DNA from: Rhodosorus marinus CCMP1338
Lineage: Eukaryota; Plantae; Rhodophyta
DNA: 64,000 nucleotides
Direction: 5' to 3'
NCBI GenBank assembly: GCA_029953675.1
Contig: JAMWBK010000002.1
Span: 3,286,001-3,350,000, forward strand
The position numbers and the translations under genes were made by a program. The notes under the pieces were generated by a model that was not told the DNA's origin, did no database searches, and saw nothing but the letters and a program-made list of their open reading frames with translations. Shown here piece by piece: positions 1 through 64,000 of the stretch. The stretch's first letter is position 1. Each line of letters begins with the position of its first letter.

Positions 1-993
1 TCGTTCAACGATATCGCTTTTTAGGCAAATGAGAAACGATCTTTTGTCCAAGCTTGAGGCGTAAGAAGTTGAGAGGAGCTATCACCTTGCTCCGTGTTAA
101 ACATTAGTAAATTGCGCGTTCGAATGTATCTCAACCTCTCATACGCTGCTTATCAAATGAATAAGAGACACGTGTTTAAATATCTTCTTATATATTCGAA
201 AATATTCCGAGATATTTCTATTTGAGTGTGAATGATTGGACTATCTCTTCGTGGAAGCTTCAAGATTTTGGTGGTAAATTCTGTGTTCTACGAGGATTAC
301 CAATATCAAGATTTTTGGGATAAACAGAGAGTCAATACTAGAAAAAGGAACACTTCCCCCTTTTTAGAAGCAGAAATTCCTAGTTCACACCCGAATAATA
401 AGAAATGATCGCAAATCAGGGCCACCAGCCGGCTTTGCGCTGTTTTTCAAGACCAGTGGAGTTTCTTTATGTAGCTCTAGTTTTGAAGATGGAATCCCAA
501 TTAAAAACTATTAAAGTGGACAATGTCAAATCTTAGAAATCACACGAAACTTGCACGACCCCTATGCTGACTTTTCGTCAGGGATCAGCCACTCTCTTTT
601 TTCATATATTATTGTTGAATTTATTCGTTTGCTCAGGAATGTTATGGTTTTAGGAGGATTTTCTTTTTGGGGGTGGACTGGAAGAATGTTTATCCCCACC
701 GCCCTGCACAGGTCTTTTGTTTGGGTTCGAGAAAAGCCCATAGAGCCAGTATTCTTGTCTTGGTGAGAGATGTGCGATGGTATATAAAGGCTGTGTACTG
801 CTAGGGTTTCCGGAAGGGTAGGGGAGAGGGTTTAGCATAGTTGATGATAGGAAGGAGGTGAATTTATTGAAAGGAGGCGATAGGGAGTTTGGTTGATTTT
901 ATGTAGAGAAGAGTTTCCCGAAATTCGACGGGATCGATGAGTTGAAGGAAGGTTTGTGGTTTCGGAGAGGGCTGGTTGTAAAAAGAAGAAACG

Positions 994-1371
994 ATGTCGT
1001 TTGGGGCGTCTTGTCGCCTGGACTTGCCGGAAAAGGTTGATACAGAGCGGGGTTTTCCCTTTCCCCACTTTGGTGGAGTTAGAGAAGGATGCTTGGGGGG
1101 CGGTAGTAAGGAGGGTTTGACGTCGTCAGCGGAGTCGGCGACAGTGGATTCTCCCCCGGTATCTCCTACATATTTAAGAAAACTAGAAGACAACTTGCGC
1201 CAGCATGCCGCGCAAGTCGATCATCCAAAGTTCCGTCTGGGTTTACGTAGGAACAGAAGAAATTTGGAAAAGCACGTTTCGTTCTCCTCGGAGGTAACTG
1301 TCGCGGAGCCAGATAGTTTGCCTGTCAATGTCGCTTATGAAGAGGAGGGAAATGACCCCCATGCCAAGTAG
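994..1371 (+). CDS. Hypothetical 125-aa protein with a possible PP1-docking RVxF motif (KHVSF)
   Basis: ATG-started ORF preceded by a G/T-rich leader (about 600-990) like those of the recognisable genes. Composition is S/P/E-rich and disordered. No family recognised. Confidence 0.35.
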   Translation: MSFGASCRLDLPEKVDTERGFPFPHFGGVREGCLGGGSKEGLTSSAESATVDSPPVSPTYLRKLEDNLRQHAAQVDHPKFRLGLRRNRRNLEKHVSFSSEVTVAEPDSLPVNVAYEEEGNDPHAK

Positions 1372-3630
1372 GGGAAGAGTGTGCGGAACGGAATTAGTAT
1401 GTGTATAGACGGAACTAATAAATAGGATTTCGGATAAGAGAGTTAATATAGACATTGCAAGAGCTCGAGGTCGTATTGTTCAGCGCTCTAAGCCCTGGGC
1501 ATACTCGGCGACGGGGAAAGCGCTATCCACATCTTCTTGCAATTTAAGATTGTAGACGAATTGATCTGGCAAATGTTACTTCTTTCCCGCGCAAGCCCAG
1601 GAAAGCATGTGGTTCATTCTGAGAAAGCCGCCAAACGCTTAACCACACACATTCGAATTGCGGTGTTAAAACAAAGCGCAATCCGCGGACGGTCAGAACC
1701 AGTTTGTGCTTCTGACGATGTCGTACGAGACCTCTCAGAGTAAGATTCCGCACCTAAACAGGAGAAATCCGCGCATTTGCTAGACATGCTAGTTCCGTAG
1801 TCCGACTCTTTTGTCCGTCGCAACTTACAGAAACGAGCCTGGATGTCTCGCTTGTTGTTTGTACTCAGCTTGTTCCCTCCATGACGGCAGAAAGTGTTTT
1901 TAAGCGCGCTCGTGTGAATGAGCGAGTAATACAAAACCCCGAGCACGTCCAATGCAACCCAACAGTGTACACTCACCGGCCGAAGTGAGTAATGCCCAGC
2001 AGACCATTGACAAAAAAAAGAAGCTTTTCCTGAATATTCCTTATTTTCTTTTATTTTCAAAAAAGCCAAAAAAGTATTGCGTGACAGAAATGTGAACGTT
2101 GTAGAATTTGGTCGGATTGAAAGGGGGAAGTGGACCAGCGCGTACAAGTTCAGTCGATCTCCACGGGGAAAGGATGGCTTTTCTACACACAAATAGGATG
2201 CACCTTACTCCTTCGTCGCTCTTGGACCAAGAAAGAGAATGAATGTTGGTAGCCCAGGGAGACGTATTATCGATCAGCTGGTTGCAGCAGGAGGTTCCCT
2301 GGACTTGCAGAATAAAAGGATTTTCGAAGACCGTTAAACAAGTACTGTTTGGCATTGTAAGGACCAAAATGACATGAAAAGGGCACCTGTACAATGCCTA
2401 CGGAGTTTACCAAGCAGCGGGCATTGACGATCAACTCAACCGGTTGGGCGCAGAGCCCGACCATGTCAGCGACCTGAGGGAGCTCACCAACGCCAAGTTG
2501 AGATGGTGATCAGCCCAAGGGTTGGCAAACTTCGTAGGTACTGCACCCCGAGGAGCGTAGCGCCGCCCTCTTTGTGCGCTTCCTGGTGTAACATAGGCGG
2601 GGACCTTAGCCTCCGATTGAACCTACCAATTTGGTCTTTCATCGTGAGTCCGTCCGACAGGTATCCCCCACATTGGATTCGTGGACACCAGACCTCGATA
2701 TTCATTGGCGATCCAAACCGTTAGACCCCGAAGTACGTGGGATACTATGACCCCTCTTCCTCTGCAAGAGTCGTGGACCTCTTGACTGGTGAGTGATCCT
2801 CAGAGGAACTTACAGTCAAAAGAAGTCACGATAACATACAATTATCATAGAAAAATAAGCCAATCAAAAGACTTCATTAGAGTTAGGAATCTCGTTCTTG
2901 ACAACCATGACCCTTAATTCACCGATTACGGTTTCAAAATACCAATCAACTGCTTCTACATTTAAATATTTATGCAAAAGAATATCACTATATCATTACG
3001 TTAAGCAATAGTTATTCTTAGTTATCTTAATATGAGTTTTAGGAATTTTTATTGGATGTTGTGAGAATCTGAAACATCTGATGGAACAAGGGCTTGGAGA
3101 TGAGGAATCGAGGAGAATTCTTTCTGTTTTTTTTTTGGATTCCCTTGCTGGGAAGATGTTGAAGAAGGCGCGGCCGTATATTGAGAGATATAATAAAGGT
3201 TTCTTGCTCATGAGCATAGACAGAGGAGAAAGGGGAATGGAGAGAGAGTAGTTGCCTTGAAAAGCTCTATTTTGAGCCTGTACTTTAAAACGAGAGTGTT
3301 TGGCAGGAGAAAGCTTTTTTTTTGCATTGGTTTGTGGCTTGCTCGGCTGAAGGTGGTTGGATTTGGTGAGAGGTTGCGGTGTGGTTGATGCTCTTGTCGT
3401 TGCCGAAAAAGAGTTTGTGGTTTTAGATTCCATCATGTAAACATGGAGGCTTCTGAGGACGGAACTGTGGCGCTGTGCGCAAGGATTTGATCCTGCTTGG
3501 TTGATCCTTTCGTCATGGCATCGGGACGGATGGAGCTTCGTAAGGTTCAGTTTTCAACCTTCGTTTTCTTCTGCTTTCGAGACCGCCGGACCTCGTGAAC
3601 AGCTGTTTGACGCCTGTTTCAGCTTGAGCC

Positions 3631-6600
3631 ATGAAGGACAGAAGAGCACGGGGCTTGCAGATCGAGGATTCGTTCGATCTGTTGTACAATCTTGTTGACG
3701 CACTCAGGGGCGGTGATCAGTGCTTAACTTCGAAACTGCTGGCGGACTTGGAGAAGTCCAGTCAGGCGATTCAAAAGCGTGTCTTCTTGCCCTTGTGTGA
3801 CTATGGTTGCTCAATCCTCCACATCGCGGTTACGCATGCCTCGTTTTCAGTCCTCTCCACAATCACTTGCAAGGTTCTGGACTTGAAGGGAGATATCGAC
3901 TTACGAGACTTGGAAAGTGGATGGACTGCACTTCATACAGCGTGCTATTTGCGGAAACCGCACTTTGTGCGCTACCTGGTTTCGAAGGGAGCCAATCCCC
4001 ACAAGCGAGACAATGGAGGAAACTATCCGTACGACCTTCTCATCAGCGATTCATATACAAGCAGCTGCTTTGAAGAGCGCAGAAGATATCTGGAAAATTC
4101 TGGAGGGAATATTTTGGTCATGGGATCAAATGCCAGCTATCAGATGGGGCTCGGTGATAATGATGTGGACGTGTCCATGAGACCGTTAACGATTGACGGA
4201 TTGTTAGGCGTCAGAATGACCGCCACTGGGAGCAAGCATACGTTGTTTCTAGGTGAGGGAGGTTGGTGCTTTCTGCTTGATCGAGGATCTCGAGCTAATT
4301 CTATGAACTCGTCCCCCCTTAGGCGTGTGCGGTGAGGTCTGGGCTGTTGGAGTTGGGGAAGGGGGACGACTGGGACTGGGCAACGAGAACACAAAGGCGG
4401 AAACAGAGCAAGTCAAGGGCCTTCCGGGTGATATCTGCTACATAGCGGTCTCAGAAAGAAGGTCTGCCGCGATTAGTACGCATGGCGCAATGTACATATG
4501 GGGTTCTGGTGTTCTGAAACCCATGAAAGTTAGCGGTCAACCGAAGGTTTGCTGCTCCCGTAGACTTGGACATTCTGCGTTCGAGGTAGAGGTTAAGAGA
4601 AGGAATGCTTCAAACTTGAACTAGGACATTAGGTTCGTGTCTGCTGCACTCGGCGATGATCACGCGTTGGCCGTAGATGAAGCAGGTGGTCTGTGGGCGT
4701 GGGGCAGAAACGATTGCAACGTGCTCGGCTTGGGACATGTCGTAGCCCATCAGCCCAATCCTCGCTGTGTGACAAGGTTCAGCAAGTTGAGAATTCGAAA
4801 CGTTTTCACCTTCCAGAATAGGGTTAGCGTTGTCATAGGATACGACAAGGTCCTGAAGAGTGAGTTTTGCGCTGGCTCACTTGTTTCAGTCCTTGAAGAT
4901 TTCGTTTGGAGACCGGTTGATTCAAGTGCGGTTTTCTTGAACTCCAGGGTTGGAAATGTACTGCTGGGGAAAAGGAGTGCCAAGCCCTACGAAAGTTGCT
5001 TTACAAGTTGCTCGTCCGTGGGCTTTCTACTATCCAACTGCTCCTTTGAAAGTGGTGCTCGCTGGAAAACGCATGTATGCTCTGACAGAATCAAACCAAG
5101 TGTTTTCGTGGGCAGTCGGAGATGCGGTAGCAACGCAGAGGTATGATAGAGAATAAATGTTCTAAAATTCAACTGGCTTAGTGGTCCAAGGTTAATTTAT
5201 GTTCTGGTTTGGTCAATACTTGCAGCACCATGTTTCACAAACGAGCTATCGTGGACATCGCGGGAAATCGGGAGTCTCTATTAGCAGTCGATCAATATGG
5301 AGCGTTGCTCAGAATGCTTCCGAAGGGAACGTCCGGAGGTCGAATCGAACCCGAAGGAAGTTATAGGGGAATCCTATCCGTAACCTCAGCGAGGAATCAC
5401 ATCGTTTGTATCGCTGCTCCTAGAAGACCGGCACTGGACAGTTTTCCTGGAACACGGGCTGCTTCATGTCCCGATGGAAGCCTGCGTAGCTTGTGCGCAA
5501 GCCAACTTGCGAGCGAGGTAGTCCATCTTGAAATCGTGTTCAGACGTGCTTCGCGGATCTTGCCAACCTCGCTCAATTCGTGTTTTCTTCGCTATCAACT
5601 AGATTGCGGTAGAAAACCTTCTCTGTATAGTGGAGATCGCGCGGATGCTGGACGACGACCCACTCATTGTCTCCTGCGCTCGGTTCGCCTTTTCGAACCT
5701 GGATTTGATTATGTGCCACCTTGAACAGACAAGTCTATCTCATCAAATGCGAGCCCTGCTTGCTCTAAGCACAGTGTTGAAGTGGCCTAACCGGCCCCTA
5801 GAATTTTGTCCCGACTTCGAGGAGGAAGCATGTTTGACGCTGGATGCATTTACCTTGCCAAACGGGGACAAGCCGTTAAATACCGAAGCAACCGTCGGCT
5901 CGCCAAAGCTTAGCAGAATGCTGAAGTCTGCACGGCGAAAGCTAGCGGACATTGAAAAGCTTGAGAATCTGAAGACTGCAGGCCACAAATTGCAGCCAGC
6001 GCAGAAAGCGAAAGTGAACACAAAGAAGCGTCTAGTTGAGGATGTGACGCAGCTTCTGGACTTGCTAGGAGCGGATCGCGGAAAAACTGAGTTAAGCGAT
6101 AGCTTGATCTCGGAGGAACACTCTGACGAGTGCGCTCGCGACTTGCGGGAGTCTCCTACAGCTGAAAAGGAGTCGGATGCGATCCCGGAAGAAGCGCTCA
6201 GTCTCTCACCCGAAGCGCGTGTGCAAGGAAAACCCGGGGAAAGCGCCCTAGCACCAATCAGGAGCAAGAAGAAGAACAAGAAAAAGAAATGCAGGCTCGA
6301 CCTCTCAAGTTGCGAAGAGACAGTTCAAAGCCAAGGCGGTCTCAACGCGAAGTCGACGACTCCCGTCCACAATGCTTGGGTAATAGAACGATGCGCGGGC
6401 TCGCCCACGAATATTGGAGAGTTAGATACTTCTCCGACAGCTATACGAGATAGATCGTTGCCTACGCTCCAAGCCTCCTGTCGGGGCGACGATGAGCAAG
6501 GACGCGGCATGGTAAAGGGTACCTCAAATCCCTGTGTAAGCGAACAGGGTCCTCCGGGCCAGGTCGGAGGTAGACGTGAGTATTAGCTCAATGCTCAATT

Positions 6601-7374
6601 CTAGATTCGCGAGAAATTTAAGTCGCTGAGCTTGTTAGTGCTTTGCATGCCTGCCAGGAGAGCCCCAGAAGCGGAAAAAAGTCAAAACCAACTTCTTCCA
6701 ACTAGGAGGTTCTCCATACCAGGGTCACAGATACGCTCCTGCTAAGGATAGTCCTTCGATACAATTTTCTCTTGAGCCACTGAAGGGTCAATCGCCGTCG
6801 AGACACGCCGCGGGGAACTCAAGCTGCCCTTGGGGAGAATCCGTTTGCACGAGCGGTATCGCGAACCTGGCCTCCATCCAAGATGAAGAGTTGGAAAGGT
6901 CGCGCCGAGAGGATGCCAAGACCAAGACGAGCCCAAGATCAAAGGATTCTTCGGATTTCCGGTCGGTCGATAGTGTCAATGGTATGTCAAGATCGGCGCT
7001 GAGTAGTGAGAGTCGCGGCAGCGCATCAAACCAATCCAGGGGCTGGAATGTATCTCGCACTTGCGCGCAATCAATTGTGGATATCCAGGCCGACGAAGCA
7101 CGCCGGTCCGCAACTCTGAGAAAGCCAGTGTACAGTCGTGCTTCACCAACGGAGAGGTGTTGGATGCCGCTACCAAATGACGAGCCGGTAAGAACTTATC
7201 CGCCAACTCACCAATGAAATGGCCCGTTCATTGCAGCTGAGACTCCAAATTTGCTTGTCCTTTGTTCAGCTGAAGGCAAAATCTCTCAGGAAAATTGAAA
7301 CAGAGGAAAGGGCCTTGAAAGCCATCAAACAACAACTTAAAGGGTCCGCGGTGGTCCGCCGAGTTCCCACCTAA
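3631..7374 (+). CDS. IBTK: IBTK-like protein: ankyrin repeats, RCC1 repeats and a BTB/BACK-like region; about 8 exons
   Basis: Ankyrin signature DLESGWTALH. RCC1 repeats include GSNASYQMGLG, GVGEGGRLGLG and WAWGRNDCNVLGLG. BACK-like segment is NLLCIVEIA...FSNLDLI. Frame-restoring GT-AG introns start near 4253, 4547, 4860, 5141, 5518, 6577 and 7187. Last exon is LKAKSLRKIETEERALKAIKQQ...TAA at 7372-7374. The start codon is uncertain. Confidence 0.85.
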
Positions 7375-8477
7375 TCTGTTTAGAGGGTGTGTGTGTAGTT
7401 TGAACATAATAGATTTCAATCTGTCATGAGCACTATCAAAGAACTTTATTTTGAGCTCATTAAATACCAGATGTACTAGTAGAGACTTGATCGGTGTCAG
7501 AACCCAATTGCGTGCATCGGCAGCTGCCGCTCTTCTGGGTCTTGAGACGACGACTAGATGCATTCGACGATGAGACGTGACAGTGAAATTGGGATTCTTA
7601 ACGGTAAGTAGGGTACTTCGGATCCAAGCCTTAGGGGAGTTTCGTAAACAAGCGCGATGTCGATGATCGTGCCTTTTACGACAGATCCTGCTAATCGGAG
7701 GCTGGAACGTGACGAGCCATCGCATCACGCTGCGGACGAGCTGGTACGACAGAACGGGAGGCTATTCATCCCAGCGTTATTCATATTATCGCGCTGGTCA
7801 GCAACGATGTTCGAGATTCCTTTCGCGAGGCGAACGAACGCGTCTTCACAAGTTAACACTCCGAAAATCTACCCAAAAATGAAGTGAACCGAATATAACT
7901 TTTTTTCTGATTTTCGAAAGCGATTACAGCCATCAGGAGGCTTGTACATCAGACAGAAAACTCCGTTCTTCAACCAAAAAGAAGGAATCCACCCCTGGGT
8001 ATATCCGGTCATATCTTTTCACATGGTTCAGTATTATGAAAACAAATATTACACAGGTTGTAAATTAATTTAAAATTCTATCCTAAAATATCACCTAAAC
8101 CTTTTTGTCGCTTTTTTTATGGCGCCACTCGATATTCAATGTTTCTTCCCCTTCAACGAAGGGGTGGGGATGCGAAGGGCTGGGAAACTTTCTGAAATTT
8201 CGCGGAACGGAGTTAGGCGTTTCATGTCGTGACGGGGGACTCCCACTTGGAAATTTTCTTTGGACGTTTCACTCCACCCGTTTTTCGGGCATATAGACGT
8301 TCGGGTTTCTTGGAAGTTAGATGCGTGTTGGTGGAGTAGCGGGGGCGGGGGGGTGGGGGGTTGGAGGTAGGTAGGACACCCAGGTGAGATGTTCTAGTGT
8401 GTACAAGTGCTAGGGAACGTGTGGGATAGTTTGTTTTGGTTTGTTGTTTTGAGTTTTTGCAATCGACGACGAATATA

Positions 8478-9535
8478 ATGTCATATAGAGAGAGAGAAGA
8501 CAGGTACGGAGATCGTGACCGTGAGCGTGATTACAACCGTGATCGCGATTACAACCGCGATCGTGACTATGGGGATAGGGATCGTGATCGTGGGCGTGAC
8601 CGTGGGTATAGGGATCGGGATCGGGATTATGATGATCGCGGTGGATATTCCCGCGGGCGTGATAGGGACTTTCGTGACAACGATCGAGATCGAGATGATT
8701 ACGGTGGACGTGGGCGGTACGGAGGTCGGTATGAAGGTGACAGGGGACGCGATCGAGGCGACAGAGGAGAGCGTCGAGGATCTGCGCCTCCAGACATCAG
8801 CAAGTTGCATTCCTTGCTAGTTCTGAACATAACTTTCAAAACAACGCCTCGTGAGCTTTCACCCCTTTTCGAGCGATACGGAGAAGTAGCGGATATTTAC
8901 ATTCCCCGCAACAGAAGGACGAACGTGTCCCGTGGATTCGCGTTTGTGCGCTACAAGCAGAAAGAAGAAGCAGAAGCGGCGATTGAGAAGCTTGATGGCA
9001 AAGTGGTCGATGGTCGGGAAATTGGAGTGCAGTTTGCCAAGTACAGTCGAGGCAGCGGGGACGAACCGTAAGGACGATTCTGACCTAGCGAAGAACCCTC
9101 AAGTCACCGGACTGAATTGAAACTCATTTTTTCCGCGTTTTCCCAAATTCAGACCGAAAGGACGACGCGACAGGGAAAGGGTTCGCTCACGAAGTCCATC
9201 TCCTCAGAGGGCTCAATCTCGTAGTCCGGAGAGGGATAGGTACGAAAAATGATTCACATCAACAATGCGCTGCCAGATACTAACAAGAATTTCTGTTGCG
9301 TGAAACGATTAGTCCGAGAGCGAAGCGGCCGCGTTCTGTTAGTCCCGAAGAAAGGGGTCAAGACGAAAGAGAAGATTCTGACAAGTACGTATGAATGACG
9401 GTGGCAAACTTGAAAGACTGTGTGCTGAAGCCTTCTCCCCGTGAACTGCCTAGCAGGCGTCTTGATGACGAACCAGTGGGTGGCGATAGTAGGCCAGATG
9501 ACGTAGAGGCCGACTATGAGAACGATCGCGATTAA
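8478..9535 (+). CDS. SC35: SC35/SRSF2-like SR splicing factor with a long N-terminal RD/RG tract; 4 exons
   Basis: RRM PPDISKLHSLLVLNITFKTT...RGFAFVRY...DGKVVDGREIGVQFAKY matches plant SC35. Introns at 9068-9152, 9240-9312 and 9385-9453 give an RSRSPSP tail ending YENDRD* (TAA 9533-9535). Confidence 0.9.
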
Positions 9536-10020
9536 ACCATTGGCTTGGTAGTTGAGCCGAGTGTCGAAGAGCAACGAACCGCCGTGAGGTTTCTGAATAG
9601 CAGAGATTTGAACCGGCGTCGAATGCTGAAGGATTCGTATTCCACGGACCGCAACGGGTGCATCAGACGGGCGGCGAGGCACTGATATTTGTCTAGAAGC
9701 CAGAATTTTGGAATGAAGCCTTGCTTGTTGATGCTGAGGAGAGCGAAAGCATTTCCCAAATGAAAGAATAGCCAGATTGTGCCACGAATCGATCCATAGA
9801 TCCAGACTGATCCAGAGTTGTCCCGGTAGATCTTGGACGATGCATACCGCGACCTAGGTTCCAGGAGGTCCCTGAACTGCTTCAAAAGAGTAGGGAGGCG
9901 AAAAGAACATGCTTCCCGAGGACGTGACTTGAAAGAATTCAAAACTAGTTTTTGCGAGTTAGGTCGTCGAGTAATGCTGACCAAGGACAGGCAAACCGGG
10001 AAAAGCCCTGATATTCCCGG

Positions 10021-10307
10021 CTTTTGCTCGGGGAGTTTGCAGTCCAGTAGACTTATTTCGTCGGGATCTTCTGCTTTCCGTTGGAGACTGGAGGCATTGC
10101 TCGAGGAGTTTGCAGTCCAGTAGACTTATTTCGTCGGGATCTTCTGCTTTCCGTTGGAGACTGGAGGCTTTTGTCGAGGAGTTTGCAGTCCAGTAGACTA
10201 TTTTCGTCGGGATCTTCTGCTTTCCGTTGGAGACTGGTGGCTTTTGTCGAGGAGTTTGCAGTCCAGCGGACTTATTCGTCGGGATCTTCTACTTTCCGTT
10301 GGAGACT
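10021..10307. repeat. Tandem array of about 3.9 copies of a 73-bp unit
   Basis: GGAGTTTGCAGTCCAG starts at 10032, 10105, 10178 and 10251, an exact 73-bp period. Units differ by only a few substitutions. Confidence 0.95.
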
Positions 10308-11659
10308 AGCATCTGCCTGCATGTTTGTGTATATCTGAGTCACTATCGTTGAGCTGTATCTCGTATATCTATCTACATATCTAAAAAAACGCTGTTCAAC
10401 AAACGGCTGGGGTGCCCAATTGAGCAGATTTACGTATGCGATGGTGATGGGTGCGGAACTAGCGTAGATCTCAGGTGGCCGCTGGAAGGTGGTAGCCTTG
10501 CAGGCAATCAACAAACCCGATTCTGAAGTTGTGCCACGCCAGATCCTACAGGCGATGGCGCACTTCATTTTTCACAGTGTACTCGTGAAGCAGTTGAACT
10601 ACGAATTGTCGCCTCTTGCAAAGCCAGATTTCTTGAACAGTTGGAGGACTTTGTGCTGATTGATGCTTTTACATCTCGGGACTACACTGAGAAGGATGGT
10701 GCCTGTACCACAATGGGACAATCGCTATAGAGAAGCACGAAAGGAAAAAGGTCCTTCCGTTTGCATTAGGTTTATCGAATCAATAAACGACACATGTCTA
10801 TATAGAACTAATTTTTAAACATCTCATTTTCTCTCCCGCCTAGAAATATCGTCTATTATTGACTTTTCGTTCCTCGTGCGCCAGGCTTGTAATGCGAGTT
10901 GGTGGAGCCTTGTACCTACTCGTAGGAATCTCACGCAATTGAAAATGAGGGAAATCTATAGCCCCCCTTTCTCTTAATAGTGAATGTTAGATGTGCAGCA
11001 AATATAAAGAATATTTTCAGATTATATCTGGACATATGCAGTCCCCTACCCATACAGATAATTACTCATCCTGAACTAAGGCCGAACCAGAAGGGGGTGA
11101 GTGGATGTTTAGAATTGCGGAATCGGGTTACTAATATTCTTCCCAATGGGAGGGAGGAATGCATGACAACAACGAAACTAAATTTGAGAAAATCTGAAAG
11201 TATATAGATTGAATAGACCTATTCGAAAGGGTTTAGGAGCTTTTTAATGATTGAGGTATCTCAAGGAGAAATTCTTACGGCCAAGCTCGGGTTTAACACT
11301 CGGGGGCCACTGTTGCTTGTTGGAATTGTAAAGAATTTTGGGAAAACGACACAGCAATTTACATGTGTAGAAGACGGGAATGTGCGGAATATATACAGAT
11401 GTTGAGGTGGCGAGGTTGGGAGAGAGGCAGGTGGCTATTTGCTTTGAACGGGTTTGTATTTGGTTAAGGAGAGGACGCACTAAGTGTGTGAGTGGATTTT
11501 AAAATTTTTTGGAGTTTTTTATAAGGTTGTTTAGGATCGTTGCTTCCTCTTGTTTTTTTCTTGGATGAGAAGTTGAGCGCAAATAGGGTGAGATTCCGCT
11601 ACTGAGCGGAGAGGGCGAAGGGTGTTTGGCGGTGTGATCGAGGTTGTGGTTTAGTAAAT

Positions 11660-13404
11660 ATGAAGTCTGCAAGTGTTTTCGCGACCGGGTTGTCGATTTG
11701 GACTCGGAGTGGATATGGAATATCCAGGATCCGGGAGGCGGGGAGCTCATCGGTGTTTAATTCCTTCCGGAGCTCCCGTCGCTGGCTGTCGATGTCGGTT
11801 CAAAAACTGCCTCCACCACAAGAAATCACAACAACAGAGTAAGTAGAGCTGTAATTTTTACCTCTTGAAGATTGGAATCGGCGCGATTTCCTTGTAAACC
11901 CGATCGTCCTGTCCTGGGTCCGGACTCCGTCCACCAAAAGAGTCGATTTGATCTGACTCTTCGTCAACGGGTATCGCTATCGTGCCACAGGGAAGTTGAA
12001 GAAGCCGACACGAGAGTGGCTAGCTTCATGACCCCGAAGGAGATCGTGTTAGAATTAGATCGTCACATTGTGGGCCAGGCTGATGCAAAACGGGCAATGT
12101 CGATAGCATTGAGAAATCGGTGGAGGCGACACCAGCTTCCTACTACGCTCCGTGAAGAGGTACTTCCGAAGAACATTCTAATGATTGGGCCCACGGGGGT
12201 TGGAAAGACTGAGATTGCGAGGAGGCTCGCCAAACTTGTGGATGCACCGTTCGTGAAAGTCGAAGCTACAAAATACACCGAGGTCGGTTTCCACGGAAGG
12301 GATGTAGATCAAATAATAAGGGACCTCGTGGAAAACGCCATCCAGCTCGTCAAACAGCGACAGAGGAGGATGATGAAGGAGCAGATACGGAAGGTAGTCG
12401 AAGATAAAATCTTGGATGAACTCACTGGGCTGGAGGCCAGAAGCCAGACAAGAGAGAGCTTCCGCTCTCTGTTGAGGAAGGGCGCCCTGGAGGAGCGAGA
12501 AATTGAAGTCGAGGAGCCTGCGCGAAGCAAGCACAACGTTGTGCAAATAGGCGACATGGGACCGGAGAGAATGAACGACATATTGTCCCGAGTCGATAAG
12601 TTTTTCACGGTCCAAAGAAGCGGGTCGCAAAAGCGCAGAATGACCGTAAGTACACCGTGTTAAGCAAGCCTGGATTAATGCGTGCTATAATGTCAGCTAA
12701 TACGGTTCTTTGTCGGTCAGGTACGAGAAGCTCGCGCAGTGATCGAGGACGTCGAATCCGAAAAGATTCTTACTGACGAGAGCATAACAAAAAAGGCCAT
12801 TGACGCAACCGAGCAGGACGGAATTGTGTTTATTGATGAGATTGACAAGATCTGTACGCCGAGCAACTACCGCCACGGTGCAGATGCTTCGTCGGAGGGG
12901 GTGCAACGAGATCTACTTCCGATTATAGAGGGCTCCACAATCTCAACCAAACACGGAAATGTTAATACGGATCATATTCTGTTTGTTGCTTCTGGGGCGT
13001 TTCATAGCGCGAAGCCTTCCGACCTGATGGCGGAGCTTCAAGGGAGGCTTCCTATCCGAGTAGAATTGAAGGGTCTGACTGAGGCAGATATGTATCGCAT
13101 CCTTGTTGTACCCGAGAATAACTTGGTCAGACAGCACGTTGAATTGCTGAAGACCGAAGGCGTAAACCTTCACATAACCGAATCAGCGCTCAGAGAGATT
13201 GCCGCTGTTGCCGCTGAATTGAACATGACTGTCGAAAATATTGGCGCCAGAAGGCTTCATACTGTCTTGGAGAGAATTCTTGAGGACGTATCGTACAACG
13301 CGCCGGATCTGAAGGGCGAGACAATTACTATTGATGCAGTCAGTGTACGGGGTGCCCTTGGAGATATGCTTCTGAAGACAGACTTGTCGAAGTATGTGTT
13401 GTAG
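11660..13404 (+). CDS. hslU: HslU (ClpY) AAA+ ATPase of the HslUV protease, probably mitochondrial; 3 exons
   Basis: Motifs [23 protein letters not shown], Walker A GPTGVGKT, Walker [30 protein letters not shown] and C-terminal DLSKYVL. Introns at 11839-11990 and 12646-12720. The N-terminus is an S/R-rich presequence. Confidence 0.95.
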
Positions 13405-13502
13405 TTGAACATGAATGCTTGGAACTGAAGCGAGACCTGCTCGAGACAGACTTGTGGGCCGCTTGAGAATATGAAAAAAATAGGAATAATTTGTACTACG
13501 AT

Positions 13503-14614
13503 CTATTTCAGATCAGGGCACTGTTGTATCCTTCCTAGCAACGAAGTGATTGCCATGGACCACCCCTCGGGTCCTATCCCGTCGACGAGGATTAACTTAT
13601 CAACCTCGCCTGCTCCGGGGGCCCACGCCCCGCTGTGCTGTTTTACAAGGAACGAAAGGTCCGCGCATCCAAGCATGGAAAAATCGTTGGGGGCATCTCC
13701 CAGGGCGACTGATAGGTGAGAACCAGTGTCCGCGCTGGTTCCTCTGTTCAGAATTCTGAGGAGCAGCCGCATTGCCCTCCCTTTGCTTAAATGTATGCTC
13801 GACGCCGAGTGGAATCTACCTCCTGCAATGTTGATACGAGTTAATCAAGAACTTCCCATACACATGCAACGCGTTTGCAGTAATCAGATTCAACGTACCT
13901 GTTTCGATGTGAACTCCAGAGACAGCCAGAGATGTGCTTACAACTTTCAAATCCAAAGGAGAAAGCGGTGCGACTATTGTCTGACTCGCCTGTCTTCTTT
14001 TTGCCATTACCGCATCAGCCAATCCAAGACCAGTCTCCTTCGCAACTTGGTCGTTTGTGAGATCATCGTACGTTGTCAGGCAGACGCCAGTCTCCTTCTC
14101 CGTGAGTCTGATCTTTTCAAGCAGAACACCTCGTACATCGCCAAGAACGACTCGATACACGGGCTCTCCGGACCGTTCGATCGTATCAACGGAGTAATCA
14201 CTCAGTACCGTATCTGTGGATGGATCACGAACATCTTTCACGGGAACGTATAGCACAGCTCCATTTTCAGCAATGAAAGGCTGGTCCTCAATGCCGAGAA
14301 TGCTTTGCAAATTTTTCAACTCTGAGGAGGTCTTGCTGCTGCAAAGCACTAGCCGGATTCCTGTCTGCTGTAGCTGATGTTTTTTTCATAATGAAGGCAA
14401 GAAAAAGAGTCTCTTCAAGGGCGTGAACATCAAGTACGAAGCTCTAGGGCAAGATTCAGACATGACGTACCTTCCTGACCGCTTCCAAGCTTCGGTCTGG
14501 GGAGTATGTAGAGTGATCCACCAAAGTCCCATCTACATCAGAGAATATGATAATACTTTGAAACTGCCTATTGTTTGATATTTCTTTCAACCGCTTATCT
14601 AGTTGGTCGTCCAT
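13503..14614 (-). CDS. mpgP: Mannosyl-3-phosphoglycerate phosphatase-like HAD-IIB hydrolase (MpgP/YedP family); 3 exons
   Basis: Spliced reading gives IIFSDVDGTLVDHSTYS, LVLCSSKTSSE, PFIAENGA, GGRFH, SKGRA and ALGDAPNDFSML. Introns at 14374-14470 and 13823-13898. ATG at 14614. Confidence 0.88.
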
Positions 14615-14803
14615 TTCCAGTCACTACGTCTGGACACCCCGGTAGTTTTGACCACCGGCTTCGGAGAGTGAACCGACGCCGGTCTGAACAGTTGCGAAAT
14701 CTTGCGTTGGTCTGCGCGTTGCTCGAAGAATGCGATGGAAGATGACCAGCTTGATTGTCTTGGTCGTTCTTGAACTTTGACACTATTGATTTGCATTTCG
14801 GAG

Positions 14804-15648
14804 ATGATGAACACGGTTCGTGTGCTGCGGGAAGTCAAGCGCTCCTACATCCGTTCTCGTAGAAGGTAGAATGAAGTTCAAGTCTCTGTTCCCGTCGGAT
14901 GAGTACTCCTTTTTGCTAAAGAGAGAAACCGTGTATTTTTCTTTCAGTTTGAGTACTCGTCGAGATCAGGTGTTGATTTGGGTTCTTGGTGGACCCGGAT
15001 CAGGAAAAGGTACGCAATGTAAGCTAGTAAAGAAGGAGTTTGATGCGGAGCATCTGATTCCGGGTGAGATGCTACGTCGGGAGGCCAGTAGGAAGACCGA
15101 GCTAGGATGTAAAATAGAATCCATACTGATGGACGGGCGGATCGTCCCTCCAACTGTCACGGTGCCGTTACTGAAAGAAGCCATAGCGGCGACTGATAAA
15201 AAGATTGTCTTGATAGATGGCTTTCCTCGAGATCTGGAGAACCGGGAGGAGTTTCACCGGTCCTTGCAACGCGACTGTGATCTCTTACTCGTTTATGAAT
15301 GGTAGGCTCAACCACCTGTACCAAATACCAATCGTCGAGGTCTACTGTGTCTGATCTGTGTTTTTTTTCCGGGACTACAGCTCTGAGGCGGAGCTCCTGA
15401 GGAGGCTGAAGAAGCGAGGCGAGACCAGCGGTCGCAGTGATGACAATGAGAACACGATATTAAAGCGTTTCTCCACTTTCCAGCGCAGAACAGTTCCAGT
15501 CATTGATTTGTACAGAAATTCTGGGAAGCTGAAGATTGTCGACGGATCAAAGGGAATCGTGGAAGTCTCTAGACGGACCACAGACGTCATCAGAGCCGTG
15601 GAGAAGCAGCAACTGCCTGAAGAGCTGGGGACAAGCAACGCTGGGTGA
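14804..15648 (+). CDS. UMP-CMP kinase (adenylate kinase family), possible mitochondrial presequence; 3 exons
   Basis: Motifs WVLGGPGSGKGTQC, LIDGFPR and RGETSGRSDDN. Introns at 14866-14947 and about 15302-15380. The N-terminus MMNTVRVLREVKRSYIRSRRSLSTRR is Arg-rich. Confidence 0.9.
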
Positions 15649-15915
15649 CTCTTTCACCTGTAGTCGCCTGTGGCGTATCGAGTTCACTTTGATCGCATAA
15701 CTCTTACAGCGTTCGAAGCCAGCGTGAAGCCAGCCGCTGTCTCAATATTTATAGCGTTCTAATCACATTCAATAAGATGGTAAACAATTATTCCTTCTAA
15801 ACAAAACGTTCCCTCCCAACTCGGTTGTTTCGTAGTTCGGCATCATCTCTACGGGAAAGGCTGGTCGGGGGAGATGTCTTCAGACTATTGAGGACTGCTC
15901 CTCTACCTCGTTCTT

Positions 15916-17696
15916 CTACAACAGCTCGCTTGCCAAATCCGCGAGCTCGCTTCTCTCTCCTTTCTCCAATAATACATGGCCGTATATGGACTGCCCCTTC
16001 ATCCTTTCGACAATGTAGCTTAGCCCGTTCGATCTCGAATCCACATACGGATTGTCTATTTGGTAGATATCGCCCGTCAGAACGATCTTGGTTCCTTCGC
16101 CTGCTCGGGTGATTATCGTTTTCACCTGAAATTCAAAACCCTCAGCCTTCAGATTCCTCGCCGAAAAAAGTGAAACAAGTGAAACAAGTAACGCCAAAAC
16201 CTCTGCCGTCTGAACTCACCTCATGAGGAGTAAGGTTCTGCGCCTCATCGACGATAAAATAGGCGTCATGAAATGACCTTCCTCGAATGTACGCTAATGG
16301 TGCAACCTCAAGGAAATGGGATTCGATCATGTAGTCCACATCAGCCACATAGCAATTCTCAACCACTTTTCCGTTCCCTTGCTTGGTCGTGTTCACTGAT
16401 TTGATAACTCCTACGTTATCCCAGAGGGGTTGCATGTACGGGTTCAGCTTCGTGTTGATATCGCCAGGCAAATAACCGGAGTCGCGGTTCGAAAGAGGAA
16501 TTACTGGTCTCGACAGATAGATCTACATGTGAAATTGTCAAAGACACCCACCCTGTGAGCGAGCAGCTTACTTCTGCAGAGGTACAAGTATGACATACCT
16601 TGGCATACGTCTTCCTGCTCTCAAACGCAGCGGCCAGAGCGAGAAGGGTCTTCCCAGTTCCTGCCTTGCCTTGTAGTGTGACCAGACGAATACTAGGGTC
16701 CAAAAGCATATTCATAGCGAACGCCTGCTCGCTATTACGAGGCGATATGTTGAACGCTGTTCTCTTTTCCACCCTCTTGAAGGAGTATTCGGCGTTCCTT
16801 GAGTCGTACTTCCACGTGGCCAGGGCCGAGCGCGAGCAATTCCGGAGAATAAACGATTCATTAGGGACGGGGACTGGTTCAATTGGGCACGTATCCTGCA
16901 GCATATCCAATCCTAGTCTTTCGTCCGTAGCTCCACCGTCGTTGGAGAAAAACACGTTGATTGCTTCCGATGGAACATTTTCGTGGATTCTCTGACCAGT
17001 GTACTGCTCCTCAACGGAGGGCACCTTGTCAGTTACGTAGTCCTGCGCGAGTAGGCCGAACGCCCTAGCTTTCACGCGTAGATTGTTATCCTTGGTGACC
17101 AGAATGACATTTCGCCCCCTGAGCTTCTTCTCCTTCTCCCTTGCAGTCAGGGAGCTGAGGGTGGCGAGTATCCTGTGGTCTGGTGAGTCCTGGAAAAACA
17201 GTTCCTCTATTTCAGCGTCTCTGTTAGACAGTGAGATGTTCACTCTGCCGAGATCATCGGAGAGTTTGATTCCTTCGCCGGCAAGGGCTCCCTCGGAGTC
17301 TTTCGCTGCTATATCGTCCAGAGTTCTGAGGAACTCCCTCGCATTATAATGCAGCTCCTCGTTGCCCTTTTTAAACTTGTCGAGCTCTTCGAGCACAGTT
17401 ATAGGTATACACACATCATTCTCTCCAAAAGTGAACAGGCACTGAAAACTATGTAGAATCACATTCGTATCCAGGACATAAATCTTCCTCAAATGATCAC
17501 TGTCCTTGATGATTTTCTTGACCACTTGAACCTCGGGATGTTCCACATCCACCACGCTACTATACATCTCAACCCCAACCTTATACCCTCCCAGTGTCAT
17601 ACAAATCGGTGACCCCCTAGAACTCCGCCTTAGACAACCACCCTTCCTGGTGGTTATCGCAGTTTTCGAACCACTCAAACTAAATGCAAAACCCAT
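15916..17696 (-). CDS. PIN domain + PhoH ATPase (PhoH2/YlaK type) with a putative plastid transit peptide; 3 exons
   Basis: PIN motifs [30 protein letters not shown] and [12 protein letters not shown]. PhoH motifs [36 protein letters not shown] and TGDIYQID. Introns at 16523-16598 and 16126-16219. Confidence 0.92.
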
Positions 17697-20600
17697 TGTT
17701 ATCTCCTCATCATATACATATCCATAAATTTACCACTCTTTCACTCTCTCTCCCTCTCTCTCATCACTGTCCAGCTCACTCTAACTTCATATACTCTTCT
17801 TTTCTCTTCAAACTTCCGAAACAGTCAAGACTTCAACTGAATGTCTCAAAAGAGACGCGCCTCCTATCACTTTCCGACAGTTGACATTTGACCCCCCCTT
17901 TTTGAATATAAATATTTCAAGAAACTTTTCTCCGCCATCATTTCAGACCTAAAAACTATCATATAATCGAAATTTATATGTGGCCAAAATAAAGGCCAAC
18001 CTTCTGAAGCTCCCAAGTGCCAACAACGCGCCCAATGTTCCTGCACTCGATCCTCATTTCGGGTTGCTTTTTATAACAAGAAGAGAACATTCCTAAAAAA
18101 TATTGTTTTTATTTAATTCTACACAAGATTTCACGTCCTGGACCTGAAAATTTTAAATATTTGTATTATCTTAAATATAGGAAAACTTAAGGGGGAAGTG
18201 TTTTCGATTTAGAAAAAATAAAGATATTTTTGACAAGAAGTAAAATAGTTTTTGTTTTTCTTTTGTTCGGAGACCTTGTCCTGAAAAACTGTTTGCGCGC
18301 GCAGGGGGGTGTTCAAAATTCCGATTTCGCAATGCGGGAACCATATTCAAGGGGTAACTAGACAACGACTCATTTGTGATTTATTATTTTAAGTTATTTT
18401 AGAACCAGAGTTGGTAATATACTTCTCGTTCGTAAACGCATGAAAATATCCGTGAGCAAGGAAAAGAGCGGGTTTGACAATTCTTGATAGATTGAGAACT
18501 GGTTTAATTGGATATTTCTGCAAATACCGTTGAACGCAACCGCTCACAACAATTTTTCATGTTTTACACATTAAAAATATTCCATAATTCAACTTATTTG
18601 TTAATATATTCAATATACGATTTCCTTGTTTGTACTTCAATAAACATCGGAATGATAGCTTCCTGACCAGTTATACCGATCGTATCTAACCATATCCAAT
18701 CATAGTTTCTATTCCTGATCCGATTAGTCAATTAACAACCAGATTTCAGATAAAGGTCAAATATTCAAGATTATCTATGAATTGAATAGAAGTAAATATT
18801 TCGATACTCGAGATTCATACCCAATCTACTCTTAGCACGTGGCCCAACAAAGTCAGTCGCTTGCTAACGAGGGGTAAAGAAAGTATTGTTGAAAGAAAAG
18901 GAGATCAGCAAGAGAAACCCGTTAGGTGAGTGTCCCTCAGGTTCAGCTCATAAATATTCCCGGGAAATTTTGGGATGCAGGAGATTCCTGAGGCCGATGC
19001 TGATGCCGATACAGATGTTGGCGGAGTCGATACTTTTGTAATACTGAGGGGCAACTCGGCTGTGTGGTAGTTATCTTTGTGGGCGGACCGTGTTTGTCTT
19101 GTTTGTTTTCTTCGAGTTTTTTGTTTTTGGATTGATCTGAACGTAGCTGTTGTGTCTTCCTTTTGCTGAATGAATGGATGCGGTTTGCGATCGTTGGTTG
19201 GTTTTTGTGTCTGTGGGATCGTCGTTGTCTAAAGGGCATTGATGATATGTCCTTAACACTGACTGGAAAACTAGCTGACTGTACCGTTTCTGTCTACCGC
19301 CGTTAGACCATGCACGCTCGACGCTGTTGTTACCGCTGAACTGGATGTTCCAGGAGTACATCAGGTCGTTCCGAAGGCCGGAGAACAGAAAGCGAGAGAA
19401 CACTGAGCTCTTCAAGTCGTGAGGAAGGCGCGACAGGGGTTCCTGCGCGTGGCTTGTGAAAAGGCGCCAAATCTTAGTTGGCTAGCTGGAGGTTGTGAAA
19501 TCCTCAGAGGCTTTGACTTGCTCTTTGCCGTTTGCCTGTGATGCACGGCAACCTCACCTGGACCCGACTAACACCCGCGTGTTGCGACCTGCCGTTCCAA
19601 TCGTTCATTGAGACCAATCTTGAAACTCAATCAATATATCCAGCTTCCAGTTTCCACAGATGGCAGATTTTTCACACCCACACGTCATTGTCACTGTTTG
19701 CACCCCCCAGTTTACTTGCTCATGTCAGGCATCTGTCACGACGAACGATGTCAAGTGCTCGGTTAACGACGTCGACTGGAATACCCCGTCACCCAACCGC
19801 CTACCCGAGATTTGCTTGTGTTGTAGAACATGCTTCCCGCTTCTTGGCGAAGGCTGATGGGGGTGGTTCCTCATAAGGTCGATACGGGGCGTTGGGAATC
19901 TAGCTTGCCCGGCGAATGCCCAGCGGGTTTCCTACATCCATCGGGAGAGAAATCACAGATTCTGCTGAGCAACGGATCGATCACCAGGTCGTATAGTCAG
20001 CAGAAACTATCCATCCACATTCGGAGTAGAAGAGCTGGCTAGTTTGTGGATGCGTGAGACTGTGCGAGAATTATGTATGGCGGGTGGCGTTGGTATTCGA
20101 GCGTGTTCCTCAGTGCAGAAAATGTAATCGCAAACCTTGCTGTCAACATACTAGTGTGGCTGAGTACCTCCGATGTTCGTCGGTTCTGCTTGCTCCCGTT
20201 GAACCACTTTTTTCAAGGGCAAAATAAAACTGGGGCCGAGAGCAGTTTGACCGCAAACAAAATGAAGCAAAATAAAGTGTTTGCGGGTCGAGAGGGGCCC
20301 TGCGAGCGATGATGACCCTTCCTAATGCGCCCTACTCGTTCCGACTGCCATGGTCATCGTCTCTCGCGGGGTCTCTCTACCGTAACCGCGTTCGCTTCAT
20401 CCATGAAGGTAGTCATCTTAAGCGCAAAGCCAGCGTCGCTGTGATTGCGTCGCATACCAGGTCGTCTTCGTATCTTGCTTCGGCATGTATCAGCCGTGGG
20501 GTAGTTGGTGACATATACGGCCATCTTTTATCTGTTAGTCTTGCTTATACTACCTCGGCCATGCACTTGGAGATCTCCAATGCGGACGGGCTCCGGTTCT

Positions 20601-21294
20601 GGTTCCGGTTCCGGTGCTCTCTCACCGGGTTCGCTGGGCTATTGAGTAGGGCCGGTTCTTCACCGCGTGGATATCTGGTCCCGTCTCTTCGGATTCCCGT
20701 CTGCACCGTATCTTCCGGAATAGTAAATGCCACTCTGATCGTGTCTTCCACCGTCGTGGGCCGTGGATGCGACGTACACATGTAGATACGGTTCCAGTCC
20801 ACCGACGAACGTGGCAAATGCATATGTAGTGTGACATGCATTTTGCGTCGTGCATTTACGATTTCGGAAAGCGCAAGTTCAAAGGATGAAACAAACGCGA
20901 CAGTTTTATCCTTCTCTCTGCCTCATGCCAGAATGCGCAATGGCACCTCTGGAGTCCCAACCCACGAGCAGTTCTGGATGTGTAATTTGGTCACCAGTAT
21001 CCCTATCATGTCGAGCCGTACGATCATAACACGAGGTGACTAGTTGTGTCCGTGGCAACCAAGGGCATAGGATTGGAAGACGATTTAGTGACCCTGCATT
21101 CGATGTACAAGGAGGAAGACGACTGGCTTAGGACGCTTTTGTGAATTCCTGACCCACTCGTTCGGGCTTTGCACCCGCGCCAGGTTCGTCCTGTTAAAAC
21201 CACGCTAGACAGGTCTGGGATCTCCCATGTAATGTACATTTCGACTACTTCGACTAGTTTGACTACTTCAGTCTCTGAACGAAGACTGTACATC

Positions 21295-21337
21295 ATTTCA
21301 GATTGACGTTTGTTAATGACAAACGTCAATCTGAAAT
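21295..21337. repeat. Perfect 19-bp inverted repeat with a 5-nt loop
   Basis: ATTTCAGATTGACGTTTGT (21295-21313), loop TAATG, then ACAAACGTCAATCTGAAAT (21319-21337). Confidence 0.95.
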
Positions 21338-21521
21338 ACTGGAACATTAGTAGCTTTGGCTCTCTCCCAAAATCCTTGTTTTCGGACCCAAAAGTGGCAA
21401 TGCCGTGTGAAAACCGATATTTGGAGTGTGGTGCAGGTTAGGGTGTGGACAGGGTCAGGAGCAAGGAGCTGGCCTTGACATTTGGGAATGATTTGTTAGA
21501 GGTAGTGTTGATAAAAGAACT

Positions 21522-22028
21522 ATGGCGTCTTCTCATCCACTGCAGAATTTTTATTCTCAGTTGGAGCATTTGCAGTCAAAATACGTGGGTACAGGACATC
21601 CTGACACGACGAAGTAGTAAGTTCCTCTCCCTCGTTGTTTGTGTTGTCCTGCGCCGTAGAGGGCCTTGTTTTTGCTTCCTTCTTTGATTTCTGGTGCTCA
21701 TCGACGATGTGGTTGTTTCGCTTTCTTTTCCAAGTGAGTGGGTTACGAACCAACAACGCGATTCTATTAGCTCGTACGTGGTAAGTGATTAGGACGTGAC
21801 CTACGGCACGATGAGCTTTCCTGCTCCCACTATGCTCTTTCCTTTGCTACATTTGAACATTGACGGTTGTTCTCGTGTTTTGAATGGTAAACCAAGGGTC
21901 ATCCTCATATGGTAGAGTATTTTGCGATTGCTGAAGGCCAATCGGTTAGCCGTGTAAGAATGAATCTGCTGGACAAGATGTACCGTCCGTGTGGTGAGCC
22001 ACCAAAGGTTGCAGAGGATGAAGAATGA
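21522..22028 (+). CDS. SF3B5: Splicing factor 3B subunit 5 (SF3b10); 3 exons; not in the ORF track
   Basis: Spliced product is MASSHPLQNFYSQLEHLQSKYVGTGHPDTTKYEWVTNQQRDSISSYVGHPHMVEYFAIAEGQSVSRVRMNLLDKMYRPCGEPP. Introns at 21617-21734 and 21781-21896. Confidence 0.95.
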
Positions 22029-22235
22029 CTTCTAGGAAGCTATAGAAATAATCGTCAACTTTTTTTTTTTAACGGATCTTTAATGAAGAGTTGAAATATG
22101 CAACATTGACATCTTTGAAGATATGAGAGCTGCCCGTCTGGTCTCGTTGTCAGCTTTCCATTTGTACAGATTGATTCTGCTGCCGCAGTATTAAATATCC
22201 TGAGCCGGAGCTTCTCCGTAACCACGACCAAAGCA

Positions 22236-23315
22236 TTATTTGTCGGAGTCTTCGTCCTCGTCACTGATGACAGAATCTTGGTCCGAACTCTCCTGCTCCA
22301 CTAGCTCTCCGGCCTTGAGCTCACACGCTCCTTCCTCAAAGGACAAGAGGATGGATTGAGAGTGTTTCAAAACGGGCTTCGGCACATGAGCCACGAGTTC
22401 CATTCTCCTCGACGCTTCAACAAAGCCCAGTCGAAGCTCTGAGTCTTGGGTACTGCAGCTGACTCTTGCAATCGACATCTCCTGAGCGGGGGTTACTGTT
22501 ACCGACCCGCTCGGTGTTTTGAGCTGATTCAGTCGCTCCGATGGAAACCGATCGGCATGGGACGGTACATAGTTCAGCCATACGTTCACCAAGAAGCTGA
22601 TCCTTTTGGACTTGCTCTTTCGCTTTCTGGGTTCTTCCGATCGTCCTTCTTCGAGCGGGAGAAGATCCGCGGGAGCACAATGCAGAAATCGCCCATCAAA
22701 GCAGAGATGATTTCCTTCTTTTGGAAAGCTAACAATTGCTTTCTCTGCGAAACCAGCCCCGCACAAATCCTGTCCGCTTATTGTGGGTGCTTTAAGCTCC
22801 ACAACAAACGTGGGAGCGCCAGCGTCACTTAAATACGTCACTGTACCGAGATGCGGATGGATATTCACGCCTTCATCTTCTTCGAGGGTGTAATCGCGAT
22901 CGAAGTGTGCTCCAATGTCGTCATCTGCATCAATTACCTGGGTCCACCACTCCGCCCCAGATTTGTTTAAATCAACTCCAATCGAATTGCGAGCATGAAA
23001 GTCGAATATCATCTTTGCCAGTCGTTCAACCTCCGCCGCCGGTTCCTCTTTAGCACCGATGAAGTATGTTTCTCCGCTCGAATATTCCTCGTCTCCTCTG
23101 ACAGCTCTCACACTGAAAACTTGCTCACAATCATGTCTGAACAGCTCCAAGTTTCCTTTTAGAGCCTTCTGATACACTTGAAAGTCGTAGTTTATCCCTT
23201 CTGTGACACCACGCGGTCGTCCCTCAGCATCCAAAACGATTTCAATCTGCTCCGCGTTCGCTCCAGGCGCTTCCGGAAAGCTGTTCGGTGTGTCTGAATC
23301 TTCCGAGTTCGACAT
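22236..23315 (-). CDS. Uncharacterised protein with a 2OG-Fe(II) oxygenase-like (DSBH) motif pattern
   Basis: Intronless ORF of about 360 codons. Motifs AEWWTQ, HFD, TVTYLSD, FDGRFLH and RISFLVNVW fit HxD...H...R. ATG at 23315 was chosen; the ORF extends upstream to 23426. Confidence 0.75.
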   Translation of the reverse strand: MSNSEDSDTPNSFPEAPGANAEQIEIVLDAEGRPRGVTEGINYDFQVYQKALKGNLELFRHDCEQVFSVRAVRGDEEYSSGETYFIGAKEEPAAEVERLAKMIFDFHARNSIGVDLNKSGAEWWTQVIDADDDIGAHFDRDYTLEEDEGVNIHPHLGTVTYLSDAGAPTFVVELKAPTISGQDLCGAGFAEKAIVSFPKEGNHLCFDGRFLHCAPADLLPLEEGRSEEPRKRKSKSKRISFLVNVWLNYVPSHADRFPSERLNQLKTPSGSVTVTPAQEMSIARVSCSTQDSELRLGFVEASRRMELVAHVPKPVLKHSQSILLSFEEGACELKAGELVEQESSDQDSVISDEDEDSDK

Positions 23316-25095
23316 ATTCAAGTTATTTTCAAAAAGATCTAGCACCAAAACTTCCGCCGAGGAGCAACCTGACCGCTTCCGCCATCCCCATCTGTAAGAA
23401 TTGTCGTTTCGGATATTATAGTGCATATCTCCACGGCGGCATCAGGGCTGCTAAGCATATCAGTTGACGTGCTAGCTCATATTGTGGTTGCAATTGACTT
23501 GAGTAGACCTGGGACGGTTTGGCCGACGTAGGCGATTGAATTAGATGTAGTTATGGGTCGAGCGTGATTACGTCCCTGGGGGAATACTCAGATTCCGTCG
23601 GACTGGAATGTTCAGCGTTTCCTGCTGACCCCCCCGCCCCTGAATCCTCTTGCTTTTAGAGCACTGGGTAACGATATGAATCAGGAAGGATAAATGCTTC
23701 AAGGTTTTTGACTACGAACAAATAGGGAATAAGCAAAGGAGCTGTAGTACCTAAAGCAGAGCCCAACCAACCCGAAACATATATTCCGGGGGATACCAGA
23801 TTGTTCTTGCATGTTTCACTGAGGCTTCATTTCGAAGCCCTTTTTCTTACCGGTTGAGTAGGGACATGTTGTCAGCCTGCTATTAAAGAAACAGATTGAC
23901 AAGCGGGAGATATCATCGCGGGGACGCTATCTCTTGTTTCACTACCCTCGCGGTCTGGCGCCTTATGGGCCCGCAGTCCGTTCAATCCATTTCAATAAAA
24001 TGATTGACTATCATCAGTTGTACTCCCTGATTGGCGCTCCTTCATTTTTCTCAGTTTTTTCTTTGTTTTTCTCATTTTGCTCAGTTTCTTCTTGCGACTC
24101 CTTTCGTCCTGCGATTTTCGGAAAAAAGAACGCCGGCGATCGTTTAGGGGTAAGGCCGCCAACCTGCTTACTGGAACGCTCCATCAGTTTTGACAGCAAC
24201 ACTTTCGACTAGCGGTCCGAATGGCTCGTGACCCCTATTTGTATTGATTTCGATATCGAAAACCGATCTGCTGCAGCAGCTGACAAGCGCTGAAGCAGTA
24301 CTGTGATGACATCAATCCAAAACGGAGCCACTCGCCATTCATAATGTTCAAATTCGAAACATTCGACCTGCCGCTCTTATGTCGAAGCTGATGGAGCATT
24401 AGAGCACACTGTATGCAACAACTCCAATGTGTGTATGTAGAATACTGACCAAAATAGATTTTGCTGAGGATTCTCCTCGGAAATGGTCGTCCACCTTGAA
24501 TCTACAAGATAAGTTTGAAGGAGTAGACAATGCTGAGACTTTCACCCAAGGTCTCGATCCCGAACATCAGCAATGGGTTGGCATTGTGCACTATGTGGGT
24601 GAGATGGACAGGATGCTTACTCCAGAGACGCAAGTGCTAGTGACTTGTTCCTCAGGAGGCTTCTGGTCTCGTGACTTCTGGATTGGATGCCTGTCGGAAG
24701 GTGCTTCGCAACCTGTCAGAAGGTTCTTCCTGTGTTAGTCTAGAACCGGCGTCGACTGTCTTCATGCTAGTTGTCCTACCACTGCGTTTGAGGCCTTTTG
24801 CATGGCTTGCCCTCCTGGGCCACTGCCGCGCATGTATTTGTACTCAACATCTCCCGGATTTAGTTTCGGCGGTTGCGGTTTCCTGAGGCAAAAACATAGA
24901 TATCAAATAGTCAGTGCCATCCTAGCTTCGGATCAGAACACCATGACCCGCTCCGTATCACCCCCTCCAGTGTTTTCTGCTGAAGTGCTCTTTTCTTCTA
25001 TGAGAACCTAGCCTACCGGTCGCTTAAACTCGGGTTTGTTGAGATGAACCCCCTGAACAAGGACAGCCCCCTCAGCGCCAAGCCTGTGACGACAA

Positions 25096-25701
25096 CTATC
25101 GGGTTCCCACGGAGCATGAATACGCGAATAAGCAATACTGAGATCGAGCGGGTTTAACCCATGGTTGAATTCTGATCCCAAGATTCCCTCCTTGATCTAT
25201 CTGATAATATACACTGATTCCACTGCCTTCCCCGGCCTTCAGCAACGCTGCTCTCCGCGAGGTATATGTACCGACACATCCACCTGTGTCGAGACGGGGA
25301 GCTCGGAGGTATCCTGAGAGAGTGGATTTGCTTAGAAGTGACGGTAGACGGAAATCTTTCATGTCTAGAACCGATATCAAGTACGGTTGTGGCGGATAGT
25401 TGCGCGCGAAGCTTAAGGATCGGGCGGGTTCTTCTATGGACAAATGGTCTCGCTTGTGTTTGGTCGTTGGTTCCTGAACGCCATGGTCTAGGTTTGAGGT
25501 CGGCGTTCGCACAGTACGAGGAAAGAAGGGGTCCATGAACGGCAAATTGTGATGTTGTTGTATTCGTGAGCTGGGCGCGTTCGCATTTGGACGGCGCATT
25601 TTTGTGTTTGAACGGGCGCGAGTTCCCCGATTATTTGCGTGAAGCGTGATGAAGGGCCATTCCGGTAGGTGCGGGCTATGGTCTAATAAGTTTTGCTTCA
25701 A
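25096..25701 (-). mobile_element. Degenerate LTR retrotransposon (Ty3/Gypsy-like) integrase fragment
   Basis: The translation LKQNL...PEWPFITLHANN...PFFPRTVRTP...RDHL follows the layout after the integrase core. It is weak and eroded. Confidence 0.4.
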
Positions 25702-26828
25702 GTTCTACGTGATCAATATGCACAGTTCGGTATCTCCTGAGCTTGTTTTTTCAATGCAAGATAAATCGGGTCGTCAATTCTTCATGTGCTAGATTGCTAG
25801 AGTTATGTCTGGCACCTTCCTATTCCCAAATTGGGAAAGATGCCCTGGTTTAAAACTCTTACAATGCTTTGCTTTGGTCTATCGCACCCTGTTGGAACTG
25901 TTCACAGAGTCTAATTAAGAGATCGTTTCGTATTTCGAATCCTGCAGTGGACCTGACTTGAGGGAACTACCGCTGATCGGTCGCCGCTTCTTCAGCGCGA
26001 AACCCGGAGAATTTTTTCGCTTGCTCAATTTCAAGTAGCGTCAAGAGCCGATCTTAGCGGGCCGCGCAAGGTCTCGGAACGAGGATTTCCTGGGGATGAC
26101 ATAGCAGTGACGTGAATCGGGGCATAGAGGATTCTGAAGTCGTGTCCACTATCACCTGCAGGGATTCACACCGAGGAATATTTGTGCTACGTGAAAGTAC
26201 CCGAGAAGCCAGTGCTATCATCGTCTGGAAACGGAGCACGATCGCGCGCGTGCTTAACTTCGCAGAAGCCTAGGATCCAGTGGTCCGGTGGACCTGCCTC
26301 TCCAAAAGGCACTGAAACCCAGCCCAGTCTATATATATTTAAAAAACCATAATTTATAACAAATTGAGTACTTCCACGCGTCGTTAAACCCCAATAATTG
26401 CCCATGTGAAATCTCTTCAGGCTCTTCATTGGCTTGTAATGATTTTGCTGAATTTCGAGGGTTTTATTGTCTGGATCTCAATATCTCGTCCAATGCCTTT
26501 AAACTTTAAACAAATTATACAAAGTTTCCAAAACCCGACATAAAACGCAAATGTGGACATGACGGTTGACAATCTATCTCTCGGGCGTTATCGATTTCTG
26601 AAATTTGGCCCAATAAAAGTAAAGTATTTTCTTTGTTTGATGGGTATCAATGGGCGTGGTGGGGGGTTTCCAATCGGATTGGTGTCGACGACAGTACGAT
26701 GGGTTTAGAAGACAAGAGTCGATCGGGTAAGCCGATCGGGTATGTGGGAGAGCAAGTATTGGGAAGGGGAAGGCCTGCCTTGTTGGAAGTTGGTTTTTGT
26801 CTGGATAGCTAATAAATTTTAGCAGGAG

Positions 26829-28194
26829 ATGGGGAGCAGACGACGTGCTCATGCACGATGTTCTATTGCAGGAACATGTCCTGCGAGACCTATGAGAGGG
26901 AATGATCAGCTGGCGATGGTTCACCCCAGCAATCCATTAGATGGTATGCCACAGGTTTGACATTTTAGAAGGAGTAGTCGCTGCTTTGTTTTTATTAGGG
27001 AACCCTACCAGTGAGTACGTTGCTCGCCGATTGTGTTGGATCCGCTCTAACCGTTTGAGTTTGTATTTGTAACGCTAGGGTTGATTCGACTGTTCACTGG
27101 CGGCGATAGGATAACAGTTGCTAGCGCTGGCGGTTCTAGTGACGATCTTTCGCCAGGCGAAAGTTTTAGAAGTATGCTATGCAACGCATCCGACTGTGCG
27201 CACGACTTTGAGCTTCCGTGTTTTTGTATCTGAGCTTTTTTCCCCATTGTCGTCCCTCAGTTGGCCTCATTTCAGGAGCAATTGCTGGAACCGTTGTCGA
27301 CTTGGTGCTGTTTCCTCTGGATACCCTTAAGACTAGGCTGCAGTCAGGGACTGCAGCCAAAGATGCTATGCAGCTACTGAATGGAATATACACGGGCCTA
27401 CTTCCAGCAGTTCTAGCTTCTGCCCCAGCGGGGGCGGCTTTCTTTGGTACTTATGATTACCTGAAACGTGTGTTCAAGCAACTAGATCCGGCAGAGAAGC
27501 TTGCAACTTTCCATCACATGGTCGCTGCTGCCGGGGGAGATATCGCTGGTAGTGCCGTCCGCGTTCCGTTCGAGGTAAGCGTGAACATGCCCGAAGAAAC
27601 CTAGTGGTTTAGCACGCACGAAACTCTTCGATCGGAGAGCGGAGGGATCAGAGGCCTTTCGTCTCTGAATCCGATTCTTTCTTGTTTCCCTGTGCCAAGG
27701 TCGTTAAGCAGCGACTCCAAGCTGGAGCGTATACTTCCGCCTCGCAAGCCGTAAGGTCGATTGTTGCGAGCGAAGGAGTCAGGGGCTTGTACACTGGTTT
27801 TGGGTCCTTGGTGATCAGGGAAATGCCGTTTGACCTCATCGAGTTTCCCCTCTACGAGTATTTGAAAGTCGTTTGGGCTCGCAACAACGGAGACAAGCCG
27901 CTTGCAACCTGGCAGACTGCTCTCTGCGGCTCTGCTGCCGGTGGCTTTGCTGCCGGCGTAACAACGCCTTTTGATGTTGTAAAGACTAGACTCATGCTCC
28001 AGGGGCAAGCCGGAAAATACTCGGGAGTTTTGGATGCGCTGAAGAAGATTTCTGCTGAGGAGGGTGTTCACGCTCTAGCCAGTGGGATTGTCCCAAGGGT
28101 TTTGTGGATATCACTCGGGGGTTTCATCTTCTTTGGCGGATATGAAGCTTCGAAGCAGGTACTCGCCACTAGGATAAAAAAACAGCGGACGTAG
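26829..28194 (+). CDS. Mitochondrial carrier family protein, S-adenosylmethionine carrier-like (PET8/SLC25A26/SAMC); 5 exons
   Basis: Three carrier motifs: FPLDTLKTRLQ, VPFEVVKQRLQ and TPFDVVKTRLM. Also GAIAGTVVD and REMPFDLIEFPLYE. Introns at 26944-26998, 27011-27078, 27172-27260 and 27575-27699. The start is uncertain. Confidence 0.85.
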
Positions 28195-28367
28195 CGGACA
28201 GTGAAAAGGGATCTGAAAATTGGTGTCTGTACTGTTTTGCAAGGAATCTCATATATAAACTTATTTGTTTGTTGGCTTTTCAAAATCGTTTGTTCCAAGT
28301 TAACGTATGTTAGTTATGTTGATTGTGGAAGACTCTTGGCGCGGTCCACCTGTAGCAGGGCGGGAAC

Positions 28368-29888
28368 CTAGCTTTTTCGCGATATTGTATGAGCGGGTTC
28401 AGGTGCCTCTTTTCCGAGCTCGGCCTTTGCCTGTTCCACAAGTTCCATCGCCTTTTGCACCAGATCCAGCGGCCATTCCTCCCGCGAATCTTTTCTCAGG
28501 TGCTTGTTGAATTCGACTAATCTTTCTATCCGTTCCAGCTGCTGGCCTATTTCACCCCGAAGCGTCCTAACCTGCCGCACCAGAGAATCCTCGTAATCAC
28601 GTTTCTTCTGAAGCGACCTCATGGCGCTCTCTCGATTTCTCAGCTTACGACGTTGTCGTCTCTCAGCTTCCGTGAGTAGTTCTAGTTCTTTCTGATCGCC
28701 GTGCTCGACCTTATCAAGTTCGGCAGATGGTTTCTTCTCCTGTTCCCCCGGTGTTTTCCCCTGTTCATCTCCTACGCTACTTGACTGCTGCTCTCGTGCA
28801 CGTTTTCGTTCCTACAGCAGAAACAAGAACATTGATGAGCGGTTTGCCGAGCGGACGAGAGACGAGGATAGAGCTTGCGCGAGATCAAATTTTCACGGCA
28901 AATGGAAGGGTTTCCCAAAGTGATTGATATATACAAAACTACTCACCTGCTTCTTTCTCAATCTCTCAGTGTTTCTCCTTTGCCTCATGAGCTTTCCCTC
29001 ATCCTCCGGCTGTAATGGAGTTCCTTCTTCAGTCTTTTGAACGGAGGACACGCGGCTATCAGCTGGAACCTTTGGTGGTGACTGGGAATCTGCCACACGG
29101 GCTCTCCGTTTCGGTGGGTTGCTCCCGACCGGGGGAGTTCCTGCGACGGCTACTTCGGCTGTATCTGTTGCGGGCTTTCGTGTGCTGCCTTCGTGGCTCG
29201 CTCTAGCTCCAGTAGAGCGACCAAGGTATGTTCCGAGGGACGATGAAACTGCTCTGGGCAGGTCCGCCTTCGTAACGGTTTCCCTTGTGCTTTCCCCAAG
29301 ATTACCCTGAAATAGAGTTTGCGCCAGCGGTTGCCCCGTTACGAAGCTCCTTGGCAAAGCCTGAAAGTGTTGTGAGCTCCTTTGAATTCCAAACCCTCTG
29401 GACATGCTGTTTACATCCTGGGGAATCCTTTGCACAGTTTGCTTCCGAACCGCCGGAAGAGAGGCCTGGCTCGGATTTCGTCGATCGCCGCGAGCTCCTC
29501 CCACGGATTGAGCAGCTTTCGTTTCTACTGCAAAAGGTACATGGATACAAGTCATGGTCATTGTTTCTTGTGCAACTACTACATAGGAAGGGGACCCCTT
29601 TCTCAGAGGAGAAAGAAGCTTACCAGCGGAGCCACCGGGTGGTCGATACTGAGACAGCCCCGAATTCAACGGAGTCAGGCTTGGTGGGCCAGATAAATAC
29701 CCCCTCCTGCCGTCCAGGAACGGCCTTCCCCAAATACCTACGTTGCTCGTTGACTGAAGAGAGCCTTCTCCTGGTAGAGGCACTGGCGGGAGATTAGGCA
29801 GCTGACTATCAAGTTGCTCAGAAGCTCCCTCCGACTTGAGGGTCAGAGAGAACTTCTGCATGAGAGCCATATGCCTAGGTTCTGGCAT
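28368..29888 (-). CDS. bZIP transcription factor; 2 exons
   Basis: The second exon encodes a basic region RRQRRKLRNRESAMRSLQKKRDY followed by a heptad zipper. The intron is about 28818-28946 (GTGAGT...CTGTAG). Confidence 0.85.
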
Positions 29889-30976
29889 TTTTACCTAAAG
29901 CCAAAAGAGGCAACCGACCCCCTAACCCAAAAATAAACCAACCCGGCCCACTTCCCCCCCCAAAATGTTACTCAACACATCCCAAATACAACCCCTATTC
30001 CCAAACCCGCACACAAGAGTAAACCAAAAACTACCAAAGAACTACGCAGGTCAACACACTTCTACTAATACATCCTTCCTAAGTGCACAAGTTATCCTCC
30101 CGCCCACATAACCAAGGAAGTACCGATAGACAGCTCACAAACGTATAAACGAACTCTGCATCCCCCCCACCCCATCCACCACCAAAGCTTTTCCCAATGA
30201 ACTTCCTCACTCCATCCTCAACCCGACAACAAACACCTTTCCACCGCGCTCAAACGTCTCCTTCACCTCAGCCTATTGATTTTTATTCCGAATGGGTATA
30301 CTTCAATCTACTCAAAATTCAAATCAAATTACAGATGCTTAGGGCTTCTTGCCACGCCTCGTCAACAGAGCTCCTCTTCTCAAGCACAACTCCAAAACGC
30401 TCGCCACCAAACTCTCTCTTCCACAGCAAAACCCCCCCCGCAAGGCACAAAACCTATCAACCTAATCAAAAACAATCATTAACCCTCCCCCATTCCCCCC
30501 CCCCCCAAAATCCACCAACCCTGAACCACTGAAAAAAGACTGGTTAGTGGAGAATTCAACTTTTCCTCCCGTTTCCTAATTTTACAAACCCCACGTCTTG
30601 AAAATTCGACGAGAAAGAGTGTTCAGGGTTGTTCGTAATAATTTCGTTTTTTTTGAAGTGTTGTCCCACTTTGTCCCAAAAATCATCTAGTACAGATATT
30701 TGTATTAGTACGGATTTACGATTGAATAAGAGAATAAAAATATTCATATTTGGCTTCTTGCTATTTTGTACTTTTCTTTGGTTTTTTTTTTTTACGACTA
30801 ACCTTGTTTTTGGATGATTTTGTGGTGGGTTTTTTGGTTTTTCTATTGCCGAAAAAGATGGTTTTTTAGCCCGTGGTTGGTTTTTTTTTTCTCTCAGACT
30901 ATGGGATTGATTGATAAGGCTGAAGGTGCTAGGATCGTGTCATGTTCTAAATGTTGAGGCATCGTTGGCCGATGCG

Positions 30977-30995
30977 CCCCTCCCCACCCCCCTCC
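30977..30995 (-). promoter_or_regulatory. Canonical G-quadruplex-forming motif GGGAGGGGGTGGGGAGGGG
   Basis: The plus strand reads CCCCTCCCCACCCCCTCCC: four tracts of 3 or more with single-nucleotide loops. Confidence 0.6.
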
Positions 30996-31504
30996 CTCCT
31001 CAACGTGAAACTGTTTGCGCGGGATTTCAGGTTGTTATGCGCGGCTGGCTTGTGATAGATGTTCTGTGGTTTTGAAGCAGTTCTCTGCTGGCTATTGCTT
31101 CTCCGCTATTGTGTGTGAGGTATCTTGTGCCATGCCTAAATTCTCCGATAGTGATGAATTTTCTGATACGGATTCAAGGACCCTCCTGCGCATTCTGTTG
31201 TTTTCCGAGTCAGGATGGTCGGACCTAGCAATCTCTAGCGTGTTTGCTGGGCAAGGTCTCTGAAAGTTGATTTACATAATTTACGGCTGTCTCTATTATC
31301 TGCCTTCTTGTCTACTTAAACACACTGGTCGGGTACTATTCTAGAGCTCACTCTCTCACATATCGAACGAATGCATCTTTGGTTGCGAACAGAAATTGTC
31401 GCGAAGCACAGGGATCATAGTCTGTGACAGGGTCTCTCACACCTTCCGCCCGATTTACGTGCTTCCGGGTAGTTAAGTGCTTTGCCGACTATTTAATCAA
31501 ACTC

Positions 31505-32397
31505 TCAGCTCACCAATGCTTGAGTCCTAGCTGAGCCGTTTTCCTCGTACTTGTTCACATCGAACACAAAAGTGCCTCCCAGAATGGTTGGAATCGCTTG
31601 CTTGTCAACCTCGAGGAAAAGCTTTTCAGTTTTCCGGAGGAACAGGATTTTCCGAATGGAATTTTCATCGAGCCATAGTTTGATTGCTGGCCAGGCAGCC
31701 GTGAAGAAATACGGGGGGTTGAAAACTATTAGTCTGTACACACGCTCTGGGTAAACGTACATCAAAACATGAAGCATCTGCTTGATAACTCCGTAGTCCA
31801 TGCTAAGAAGCGAGAACCTGGTGAGGTCAAATACAAGAACGACCTGCATGGACATAGAACAACAGGTTAAGCGGCAATGCGAAAACATGCACGACGTAGA
31901 AGTCTTCGGTGAGGGGTTACCTGCTCCTGCCCACGTTTTTGAGCTTCAAGCACCACTTCATCCATTACGAAGATGATAAACTTCACGATTACGATAACAT
32001 CGTCTTCATTCTTTCTGAATTTATCGGTATCCACGTAGATTACAGGATGTCCAGCGTCATCAAACCCAGTCATATATGCGAGGCTCTTTTGCACGATTTT
32101 CTTCACGTCCTCATACGCCACTGGGGAATACTCAACCCTCTCCTTCTCAGAACTTTCCAAGAGTATCAGAGCCTTCGTCGTATTCAACCCTCTAGCTCGC
32201 AACAGTCTCAAGCAATCGTTCCTAGACTGTGGCGGAATTAATGCCCTCCTTCCTGTCAGTTCCTCAACCATAGGCTCAAATTCCTTCAGAGCCTCTTCTT
32301 CAGCTGGTGTAACCACAAAGAAATCTTTCGGAAGCTTGCCTCTTCCATTGTTCAATTCTGCGCTGGTCGTTGACGTCGTCTTCTTAAAGGCCCTCAT
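31505..32397 (-). CDS. CRAL-TRIO (Sec14-like) lipid-binding protein; at least 2 exons
   Basis: Motifs CLRLLRARG, GFDDAGHPVIYV, VVLVFDLTRFS, YPERVYRLIVFNPPYFF..AW..IK.WLD and IPTILGG. A further 5' exon near 32500-32580 is possible. Confidence 0.88.
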
Positions 32398-32465
32398 CAA
32401 CCCGAAACAAAAATCAGAATAAAAATAAAATATCTCCACCCCACCCTCCCATAAAAACCTCTAAG

Positions 32466-32490
32466 CTCCTCCTCCTCCTCCTCCTCCTCC
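32466..32490. repeat. (CTC)8 microsatellite
   Basis: Read directly from the sequence. Confidence 0.9.
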
Positions 32491-33860
32491 TCTCCTTACC
32501 ACACTGTCCACTCCTCACCTTTCAATCCATTAACCTTGCGAGTACGATATCCACATATAGACGTCCATAGATACATAACAACATTCCCACACTGGATCCC
32601 CTTTTCAGTCTGGCGCTCGCCGACCCTCAAGACCGCCCTTCTCCATAGACCTTGCCTTGCTTAAAAGCCTTTTTGGTTGGTGCTCCAGCTCTTTCCGACT
32701 GAAGTTCTTAAGAAATGCTTATTCTCTGTAGTAGCCGCCAGGTTTTTCCATCTGATGACCGATTTGGATGACAAGCTTAATATGCCAGCTTTCTTTTTCT
32801 GCGTTGTTGCGTGCAGTAGTGAGCTGTGGAGGACGAAGAGCGAGCAGTTCTGGGACATGTGCGCTGCCTTGAGATCTTGCTATCGGACGCATCATTTGCT
32901 TCATTTGAAAACTCACAGCCGTTGCTGGGTGTGAGCGGATTTTGCTTGTGTTGGATGAAAAAGGTTGGTATGTACTCTGCTCAAGGTCTCTAGGCTCTCT
33001 ATAAAGCTCCCTGTCTTAGTTCATTGATCCTCAGCCTGTGACAATCGATCTGAAACAAGGTGCTGTACTCCAAACAGTCAAAATTCAGTAAACCTGGATT
33101 GAGTGGTTTGGGCGAGATATTTCAGATATTTCAGATATTTTAGGTGTTTTTTTTTTTAACTTAATGTACGTTGGATTGTAAACAGAGTGGAGCGTGGAGC
33201 ACGATGAGTGGGATCATAGTAGTTGGTCTCTGATGAACAGACTTTCCTCGTCTTGAGTGGGATTGGTTAGCAGTGAGTAAAAGATTCAGAGGAGTCTCCA
33301 GGTAGATTATTGGATAGCGCACTGAGCGAGCAGATCGCCTTGCGATTCTCCGTAGAGTAGCTGGTCTCTGTGAGTAAAACGGGGGGAGCAGGTTAGTTTT
33401 CAGGGATCATAGTTTTGAAAAGTTCGTTGATGGCAATCGTTGTCAGCAGTAGACCTGGGGAGACTCGGGAGGCTGTTCTGGTATAGGGTGTTTGTAAGTT
33501 ATCTGTGAAGACGACTCCTGCATTAGTGTGAGGGCCAGCCTTTCAAGAATTTCGAAAGAGAAAATCGATGGGAACTGCATGTGCTGAACCTATACTTGAT
33601 AACCACCAACTAGACCGAAATCCGAATTCGAGAGTACTTAGTGCGTTATGTTTCACATGTTCTTCATTCCCCACGCGTGCGTTGTGCGATCCTAATGAGC
33701 TGCTGTAGAGTTCGGTGATCCCTTTTTTACTAGGACATTGGAGGTGGTGAACTGCCGTCGAAGCTTATGCAGATGGGGTAGACTTCTCATTACCCCACCT
33801 CATAAAGACTCATTTGCTTGACATGGTAAGCATTGCAAACACCCAAAGCTCGCAAACTTT

Positions 33861-35861
33861 TTAGCTCTGTTTGCGGCTGTACTTTTTCCTCAGGTCAATG
33901 GCGTCGCGTAGCGCAAGGTCCACGTCCAAACGCTGGGACATTAAATTAACAAACTTGAGAAGCCGATCGAAAGTGTTACAGCCTGACAGTACCTGATCCC
34001 GGTGTCGTACGAGTAGTCCGAGAGCAACGTACAAATGAAGGTCCATTTCCCAGTCAAGCCAGATGACCTCCCAAAGTCGAGCAACGTCTGGAAACTCTAG
34101 CTCCCTCTTGAAATGTACCAGCGTCCACCTGTACAAACTGTAGTAGCTGGGGTCCACGACCTCGAAGAGTTCTGCTACTTCTGGATCCGCCTTACACGTC
34201 AGCGATTTCAGGTCCTCTAGCTGTTTGGATATTCCCCCCCCTGAGTGTAAGAAATTTTGAGACCATTGCCTAGACATAATCTCTGCGAAGCAAAAGTAGG
34301 TCATGCTCTGATGATCTTCCCTGAATGCCCACAGGAGGGGCGAGATAAGATCGCTCATGCCCTACACAGAAAAGATCTACTCGCTGAGAGGTGTATTGAA
34401 AGCGACAAAATCGGAAGGCCGGTATGACAAAGGTTTTGGTTTTACCTGACAGTAACCGATTGCTGGATTCTCAACTGCGTAGACATACAACAGCTCCTCC
34501 ATTCGCGCTAGAAGAGGTGCATCATCTTCCTGGAAAGCCTTGACGTCCCTGTCTGTTCTGTTTACATCCTTCTGGATCTGCTCAATCGGATCATACGCGA
34601 CCCTATCGTTCTCGCTTGCTTTGGAGTTGCGTGCATGTTTGTGATCCCTGCGCTGTTGCGCAGCTGATTTTAGATTTTCGTACTGCTCGACCATCTTCGC
34701 AGCTTTGGTTTCTCTTTCTTTCCTAGTGGAGTCCCACTCGTAAACTCCTGCAAGGAAAGGCTATCAGATTGGCCCCATTCAAGGGTGTTAGAGATGTACG
34801 TTCTCGGCTAGGCGGGACCAGCCAACACAATAGATAGTAGCGGTGCAGATGCTTACCCATACTGTCCTCCTAAGGTCTGGTGCCAATCCGCCAGCACCAA
34901 TGGCTATCTTAAACACTTCGCAGTCAGAGATCTTGCCCTCTTCATCCATGCTCGTTTCGAGGACAGCTGCGTCCACAGGGACTCCTCTGAGGTACTTCGC
35001 TATATGGAAGACGGGTGTGAGATGATCAGGAAACGGCGACATGTCTTCGTCTTGGGTAAACTCTAGATCCAGATCATTTAGGTCCTCTTTCCCAGTAGTC
35101 CGCTCTGTTGTGCTGGAGGTTTGGCCAAATCCGATCTCCGTAAGGAACGGTTGATTGTACTCCTTCCACCACTTCAGTGCTTTAGGGACACGTGCAAAAG
35201 TCTTTGAAAGACTCGGTGCGGGGCTCGATTCTGAAGAAGAAGGCAACTGTTCCAAAATCGAGCCCCGCAAGCTGTGGACTAGTGATGTGCTTGGGGGTTC
35301 AAGTGACGCATCGTTGCTTTCGAATATTCTCCGCGAAATCGATTTGCTTGGAACATATAGACCAGGGCCTTCAGGGTCCAGTATCTCCCGCTGCACGAGC
35401 GCATTCAACATTCCCTTACCTTCCGTGGTCATCAGCTTTAGAAGGAGTGCTCCGCCATGTGCCCAGAAGGATATGCAGGAGTTTCGTCGTCGGACGGCCA
35501 AGACGTCCGAGAAATGCAACGTGACTTCATCACCATCCACGGCGTCCTCGCTATGGGATCCATAAAAACGCAAGACTACATTCCTCTTTCGCTGGTTGTC
35601 ATCCAGCCCCTCTGGTGTCCTGGGCACGGACGGGCTACTTTCGGTGGGTTCCTCCTCGATGACACTAATTCTCCCTCTATCGCTTCCAATCTCACCTTCG
35701 AACCTCGCAATCAGTCCAGTTCGCTTAACAGTCGGTAGTCGCAGGTCAGAGTCCAATTCATCCATTCGACTAAGATTGAGAGGTCGCAGCCGACTCAAAC
35801 ATCGGGCCAACTGTAGTTCAGATTCGGCTCTGAACGGGCTACTCAAAGATATCCCCTCCAC
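33861..35861 (-). CDS. TBC-domain Rab GTPase-activating protein (TBC1D15/17, Gyp7-like); at least 3 exons; 5' end unresolved
   Basis: Motifs LRRTVWPFLAGVYEWDST, IQKDVNRTDR, GYCQGMSDL, LYRWTLVHFKREL and RLWEVIW, joined by GT-AG introns. A tiny first exon with ATG near 35956 is possible. Confidence 0.88.
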
Positions 35862-37599
35862 AACGCCGAAATTTCTGCCCCTCAGATTTGAATCTTACTA
35901 TGCTGAACCTTCAAAGAAACCAACTAGCCCCTTTTTTGCACCCTACCATTCCTCATATATCATCACGGCGTCCGAACTCTGGTCCTCCAAATTCCTAACA
36001 AACCAAGTATGCAACCAGGAAACAACCCTACACTTCGTCTTAACTCTATCTATAATATCACTATCGAACCAACAACAAGTTTCCTCCTTCACCTACGGTC
36101 AGAGCATACCTCTTCAAAGACATTCGCAAAGGCAGAGCCCGCGATAATGTACGATTCGGGGACAAACTAGATTTAGATAATATTGACTGATTTATTTGCG
36201 GATGGAAACTGGTATTAATTTTTCGTATTGTTTTTTTTAAATACAAGCTGTCCTTCTCATAATTTTGACTGATCATTTACGACTGATCCAGGATTGGAAG
36301 GGTTTTGGATGGTTTTTTTTTTGGCTATATTTAGGAACTCCGTAATCTGACCAATCTTGGAAAATCCAGTCAGGACATCCGATTCTGAGTGTATGAGGAC
36401 GCCGGAAAATTAAGAGAGTCATGTGAGCGGACGTTTTTGAGGTGAAGCGCTCTACCTTGAAAAAAGTGTGGAATGGGACAAGCTCAGGCCTTTTTTCTGT
36501 CGCGTTCATCGCGTATCGTAGGAGACTTGCAAGGTTTATTTTTGCTTTTGTTGCTATTAGTGGAGCCCGAGCTCGCCCACCGTCAGATGGGAATTCAAGT
36601 TTATCAGAGATACTTTTTTTGTAGTTTTTTGATGGGGGAGACGCCATTACCCTGTTCGGGGAGGGTTCAGACAGGAGGTCCAAACATCGCTGTGAATTTT
36701 TTTGTAACTGAGTAGGACCTTTTAAAAAAACGACCAAACCCCAAAAGAGAAGGGTCCTGGAAATTGAGAAAACCTGTCTCACTGGACAACGGTCCACGCC
36801 AATGCTGGACATTGAGAATTTATCTTTTTTTGGAATTCTACGGCCTGTTGCGGGGGTTTATGTTCGACGAGGCCGAAGAAGAGTTGAGCCCCGTGGAAAC
36901 AGAAAGAGACAAGCGGTTCAGTCTGACCGCGCTCTTAAGAAAGTTCCCGTTTGCGAAATTATCATGTGCACGTGCGTCCTATCCAAGTTCTCCGTTTCTG
37001 GCATGTCTGGCTGGAACTCACCGCAAGTCTCTGTTTTTCGGAACGAGAGCAGCTGCAGGCACCATAGTCCACATCTTGTCCAGCTTCTGGCAAGTTCACT
37101 GTCGCCATTTGGAGTACTTTGACTTCGGAATGCTCGGATGTCTCAATGGTTGTGGAGGTAGACTCCAGTTTTTTGTTTTTTTTTATACCCTCTTGGCCAT
37201 AGGCGATCGAACAGTTTCGCCCTTCTGTGCCCTGACAACGTCGGCTTTAGTACTAGGATACGATCAAAGCGGTCAAAGTACCAAACGATTTTGAATCGTG
37301 CTCTATAGCCAGAGTGCAGATAATTCTAGATTGGGGTCCGCAGTAAACTGGAAGGCACTCTCAGGAAACCCTCAAATTGCTTTCGGCAAGAGCAGAGCTC
37401 CAGGGCGATGCTTTTCTCAGCAACCATCATCCTAACCGCCGTCACGAACATTATTTAGGGATTCAATGCTCTTCAAGGCACTTTTACCCGGAGTTAATCC
37501 TCGATCCAGGCGCAAGACTCTTCACGGATGAATCTGACAACGAGCCACTACAAATCCATATCCTGCCCGTCGTAACACCTTTGTTAGAAACTTTCGAAC

Positions 37600-37889
37600 C
37601 AACCTTCTATTCCTCTTTTGGCGATGAGACCAGCATCCGCGTTTGAACTTGGGCGACTCAACCCACGCCGGCGATTAACCATCTTGCCGACGCGGCGACT
37701 GCTTTCGTGCAACGACAACAACGAATTCTTGACGATGCACGCAAGCCTATGGCCTTGGCGCAGGAGTTATATGCTGAGCATGCGAATTCTCGTCGCATCA
37801 ATGCCAAGGTGTACAACATTGGCGACAAAGTCTATTTGTCGACCCTGAACCTCACCCTTGACGGCCCTACACGCTTTAAACCTCGCTAG
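37600..37889 (+). mobile_element. Ty3/Gypsy integrase C-terminal remnant
   Basis: ALAQELYAEHANSRR...YNIGDKVYLSTLNL...RFKPR matches the AQ..Y...AN..R...Y..GD.V.LST.NL pattern. Confidence 0.65.
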
Positions 37890-38702
37890 TTGGGGAGGGG
37901 CCTGTTTCCGGGAAATGGGCTTCGGAAGAGACAGACAAAAAGAAGAAAAACTCTATGGGGGGACATCAACCCAGTGTAATCTAAATACAAACTGGCAGTG
38001 GTAGCCCAACGACCTTGTTCACCATGCAGACAGACTGTCCCAAGATTGAAAACGGGTTAAAAAAAGAAAACAAAGGTCTTTTCTTCTGTTTTACTGAGTC
38101 GATCAAAATGCGGCAAGGGGATGAGAGCGTCTACCGTCATGATTGCTGAGTGGAACGTGGTCTTGTAGAAGGGGATGGGTGAGAACTGCTAGTGCTGCTG
38201 TTCGGTCATAGTGCCTTGAAGGGATGGAAATTTGGGAATGTGGAGCGAGAGAAGGATTTTCATGAGCGTCTTCTAAGCTAGAATTTTGGTATTTCCTTTT
38301 TTGCGGGCTACGGAGCTGCGTTTTCGTCACCACTTTTTTTTTTGTTTTTGGTTTGGGTGCTGTGAGGTTTCGGAGGTGGATCACCTCAGGTTTGAGGGTT
38401 GCAGTCTTCGATTCGAGCGGAATCGAGCGTGAGTTTTGGCTCGTGACGGATAAAGGAATTATTAGGTGTTCCCATTTGATGGTTCCCTTCTCAAGGGTAC
38501 TTGTGGACTTGAATTGATTCGTCTTTGGGTTGGTTGAACAACTACGGTACGCGAACTCCCGTGAAGCGATGAAGTCTGGGACTCACTGCCTAGGTCCTCG
38601 TCATGTCAGTGTGTAACTCTGTGAATGCTTCCTAACCCAGCGGTTTCTTCCATATGAGCAGGTTCTGGACTGGAGTCATCTGACTCAGAATCTTTCTTCG
38701 GG

Positions 38703-39593
38703 ATGGGCTCAATTATGTCCAGAGTGCAGTCCAACTTTTCGTACTTTTTCTCTGGAGTAAAGGATGTGAAGGTATTTATCAAGCACGTCTCCAGAAGCGT
38801 GTACTACGCCTTTACCGCGGATCCGACCTGATGAAGTGACTGCATTCCCGCCGTAGGTCATCATGGTTGGACTGGATAATGCTGGAAAGACCACTATATT
38901 GTACAAGCTACATTTGGGTGAAGCTTTTAGCACGTATCCCACTATAGGAAGCAATGTAGAGGAAGTTCGACGGCAGAATTTTCGCTTACAGGTATGCAGC
39001 CACCCGCAAGGTTTCTTAGTAGCTATAATTTACGGATTACTGAGGAGGTGGTTTCTCTTTCTGTGAAGGTGTGGGACCTAGGTGGACAGGCAATGCTGAG
39101 GCAGACATGGCAAATGTACTTTGTAAATACGAACGGCGTTATTTTGGTGATTGATAGTGCGGATCCTGAGCGGCTTGATGTAGCTAGAGAAGAGCTCACG
39201 AACCTATTGAACTCGGAGGAGCTCAGGGAAGCAGCGATTTTAGTTTTCGCAAATAAGCAGGACCTCAAGGGTGCCGTAACGGTACGTATCTCATGCTAAT
39301 TCTTTGGCTGTGAAGTTTCCGCAGCCTGTTCTTACTCAGTTGTGCTTCTCGACGTATTTAGGCGACTGAGGTGTCCGAAGCTCTGAGTTTGCACTCTATT
39401 AAGGACAGGGAGTGGAACATTCAGGTACGTGTGTCCGCATCGATAGTCGACCGTTCCAATCTCGGAAAGGAGTCAGATAAACCCCAAACCCGGTTTTTGA
39501 ATGCTCCAACAGGCGTGCAGTGCGACAACTGGGGCCGGACTAGAAGATGGCTTAGAATGGCTAATATCTCGGCTAGAACAGAAAATGAAATAA
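38703..39593 (+). CDS. ARL5: ARF-like GTPase ARL5; 5 exons
   Basis: Motifs MGS (myristoylation), [28 protein letters not shown] and QACSA. Four GT-AG introns. Confidence 0.92.
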
Positions 39594-40743
39594 GCAAATG
39601 TTTGAGACGAATAATGGAGCAAGACAAACGACTGTGGAGGGTCCGATCTTCGCGCGACCCCATTCAGTCGCACATCGAATCTCTCCCGGACTGGAAGAAA
39701 AATTTTGAGTCAGCGGAAGTGCCCTTTCTTCGACTTCGTACATGAGAACTGATCGACGAAAATTGATCGACGAGAACCGACCGGATGGGTGCGACCTCAA
39801 CAAGGCGACAGCCACCGTACCAAAATTCTTCGAAGATCGGGATCAAGGGCTGGAGAGGGCCCACACAAATCACGCCCAGGAGTTGTTTTTCGAGGCTCTT
39901 TCTCGGAGACCTTACACCACACACAGCCTTAGCCCACTGCGGCTCGAATCTCACTCCGGCGTAGAGGAACAGCTGACTGGACCGTAATCTGACTGCAAAC
40001 TTCTTAAACAAAGGTGGACGCACAGTTTTTTAAAAGCCAGTGAGAGTGCACAACAGTAGAAAACCCAGACCAAAGAGCAGATCTTTCCACACAGAACATC
40101 AGCTCACTAGAATACAAATCCCGCCTCTAATCTAACACCAGCCCGAACCCCCAGCACCGATCTCCACTTCGACCCATTCGGCAATCCCAACAGCAAAACC
40201 TCCAACTCTCCCACTCCTAACCCGCCACAAAACGATTGAATATCAATCAAAAATTACGTTAACCAGTTATATACTTACAAGTAGTTTTCGTAATATTGTT
40301 TATTTAATGTTTTGTAGATATCAATCAAGTTACTACAAATGAATGGACTGGGTTGGGGAAAAAGGGGACCTTTGCTTTTTGTCCATTCAATTAGATCGGA
40401 AGAGGTCGAGATGTGAAATGTACTGCTTTTCTGTTGGGTGGTGGGGTTCCTCATGACTACCTTTTTTAGTTTATTTTTTGCCTTCAAAGGTGGGTATTGC
40501 AATTTACTGAGGTGGGTGGATTTTTTCTGCGTTCAGTTTGGGGTGAGGATAGGTTTAGGTTGTTGGGGTGAGTATATATAGATGACGACGGGGATTGAAA
40601 AGGTTGGGGAAAGAGAGCTGGTCCGGGCGAGGGTTGGGTTTTGCATGAATCGATTTTTTGTTTTTTTTCCGGTGGTGAGAGGTTGACTTGTTGTTGGTGT
40701 TGTTGGCTTGTATTTTTGTTTTTTGGTTGTGGTTGAGAAAACG

Positions 40744-41361
40744 ATGTCGTACGCTTTTGTGAGTGGTTTTGGTGGGTTGGGGTTGAGGAGTAAGGCTGGA
40801 GTTGTTAAGGGGTTGCGAGATTCTAGGAGGGATGGAAACGCGGTTCACGTTGTGAAGAGGTCAGTTAAGGTCTCCATGTCCTACAACGATGGAAAACCGG
40901 AAGGAAAGGACAGGTTTTTCTCGATTCTGCCGTACTTCCTTCCACTGCTGGATTCGCTGCAGTATGGGAGCTATCTTTTCCAAAAGTTTCCGGTTTTTAA
41001 GGAACTAGTGTTGTATCCCCTGGCGCCTTTCTATTCGATCTATCGGGGAATCCCGTTTTTGGACCTGGCTATTTTCTTCGGAGTTTTCTTCTTGGTCGTT
41101 AGGAATACCAACATCAATCGATTCATCAGGTACAACGCACAGCAGGCGATCATGCTGGATTTGATTCTGATTATCCCAGCATTATTTGGCGGGGCTGCAG
41201 CACAAATGCCGAGGTTTATTGCAGAAACAGGAGCCAACACTGTGTTCTACTCGATACTGGCGGCGGTGGGTTATGCGGTCATTGAGAACATAAGGGGCGA
41301 ACTTCCGAACAAGATTCCTTTGGTTAGCGAGTCTGTGGACTCACAAATTGGACCATTCTAA
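40744..41361 (+). CDS. TIC20: Tic20-family plastid inner-envelope translocon protein with a transit peptide
   Basis: Motifs ILPYFLPLLDSLQYG, VVRNTNINRFIRYNAQQAIMLD and PNKIPLVSESV. The transit peptide starts MSYAFVSG. Confidence 0.9.
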   Translation: MSYAFVSGFGGLGLRSKAGVVKGLRDSRRDGNAVHVVKRSVKVSMSYNDGKPEGKDRFFSILPYFLPLLDSLQYGSYLFQKFPVFKELVLYPLAPFYSIYRGIPFLDLAIFFGVFFLVVRNTNINRFIRYNAQQAIMLDLILIIPALFGGAAAQMPRFIAETGANTVFYSILAAVGYAVIENIRGELPNKIPLVSESVDSQIGPF

Positions 41362-41785
41362 AAGCTACTTAACTGTTGTATGATAACCACGAAATTGCCC
41401 TTCACAAGGCTAGGGGATAAAAGAGACGTTGATAAAAGAAAAAAAGCACCCGTTATAATAATTGGCCAGTTCTATTTCCGAAAGGTTGCTACGAATCTCA
41501 GGTATCCATAATCGAACAAAGTACCTATACCCAAAGTCCGCGCCTTCTCTCTATACACGTATGTTGACGCAAACTAAGAAACAACGACCAGAAGCATGCG
41601 CTATAGCACAGAAAAAATTCTTGCCTTCACACTCCACCCCGCTGCACCGCCGCTGCATAGGAGGGTAGGAAATCCCTGACTGCGCTTCTTGTAGTTAAGA
41701 CAGCGACCAGGTCTCGCGTCCCATCGTACCGATGCTGTCAGTACCGGTTTTGCGTTCTGATCGAACCGGACCCTTCGTCGTGAAT

Positions 41786-42885
41786 TCAGTTCATAGAAAC
41801 TCCGGCAAGGATGAAGGCTCGTCTAGCCATGATGGCAATAATCGCAAAAACTAGCGCATAGGCCAAATAGAGGAGCTTCGTCTCCTTGTCTGCCAATTCA
41901 ACAGTTGCCGGAGCTACTACTGCATGGATGTGTTGCCCCTCTCCAACTGCTTGAACATCTCCGACATGCAGCTCCGGGATTTGTGGAGGTTCTGGCCGCG
42001 GCCCCGGTACAGCACTGGGGACCGGAGCTTCGACGGTTGTCTGTCCCAAGGTCTGCGCCGGATATTCCTCTGCCTCGCGTTCATTTTCACCCTCAACCGC
42101 GCGTGTAGCGTCCTCTCCACCCGCCGCAGACTCTTCCACAACGGCAACTGTTTCAACCTCCGTGGATGGTTCAGTCTGGGCAGTGGTCTCGCTTGAGCCC
42201 CCTGTTTCGACCACCACATTCTTCATGATATCACCAAACGGATGGGTTCCACACGCCGAGCATTTCCATCTAGCGGAGGCCTTCGCCAGCTGTCTTCGGT
42301 GATCGTCAGGATATTGTAAAGCCCCGAGACCAGTTGACTAAAAGCGAAAACACGCCAAAAAAAGAAGCGGTTAGCGCCACCTCTCTGGAACATAGATCCA
42401 GCCACGACAAATGTGAAATCCACTTACGTTTGTGGGCATAAAAGCAATGAGCGCCGTGAGGATAGTTCTGATGCCCCAGCTAGGTTGCCAAGTCTCATTG
42501 TGAAAAGAAGTTACTGACAAGCAAATTCTCGCGCCACATTCAAAACGTCCATTCGGAGTCAGCATAATAATCTCTGGAGGCTGCGCAGACGAAAAACCAA
42601 GAGCCACTGGTCAACGATTTCGAAATCTAAACCAAACGATTCCGCGCTTGATGAAACTGAGCTCACCTTGAATGGGTATTCAGCCGGCAGTAGAATACGC
42701 CCGTGGTAAACGCCACCCTCAAAACTGGTCGACTCAGGGCCCTTTATCGAGAAATGCCACTCAAACACATCGGTTTCCAAAGGCTTCGCGGCAAACATGC
42801 AGTTAGGCTTTTCCATCTCCGCCTCCATTTCCATGACCTCCTGCATAATTCTCTTCAATGCTCCACTAGGCTTTACTTTAGCCAT
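41786..42885 (-). CDS. UBE2J1: ER-anchored E2 ubiquitin-conjugating enzyme (UBE2J1/UBC32-like); 3 exons
   Basis: Motifs FEWHFSIKGP, GGVYHGRI, PPEIIMLTPNGRFE, ICLSVTSFHNETWQPSW and LGALQYP, with a C-terminal TM helix. Confidence 0.9.
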
Positions 42886-44745
42886 CTTGAACGCAAAAAT
42901 GCTCCCAACAACTTCAAACAAAACACGAACCGGAACAACACAGTCGTACCCCAGCAAACAACGCTCCGAACAAGCTCGTGTCGAAGAAAAAAAACAAAAC
43001 AAGCCACGCAACCTTAACAAGCGAGATAACAACAAAAAAAAAGTCGACTCTTAACGAATTCCACACCTAAAGCTCCCCGATAATCATCCAACTCAACTCG
43101 TTCCTCACTAACACCCCATACCCAAAAGTTACCCTGTCCAAAATGAACAGAGTATATATTCATGAAGCCTAGTCTCATGACACACCTCATGAGAGTTTTT
43201 GTGTCCTCTCACAAGCCCCTTCTTCCCACCCCCCCCCCCAACAAAAAATACGATGGGGACAGTCTGTCCATAACAAAAACTGATTTTGCTCTTAAAATAT
43301 TCGACTTTTTCTTAGTTAGCCCAAGATTGCGCTCATGCAAGATGTTCACTGATAAAATAGATTGAATACAAGAATCCATCCAATGAACATGTCAATAAAT
43401 CAATCAATTTTATTTTTGATTGAGCCCATTCTCCTTTGCAGCTTTTGGAATAAGCGCCAGGATTTTGTTTTGTTCTTGAGAAGTCGTTGCAGAAAAATAT
43501 TAGGCGAGGTGGTGTATCTACTTAGATCGCACGCAAAGGCGCTGTCCAGAAACCGAGTCTTGCTTTCGCTCCCATTTGACATTGTTCAGTGTTTCTTTTT
43601 TTGGCTGAATTAGGTATATTTGGAAGATTTATGTTCTACTTTGGGCCGCGATTCTATATGCGAAAAAGCCTGAAATCTTAAAATTAGGTTGATTTAGCAT
43701 GCGGCAGGATTAGCGCTAGAAGGTGGTTTGTTTTTTTTTTTGGAAAAGTCAGATTTTGCCGAGGGAGTTACTAAAGCAAAAGCCAATGATCTTCAACTGG
43801 AGGCGGCAGTGTGGAAGAAGCTTAGGCATGTATTAGCGTTAGGTTCGTGGATCACGTGGATCCTGCCGTGAATTCTAGAACGCCTCTTGGAGGCACCTCA
43901 CCTAGGCCTAGAACTCGCATCTTTTGCATTGCCCTCCTTGCATCATTGTATGGAGACAATACACTGCAAGCCGACGAGCAAGCGGGCAGTCCAGAATCTA
44001 AACGGATGCCCGAAGTTCGGTGATAAGACGATCGTGCTTGCTCCAGCAGACCACCCGAGGTGGTTTCTGAGAGCGAAGAAAGGGGAGCGGAACTTCTGCA
44101 AGATCCGGATGATCCTGACCACGCGGTTTCCACATCGTCTGTGAAAACAGATGGGAGTACGAACGTGCAGGGCGCTGGTGTCGTATATGATCTCATTGAG
44201 AAATGGCTTAAAAAGTTTCACAACTATTTGACATTGTATCCACGAAGCCCGGATCTCGAACGAATTACCCCATTCCTTCCCGTTACTCCCACCGCTTTGT
44301 AGAAATCGTATATTATCGAAAAAATCCGGATGGCTATCTACCGCGCATGCAGACATTGCTCATTGTCTCGGAGGGACTGGAAACCCGCTTGAGGGTCCCC
44401 CCCCGCGTTCGCGCCGGCAGGACGAGCTCGATTTTTTTTGGGATTGAGCTTCGAATGCTCACCCCCAACTCGCCTTCAGCCGGTGGTCGCTCGCGATTGT
44501 GTCGACATGTCCCTGTGGACGGGATAAGAACCTGGAACGGGTGGGTCGACCGGTCGCGCCTACTATGGTTAGTTTTCTGAATTTCGATGTGTAGTAGTTA
44601 AAATCTAGACTCGAACATCTGCTGTTGCGTGCCGCGTATTTATTTCGATTTAAGAAGCAAAATGCAGGAAATTCCAAAGAAGGTACAGATCGCAGGCTGT
44701 GCTTGGGAGATTGATTTGGAGGCGATACTCACTTGAACTCCTAGA

Positions 44746-45276
44746 TTAGTGAGGATACATGACGGGTACCTTCACTTGAGACGAACAGCAGTACGGAAAG
44801 CATTCACAGGGTTGGATGAGTATTTGGCCGCATGAGATACTTCGTGGTGCAAGGCCAGTTCTTGGGCTCTTGTGCATACGAGCATCACAGAAAAGTTTTG
44901 CAAACCATACTGTATGGTTATTTGGTATGATGCTAGCTGCGCATGAACTTATACCCCACAAGGGATCAGCTCTTACGCACTTGTGCAACAGAGGGTGATT
45001 CTGATACCCTCCTGGGATCTCGGTAGCAGCTTGCCTCAGGACTCTGACGACCTTGGCACGGTTGCTCGTGACTTGGTGAAGCTCACGCGATTTTGCAACC
45101 TTGCACCACCTTCGACGAATCTCACCCTCCCAGATTATTGCTCGGAAACGAACAAACACATCAGAATGGAACTTGAGTTTCGTGGCGAGGATCCAGATGA
45201 TGTCAAGTTCCCTCGCCCCTGGAGCGGGGGAACTTGACTGATTGCATAAGCGACCAACCTTGTATCGCTGTAGCAA
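44746..45276 (-). mobile_element. Degenerate Ty1/Copia integrase remnant; possible RT/RNase H debris downstream to about 43900
   Basis: IWILATKLKFHSDVFVRFR...LWG....A...N...KLFCDARMHK....LAPRSISC parallels the Copia pattern W...LK.KS.VF..F...FW.....A.Y..N...FGC.AYVH....KL.PRS..C. Confidence 0.45.
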
Positions 45277-45922
45277 GGGAAAGTGGTCCAGTCCATGCCA
45301 CTTTTCCTTACCTTATATACAAAAAACGACGAATTCCTCATCAAATTCAACTAAACCCGACCCCACCTAGAATGAATTTTTATACATTTATGCAAACTTA
45401 TTTTTTTTGATTTAATTATCAATGCTGTAGAAATTCAAGAAACAATGAATAAATTCCAAATCAGTTCAAGTGACTAATTATAAACCAATCAAAACGGACG
45501 ATACTCTCTGGTAGTTTCCTATTAGTTCTTAGTCCAATTTAATGGACTCGCGTAGTGTAAGGAGAGATACGGTCTCAGGTGGTGCTAAACTGCTAATAAC
45601 GATTCATGTATTGTTAAATACTATTTAATTGGAAACCATCCCACCCGTTTTGTGAAACTACAGGATATTACTTATTCATAACTGAACAAAATAATGCGAA
45701 TGCTTGTTTTGTATGTCATGTCTACCCTGTGAGTTTGGGGAGTACATCGCATCGATTTACTCGCTAAATTAACGAATCTGGTATTGACGATGAGGTTGGG
45801 TGCACCCGCTCATCTTGTGCACTCTGCGGGCTGGGTTGGGTCTATAAGCTTAGGGTTAGTGCCGTGAGTTCGTCTTTGGAGGGGACATACTAGAGATTCG
45901 GAGTGAACTAGAAAATACGAGA

Positions 45923-47684
45923 ATGGTTCTTGGTAGGAAAAAAGACTCTAAGCCAAATACGCCGTGGGATTCGCCCTCTGTTGATGCGGAGAGCGCTTCC
46001 GAATCCTCGAAGTCGGTGACGCGTACAAGCGCAGAGCCCGAGGACAGTGCAGAGGCAGTAGGAGAGCAGCATGTAGAAAATGTAGTAGTGGATAAGGAGG
46101 TGACGGAGGCCACAAACGCGTTTCGTGGTAAGTTGAAGTTTTTTCCGATGAAGTTCAACAACAAGAAGCGGCAGGATGTTGCGGAAACCGCTCCTGAAGA
46201 GGAACCGCAAGCTGAAGTTACGGAAGAGCCGCGAGAAATGTCTTATTTAGAGCACGTATACGGTGAAAAGGAGGATGAAATGGGACAGGAGGCGCAGCTA
46301 GATGAACAGGCGGAACCTGAGGAACAAAGGGAAGCGATCGACGGTGAAATGGCGATTGGTGCTCATTCCTCGGCGGATCTCCAATCCCATTCGACCAGCT
46401 CAAAATCGCTGCCCACACAGACCGTTGCGAAGATTGCGCCTGGCATGACTGCAGAGGGTCTGCCGAACATTGCTGGACCGGTCTACGCCAATGCGTCCAG
46501 AACAAACGTCAATGTGGGCATTGGTGCCGAGGAAATCGCACTCGCTGCCTATGGTGATCAGGGCAGGTCCTCTTCCAAGGCTGCGTTGAATCCCTATGGA
46601 CCTACAGGGAATTTGGGGGTCCCCGGATATGCACCAGAGATGAATCAACACGTATATACTGGAACTCCTTTCGGAGGCGCTGCTGAGCAAAGGCCTGCTG
46701 TACCTGCATATGGTGTCGGCAACGACCCCTATGTATATCCTCAGGTACAAAACCCGTACAAAGCAGCGAACCCGGACGGGATGAGACCAGTATCGGCACC
46801 TATCTCGCCGAATACAACCAGCTCCAGGCAGCTGGATAGAGGCATGCAACTTGTGAAAAACGGCGTAGCTCTAGAGGAAGCGATGGAGTATCAGACTGCG
46901 TACAATACTCACGTAGAGGCAATAGAAACTCTGTTGACTGCGGTCAAGGCAATCAAGTCGGACTATGAACCAGGAACTATGAAAGACGCTGTGCAAACCG
47001 CGGAAAAATACGTCACATTACTGTTCGAGAGATGTGAGTATCTGCTCAAAAGTGGGAAGGCACGGAAACGATCCCAACAAAAGCCAAAGAGCCCGCAGGT
47101 CGACAGAGAAACAATCAACACACCTCCTCCGCAGCGCGGTGTATCGGCAAAGTCGGATCAGCTGTTGGTTGATAGCGACCTGAACTCCTACTTTCCCGAA
47201 GTACCTACCACCGGCGGAGCGAACCTCCGGCCACCGGAAGTATCAGACGAGAATTCGTATTTAGGCAGTGTCGGAAGCTTTGTGCCGCTGGAGCCGGGCA
47301 AACCCGGAGGCCAGATGGGAAACGCGGGAGCCGTAAATGGAGAACACCAGTTGAGGGGTCCCCCAGTGAGCAGGTTTTCTGACTCACTCGTAGATAACGA
47401 CGTTGACGGATCCGGAAGCGTGAGCCGAAAGCCTGGAATGAAATGCAGTATTTGTTTGACGAATGCCGTAACCACCATACTTCCTTGTGGTAAGTGCGCG
47501 CGGAACATTTCGTAAGTCAATGCGTATTGAACGTAGCGCCGATCTGATTTTTTTGTTTTCTATTCCATTCGTAGGCCACACCTATTGTGAAAAGTGTGTA
47601 GATGCAGTGTTTAACACCTTCGAGCAATGCGCTGCGTGTGATCGACCTGTCGAAAGACCTGAAGCCAAAAAGCTTGCGCTCTAG
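45923..47684 (+). CDS. Protein with an acidic disordered N-terminus, an MIT-like helical domain and a C-terminal RING finger; 2 exons
   Basis: MIT-like segment is GMQLVKNGVALEEAMEYQTAYNTHVEAIE...ERCEYL. RING is CSIC...LPCGHTYCEKC...CAAC, spliced across the phase-1 intron 47490-47574. Confidence 0.8.
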
Positions 47685-47902
47685 TCGCGAGCGGACGAAT
47701 GAAGATACTCATGCATATGTACTAAGGACGTGTACCAGACCTGAATCTATTAACAGTTGCTTAACAAGAACAAAGAAGAACCCTGATATCAATGCCGATG
47801 ACCAACCAAAGCCACTTGCTTTACGCTTGACTATAGGAGCGTCTGAACCTACACTCGCCTACTGTTTTCCTTCCGTTGTCCATTGACCTTCACACCTTGC
47901 AG

Positions 47903-47977
47903 AGCAAGGAATGGAGATGCCTGCACAGTGCAGAAACGGATGCTGCACAACATGCGCTGTGAAACTGGTCAGCGGAG
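47903..47977 (+). pseudogene. Isolated 75-nt exon of a plant-type 2Fe-2S ferredoxin (FdC2/Fed2-like)
   Basis: Encodes (E)QGMEMPAQCRNGCCTTCAVKLVSG, with the C-x4-C-x2-C motif. It is flanked by a polypyrimidine tract plus CAG (ends 47902) and a GTACGT donor (47978). No other ferredoxin exons were found nearby. Confidence 0.7.
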
Positions 47978-48854
47978 GTACGTCTGACACAGCCAACTAA
48001 GATGATGCAGAGATATGCAACTTCAGGGGGATCTCTTATCAATCTTTCAACTTCCAACCCACCCCCCTTTGGATATCCACCCAACACTAGCCTTTCATGT
48101 TTTATTATATAGAAACAGTGTCAGTCGCAAAACTTCGGATGTTCTATCCCCTCATCGAACAAATGGCTTCCAAAACTTGTTTCGAGCAAAATATCTCTAG
48201 CGGACATATATACGCGAAAACCATTGATTCCAGCGATCTTGGAAGAAGGATCTACAATCATGATTAGATTGAAGTTTTTGTAATTTATGAATTGTCAATC
48301 AATATACGCTTTATTTTGGTGTGTAGAAGGGAGCGGTGGAAAAGGCGGGGGAGGGGGGGGGGGAAAAGGAATTCTTGGCGAGGATCAAAACATAGTCTAC
48401 TCACTTGAACGGTGGATCTTTGAGAAAAGAGGTAAGGGATGATATAGGGGTTTAGAGCAAGGGATTAATATGAATTTTGGGTTTTGAAAGGGGAAGCCGA
48501 TTAGTCGAGCTCTTTCTTCGTGGGAAAGATGACGCTTTGTAGTCTGGACGTTGTACGCGCTTGCAAGTTGATGACGGCGAATATTGAGTGGAGGATGAAG
48601 AGTGGTTTTGAACGGTTGGCTTGGACGAGACTGTATGGAAAAGCATATAAGGAGGGGAATGTATTTGTACTTCAGGGTAGGGAGTAGAGGGACGAGAACG
48701 GAGGTGGGGCTTTGTGTTTGGGATTGAAGATATTGGGAGGGGGTGTGAGATGGTGTTTTGTAGGATATGGATGGGGAATTGGGTTGATTGTGAGGAAAGG
48801 GGTTTTGTTGACTTCTGGCGGTGAGAGGTGGGTTTGATGGAATTCTGAGAAAGA

Positions 48855-49584
48855 ATGTGGAGGACGTTGAGGCCTGTGGATCATATTTATGCGGTAAGAT
48901 GGATGAGTTCGTCGAGAGATCGTGTGAAAGCCCAGGCGGAGGAGATTATGAAGAGGGAATTTCGGGATTTGTATGATGCCAAGTATGCGAAAAAGAGGGC
49001 GACGGTATCAGGCCTTATCGCGAAGGAACATTCGATTGTGTTCCCGAGAATAAAGACGACTTCGTTGAGCACGAAGAGAATCGTCATTCAGGATGAGGCA
49101 AAAAAAGCCCGCGCGACACTACTTGAGTTGTCGTTTCGAATGAGTGGCGCGAATCAGAACAAGCAATGGATCGACATGTGCGAGAAATCGTTGCGGGAAC
49201 TGAAGGTACAGAGTCTGTACCTCACGGTCAACGAGACGTTCTTGTACAGAGCGTTATCAGGGTTTATTCAGTCAACTCAGCGTAGAAAGATACCCTTGCG
49301 GGATCATGACAGTTACATTGTATTCAACAGTCCTGGCGACGAAATCCTGAAGTTGACCCAGAACAGCAATCGGCTTGTGGGGTATCTTCTTCTTCTGGAC
49401 AGAGAGGTGCGTGGTCAAAGAGCGGCGATCCTGTAATCCCTGAGTTACAAACTGATTCGATATTGCTCCTATTCATCTTCAGGCTAGAGTTCGATGGTAC
49501 GGCTACGGCGCACCGGATGAATCGTCAGTTCATTCCCTTCAAGAAGCTGCTAATGCCGTGGTTGAAGAGAGCAAAAATTTTTAA
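48855..49584 (+). CDS. ATP10: Mitochondrial ATP synthase assembly factor ATP10; 2 exons
   Basis: Motifs SIVFP, NRLVGYLLLLD and RVRWYGYG across an intron at about 49407-49482. Arg-rich presequence. Confidence 0.82.
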
Positions 49585-50109
49585 GTGCGTAGCTCACGAC
49601 ATTTCTTTGTGTAATCTTGATCGTTACGAGAAGGATCGGGGCCTGACTTACAAGTCGAAAAGAAACGTTAGTGTAATGCATTCGTCAGAATCCCTTCACA
49701 TGCTCCAGCAAGGTTGGATTGCAAGATCATTGTTGGGTGCAGACTAAATCTGTGAAAACCGGGCTTTCTCATTCGCAATCACTCGCTCTGGATAATTGCG
49801 CTCGAGAGGCTTAGCTGATTACAGCAGATCACTGTAGTCCTATTAGCAACATAGCCTGGAACTTGCTTAGTTTTCGTTTTACAAAGTGTATAAAAGTGGG
49901 TTGCATGAATGCAACTTAGTCACAACGGCAGGTGTTGAGCATGGGAGAGCACGACCGATGCTTGACGCCGATGATGCGAATCTTGCACGGTTGTTCTGGA
50001 CTGCACAACTGCCCATACTGACGCTATCGACGAGATGCTGACGTAAAAGACAAGCTGAGGCACGGACTAGAGGCTCCCCAAGGATAACTTCGAAAGGACT
50101 CAGAGAAGC

Positions 50110-52228
50110 CTATGTTTCATCAGACTTTTCTGTAGAAGACAAGGTCGGTAGGGACGTACTCGGGGTTCTCCTGACCCATGTGCGGAATAGGTGCGCTTCG
50201 CTAGCTCCGCTTTCCGGTAAAATTTCTCTGATGGAGAAACCTGACGCCTGAGCCTGGTCGAGGATTGCCGTAAGGTCCGGGCCCGCACGACGATCATAGC
50301 AAACCAATGCTGCGATTCTAAACGTCGCCCGATGAACTATGATTCCATCGCGAATTGCACCCTGAATTACGGCGGTTAGGTTGTCGGTATCCCCTTTCCT
50401 CGCTAGGATCCGGACCATAAGATCGCAAGTTGTGGGGTCGCCGCTGAGCTCATGAGCAAGCATCTTCACAGGCACTCTGTTGGATTCCTCAAAGCAGTCC
50501 GAATAGTAGCAGGCACTCAAGATGGAGTTGAAAGAATCCACGTTTGGCGAAACGTTGAAGTACTTAATCATGTTGTCAACTATCACCCACGCCTCGTCGA
50601 AACGGTCTTGCCTAGCAAGGGAAGCGACCAAACAGTTAACGGCAACAACCGGTACCTTTCAACACAGAGCCGACGGATGAGTGGTGCATTCTATTGGACA
50701 GCTTCGAGGTCAGAAGCTCTGAAAGGATGTTCACCATACCTTTTGCTGCCGCCCAGCGCATTGACGAAGGTAATGCTCCATCTTCGACGTTCGCAGGCGG
50801 GACTCACATATGGCGTCGACCAGTCCATCCAGACAACTCGTTGGCGTGATCACTTCTCTGTAATCTAGCTCAAACATGAGATCGCAGGCTGCCTCAACTG
50901 ATCCCTTCAATGCGTGTGCCTCCGCGACGCTGCAGATGACATCCTCTGATGGCTCTGCTGCGGGATAGCTCAGACGATACCATTTGAATAACACGTTCAT
51001 CAAAGCCAGCTCCCCTTGTCCAGCCGACTCCACTATAAGAAGTTTAAAAACTCCGATCTCAACCTTGCTACCGATCTGGTTCAACTGCTCCCAACATTTT
51101 GCCGTCAAGTGCTGGAGGAAGTCGTCCGCCAAGTACAAGTGCTCCAGTTGACTCAGTTCAATCAAGACCTCCATCAAATTCCGTAGGGGAACCAGCTCTT
51201 CAGGTCTACTAAGCAGAAATCTAAGAACCTTCTGACCGTCACCCACACGGCCTCGCTTGAACAGGGACATCAGCAGCTGGCTCTGAGCTTCCTGGATTTA
51301 TCGAAATTCGCACCAAAATTCGATTCATCGCTTGAGCAAGGTCTCTGTACAGTTGCCAGTTGCTTTAAGATCAGCTCGCGACTTACGCTTCCGAGCTTCA
51401 TGTCGATGCTCAGCATTTTCCGAAGGAAACGAAGAATCTCATCTGTCTGCCCAGTTTTAGTGAACCGATCAACAAACAATAGGTATGAGTCTACCGTCGG
51501 CGTTGCGATCCCACCCTGGCGGTGCATATCACCCAGAAGAGATTTCGCTTCATTGAGTTCACCGGCGTTTACGAATGTCTGCAAAGCAATGTTGAAAGTT
51601 CTCGCAGGTACCTCAACTCCAAACCTGCGTCGGGGAATTCAAAACAAAAGCGCGGACAGGTTATCGATCGTGCCGGCAGTTTCCAACATACCAGCTCATT
51701 TCGTTTCTTGCATGATGTTCAGTGGAGACCTGAATACCTCCTTATGTCCTCGACAAGGCCACGTGTAAGCGCCACATCGTTGGCTCTGTTCGCTGTACCT
51801 AGGCGCTGATGGACTAGTGAGCTGGTCATACGATTTTCGCTCGAAGTGGATCCGTACTTCGGATTCCTGGATCTAGTCAACGCTGAAGTACGATGTCTAT
51901 GTACAGATTGGCTCGGGTCTCTCTCTTGATCTTTTTTGAGCAGGGTTTCCGCGAGCTCTGCCGCACTCGTTGTCTCCGGATGATCTTCTTTCGAGGGAGC
52001 ATCCATCGCTCCCATGAGTTGAATAAACTCATCATCAGACACTTCCTTGTTGCTCAGACTCCTATCCTTTCCATTCTCATGGCCTTCCAGATCCTCAAAG
52101 TAGTCAATCTGTCCCCTTAGTCTTCTCACTTTCCTTGAAAACCATCGCACGCCAACAACGGACCACGGCCGTATTGGCGTCGAGGAAGGAGCCAGACTGA
52201 AAATTTGGCTTCTGTCAAACCCAATCAA
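50110..52228 (-). CDS. Pentatricopeptide-repeat (PPR)-like helical repeat protein; multi-exon; 5' end unresolved
   Basis: PPR-like repeats such as ALQTFVNAGELNEAKSLLGDMHRQGGIATPTVDSY, LVASLARQDRFDEAW and SPNVDSFNSILSAC. Confidence 0.72.
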
Positions 52229-52844
52229 GGCATTATGAGTTTAGTTTGGCCTTTTAACTCCATCTGAGCCATGCATACAGTTCCACAGGAGTCATCCAAA
52301 CCTTGGAAACCCGAATCCACCTCGTTTCGATTCACCCAGTTCGAGCCTGAGCTAGTGCTTCTGCGGACTGGACCAGATGTCCCCAGCTGAAGCATGGCTT
52401 CGAATATAGTTAGTTACTTCTGTATCAAACTTTCCATCCAAATATGATCCTAGCGAATACTAGCTCGACGATAAGACGAGGATTTAGCAGGGAGTCATGT
52501 AGCGAGCCAAGCAGAGGCTAGCCACTGAATTTTCCAGCGGGTTGTACAGGGTCTCAGGGAACTCTGGGAGCTGATGAATTGAGGACTAAGTCTGCGGAGG
52601 ATTGATGTAGTTGAAGAACGAATATTTGCGGCTATGGGCAATCCCTCGGTTGTATAGAAATCGATGGTCCGGTCTTATATTAGAAATAATTACGCTTTAC
52701 AGTGGGAGGGAATTTCGGGTGAAAAAAATTCCTCCCCTTGCAATCGAATCCAAATATCCACCCGATTGGGAGTAGTAGTTGCTTGATTAGTAACAGGAGT
52801 ATGCACTTTTTGTGAAAACTCACTTAGCGTTTTCTGCGTGTTCC

Positions 52845-54002
52845 TTATTGCTCACTTGCTCTGTCTGCTTTGCTTTTCTTCTTAAAGATCTCTCTTCCAA
52901 AGAAGATCAATCCACCCTGCCAAATGTCAACGTTCTTACAGTCAAGAGACAGTTTCCAAGGAGGATAAAACTTTTTGGCTTGAAACTTACAGACACCAGA
53001 ATCAAAACGGACAGTAAATTGAGGACTTCCTGAGTAGCAACACTATCAAGCGCCGGAAGAGCTGTCGCCTTGGCGAATCTATGCCATCCAACTCCACCCA
53101 AGGTTCCCAGGCCTAAATGATGAAAACGAACGGGCGAAGAAACATGTTTGGTGTGAGGGACCTCCATGTGACCCGATCTTCAACGACCTGAGAGAAAACT
53201 TGAACAAGCTGTTGGCCATCTCACCAGCTCCAACGGCTACTTGAGCCCATGTATGGTATCCAATGACGACCCTTACGATGGATCCTCCGGCAGTCTGTGA
53301 CGTGAAAGAATTTCGATCAACATTGAGGACAATTGCGATCCGACACAGATGTGCTTCCGTTTCTTACCATAAGCAGCAACCCGATCGATACAAAAGGAGC
53401 GAGGCTGTTTGCATTCCAGATATCTAAAGCCTTTGCAGTTGGAAGCAAAGAGTGTTAATGTTCATCAATCATTTACAGTTTTTCCAACTTGCTGATTTGC
53501 GGTCCGTACCAGGTAGGTTGAGAGGAAGCATAGAACGGTTGCGTGAGAGCTCGGCATTCCGGAGCTCGATGTTCTTTTGTCAGTTGGTCTGCTTTCATTG
53601 ATGATCATCTTCAAGGTCTTAACCAAAACGGTGATGCCCAGGGCTCCGATAAGGTATACGATCGTTGACTGAGGAGAACGGGTCGGTGCTAAGCAGGCCA
53701 TAGTGGTGTGTTTGATATCCGTTTTCAAATGTTCTCGTAGTCTTTCAATCACTTACCGCGTCGTGCTTCACAACCATTGTGGTACCCACTGCAGCAAGTG
53801 TGATGGTCTTCACAGAGTCTGCGAAGAACCTCAACATTCTCTGTTCCTCGTCCTCAACGACAGCAGAGGCTTTTACCTTATAAGCTCGTCGTCGATCGCA
53901 AGCTCTAGTCTTCTGAGTGACAAGTCGTACATGATAACCATTCAAAAAGCTCAGGAGCGGTGTCTCGACAATATTCCCTTCCACTCCAGCTCTTATCATC
54001 AT
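52845..54002 (-). CDS. PAP2-superfamily lipid phosphate phosphatase (LPP-epsilon/DOLPP-like), possibly plastid-targeted; multi-exon
   Basis: C1 KTLKMIINESRP, C2 GMPSSHA and C3 IVRVVIGYHTWAQVAVG. The last exon GGLIFFGREIFKKK ends at TAA 52845-52847. Confidence 0.85.
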
Positions 54003-54595
54003 GATCAGCTTCCCACAGATAAATCAGATTCACACATGGATTCGTTCTGCCTCCCTCCCTCTCTCGCGCCGAGATCTTGCTTGTCTCAAAAAGACTATAT
54101 CGGCTTTTTTGCAAGCTATCAGGTTGGGACTGTCCATCACGTCATCTTCAGCATTCGAACGAATCACTCAGATGGCTCTTCTTCTTTGAGAAAGTAGTAC
54201 GCATTCTGTTTTCCTTAAGCGTATTCAACTGCGGCTTGTAGCTGTCTGTATAAACAATTTGGGTCCAGATCGATGGAAAGGGGTCAGGATGGTGAGCATC
54301 GACTTGGAAGTTTTGGCGAGATTTTCCGGTCTGGTTCGCAGAGCTCAGCATTTTCTGCTAAGGCTTCTATGGATCAGTATTGAAGATACCCTCAATATGG
54401 GAAAGCTCGGGTCAGGTCGAATGGTTCTTCTGCAGTGATGATATTGGGATTTACTGTTGATAGTGTAGGATCTGTAGCTTCTTTACTTCTGGGAAAACGC
54501 TTCGCTCTTATCGAACTTGCTGGTTTAACCAGAAGTTTACTGTTTAGTGAATGACGTAGTAACGAGTTCGCGACGGTCCGAGTCGGGACAACACG

Positions 54596-56808
54596 ATGAA
54601 GACGTCTGCGGAAAGTTCGCGTTTCGGCACAGGATTTTTGCACGGGTTTGTTGTTGTTGGCATCATCCAACTGACGCTGTGGGGAGTTCTTCTAAGAAGA
54701 GGAGATTGGTGGCGGAATTCCTCCCCTAAAGCTTTGGAATGGGTTGACGCAGGAGCTGAAGCCGGACCGAACACGGCCAGCTCGAGAATGTGCAGCTTCG
54801 CTGATCGAGGGTTGAGGACAAGGTTTTCTTTAGAATCGAGGTATCGAAACAGCCTGAACATAAGCGAAGTTGGTGAAACGTGGATAGAAGCTATCATCGA
54901 GATACCGAGGGAGGCAGTGAAAATTCGTGTGCACATTGGCAACGCTCGGGAGGAGACGGATCTCGATGACAGGGATGGCGTGAACCCGCTCACCAGAGTT
55001 CTCAGGCTGAATGGACTTGCGCGAAGCACGTCGTATTCGCTGATGGTTTATTCTGTGAACTCCAGAGGTGAACTACTTGCTGCTCTGGTACACAGCCTCG
55101 CACAGGCCTGAGGCACAGGATGGTTATTGAACAAAAGTCTGGCTGTTACTAACGTAGGGAAGTCAGAGCTATTCATAAAACAGGACTTGTTCACGCGTGA
55201 GAGCGCAACGCTTGTCCTCAATCCTTCTTTTGAGACTCCAGGCGTTCCTCCGCATCGATTTTCTCGAACGACCAGGAATGCTAAACTAGCTGCTCGGTGG
55301 ACTCCCATGCTCGGGGCTGGTTACCAGCGACTCTGCGCACCCTTCAAGTTCGAGAATGGAAGGATTCTTCCTCCAAGATCCGGCGACTGCCACCTACTCC
55401 TAGGATACCCAGGATACCCGTTGGATCGGACTGACCACTGTGGAACGCATCAGATGGTAGAAGTGCCGAATCGGCTCTCGCGTGAAGTCTTCATACTACG
55501 CTTCTGGTTCTGTCCAGGTTCTACCGTCGGCCCCGAAGTTAGGGGAGCGAAGTTCTTTCTTAATCTTTCCCTGCTGTTGGATGACGGAGATGTGATTGAG
55601 GGTAACCCACTGTCTCTTCCAGAAGAATCAAGAATCGTGGACCCGTTTGTGTATCAATACTCATGTGTTCGTGTTCATCATGCTTCTGGGGTGAAAGCAC
55701 TCCAGATTTCGTTTCACCTGGAAGGATGCAAATCAACTGGTACGTCCTTCGTTGACGATGTAGACGTCACGGTCGCAGATTCTGAAAGTGACGATGTATG
55801 TCACGGGATATTCGTATCCTCGGCAGATACTCGGGGTTCAATTAGACTACCTGAACGTCATCTTGAGGCGGAAGAGAAGCCGAACCTCGCTGATTTGTCA
55901 CTGGCTGTTCCGCTAACGGCGGAGTTGATGCCTAGACTTGCTGCTCTCAGTGCCACGTACGGAGGACCTGTCGTTGCAAACGTGCTCGTCCGGAATCAGC
56001 GCGAGCTAGAGTTTGCTGTTTCGTTTTGGAAGACCGTGAGGGTTCTTCGGAGAAGGACATCCATTCTGTTCACGCACGTGAACGGAGATGTGGCCCTACC
56101 TGTGAACGCACTTCGCAATGGTGCCGCGTTGATGGTTAAAACTCACTTCGTCCTGCCCGTGGATGTTGACTTTTTCATGTCGAGCGGCACTTCACGTTGT
56201 TTCTATGGAAAATCGAACGTCCTACCAAAGCTGTTTGGCGAAAAGAAGCTGACAGCACTTGTCCTACCTCAGATGATTGTCGAAGATGGTCTTGGAATTC
56301 CGAGTTCAAAGGAGGAGCTCTTGAGCTTGATGCGAGTAGGACTCGCAGCTCCGTACTGCGAGATCGCGCAAACCGGTATCGACCTTCTTAAGTGGGGACT
56401 TGCCAATGACAACCGCGCAGTTTCACCCGCCGCGCAAAGCGAACCGTTCGCAATACTGCGGAGGTCTGAATTTGTCCGGTTTGACGAGCGCTTCACTGGT
56501 TATGGCCTGAACAAGGTACGTGTCTCAAGTGCGATTACAAAACTACCTTGACAACTTCTCAAGAGGGACTTGTCCACTCGTAGGTTTCGTGGCTTGTGGC
56601 TCTCGCAAGCGGAGGCGGGTTCGAGTTCTATGTGCTCTCGGACGCTTTCCTTACGCATCACAATCATGCGGAGAACATATGGTTCAGGAAACGAAACCAA
56701 ACGCTGTACTTTCAAACGTGCAGGCGGTTCTTATCCTACGTCGCTGAAAACGATATGATTCTGTCGAAAGCTCGAGCGCGGCCAAAATCGGTGTTTCTTC
56801 CATATTGA
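54596..56808 (+). CDS. Type II membrane glycosyltransferase: FN3-like and CBM-like domains plus a GT49 (LARGE/B4GAT1-like) catalytic domain; 3 exons
   Basis: TM helix [18 protein letters not shown] motifs [34 protein letters not shown] and [11 protein letters not shown]. Introns at about 55069-55118 and 56516-56584. Confidence 0.85.
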
Positions 56809-57149
56809 ACGGGGCTGTACTAACAGAGGACACTAACACGAAAAATGAACTAATTACTTTTACTATCCACATCAGTTCCTCACTTTTCTATACCAAGGGC
56901 GGTGCTCCGAACGCCATTCTCAAATCTTGTTTCCGCTGTTATTGTTGTTGTCGCTAACCACGGAATCCAGACACTCGTTTGATGGAGAGGGATACCCGAG
57001 ACAGAGGCTGTTATCAGGCAGCGTAGAAAAACAATACGTTGGAAACTATCTTTCACGTGTTCATGAAGTGGACTGCACCATAGGCCAGCATTTCTCCTGT
57101 TCCTCCAACAACTACCAGCATAGTCATGGATCTGCCCGATGGGCCTGAA

Positions 57150-57530
57150 TTTGGACCCACGATACTAATGCACATGCGGAGATCCAACCCCTACTGACTT
57201 ACGAACGAAACCTTCAACAAGGACGCGTGAAACCTGATATGAATCCACAACTTGCTTAGTAATCTGCGTTAATAGGCCATATCCGAAATCCTTCTTCGCA
57301 TTCTCGGAAAGGGCACCATCCATCGAGGCTTGAAACGGGAAGGGCATGATAGCTTATTCACGTGCAGCAGGACGTGGTCTCCTTCATCAAATGTCACCAC
57401 TTGCTGCGCGTTTTCATATTGTGCTGGGCGAGGTGCCAGATCTCGGATTGAAAATAAACGCACGTTTCGCAGATTTACTAGAGCCGCCGGTGGTAGAGAG
57501 TCATTCGGTTGTGCAAGCCTTCTTCTAACC
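57150..57530 (-). mobile_element. Ty3/Gypsy (chromovirus-like) integrase GPY/F-region remnant with a stop codon
   Basis: FDEGDHVLL...RFKPRWMVPF...RISDMAY*RRLLSKLWIHIRFHASLLK matches F..GD.V.L...KL.PRW.GPF....AY.L.LP....IH..FHVSLLK. Confidence 0.72.
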
Positions 57531-58834
57531 CTTGCAGACTCCTCAAAGTCGAAAGCCCCTTTAAATGCGTCATCATTGTATCTAATTTCTTCAATAAAAC
57601 AAAGTTTCCTCTCCGGACAACTCGTTCTGTTGATGGATTTTGTTTTTCTAAGACATCCAAACATATTTGAATGTGTCCCAGACGGATTGAAAAGCTAGAT
57701 TGCTAGACGAGTCCGGTGGTCGATAAGGAAGCTACTGTCTAATAAGTGAAAACATGATGAGCCACGATCTTGTCCAGAGCCGAACAGAATAAGGAATTAA
57801 CATGTAACCCCTGGACCTAGGAACTTCCTCCATAAAATTTCAAAATACACCGTTTAGGACCCGTCTAAAACGTTCATAATTGCTGGCTTTTTAATACTAG
57901 GCAGTGTGGCCCGCCTAACTGGCAAGATGAAACTATCTGAAACTAGAAACTACTAAGCAAAAACCACAAAAGTTCCTAGGTTCGCTCTTTATGTTCTAAT
58001 GAAAGTCGTCTCTTGTACAGATTAAGTAAGAATAGGATCCGAACATAATTTTCAATGAAGAAAGTTTTTTTTTTCATCTCAGGTAGAGAATTCTCAAAGG
58101 GAGCGGTGCGTTTAGTAGGAAGACATTTTCTCCCATTTCTTGGTAGCGGGGTTGACATTCATTTAAAATCTTTCTTAATAGCGGGATTTCTGAACCCCAA
58201 TTATCTGTTCACGAAGCAAAATCAAGGATCCAGAGGTGTAAGCAACTATCCAATTAATGTACAGATTCACCCATAGAAATTCTCTAGTTTACGACAGAGT
58301 TTCTATTATGGGAATACGAACCATCAAAACTTTAGACCAGATGATTTAGTTTTTCTAAAATACGTATTTCTAGAATTTAAAGATATTATTCTGTCTTAGA
58401 GTCCTACTTAGATTTGTAAGCAAACAGCCAATGGCCTCATGTTTTGAACAGTCCAGGTCAAATGACATCGCGTAGAGTCCACTTTTTCCAATATTATAGT
58501 AAAAAACATTTTTTGTGGATCTGTGGTCTAGTTGAGGGGTTTTCGACGGGATGGGCCGTATTGGAAAGGAGCTGATAAGGGACTGGGGGGGCGGTGCTTG
58601 AGTGAAGCGAGAGCTTTGGTTGGGAGGGAGAAAGGTAAGAGCGAAGGGGAAGTCTAGAGGATCACGGAGTGGTTTGATGGATGAGTGGATTTGATTTTTT
58701 GACTCATGGAAGTGGAGCGATTTTAGATAGCAGCTTGCAGAACAGCTGAGATGGGATTCCTGGTTGGTAATTAAGTTGTTATACATCACGGTTTTGCGGA
58801 AGGGTACAAGGCTGGGTTTGGGTGAGATAGGAAG

Positions 58835-61800
58835 ATGGTGGAAGGAGAGGATTTTGAAGATGGAAGGATGTCTTCGAGATCTCCAACGAGGATGGAGGAG
58901 TACAAGGCGTTTCAGGAGGCCCAGAGGAGAGCGAGTGGTAAGCTCAAGATTGGAGACCAGTTTTATCTTCTGGACAGCTTGTGGTATAGAAAATGGGAAG
59001 AAGCTGCAAGAAACGGTGAGAATGGAAGAAGAGAGCCTGTGGACAATTATGGGCTGCTGGGGGATTCGCTTGAGCTAGGAGAGGACCTCGAAGAGAATGT
59101 GGATTTCATTATTGTTGGACCTGAGGCGTGGCGCTTGCTTCTCGAATGGTATGACGGGGGTCCAGAGCTTCGTCGAGAAGTCATATTTAACGGAATCGAG
59201 AACGTGATTGAAATCTACAAGCTGAATCTCAAGATCAAGTTCCAAGGGGGATTCCTTACACAAAGCAATGTCAGCAAGTCCTGGACTTTGGACGAGTTGA
59301 AGGCTAAGATCTTCGTGGAATATCCAATGCTTAATTCTGAGGATTACGAAGTCTGCTTTTACAATTCGTCTACTAGAATTCCGGGGAGTCTGACTTTATA
59401 TCAGGGCCAGATAACGAGCGAATCGACGCTCCAGATTCAGCCAAGAAACGGTTTAAACGGCTTCCAGGACAACGATGACGACAGCCTGCAGCCCACGCTG
59501 GAGGATTACAAAAACAACAAACATTCGGGCTTAACCGGCCTTCAGAATCTGGGGTTCACGTGCTTTATGAACTCCGCTTTACAATGCCTGAGCAACACGG
59601 TGAGCCTTTCCGAGTTTTTCTTGTCCGGGAAGTATGAGAAGGAGATCAACGAAGACAATCCAATTGGGAGACAGGGAAACCTTGCAAGGGCGTACGCGAC
59701 AGTTCTTCGTCACATTTGGAGAGCTGAAGAACGCAGCTATGCCCCAAGGTCGTTAAAGTTCCAGCTGGGTCATTATGCTCCACAGTTTCACGGCTACACC
59801 CAGCAGGATGCACAGGAGCTCATGGCGTTTCTCATGGATGGACTGCATGAGGTGAGATTGTGGAACGAGTTCATCACCGGCGAGGCTTTTCTTCCTTTCG
59901 TTGTGACTATCGAATGGTTCTAATGCATACGTTTCGTGTATAAAATTCTTGGTCTTGAAGGATTTGAACAGGATAAGGAATAAGCCAGTCGTTGAAGCTG
60001 TCGAAGGGGGGTATGTTTCGCCCTAGCTAGAGGAGAGACGAGCAGTCCTAAGAGAATTCTAAGGTCGTATATCCGTCAACTCTATTGTGTTTGAGCAGGA
60101 ATGAGCCAGATGACATGGTCGCAGAGAAGGCGTGGAAGAATCACAAACTGCGAAACGATTCCATTATCGTTGACCTCTTCCATGGACAGTACAAGAGCAC
60201 AGTCATATGCCCGACTTGTGAGAAGGTCAGCGTGACTTTCGATCCCTTTATGTACTTGACTCTGCCACTCCCTGCAAGGATTGAGAAGACCATAGAAGTC
60301 ACCTTCGTGCCCCTGCCTATACCAAACGGAGGGAAACAGACGCCCATCAAGTACGCGATGAAGTATATTCCGAATACCACGAAAATCGGAGATTTGAAAT
60401 ATTATGTCGCCGGTGAGTCCGAAGCCATTGGTGTTGTGTGGATAATTCCATAATCCGAAACTCACGATTCGGGCCACTTGCTATGTTTACCTTACACGAG
60501 AAAGACAAGACTGGAAGGAATGCTTCGAAGTTGGTTATTGCCGTGAAGTTGATCTACAACAGGCTGGATAGCAGGATGGCGTTCCTAGACAAGGACGCTC
60601 TGAAGGAGGAGTTCTCGCAGCTCACAATCATGGCATACGAAGTTACGGAGGAGGTGTCAGCAATTACGGGCTCCGCTTACAATTCCATTGTCGATGATGA
60701 GGAGGTTGGTGTCACATCGCGAATCGTTACTATTGAGGTGAAATCATGTCCTGGTGTGTTGAGCTGACCCGATAATACCCGTTTCACTATTCTTTCGAAG
60801 ACGGAAGACGATGGAGAGGATAAGCTCATTATGGTTGAGATTTTGCAGTCATTCAGTGGGGAGGAGATACGGCACGTGACAATGCCTCATCTTTTCACTG
60901 TCCGGAGGTCACAATGCACAGGTAAGACTTGCACGCGTGTCGTTCGTTCCTGTTGCATCTCAGGAAACGTGTGGAATGTTCCGTGCTTTGACTGACTCGC
61001 GTTGACTTGACGATTTCATTTCAGGTCGACGAGTAACTCGCGAGGTGCTGGACAGGGTTAGAAACTATTTTGATTTTGAGGAGTTTGGGAAGGGCGCGAC
61101 GAAAGAAGGGGAGCTTGAACAGCCATTCGAACTGAAGTTTGCCAAGAAGGCTTTACACATTGCGTACCCGGCTGTGAAAGAAGAAGTTGAGCCCGAATCG
61201 GACGAAGTTTTGGATGCAGCAAGGACGTGTTCGAAGGTATGCACGTTGACGAAATCAGAGAGACCACATGGCTTTGGCACCCGCAAACAGGCGAACATAG
61301 GCCATGCCGTTCGTCGCGCTAGCTGTACTATCATATCGAGAAATTAATGCTGGAGACTTCGCTTCTGAGTTGTTTTGTTTTTTTCGGTTCACCTTAGACT
61401 ACAGTCTTTGTGGAATGGAACAGCGCCATGGAGGCCTTCAGTGACTGCTGGAACTACGCGGATTCATTGGGGAAGAACTTGGTAGAGGACGAGTCCATTT
61501 ACCGTCTGAAGAATGAAAAGCAGGAGGTTACTCTTGATGAGTGTATCAAGTTTTGGGAAAAGGAGGAGACTCTTACTGAGCAAAATGCCTGGTATTGCCC
61601 GGAATGCCGGGAGCACAAGCTCGCGAGTAAGAGCTTACAAATGTGGAGAATGCCGGAGTTTCTGGTAATCCACCTGAAGAGGTTTTCATATACAACCTGG
61701 AACAGAAACAAGGTTGACGTTTTCGTTGACTTCCCGTTAACTGGCTTGGACATGAAGCCGTTCCTTCCCTCGGGGTCGGTAAGCTGCTGCGTAAGCATCT

Positions 61801-62094
61801 CGGGGCTAATCAGCTTGAGGGATATGGTAGACCTCAATGACCTTGCAACTGACCCGTGGTGTTGTATAATATCAGGCGTTGCAAGATAATGTATATGATC
61901 TGTACGCGGTGAGCAACCACATGGGAGGCCTCGGAGGTGGGCACTACACCGCTTACGCTATCAGCCCTTGGAAAGACCAACAATGGTACGCTTTTGACGA
62001 CTCAATTGTCACAGAGATAAACTCTGCGTCTACCGTGAAAAGCTCCAGCGCATATGTGTTGTTCTATCGCCGTCGACAACGGGACACTATGTGA
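58835..62094 (+). CDS. Ubiquitin carboxyl-terminal hydrolase with DUSP, Ubl and a split catalytic domain (USP4/11/15-like); multi-exon
   Basis: DUSP segment [12 protein letters not shown]...PVDN. Cys box [21 protein letters not shown]. Also QQDAQE, WYCPEC and IHLKRF. His box [14 protein letters not shown]...WYAFDDS...AYVLFYRR. Confidence 0.93.
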
Positions 62095-63381
62095 GACCAC
62101 AGCCAAGGAACGCGAAGGCCGTGTGAAATTCGAAGTCCTGATGCTAGACTTAGCGGGTCTTAGCGGCTCTTGGTTTATAGTTGACAGCAACGCAAGTGCT
62201 TGGGTAGGAATCTTAACCACAAAACTGAACATGTATATAAGTTATACGCGACTCACTGAGGCAGCGGTCAAGAAGAGGGCAGAACCTACTGGCAGAGAAA
62301 ACCAAGGCACCATCGCATCACCTGTTGACCCGAAGGGTGGAGGTGCACTGACTGTCAATGGTAAACGGTCCCACGCCTCTGGCAATTCTGAGGAAGAGCG
62401 CTTTGACCGGTTTTGGCGTACATTGAGTTCGACGCTCGCTTTTCGAGAGGTGCAAGGACCTCACCGGCCAAGAGGATCTTAAACGGTAGATCCTGATGAA
62501 TTTCTAGAGGGGGACACCAGATCGATCGACCAGAGTCTGACCATTTAAGGGCCCATCGAACACCAAGTCGGGAGTTCTGCTTTCCCCTGAATCAAAGCTT
62601 GAAGGAGCCCCTCATTGCCAGGGTATCGGCAAGGGCAGCTAAGCAAACTCGTGTCAGAACTTTAGTCTGCCATTAAAACAATGAGCCTTGAGAGGTAGTA
62701 CCGCCACTCCAACACGATTTCTGCAGAAAAGAGCTCTACTCGGACCGCGATATTTCTGCCCAAGCTCGACGAAGGAAGGAAAGGAACCTTGGAGCAGATC
62801 CAGGGCAGATCCAAATCCAGGACTACTCTCCGATCACGGGTCCACCATAGAATCAAATTTTACAATTCTCGTTCGTAACGAAACGGATTCGGTCCAAGCC
62901 ATAGAAACCAACGCCGGACCGCCCCCCCCCCCGACAAAGACCCTCAAGAACCCATGGCTTCTTAAAACCACCTTTAAAAGTCATCATCTAGAAGACACTA
63001 TTTCTTAGTATAATATTAAAATATTGAATATTTATTAGATATAAATTTGTTCAGTATCTGTGACACTTAAGACCTACTGTTAGGTTTCAACTGTTCAAAA
63101 AGCAGTTGTCCTTTGCGCACTTGTCAGTACCAGGGGGCTGTGAAGAGGTTGGCAGGAGAGAAGGGCGAGAGAGACCTGCTGAATGTGGGGAAGGATAGTA
63201 TGAAAGCGTTTACGATAGAAGCTACTTTTGAGATGTCTAGGGGAGGTATTGCAGAGGAAGGTTAGAGAGTTGTTCTCTCTATCTCTTCATTCTGTCTGGT
63301 GGTGGCGTGTGTTCGTTTTGCAGAACTGGGTTGGTGAGACTTTGGGAGAGTGGAGGTGGTAGTTTTTCTGGGTGAGTCCAT

Positions 63382-64000
63382 ATGGATTCGCTTTTCAATC
63401 AGAGTTTGCAGGGTCTCGTGAAAGGGATTCGATCGAACAGACGGGATGAAGAGAGCTTTCTTAGGGCCAAGTATGCGGAGTGCACAGAGGAGGCGCGAAA
63501 TCCAGATCCGCAGACGAAGGGGAATGCCCTTCTGAAGCTCACCTATGTACGGCCACCTAACACCATTCTTTGCATTTTAACTTGGGGACCATTGGTTTCT
63601 GGAAACAGCGACCTAAAGCAATGTTTTTTCATGGTTTGCTACAATGTAGTTGCAGCTGTTTGGTTTCAACTTTGGATCTTCTTCATTCGAAGTGACCGTG
63701 GTCATGAGCCGTCCGGACTTTCAGCTGAAGAGAATCGGATATTTTGCTGCAGCGCAGTCGTTCTCTCCGAGGACTGATGTTCTTCTTCTAACTACAAATC
63801 AGTTCAAAAAGGTGAGGAAAGCACGGCGCCCTATTATCGGAAAGTCTTAGTTCTTGACACGCGTGCGCGTCCTGAATACAACATCTGGAAAACTTCTTAC
63901 AGGACCTAGTTCGGGGGCGTAATGCCGACTGCTCGTTGGCGCTCTCATGCCTTGCAAAGATAAGTACAGAGGAGTTCGGCCGAGACATTGGAGAGGATGT
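63382..64000 (+). CDS. AP3D1: AP-3 complex subunit delta, 5' part; truncated by the window end
   Basis: Motifs SLQGLVKGIRS, ALLKLTY, KRIGYFAAAQSF and DVLLLTTNQFKKDL, joined across two introns. Confidence 0.92.

Follow-up and report, generated by a model that had tools for sequence, protein, structure and literature searches.

A nuclear gene of the red alga Rhodosorus marinus for a PIN-PhoH fusion protein of apparent bacterial origin and putative plastid location, with orthologues in red algae and glaucophytes

PIN-PhoH fusion proteins of the PhoH2/YlaK type are very widespread. In the literature searched, they were treated as bacterial, archaeal and phage proteins (PMC5499597, PMC7390352, PMC12038028), and no paper on PhoH in algae or plastids was found there. 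The sole member with biochemistry is mycobacterial PhoH2 of the PhoAT-PhoH2 module, where, as in the protein described here, a PIN RNase is fused to a PhoH helicase; it is an ATP-dependent RNA helicase on 5'-3' overhang duplexes and a sequence-specific RNase (PMC7390352). Bacillus YlaK has the same architecture. Related folds occur singly in two further groups. The PhoH/YbeZ-type stand-alone ATPases (3b85; E. coli PhoH, NF007827) share the P-loop fold but lack a PIN domain, whereas SMG6, SMG5 and Swt1 share the PIN_4 family and the four-acid active site (PMC5499597) but lack PhoH, are cytosolic or nuclear and are of eukaryotic descent.

In the window, i.e. the whole stretch of 64,000 nucleotides that was analysed, translation of the minus strand between 17696 and 15916 revealed a PIN_4 + PhoH protein of 536 amino acids. 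The gene, NDN08_008333 on the Rhodosorus marinus scaffold JAMWBK010000002.1, is entered in GenBank as 'hypothetical protein' with a start at Met33. Its coding sequence comprises three exons and two GT-AG introns of 76 and 94 nt, both in phase 0, with a spliced length of 1611 nt and a single terminal stop:

16599..17696, minus strand: exon 1, codons 1-366, with the presequence, the whole of PIN_4, the linker/beta region and the first part of PhoH, in which Walker A lies
16523..16598, minus strand: intron 1, 76 nt, GTATGT...TGTAG, phase 0
16220..16522, minus strand: exon 2, 101 codons (367-467), with the PhoH core including Walker B
16126..16219, minus strand: intron 2, 94 nt, GTGAGT...TTTCAG, phase 0
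15916..16125, minus strand: exon 3, 69 codons (468-536) plus TAG, with the C-terminal PhoH part and the [15 protein letters not shown] motifs

The annotated protein KAJ8908242.1 (P0121) was identical to the spliced window protein from Met33 onward, and the transcript ORFs P0001 and P0125, both of which have intron 1 spliced out, encode 536 amino acids each, which is the length of the spliced window protein. The junction of exons 1 and 2, where ...ESRKTYAK is joined to IYLSRP, was identical in P0121 and P0001. Intron 2 is retained in the transcript isoform P0123, which reads into ...LTPHEVSPDAK..., and is spliced in P0122 and P0125. A relative, L086, is interrupted at both intron positions, and the gene call P0003 stops at the position of intron 1. 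The complete PIN + PhoH fusion with two spliceosomal introns, as proposed in the initial annotation, was thus borne out by exon reading, Pfam and the transcript ORFs of Rhodosorus strains, and the motifs ELDKFKKGN and [16 protein letters not shown] quoted there were found in the window translation.

Domain searches and alignments of 40 and of 10 sequences located the catalytic features as follows:

17037..17480, minus strand: PIN_4 ribonuclease domain, residues 73-220 (Pfam, E=1.2e-33)
16647..16670, minus strand: Walker A/P-loop GKAGTGKT of the PhoH ATPase, residues 343-350
16258-16235, minus strand: Walker B FIVDEAQN, in exon 2

The four-acid active-site positions of PIN_4 are D76, E104, D173 and D203; in both alignments D76, E103/E104, D173 and D203 were invariant, and the acidic motifs ([24 protein letters not shown]) can be read in the window translation. 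Invariance was likewise found for G343, G346, G348, K349 and T350 of Walker A and for D458 and E459 of Walker B. In Pfam, the pieces from the three exons cover positions 2-43, 53-134 and 136-188 of the PhoH profile as one contiguous domain, with the exon 1 match at residues 317-360 and the exon 2 match at E=1.9e-19; exon 3 matches positions 358-423 of the 427 in the NCBIfam PhoH2 profile. The AlphaFold model was confident over residues 70-536, and its best PDB match was 3b85, the PhoH2 ATPase domain, with a TM-score of 0.76 on target. At the level of sequence, with the PIN acids and Walker A and B intact, membership of NDN08_008333 in the PIN-PhoH (PhoH2/YlaK) fusion proteins is confirmed, and helicase-nuclease activity of the product is predicted from the conserved motifs.

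The expected bacterial-type architecture was recovered end to end, the protein matching positions 2-423 of the 427 in NCBIfam NF053827. The label 'PhoH2-type' accordingly holds for the architecture but not in the sense of a mycobacterial PhoH2 equivalog, as evident from a score of 267 bits (P0121, P0001) against the cut-off of 680 for NF053827; the planctomycetal protein P0015 scored similarly (260 bits). Actinobacterial-type PhoH2 proteins (Tsukamurella and Nocardia homologues) are only ~32-34% identical to the algal protein. Mycobacterial PhoH2 is accompanied by PhoAT, whereas the algal gene has no PhoAT beside it, is eukaryotic and has a product that appears organelle-directed. Bacillus YlaK lies in a distant tree clade, the B. 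velezensis protein being ~38% identical, and against the PhoH/YbeZ-type ATPases the algal score was 103-106 bits with a cut-off of 380. SMG6, SMG5 and Swt1 were rejected as a source. The closest architecture was that of PhoH proteins from Planctomycetota and Marinimicrobia/FCB (P0015, P0299, P0307, L001, L002), which consist of PIN_4, linker and PhoH end to end, share 55-59% identity and all catalytic motifs with the algal proteins and are their sister groups in the tree. The bacterial PIN-PhoH proteins of ~445 amino acids are without N-terminal extension and their genes are intronless; the red-algal proteins further differ from them by a short PhoH insert (..NGKVVEN..) near residues 410-420.

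Orthologues of NDN08_008333, with names deriving from automatic annotation, were found in the red algae Porphyridium purpureum (KAA8493072.1, annotated 'protein YlaK'), Timspurckia, Galdieria (G. yellowstonensis KAK4526268.1; Galdieria partita GpartN1_g4519) and Cyanidiococcus (KAF6003618.1, KAK4531278.1), and in the glaucophytes Cyanophora (tig00021352_g20690) and Cyanoptyche (MMETSP1086). They form one clade with the Rhodosorus protein at 47-55% identity. The gene is therefore not confined to Rhodosorus; with orthologues in three red-algal classes plus glaucophytes, the transfer has to be regarded as ancient and its novelty as lower. Support was 100/99 each for red algae and glaucophytes, and the branching inside the algal clade matches algal classification; the Archaeplastida node, at 86/93, is not fully supported. 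The Archaeplastida clade is nested in a group with Planctomycetota and Marinimicrobia supported at 100/99 (99/99 in another tree). Only one of 17 partial or long representatives placed in the tree fell in the algal clade, namely P0164 (317 amino acids, on a 1.3-kb JGI contig); the other 16 fell outside it and were rejected as further eukaryotic lineages. P0143, which appeared as bacterial sister of the red algae in one tree (88/76), was rejected as a case of long-branch attraction; its branch length is 1.88, it is placed elsewhere by FastTree and the genes around it form a compact, bacterial neighbourhood.

A search with an Archaeplastida-only profile added only Galdieria partita and one 740-aa cluster. 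Green-algal, bangiophyte, florideophyte or secondary-alga orthologues were not found by it; since the same search missed Timspurckia and Porphyridium, which are members of its own query, absence elsewhere is weak evidence.

Apart from one gap, the trees show descent from a bacterial gene that would have been acquired on one occasion, ahead of the split between red algae and glaucophytes, from a donor whose version probably resembled the present-day genes of Planctomycetota and Marinimicrobia. The two spliceosomal introns and the presequence were gained after transfer. An origin from the cyanobacterial plastid ancestor (EGT), with the likeness to Planctomycetota and Marinimicrobia resulting from later loss or replacement in cyanobacteria, is considered unlikely. 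It would suit a plastid-directed product and a gene that goes back as far as red algae and glaucophytes together, PIN-PhoH does exist in Synechococcus WH8102, WH8109 and CC9605 (PMC5490813), and the trees contained no cyanobacterial or chlamydial PIN-PhoH sequence. This origin is opposed by the nesting of the algal clade in the 100/99 group and by the searches: when a red-algal protein, a glaucophyte protein and a clade profile were each run against 5.8 billion proteins, where about a quarter of the matches were named, no protein named as cyanobacterial occurred among the best 120 matches of any of the three queries, the named ones belonging to Planctomycetota, Marinimicrobia, FCB and KSB1. 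Cyanobacteria were also absent from the best 80 of 591 GTDB loci, and tblastn against PLSDB plasmids matched Firmicutes, Actinomycetota, Proteobacteria and Bacteroidota but no cyanobacteria. The earlier guess of a non-cyanobacterial affinity, made from motifs, agrees with the searches and with the trees, as far as trees without cyanobacterial sequences can speak to it.

A feature that sets the algal proteins apart from the bacterial ones is the N-terminal extension, which in Rhodosorus is organised as follows:

17601..17696, minus strand: putative plastid transit peptide core, residues 1-32 (MGFAFSLSG...SPIC), left out of the GenBank model
17499..17600, minus strand: rest of the eukaryote-specific N-terminal extension, residues 33-66, acidic and predicted to be disordered
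17699..17725, minus strand: short uORF (ATG GAT ATG TAT ATG ATG AGG AGA TAA), out of frame, ending 2 nt before the main ATG

The N-terminal peptide quoted in the initial annotation corresponds exactly to residues 1-33, and its description as a presequence with an early Phe and no acidic residues proved correct: Phe is present at positions 3 and 5, and the first 30 residues contain six K+R, no D+E and nine S+T. Residues 1-66 of P0001 had a pLDDT below 50 in AlphaFold2, and processing probably takes place within residues 33-66, which would then also contain the N-terminus of the mature protein. Bacterial homologues begin ~10 residues ahead of the first PIN strand and have no such extension, whereas every orthologue carries one that is Phe-led and between 60 and 260 amino acids long (~60 in Rhodosorus and 115-260 elsewhere); several of the non-Rhodosorus proteins additionally contain large low-complexity inserts. 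A Phe within the first ten residues was found in Porphyridium, Timspurckia, Galdieria, Cyanidiococcus (F6 in model P0131; F8 and F10 in P0284), Cyanophora, Cyanoptyche and P0297, the sole exception being model P0298 with Phe at 12 and 15. N-terminal Phe occurs in 85% of known rhodophyte and in all known glaucophyte transit peptides, and in both groups it is the Phe motif that distinguishes targeting to the plastid from targeting to the mitochondrion (PMC4510345, PMC7038456). The composition of the presequence fits this Phe-based red-algal plastid signal, and from it we infer a plastid location of the NDN08_008333 product. 'PhoH' was not found in the supplements of the Cyanophora muroplast N-terminome.

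That the same enzyme is mitochondrial, or dual-targeted, and acts on mitochondrial RNA has a rather small probability in our judgement. A basic, acid-free presequence also suits mitochondrial signals, the N-termini of Galdieria and of Cyanidiococcus P0131 are very rich in Arg and Lys, and Stylonematophyceae have unusual minicircular mitochondrial genomes (PMC10250338); yet Phe at positions 2-10 recurs in independent, unalignable red-algal and glaucophyte N-termini, where it has been described as a plastid discriminator (PMC7038456), and the structure prediction shows no amphipathic helix within residues 1-66.

Whether the presequence is translated depends on the start codon. If the GenBank model were right, with a start at Met33 or later and the upstream open frame as 5' UTR, the product would be a cytosolic or nuclear RNA helicase-nuclease; we regard this as improbable. 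The annotated CDS of KAJ8908242.1 does begin there, the sequence MTLGGYK following Met33 is conserved in the Rhodosorus group (P0001, P0128, L086), so that a second start is possible, and the uORF lies immediately ahead of Met1. However, the 32 upstream codons are open, and the M-[GA]-F start, which with its open frame is preserved in P0001, P0125, P0128 and L086, as well as the composition are kept in at least five sequences differing by up to ~40%. The context is also better at Met1 (acaATGg, with A at -3 and G at +4) than at Met33 (tgtATGa), and an in-frame TAA is located upstream of Met1 at 17732-17730. A protein beginning at Met33 would still be ~35 residues longer than the bacterial ones, and the extensions of the more distant orthologues are far longer and Phe-led. 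The uORF is relevant only if the 5' UTR in CCMP1338 includes it; P0127, derived from a transcript of another strain, runs through the homologous region.

As the initial annotation had stated, there is no antitoxin ORF beside the gene, the upstream 4.5 kb containing no convincing ORF; the adjoining small upstream gene by which a PhoAT-PhoH2 module is recognised was thus not found at NDN08_008333. The 80 nearest bacterial loci (best 80 of 591) also revealed no conserved small upstream ORF as a partner, and the framing of the algal protein as a toxin that lost its antitoxin is not needed. We give little credence to a conflict or stress module, in which the enzyme would bring about broad RNA decay under stress or infection and be kept under control by an inhibitor encoded at another locus. 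Its precedents are a Synechococcus PIN-PhoH mutant with a higher yield of Syn9 phage (PMC5490813) and the binding of mycobacterial PhoH2 to the PhoAT protein (PMC7390352), but, besides the missing partner at the algal and bacterial loci, PADLOC gave weak matches at the P-loop level only, and a housekeeping function better suits retention for more than 1 billion years in two algal phyla.

The gene has eukaryotic neighbours (Mito_carr, RRM, Ank/RCC1, ADK) on a 3.48-Mb scaffold, which bears out its assignment to the nucleus; scans of the window for tRNA, Rfam families and tandem repeats found nothing. Bacterial contamination or an assembly artefact, to which the top non-algal matches (bacterial, 50-59% identity) might point, is barely conceivable and was rejected in view of the two GT-AG introns, the eukaryotic neighbours, the presence of the gene in independent transcriptomes of several strains, the synteny (ADK, AAA) preserved in a second species and a GC content equal to that of the surroundings.

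We conclude that NDN08_008333 probably encodes an ancient, plastid-targeted, ATP-driven RNA helicase-nuclease of bacterial origin that stands alone, this being the best explanation of the data. Translation would begin at Met1 (17696) and not at the annotated Met33, and the Phe-bearing, hydroxyl-rich, basic and acid-free presequence would give the protein entry to the Phe-dependent Omp85/Toc75 import route of red-algal plastids before being cleaved off. Inside the stroma, the P-loop domain of PhoH, which probably assembles into a hexameric ring, would use ATP to bind structured RNA and unwind it in 5'->3' direction, and would pass the strand to the PIN domain, where the four-acid metal site would cut. 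The outcome for plastid RNA may be processing, surveillance or turnover, and the enzyme would act by itself rather than as a toxin paired with an antitoxin.

More tentatively, and with somewhat more doubt than confidence, it can be proposed that the gene was recruited to the young plastid via ancestral Phe-dependent import and kept for more than 1 billion years as a core enzyme of plastid RNA processing or surveillance, the green lineage having lost or replaced it. If this is true, the gene would mark an early contribution to plastid RNA metabolism from outside the cyanobacteria, and the plastid, with its very small transcriptome, would be the first setting in which the RNAs physiologically targeted by a PhoH2-type enzyme can be found; plastid RNA amounts to only ~200 genes' worth, which should make the search for what the enzyme cuts more tractable.

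In GenBank, the transit peptide appears to be missing from the model of NDN08_008333, and the same may be true of other Rhodosorus models. Since the orthologues are common to red algae and glaucophytes and would stem from one ancient donor, the gene is real, old and unstudied and no one-off. With this conserved, apparently organelle-directed clade, the PhoH2/YlaK family extends to eukaryotes, and the two 'Phe-import' lineages would have gained for their plastid RNA-metabolism toolkit a component that is not cyanobacterial.

The gene NDN08_008333 reads as three exons, and its spliced CDS is 1611 nt long, coding for 536 aa and having a stop only at its end.

Exons and introns of the PIN-PhoH gene
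17696..16599, minus: exon 1, 366 codons
between exons 1 and 2, minus: intron 1, 76 nt, GTATGT...TAG, between codons
16522..16220, minus: exon 2, 101 codons
16126-16219, minus: intron 2, 94 nt, GTGAGT...CAG, between codons
16125..15916, minus: exon 3, 69 codons plus TAG

In domain searches run on each exon separately, PIN_4 was found complete in exon 1 (residues 73-220, E=1.2e-33) and the PhoH profile was distributed over exon 1 (first 43 positions), exon 2 (53-134) and exon 3 (136-188); together, the three pieces covered positions 2-423 of 427 of the NCBIfam PhoH2 model. Exon reading and the Pfam and NCBIfam profiles bear out the PIN + PhoH fusion split by two introns proposed in the initial annotation, whose quoted N-terminal peptide is exactly residues 1-33 of the spliced protein. 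Gene model and family assignment (PIN-PhoH) are virtually certain.

The GenBank product KAJ8908242.1 ('hypothetical protein', 504 aa) is identical to the spliced protein from Met33 on and is encoded on JAMWBK010000002.1, a 3.48-Mb scaffold of GCA_029953675.1, next to mitochondrial-carrier, RF-1-domain, adenylate/UMP-CMP kinase, haloacid-dehalogenase-type hydrolase, AAA ATPase, RRM and Ank/RCC1 genes; GC content is even throughout the window. In L086, a locus of a related species (Logan run SRR22824290), the PIN-PhoH gene is followed by ADK and AAA genes and is broken at both intron positions of the window gene. The exon-1 search retrieved a 536-aa MMETSP transcript ORF (P0001; 94% identity) whose cluster includes Rhodosorus marinus entries, and the Rhodosorus transcripts P0122 and P0125 are spliced at intron 2. 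Scaffold context, L086 conservation and spliced transcripts therefore establish the gene as nuclear and spliced, as had been proposed, and as expressed, and, with the uniform GC, exclude contamination. Since the MMETSP isoform P0123 keeps intron 2, ending in an intron-encoded tail, intron retention occurs for this gene. The intron-containing adenylate/UMP-CMP kinase gene (14820-15648, plus) converges on the PIN-PhoH 3' end, with ~270 bp between the stop codons; in the related species the order is kept, with the kinase at L086 3933-4358 and the AAA ATPase genes next.

In bacterial homologues, ~10 residues precede the first PIN strand. The algal proteins carry an extra 60 (Rhodosorus) to about 260 residues, which are unalignable across algal classes and have an early Phe in common.

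N-termini of algal PIN-PhoH proteins
Window: MGFAF
Other Rhodosorus: MGFVF and MAFVF
Relatives: MGFVGG and MGFVPVGF
Porphyridium: MAFCC
Timspurckia: MIGTAFLY
Galdieria: MFAKK
Cyanidiococcus model P0284: MVHVSAAFIF
Cyanophora: MAGFIL
Cyanoptyche: MSMTLLGF
P0297: MFVVC

P0298 departs from this pattern: its Phe residues are at positions 12 and 15. At a Phe frequency of ~4%, by a rough estimate some 30% of proteins would carry one Phe between positions 2 and 10; chance is an unlikely cause of its recurrence in about nine lineages. An early Phe is present in 85% of the rhodophyte and all of the glaucophyte transit peptides known so far; it separates plastid from mitochondrial presequences in both lineages and is functionally required for cyanelle import (PMC4510345, PMC7038456). 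Among residues 1-30 of the window protein, 9 are Ser/Thr, 6 are Lys/Arg and none is acidic. Judged from these sequence features, the protein is probably targeted to the plastid.

The GenBank CDS starts at Met33, and the 32-codon Phe-led presequence (17601-17696, minus) is absent from that model; transcript ORFs of other Rhodosorus strains include it. From the Phe-led extension, the context of Met1 (A at -3 and G at +4; T and A at Met33) and an in-frame TAA 12 codons 5' of Met1, we infer with good confidence that translation starts at Met1 (17696); the GenBank model most likely cuts off the transit peptide. The same truncation may affect further gene models in the assembly. An upstream ORF of 8 codons with four ATGs (17699-17725, minus; MDMYMMRR and a stop) ends 2 nt before the main ATG and, if transcribed, could influence whether Met1 or Met33 is used.

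The enzyme part is 55-57% identical to bacterial homologues over its whole length. The PIN acids D76, E103/E104, D173 and D203, Walker A (G343-T350), Walker B (D458-E459) and further PhoH motifs are invariant in the alignments, and all these positions were found in the window's own translation. AlphaFold2 of P0001 modelled the PIN and PhoH folds with confidence across residues 70-536, with pLDDT <50 for residues 1-66; the sole solved relative is the Corynebacterium PhoH2 ATPase domain 3b85. The available family biochemistry concerns mycobacterial proteins: PhoH2 unwinds RNA duplexes with a 5'-3' overhang in an ATP-dependent manner and is a sequence-preferring RNase, and in a proposed model the PhoH hexamer feeds RNA to the PIN ring (PMC7390352). 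By homology, the algal protein may well be an ATP-driven RNA helicase-nuclease acting on organellar RNA. The red-algal proteins have in common a short PhoH-domain insert at residues ~410-425 (about 16350-16395, minus; variants ..NGKVVEN.., ..QNKLVPN.., ..QGKLVEN.. and ..NGKVVPT..), which is absent from bacteria; in glaucophytes this site holds a longer insert rich in Lys and Ser.

When 1.84 billion cluster representatives were searched exhaustively with HMMER, the top-scoring matches after Rhodosorus were five long eukaryote-like proteins, with P0132, from a member of the Planctomycetaceae, and the partial P0003 interspersed among them. HMMER and cluster membership identified orthologues in Galdieria yellowstonensis (KAK4526268.1), Cyanidiococcus yangmingshanensis (KAF6003618.1 / KAK4531278.1), Porphyridium purpureum (KAA8493072.1, 'protein YlaK') and the glaucophytes Cyanoptyche gloeocystis and Cyanophora paradoxa; Timspurckia oligopyrenoides came from an earlier search and Galdieria partita from a clade-profile search. 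In the latter, algal proteins scored 793-890 bits versus 747 for the best bacterium, and none from the green lineage, bangiophytes, florideophytes or secondary algae was found; as two of its own query members were also missed, this absence is weak evidence. An environmental 317-aa partial PhoH (P0164; L088, JGI 3300049738, 1.3-kb contig) falls inside the algal clade and may represent a further algal lineage carrying the gene.

The phylogeny called for by the initial annotation was computed with FastTree (232 sequences) and IQ-TREE (LG+C20+F+G4 PMSF; 73 and 63 sequences), and all three trees agree. Red algae and glaucophytes each form a clade (both 100/99) and together one clade (86/93, in 88% of bootstrap trees), within which Cyanidiophyceae are the earliest branch and Porphyridiophyceae are sister to Stylonematophyceae. 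The algae share a 100/99 clade with one large group of Planctomycetota and one Marinimicrobia/FCB group, with no firm branching order among the three. Bacillus YlaK (38% identical) and the actinobacterial PhoH2 type (32-34%) are distant. The long-branch bacterial protein P0143 grouped weakly with red algae in the 73-sequence tree; because FastTree placed it elsewhere and it belongs to a compact bacterial operon, this grouping was treated as an artefact. In L009, a MAG labelled Chitinophagaceae, PIN-PhoH is near-identical to that of a Pirellulales MAG (L010) and nests within Planctomycetota; the label is probably a binning error, not a transfer.

A single ancient bacterial origin common to red algae and glaucophytes is thus well supported, and the simplest history would be one bacterium-to-eukaryote transfer before the two split. 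A few strains of Synechococcus have PIN-PhoH (PMC5490813), as do Chlamydiota throughout (PMC12038028). Since the trees contain no cyanobacterial (or chlamydial) PIN-PhoH, the case against a cyanobacterial origin rests on the named best matches; no protein named as cyanobacterial was among those listed in the searches, and a non-cyanobacterial donor appears likely.

No small partner gene lies beside the PIN-PhoH gene in the window. The ~4.5 kb upstream (17697-22235) contain no convincing ORF (none >160 aa) and no NCBI-called gene, tRNA, Rfam match or tandem repeat, which upholds the earlier claim that no antitoxin ORF adjoins the gene; this gap is unusually long compared with gene spacing elsewhere in the window. 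The 80 closest bacterial loci likewise have no conserved same-strand small ORF upstream, and Chlamydiota and Synechococcus PIN-PhoH also occur without phoAT (PMC12038028). Against the NCBIfam mycobacterial PhoH2 equivalog, the protein scored 267 bits, far below the cut-off of 680. By architecture it is a member of the PIN-PhoH family and is not to be filed as a PhoAT-PhoH2 toxin.

The novelty proposed for the Rhodosorus gene holds in part: no paper was found linking PhoH or PIN-PhoH to plastids, red algae or glaucophytes, the fusion being described as a bacterial, archaeal and phage protein (PMC5499597, PMC7390352, PMC12038028), but orthologues such as the Porphyridium protein are already public, under automatic names, and the family is known. 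Rather than a new mechanism, the algal protein would be a eukaryotic, organelle-directed member of the PIN-PhoH family, which in these algae is real and ancient and apparently of non-cyanobacterial origin.
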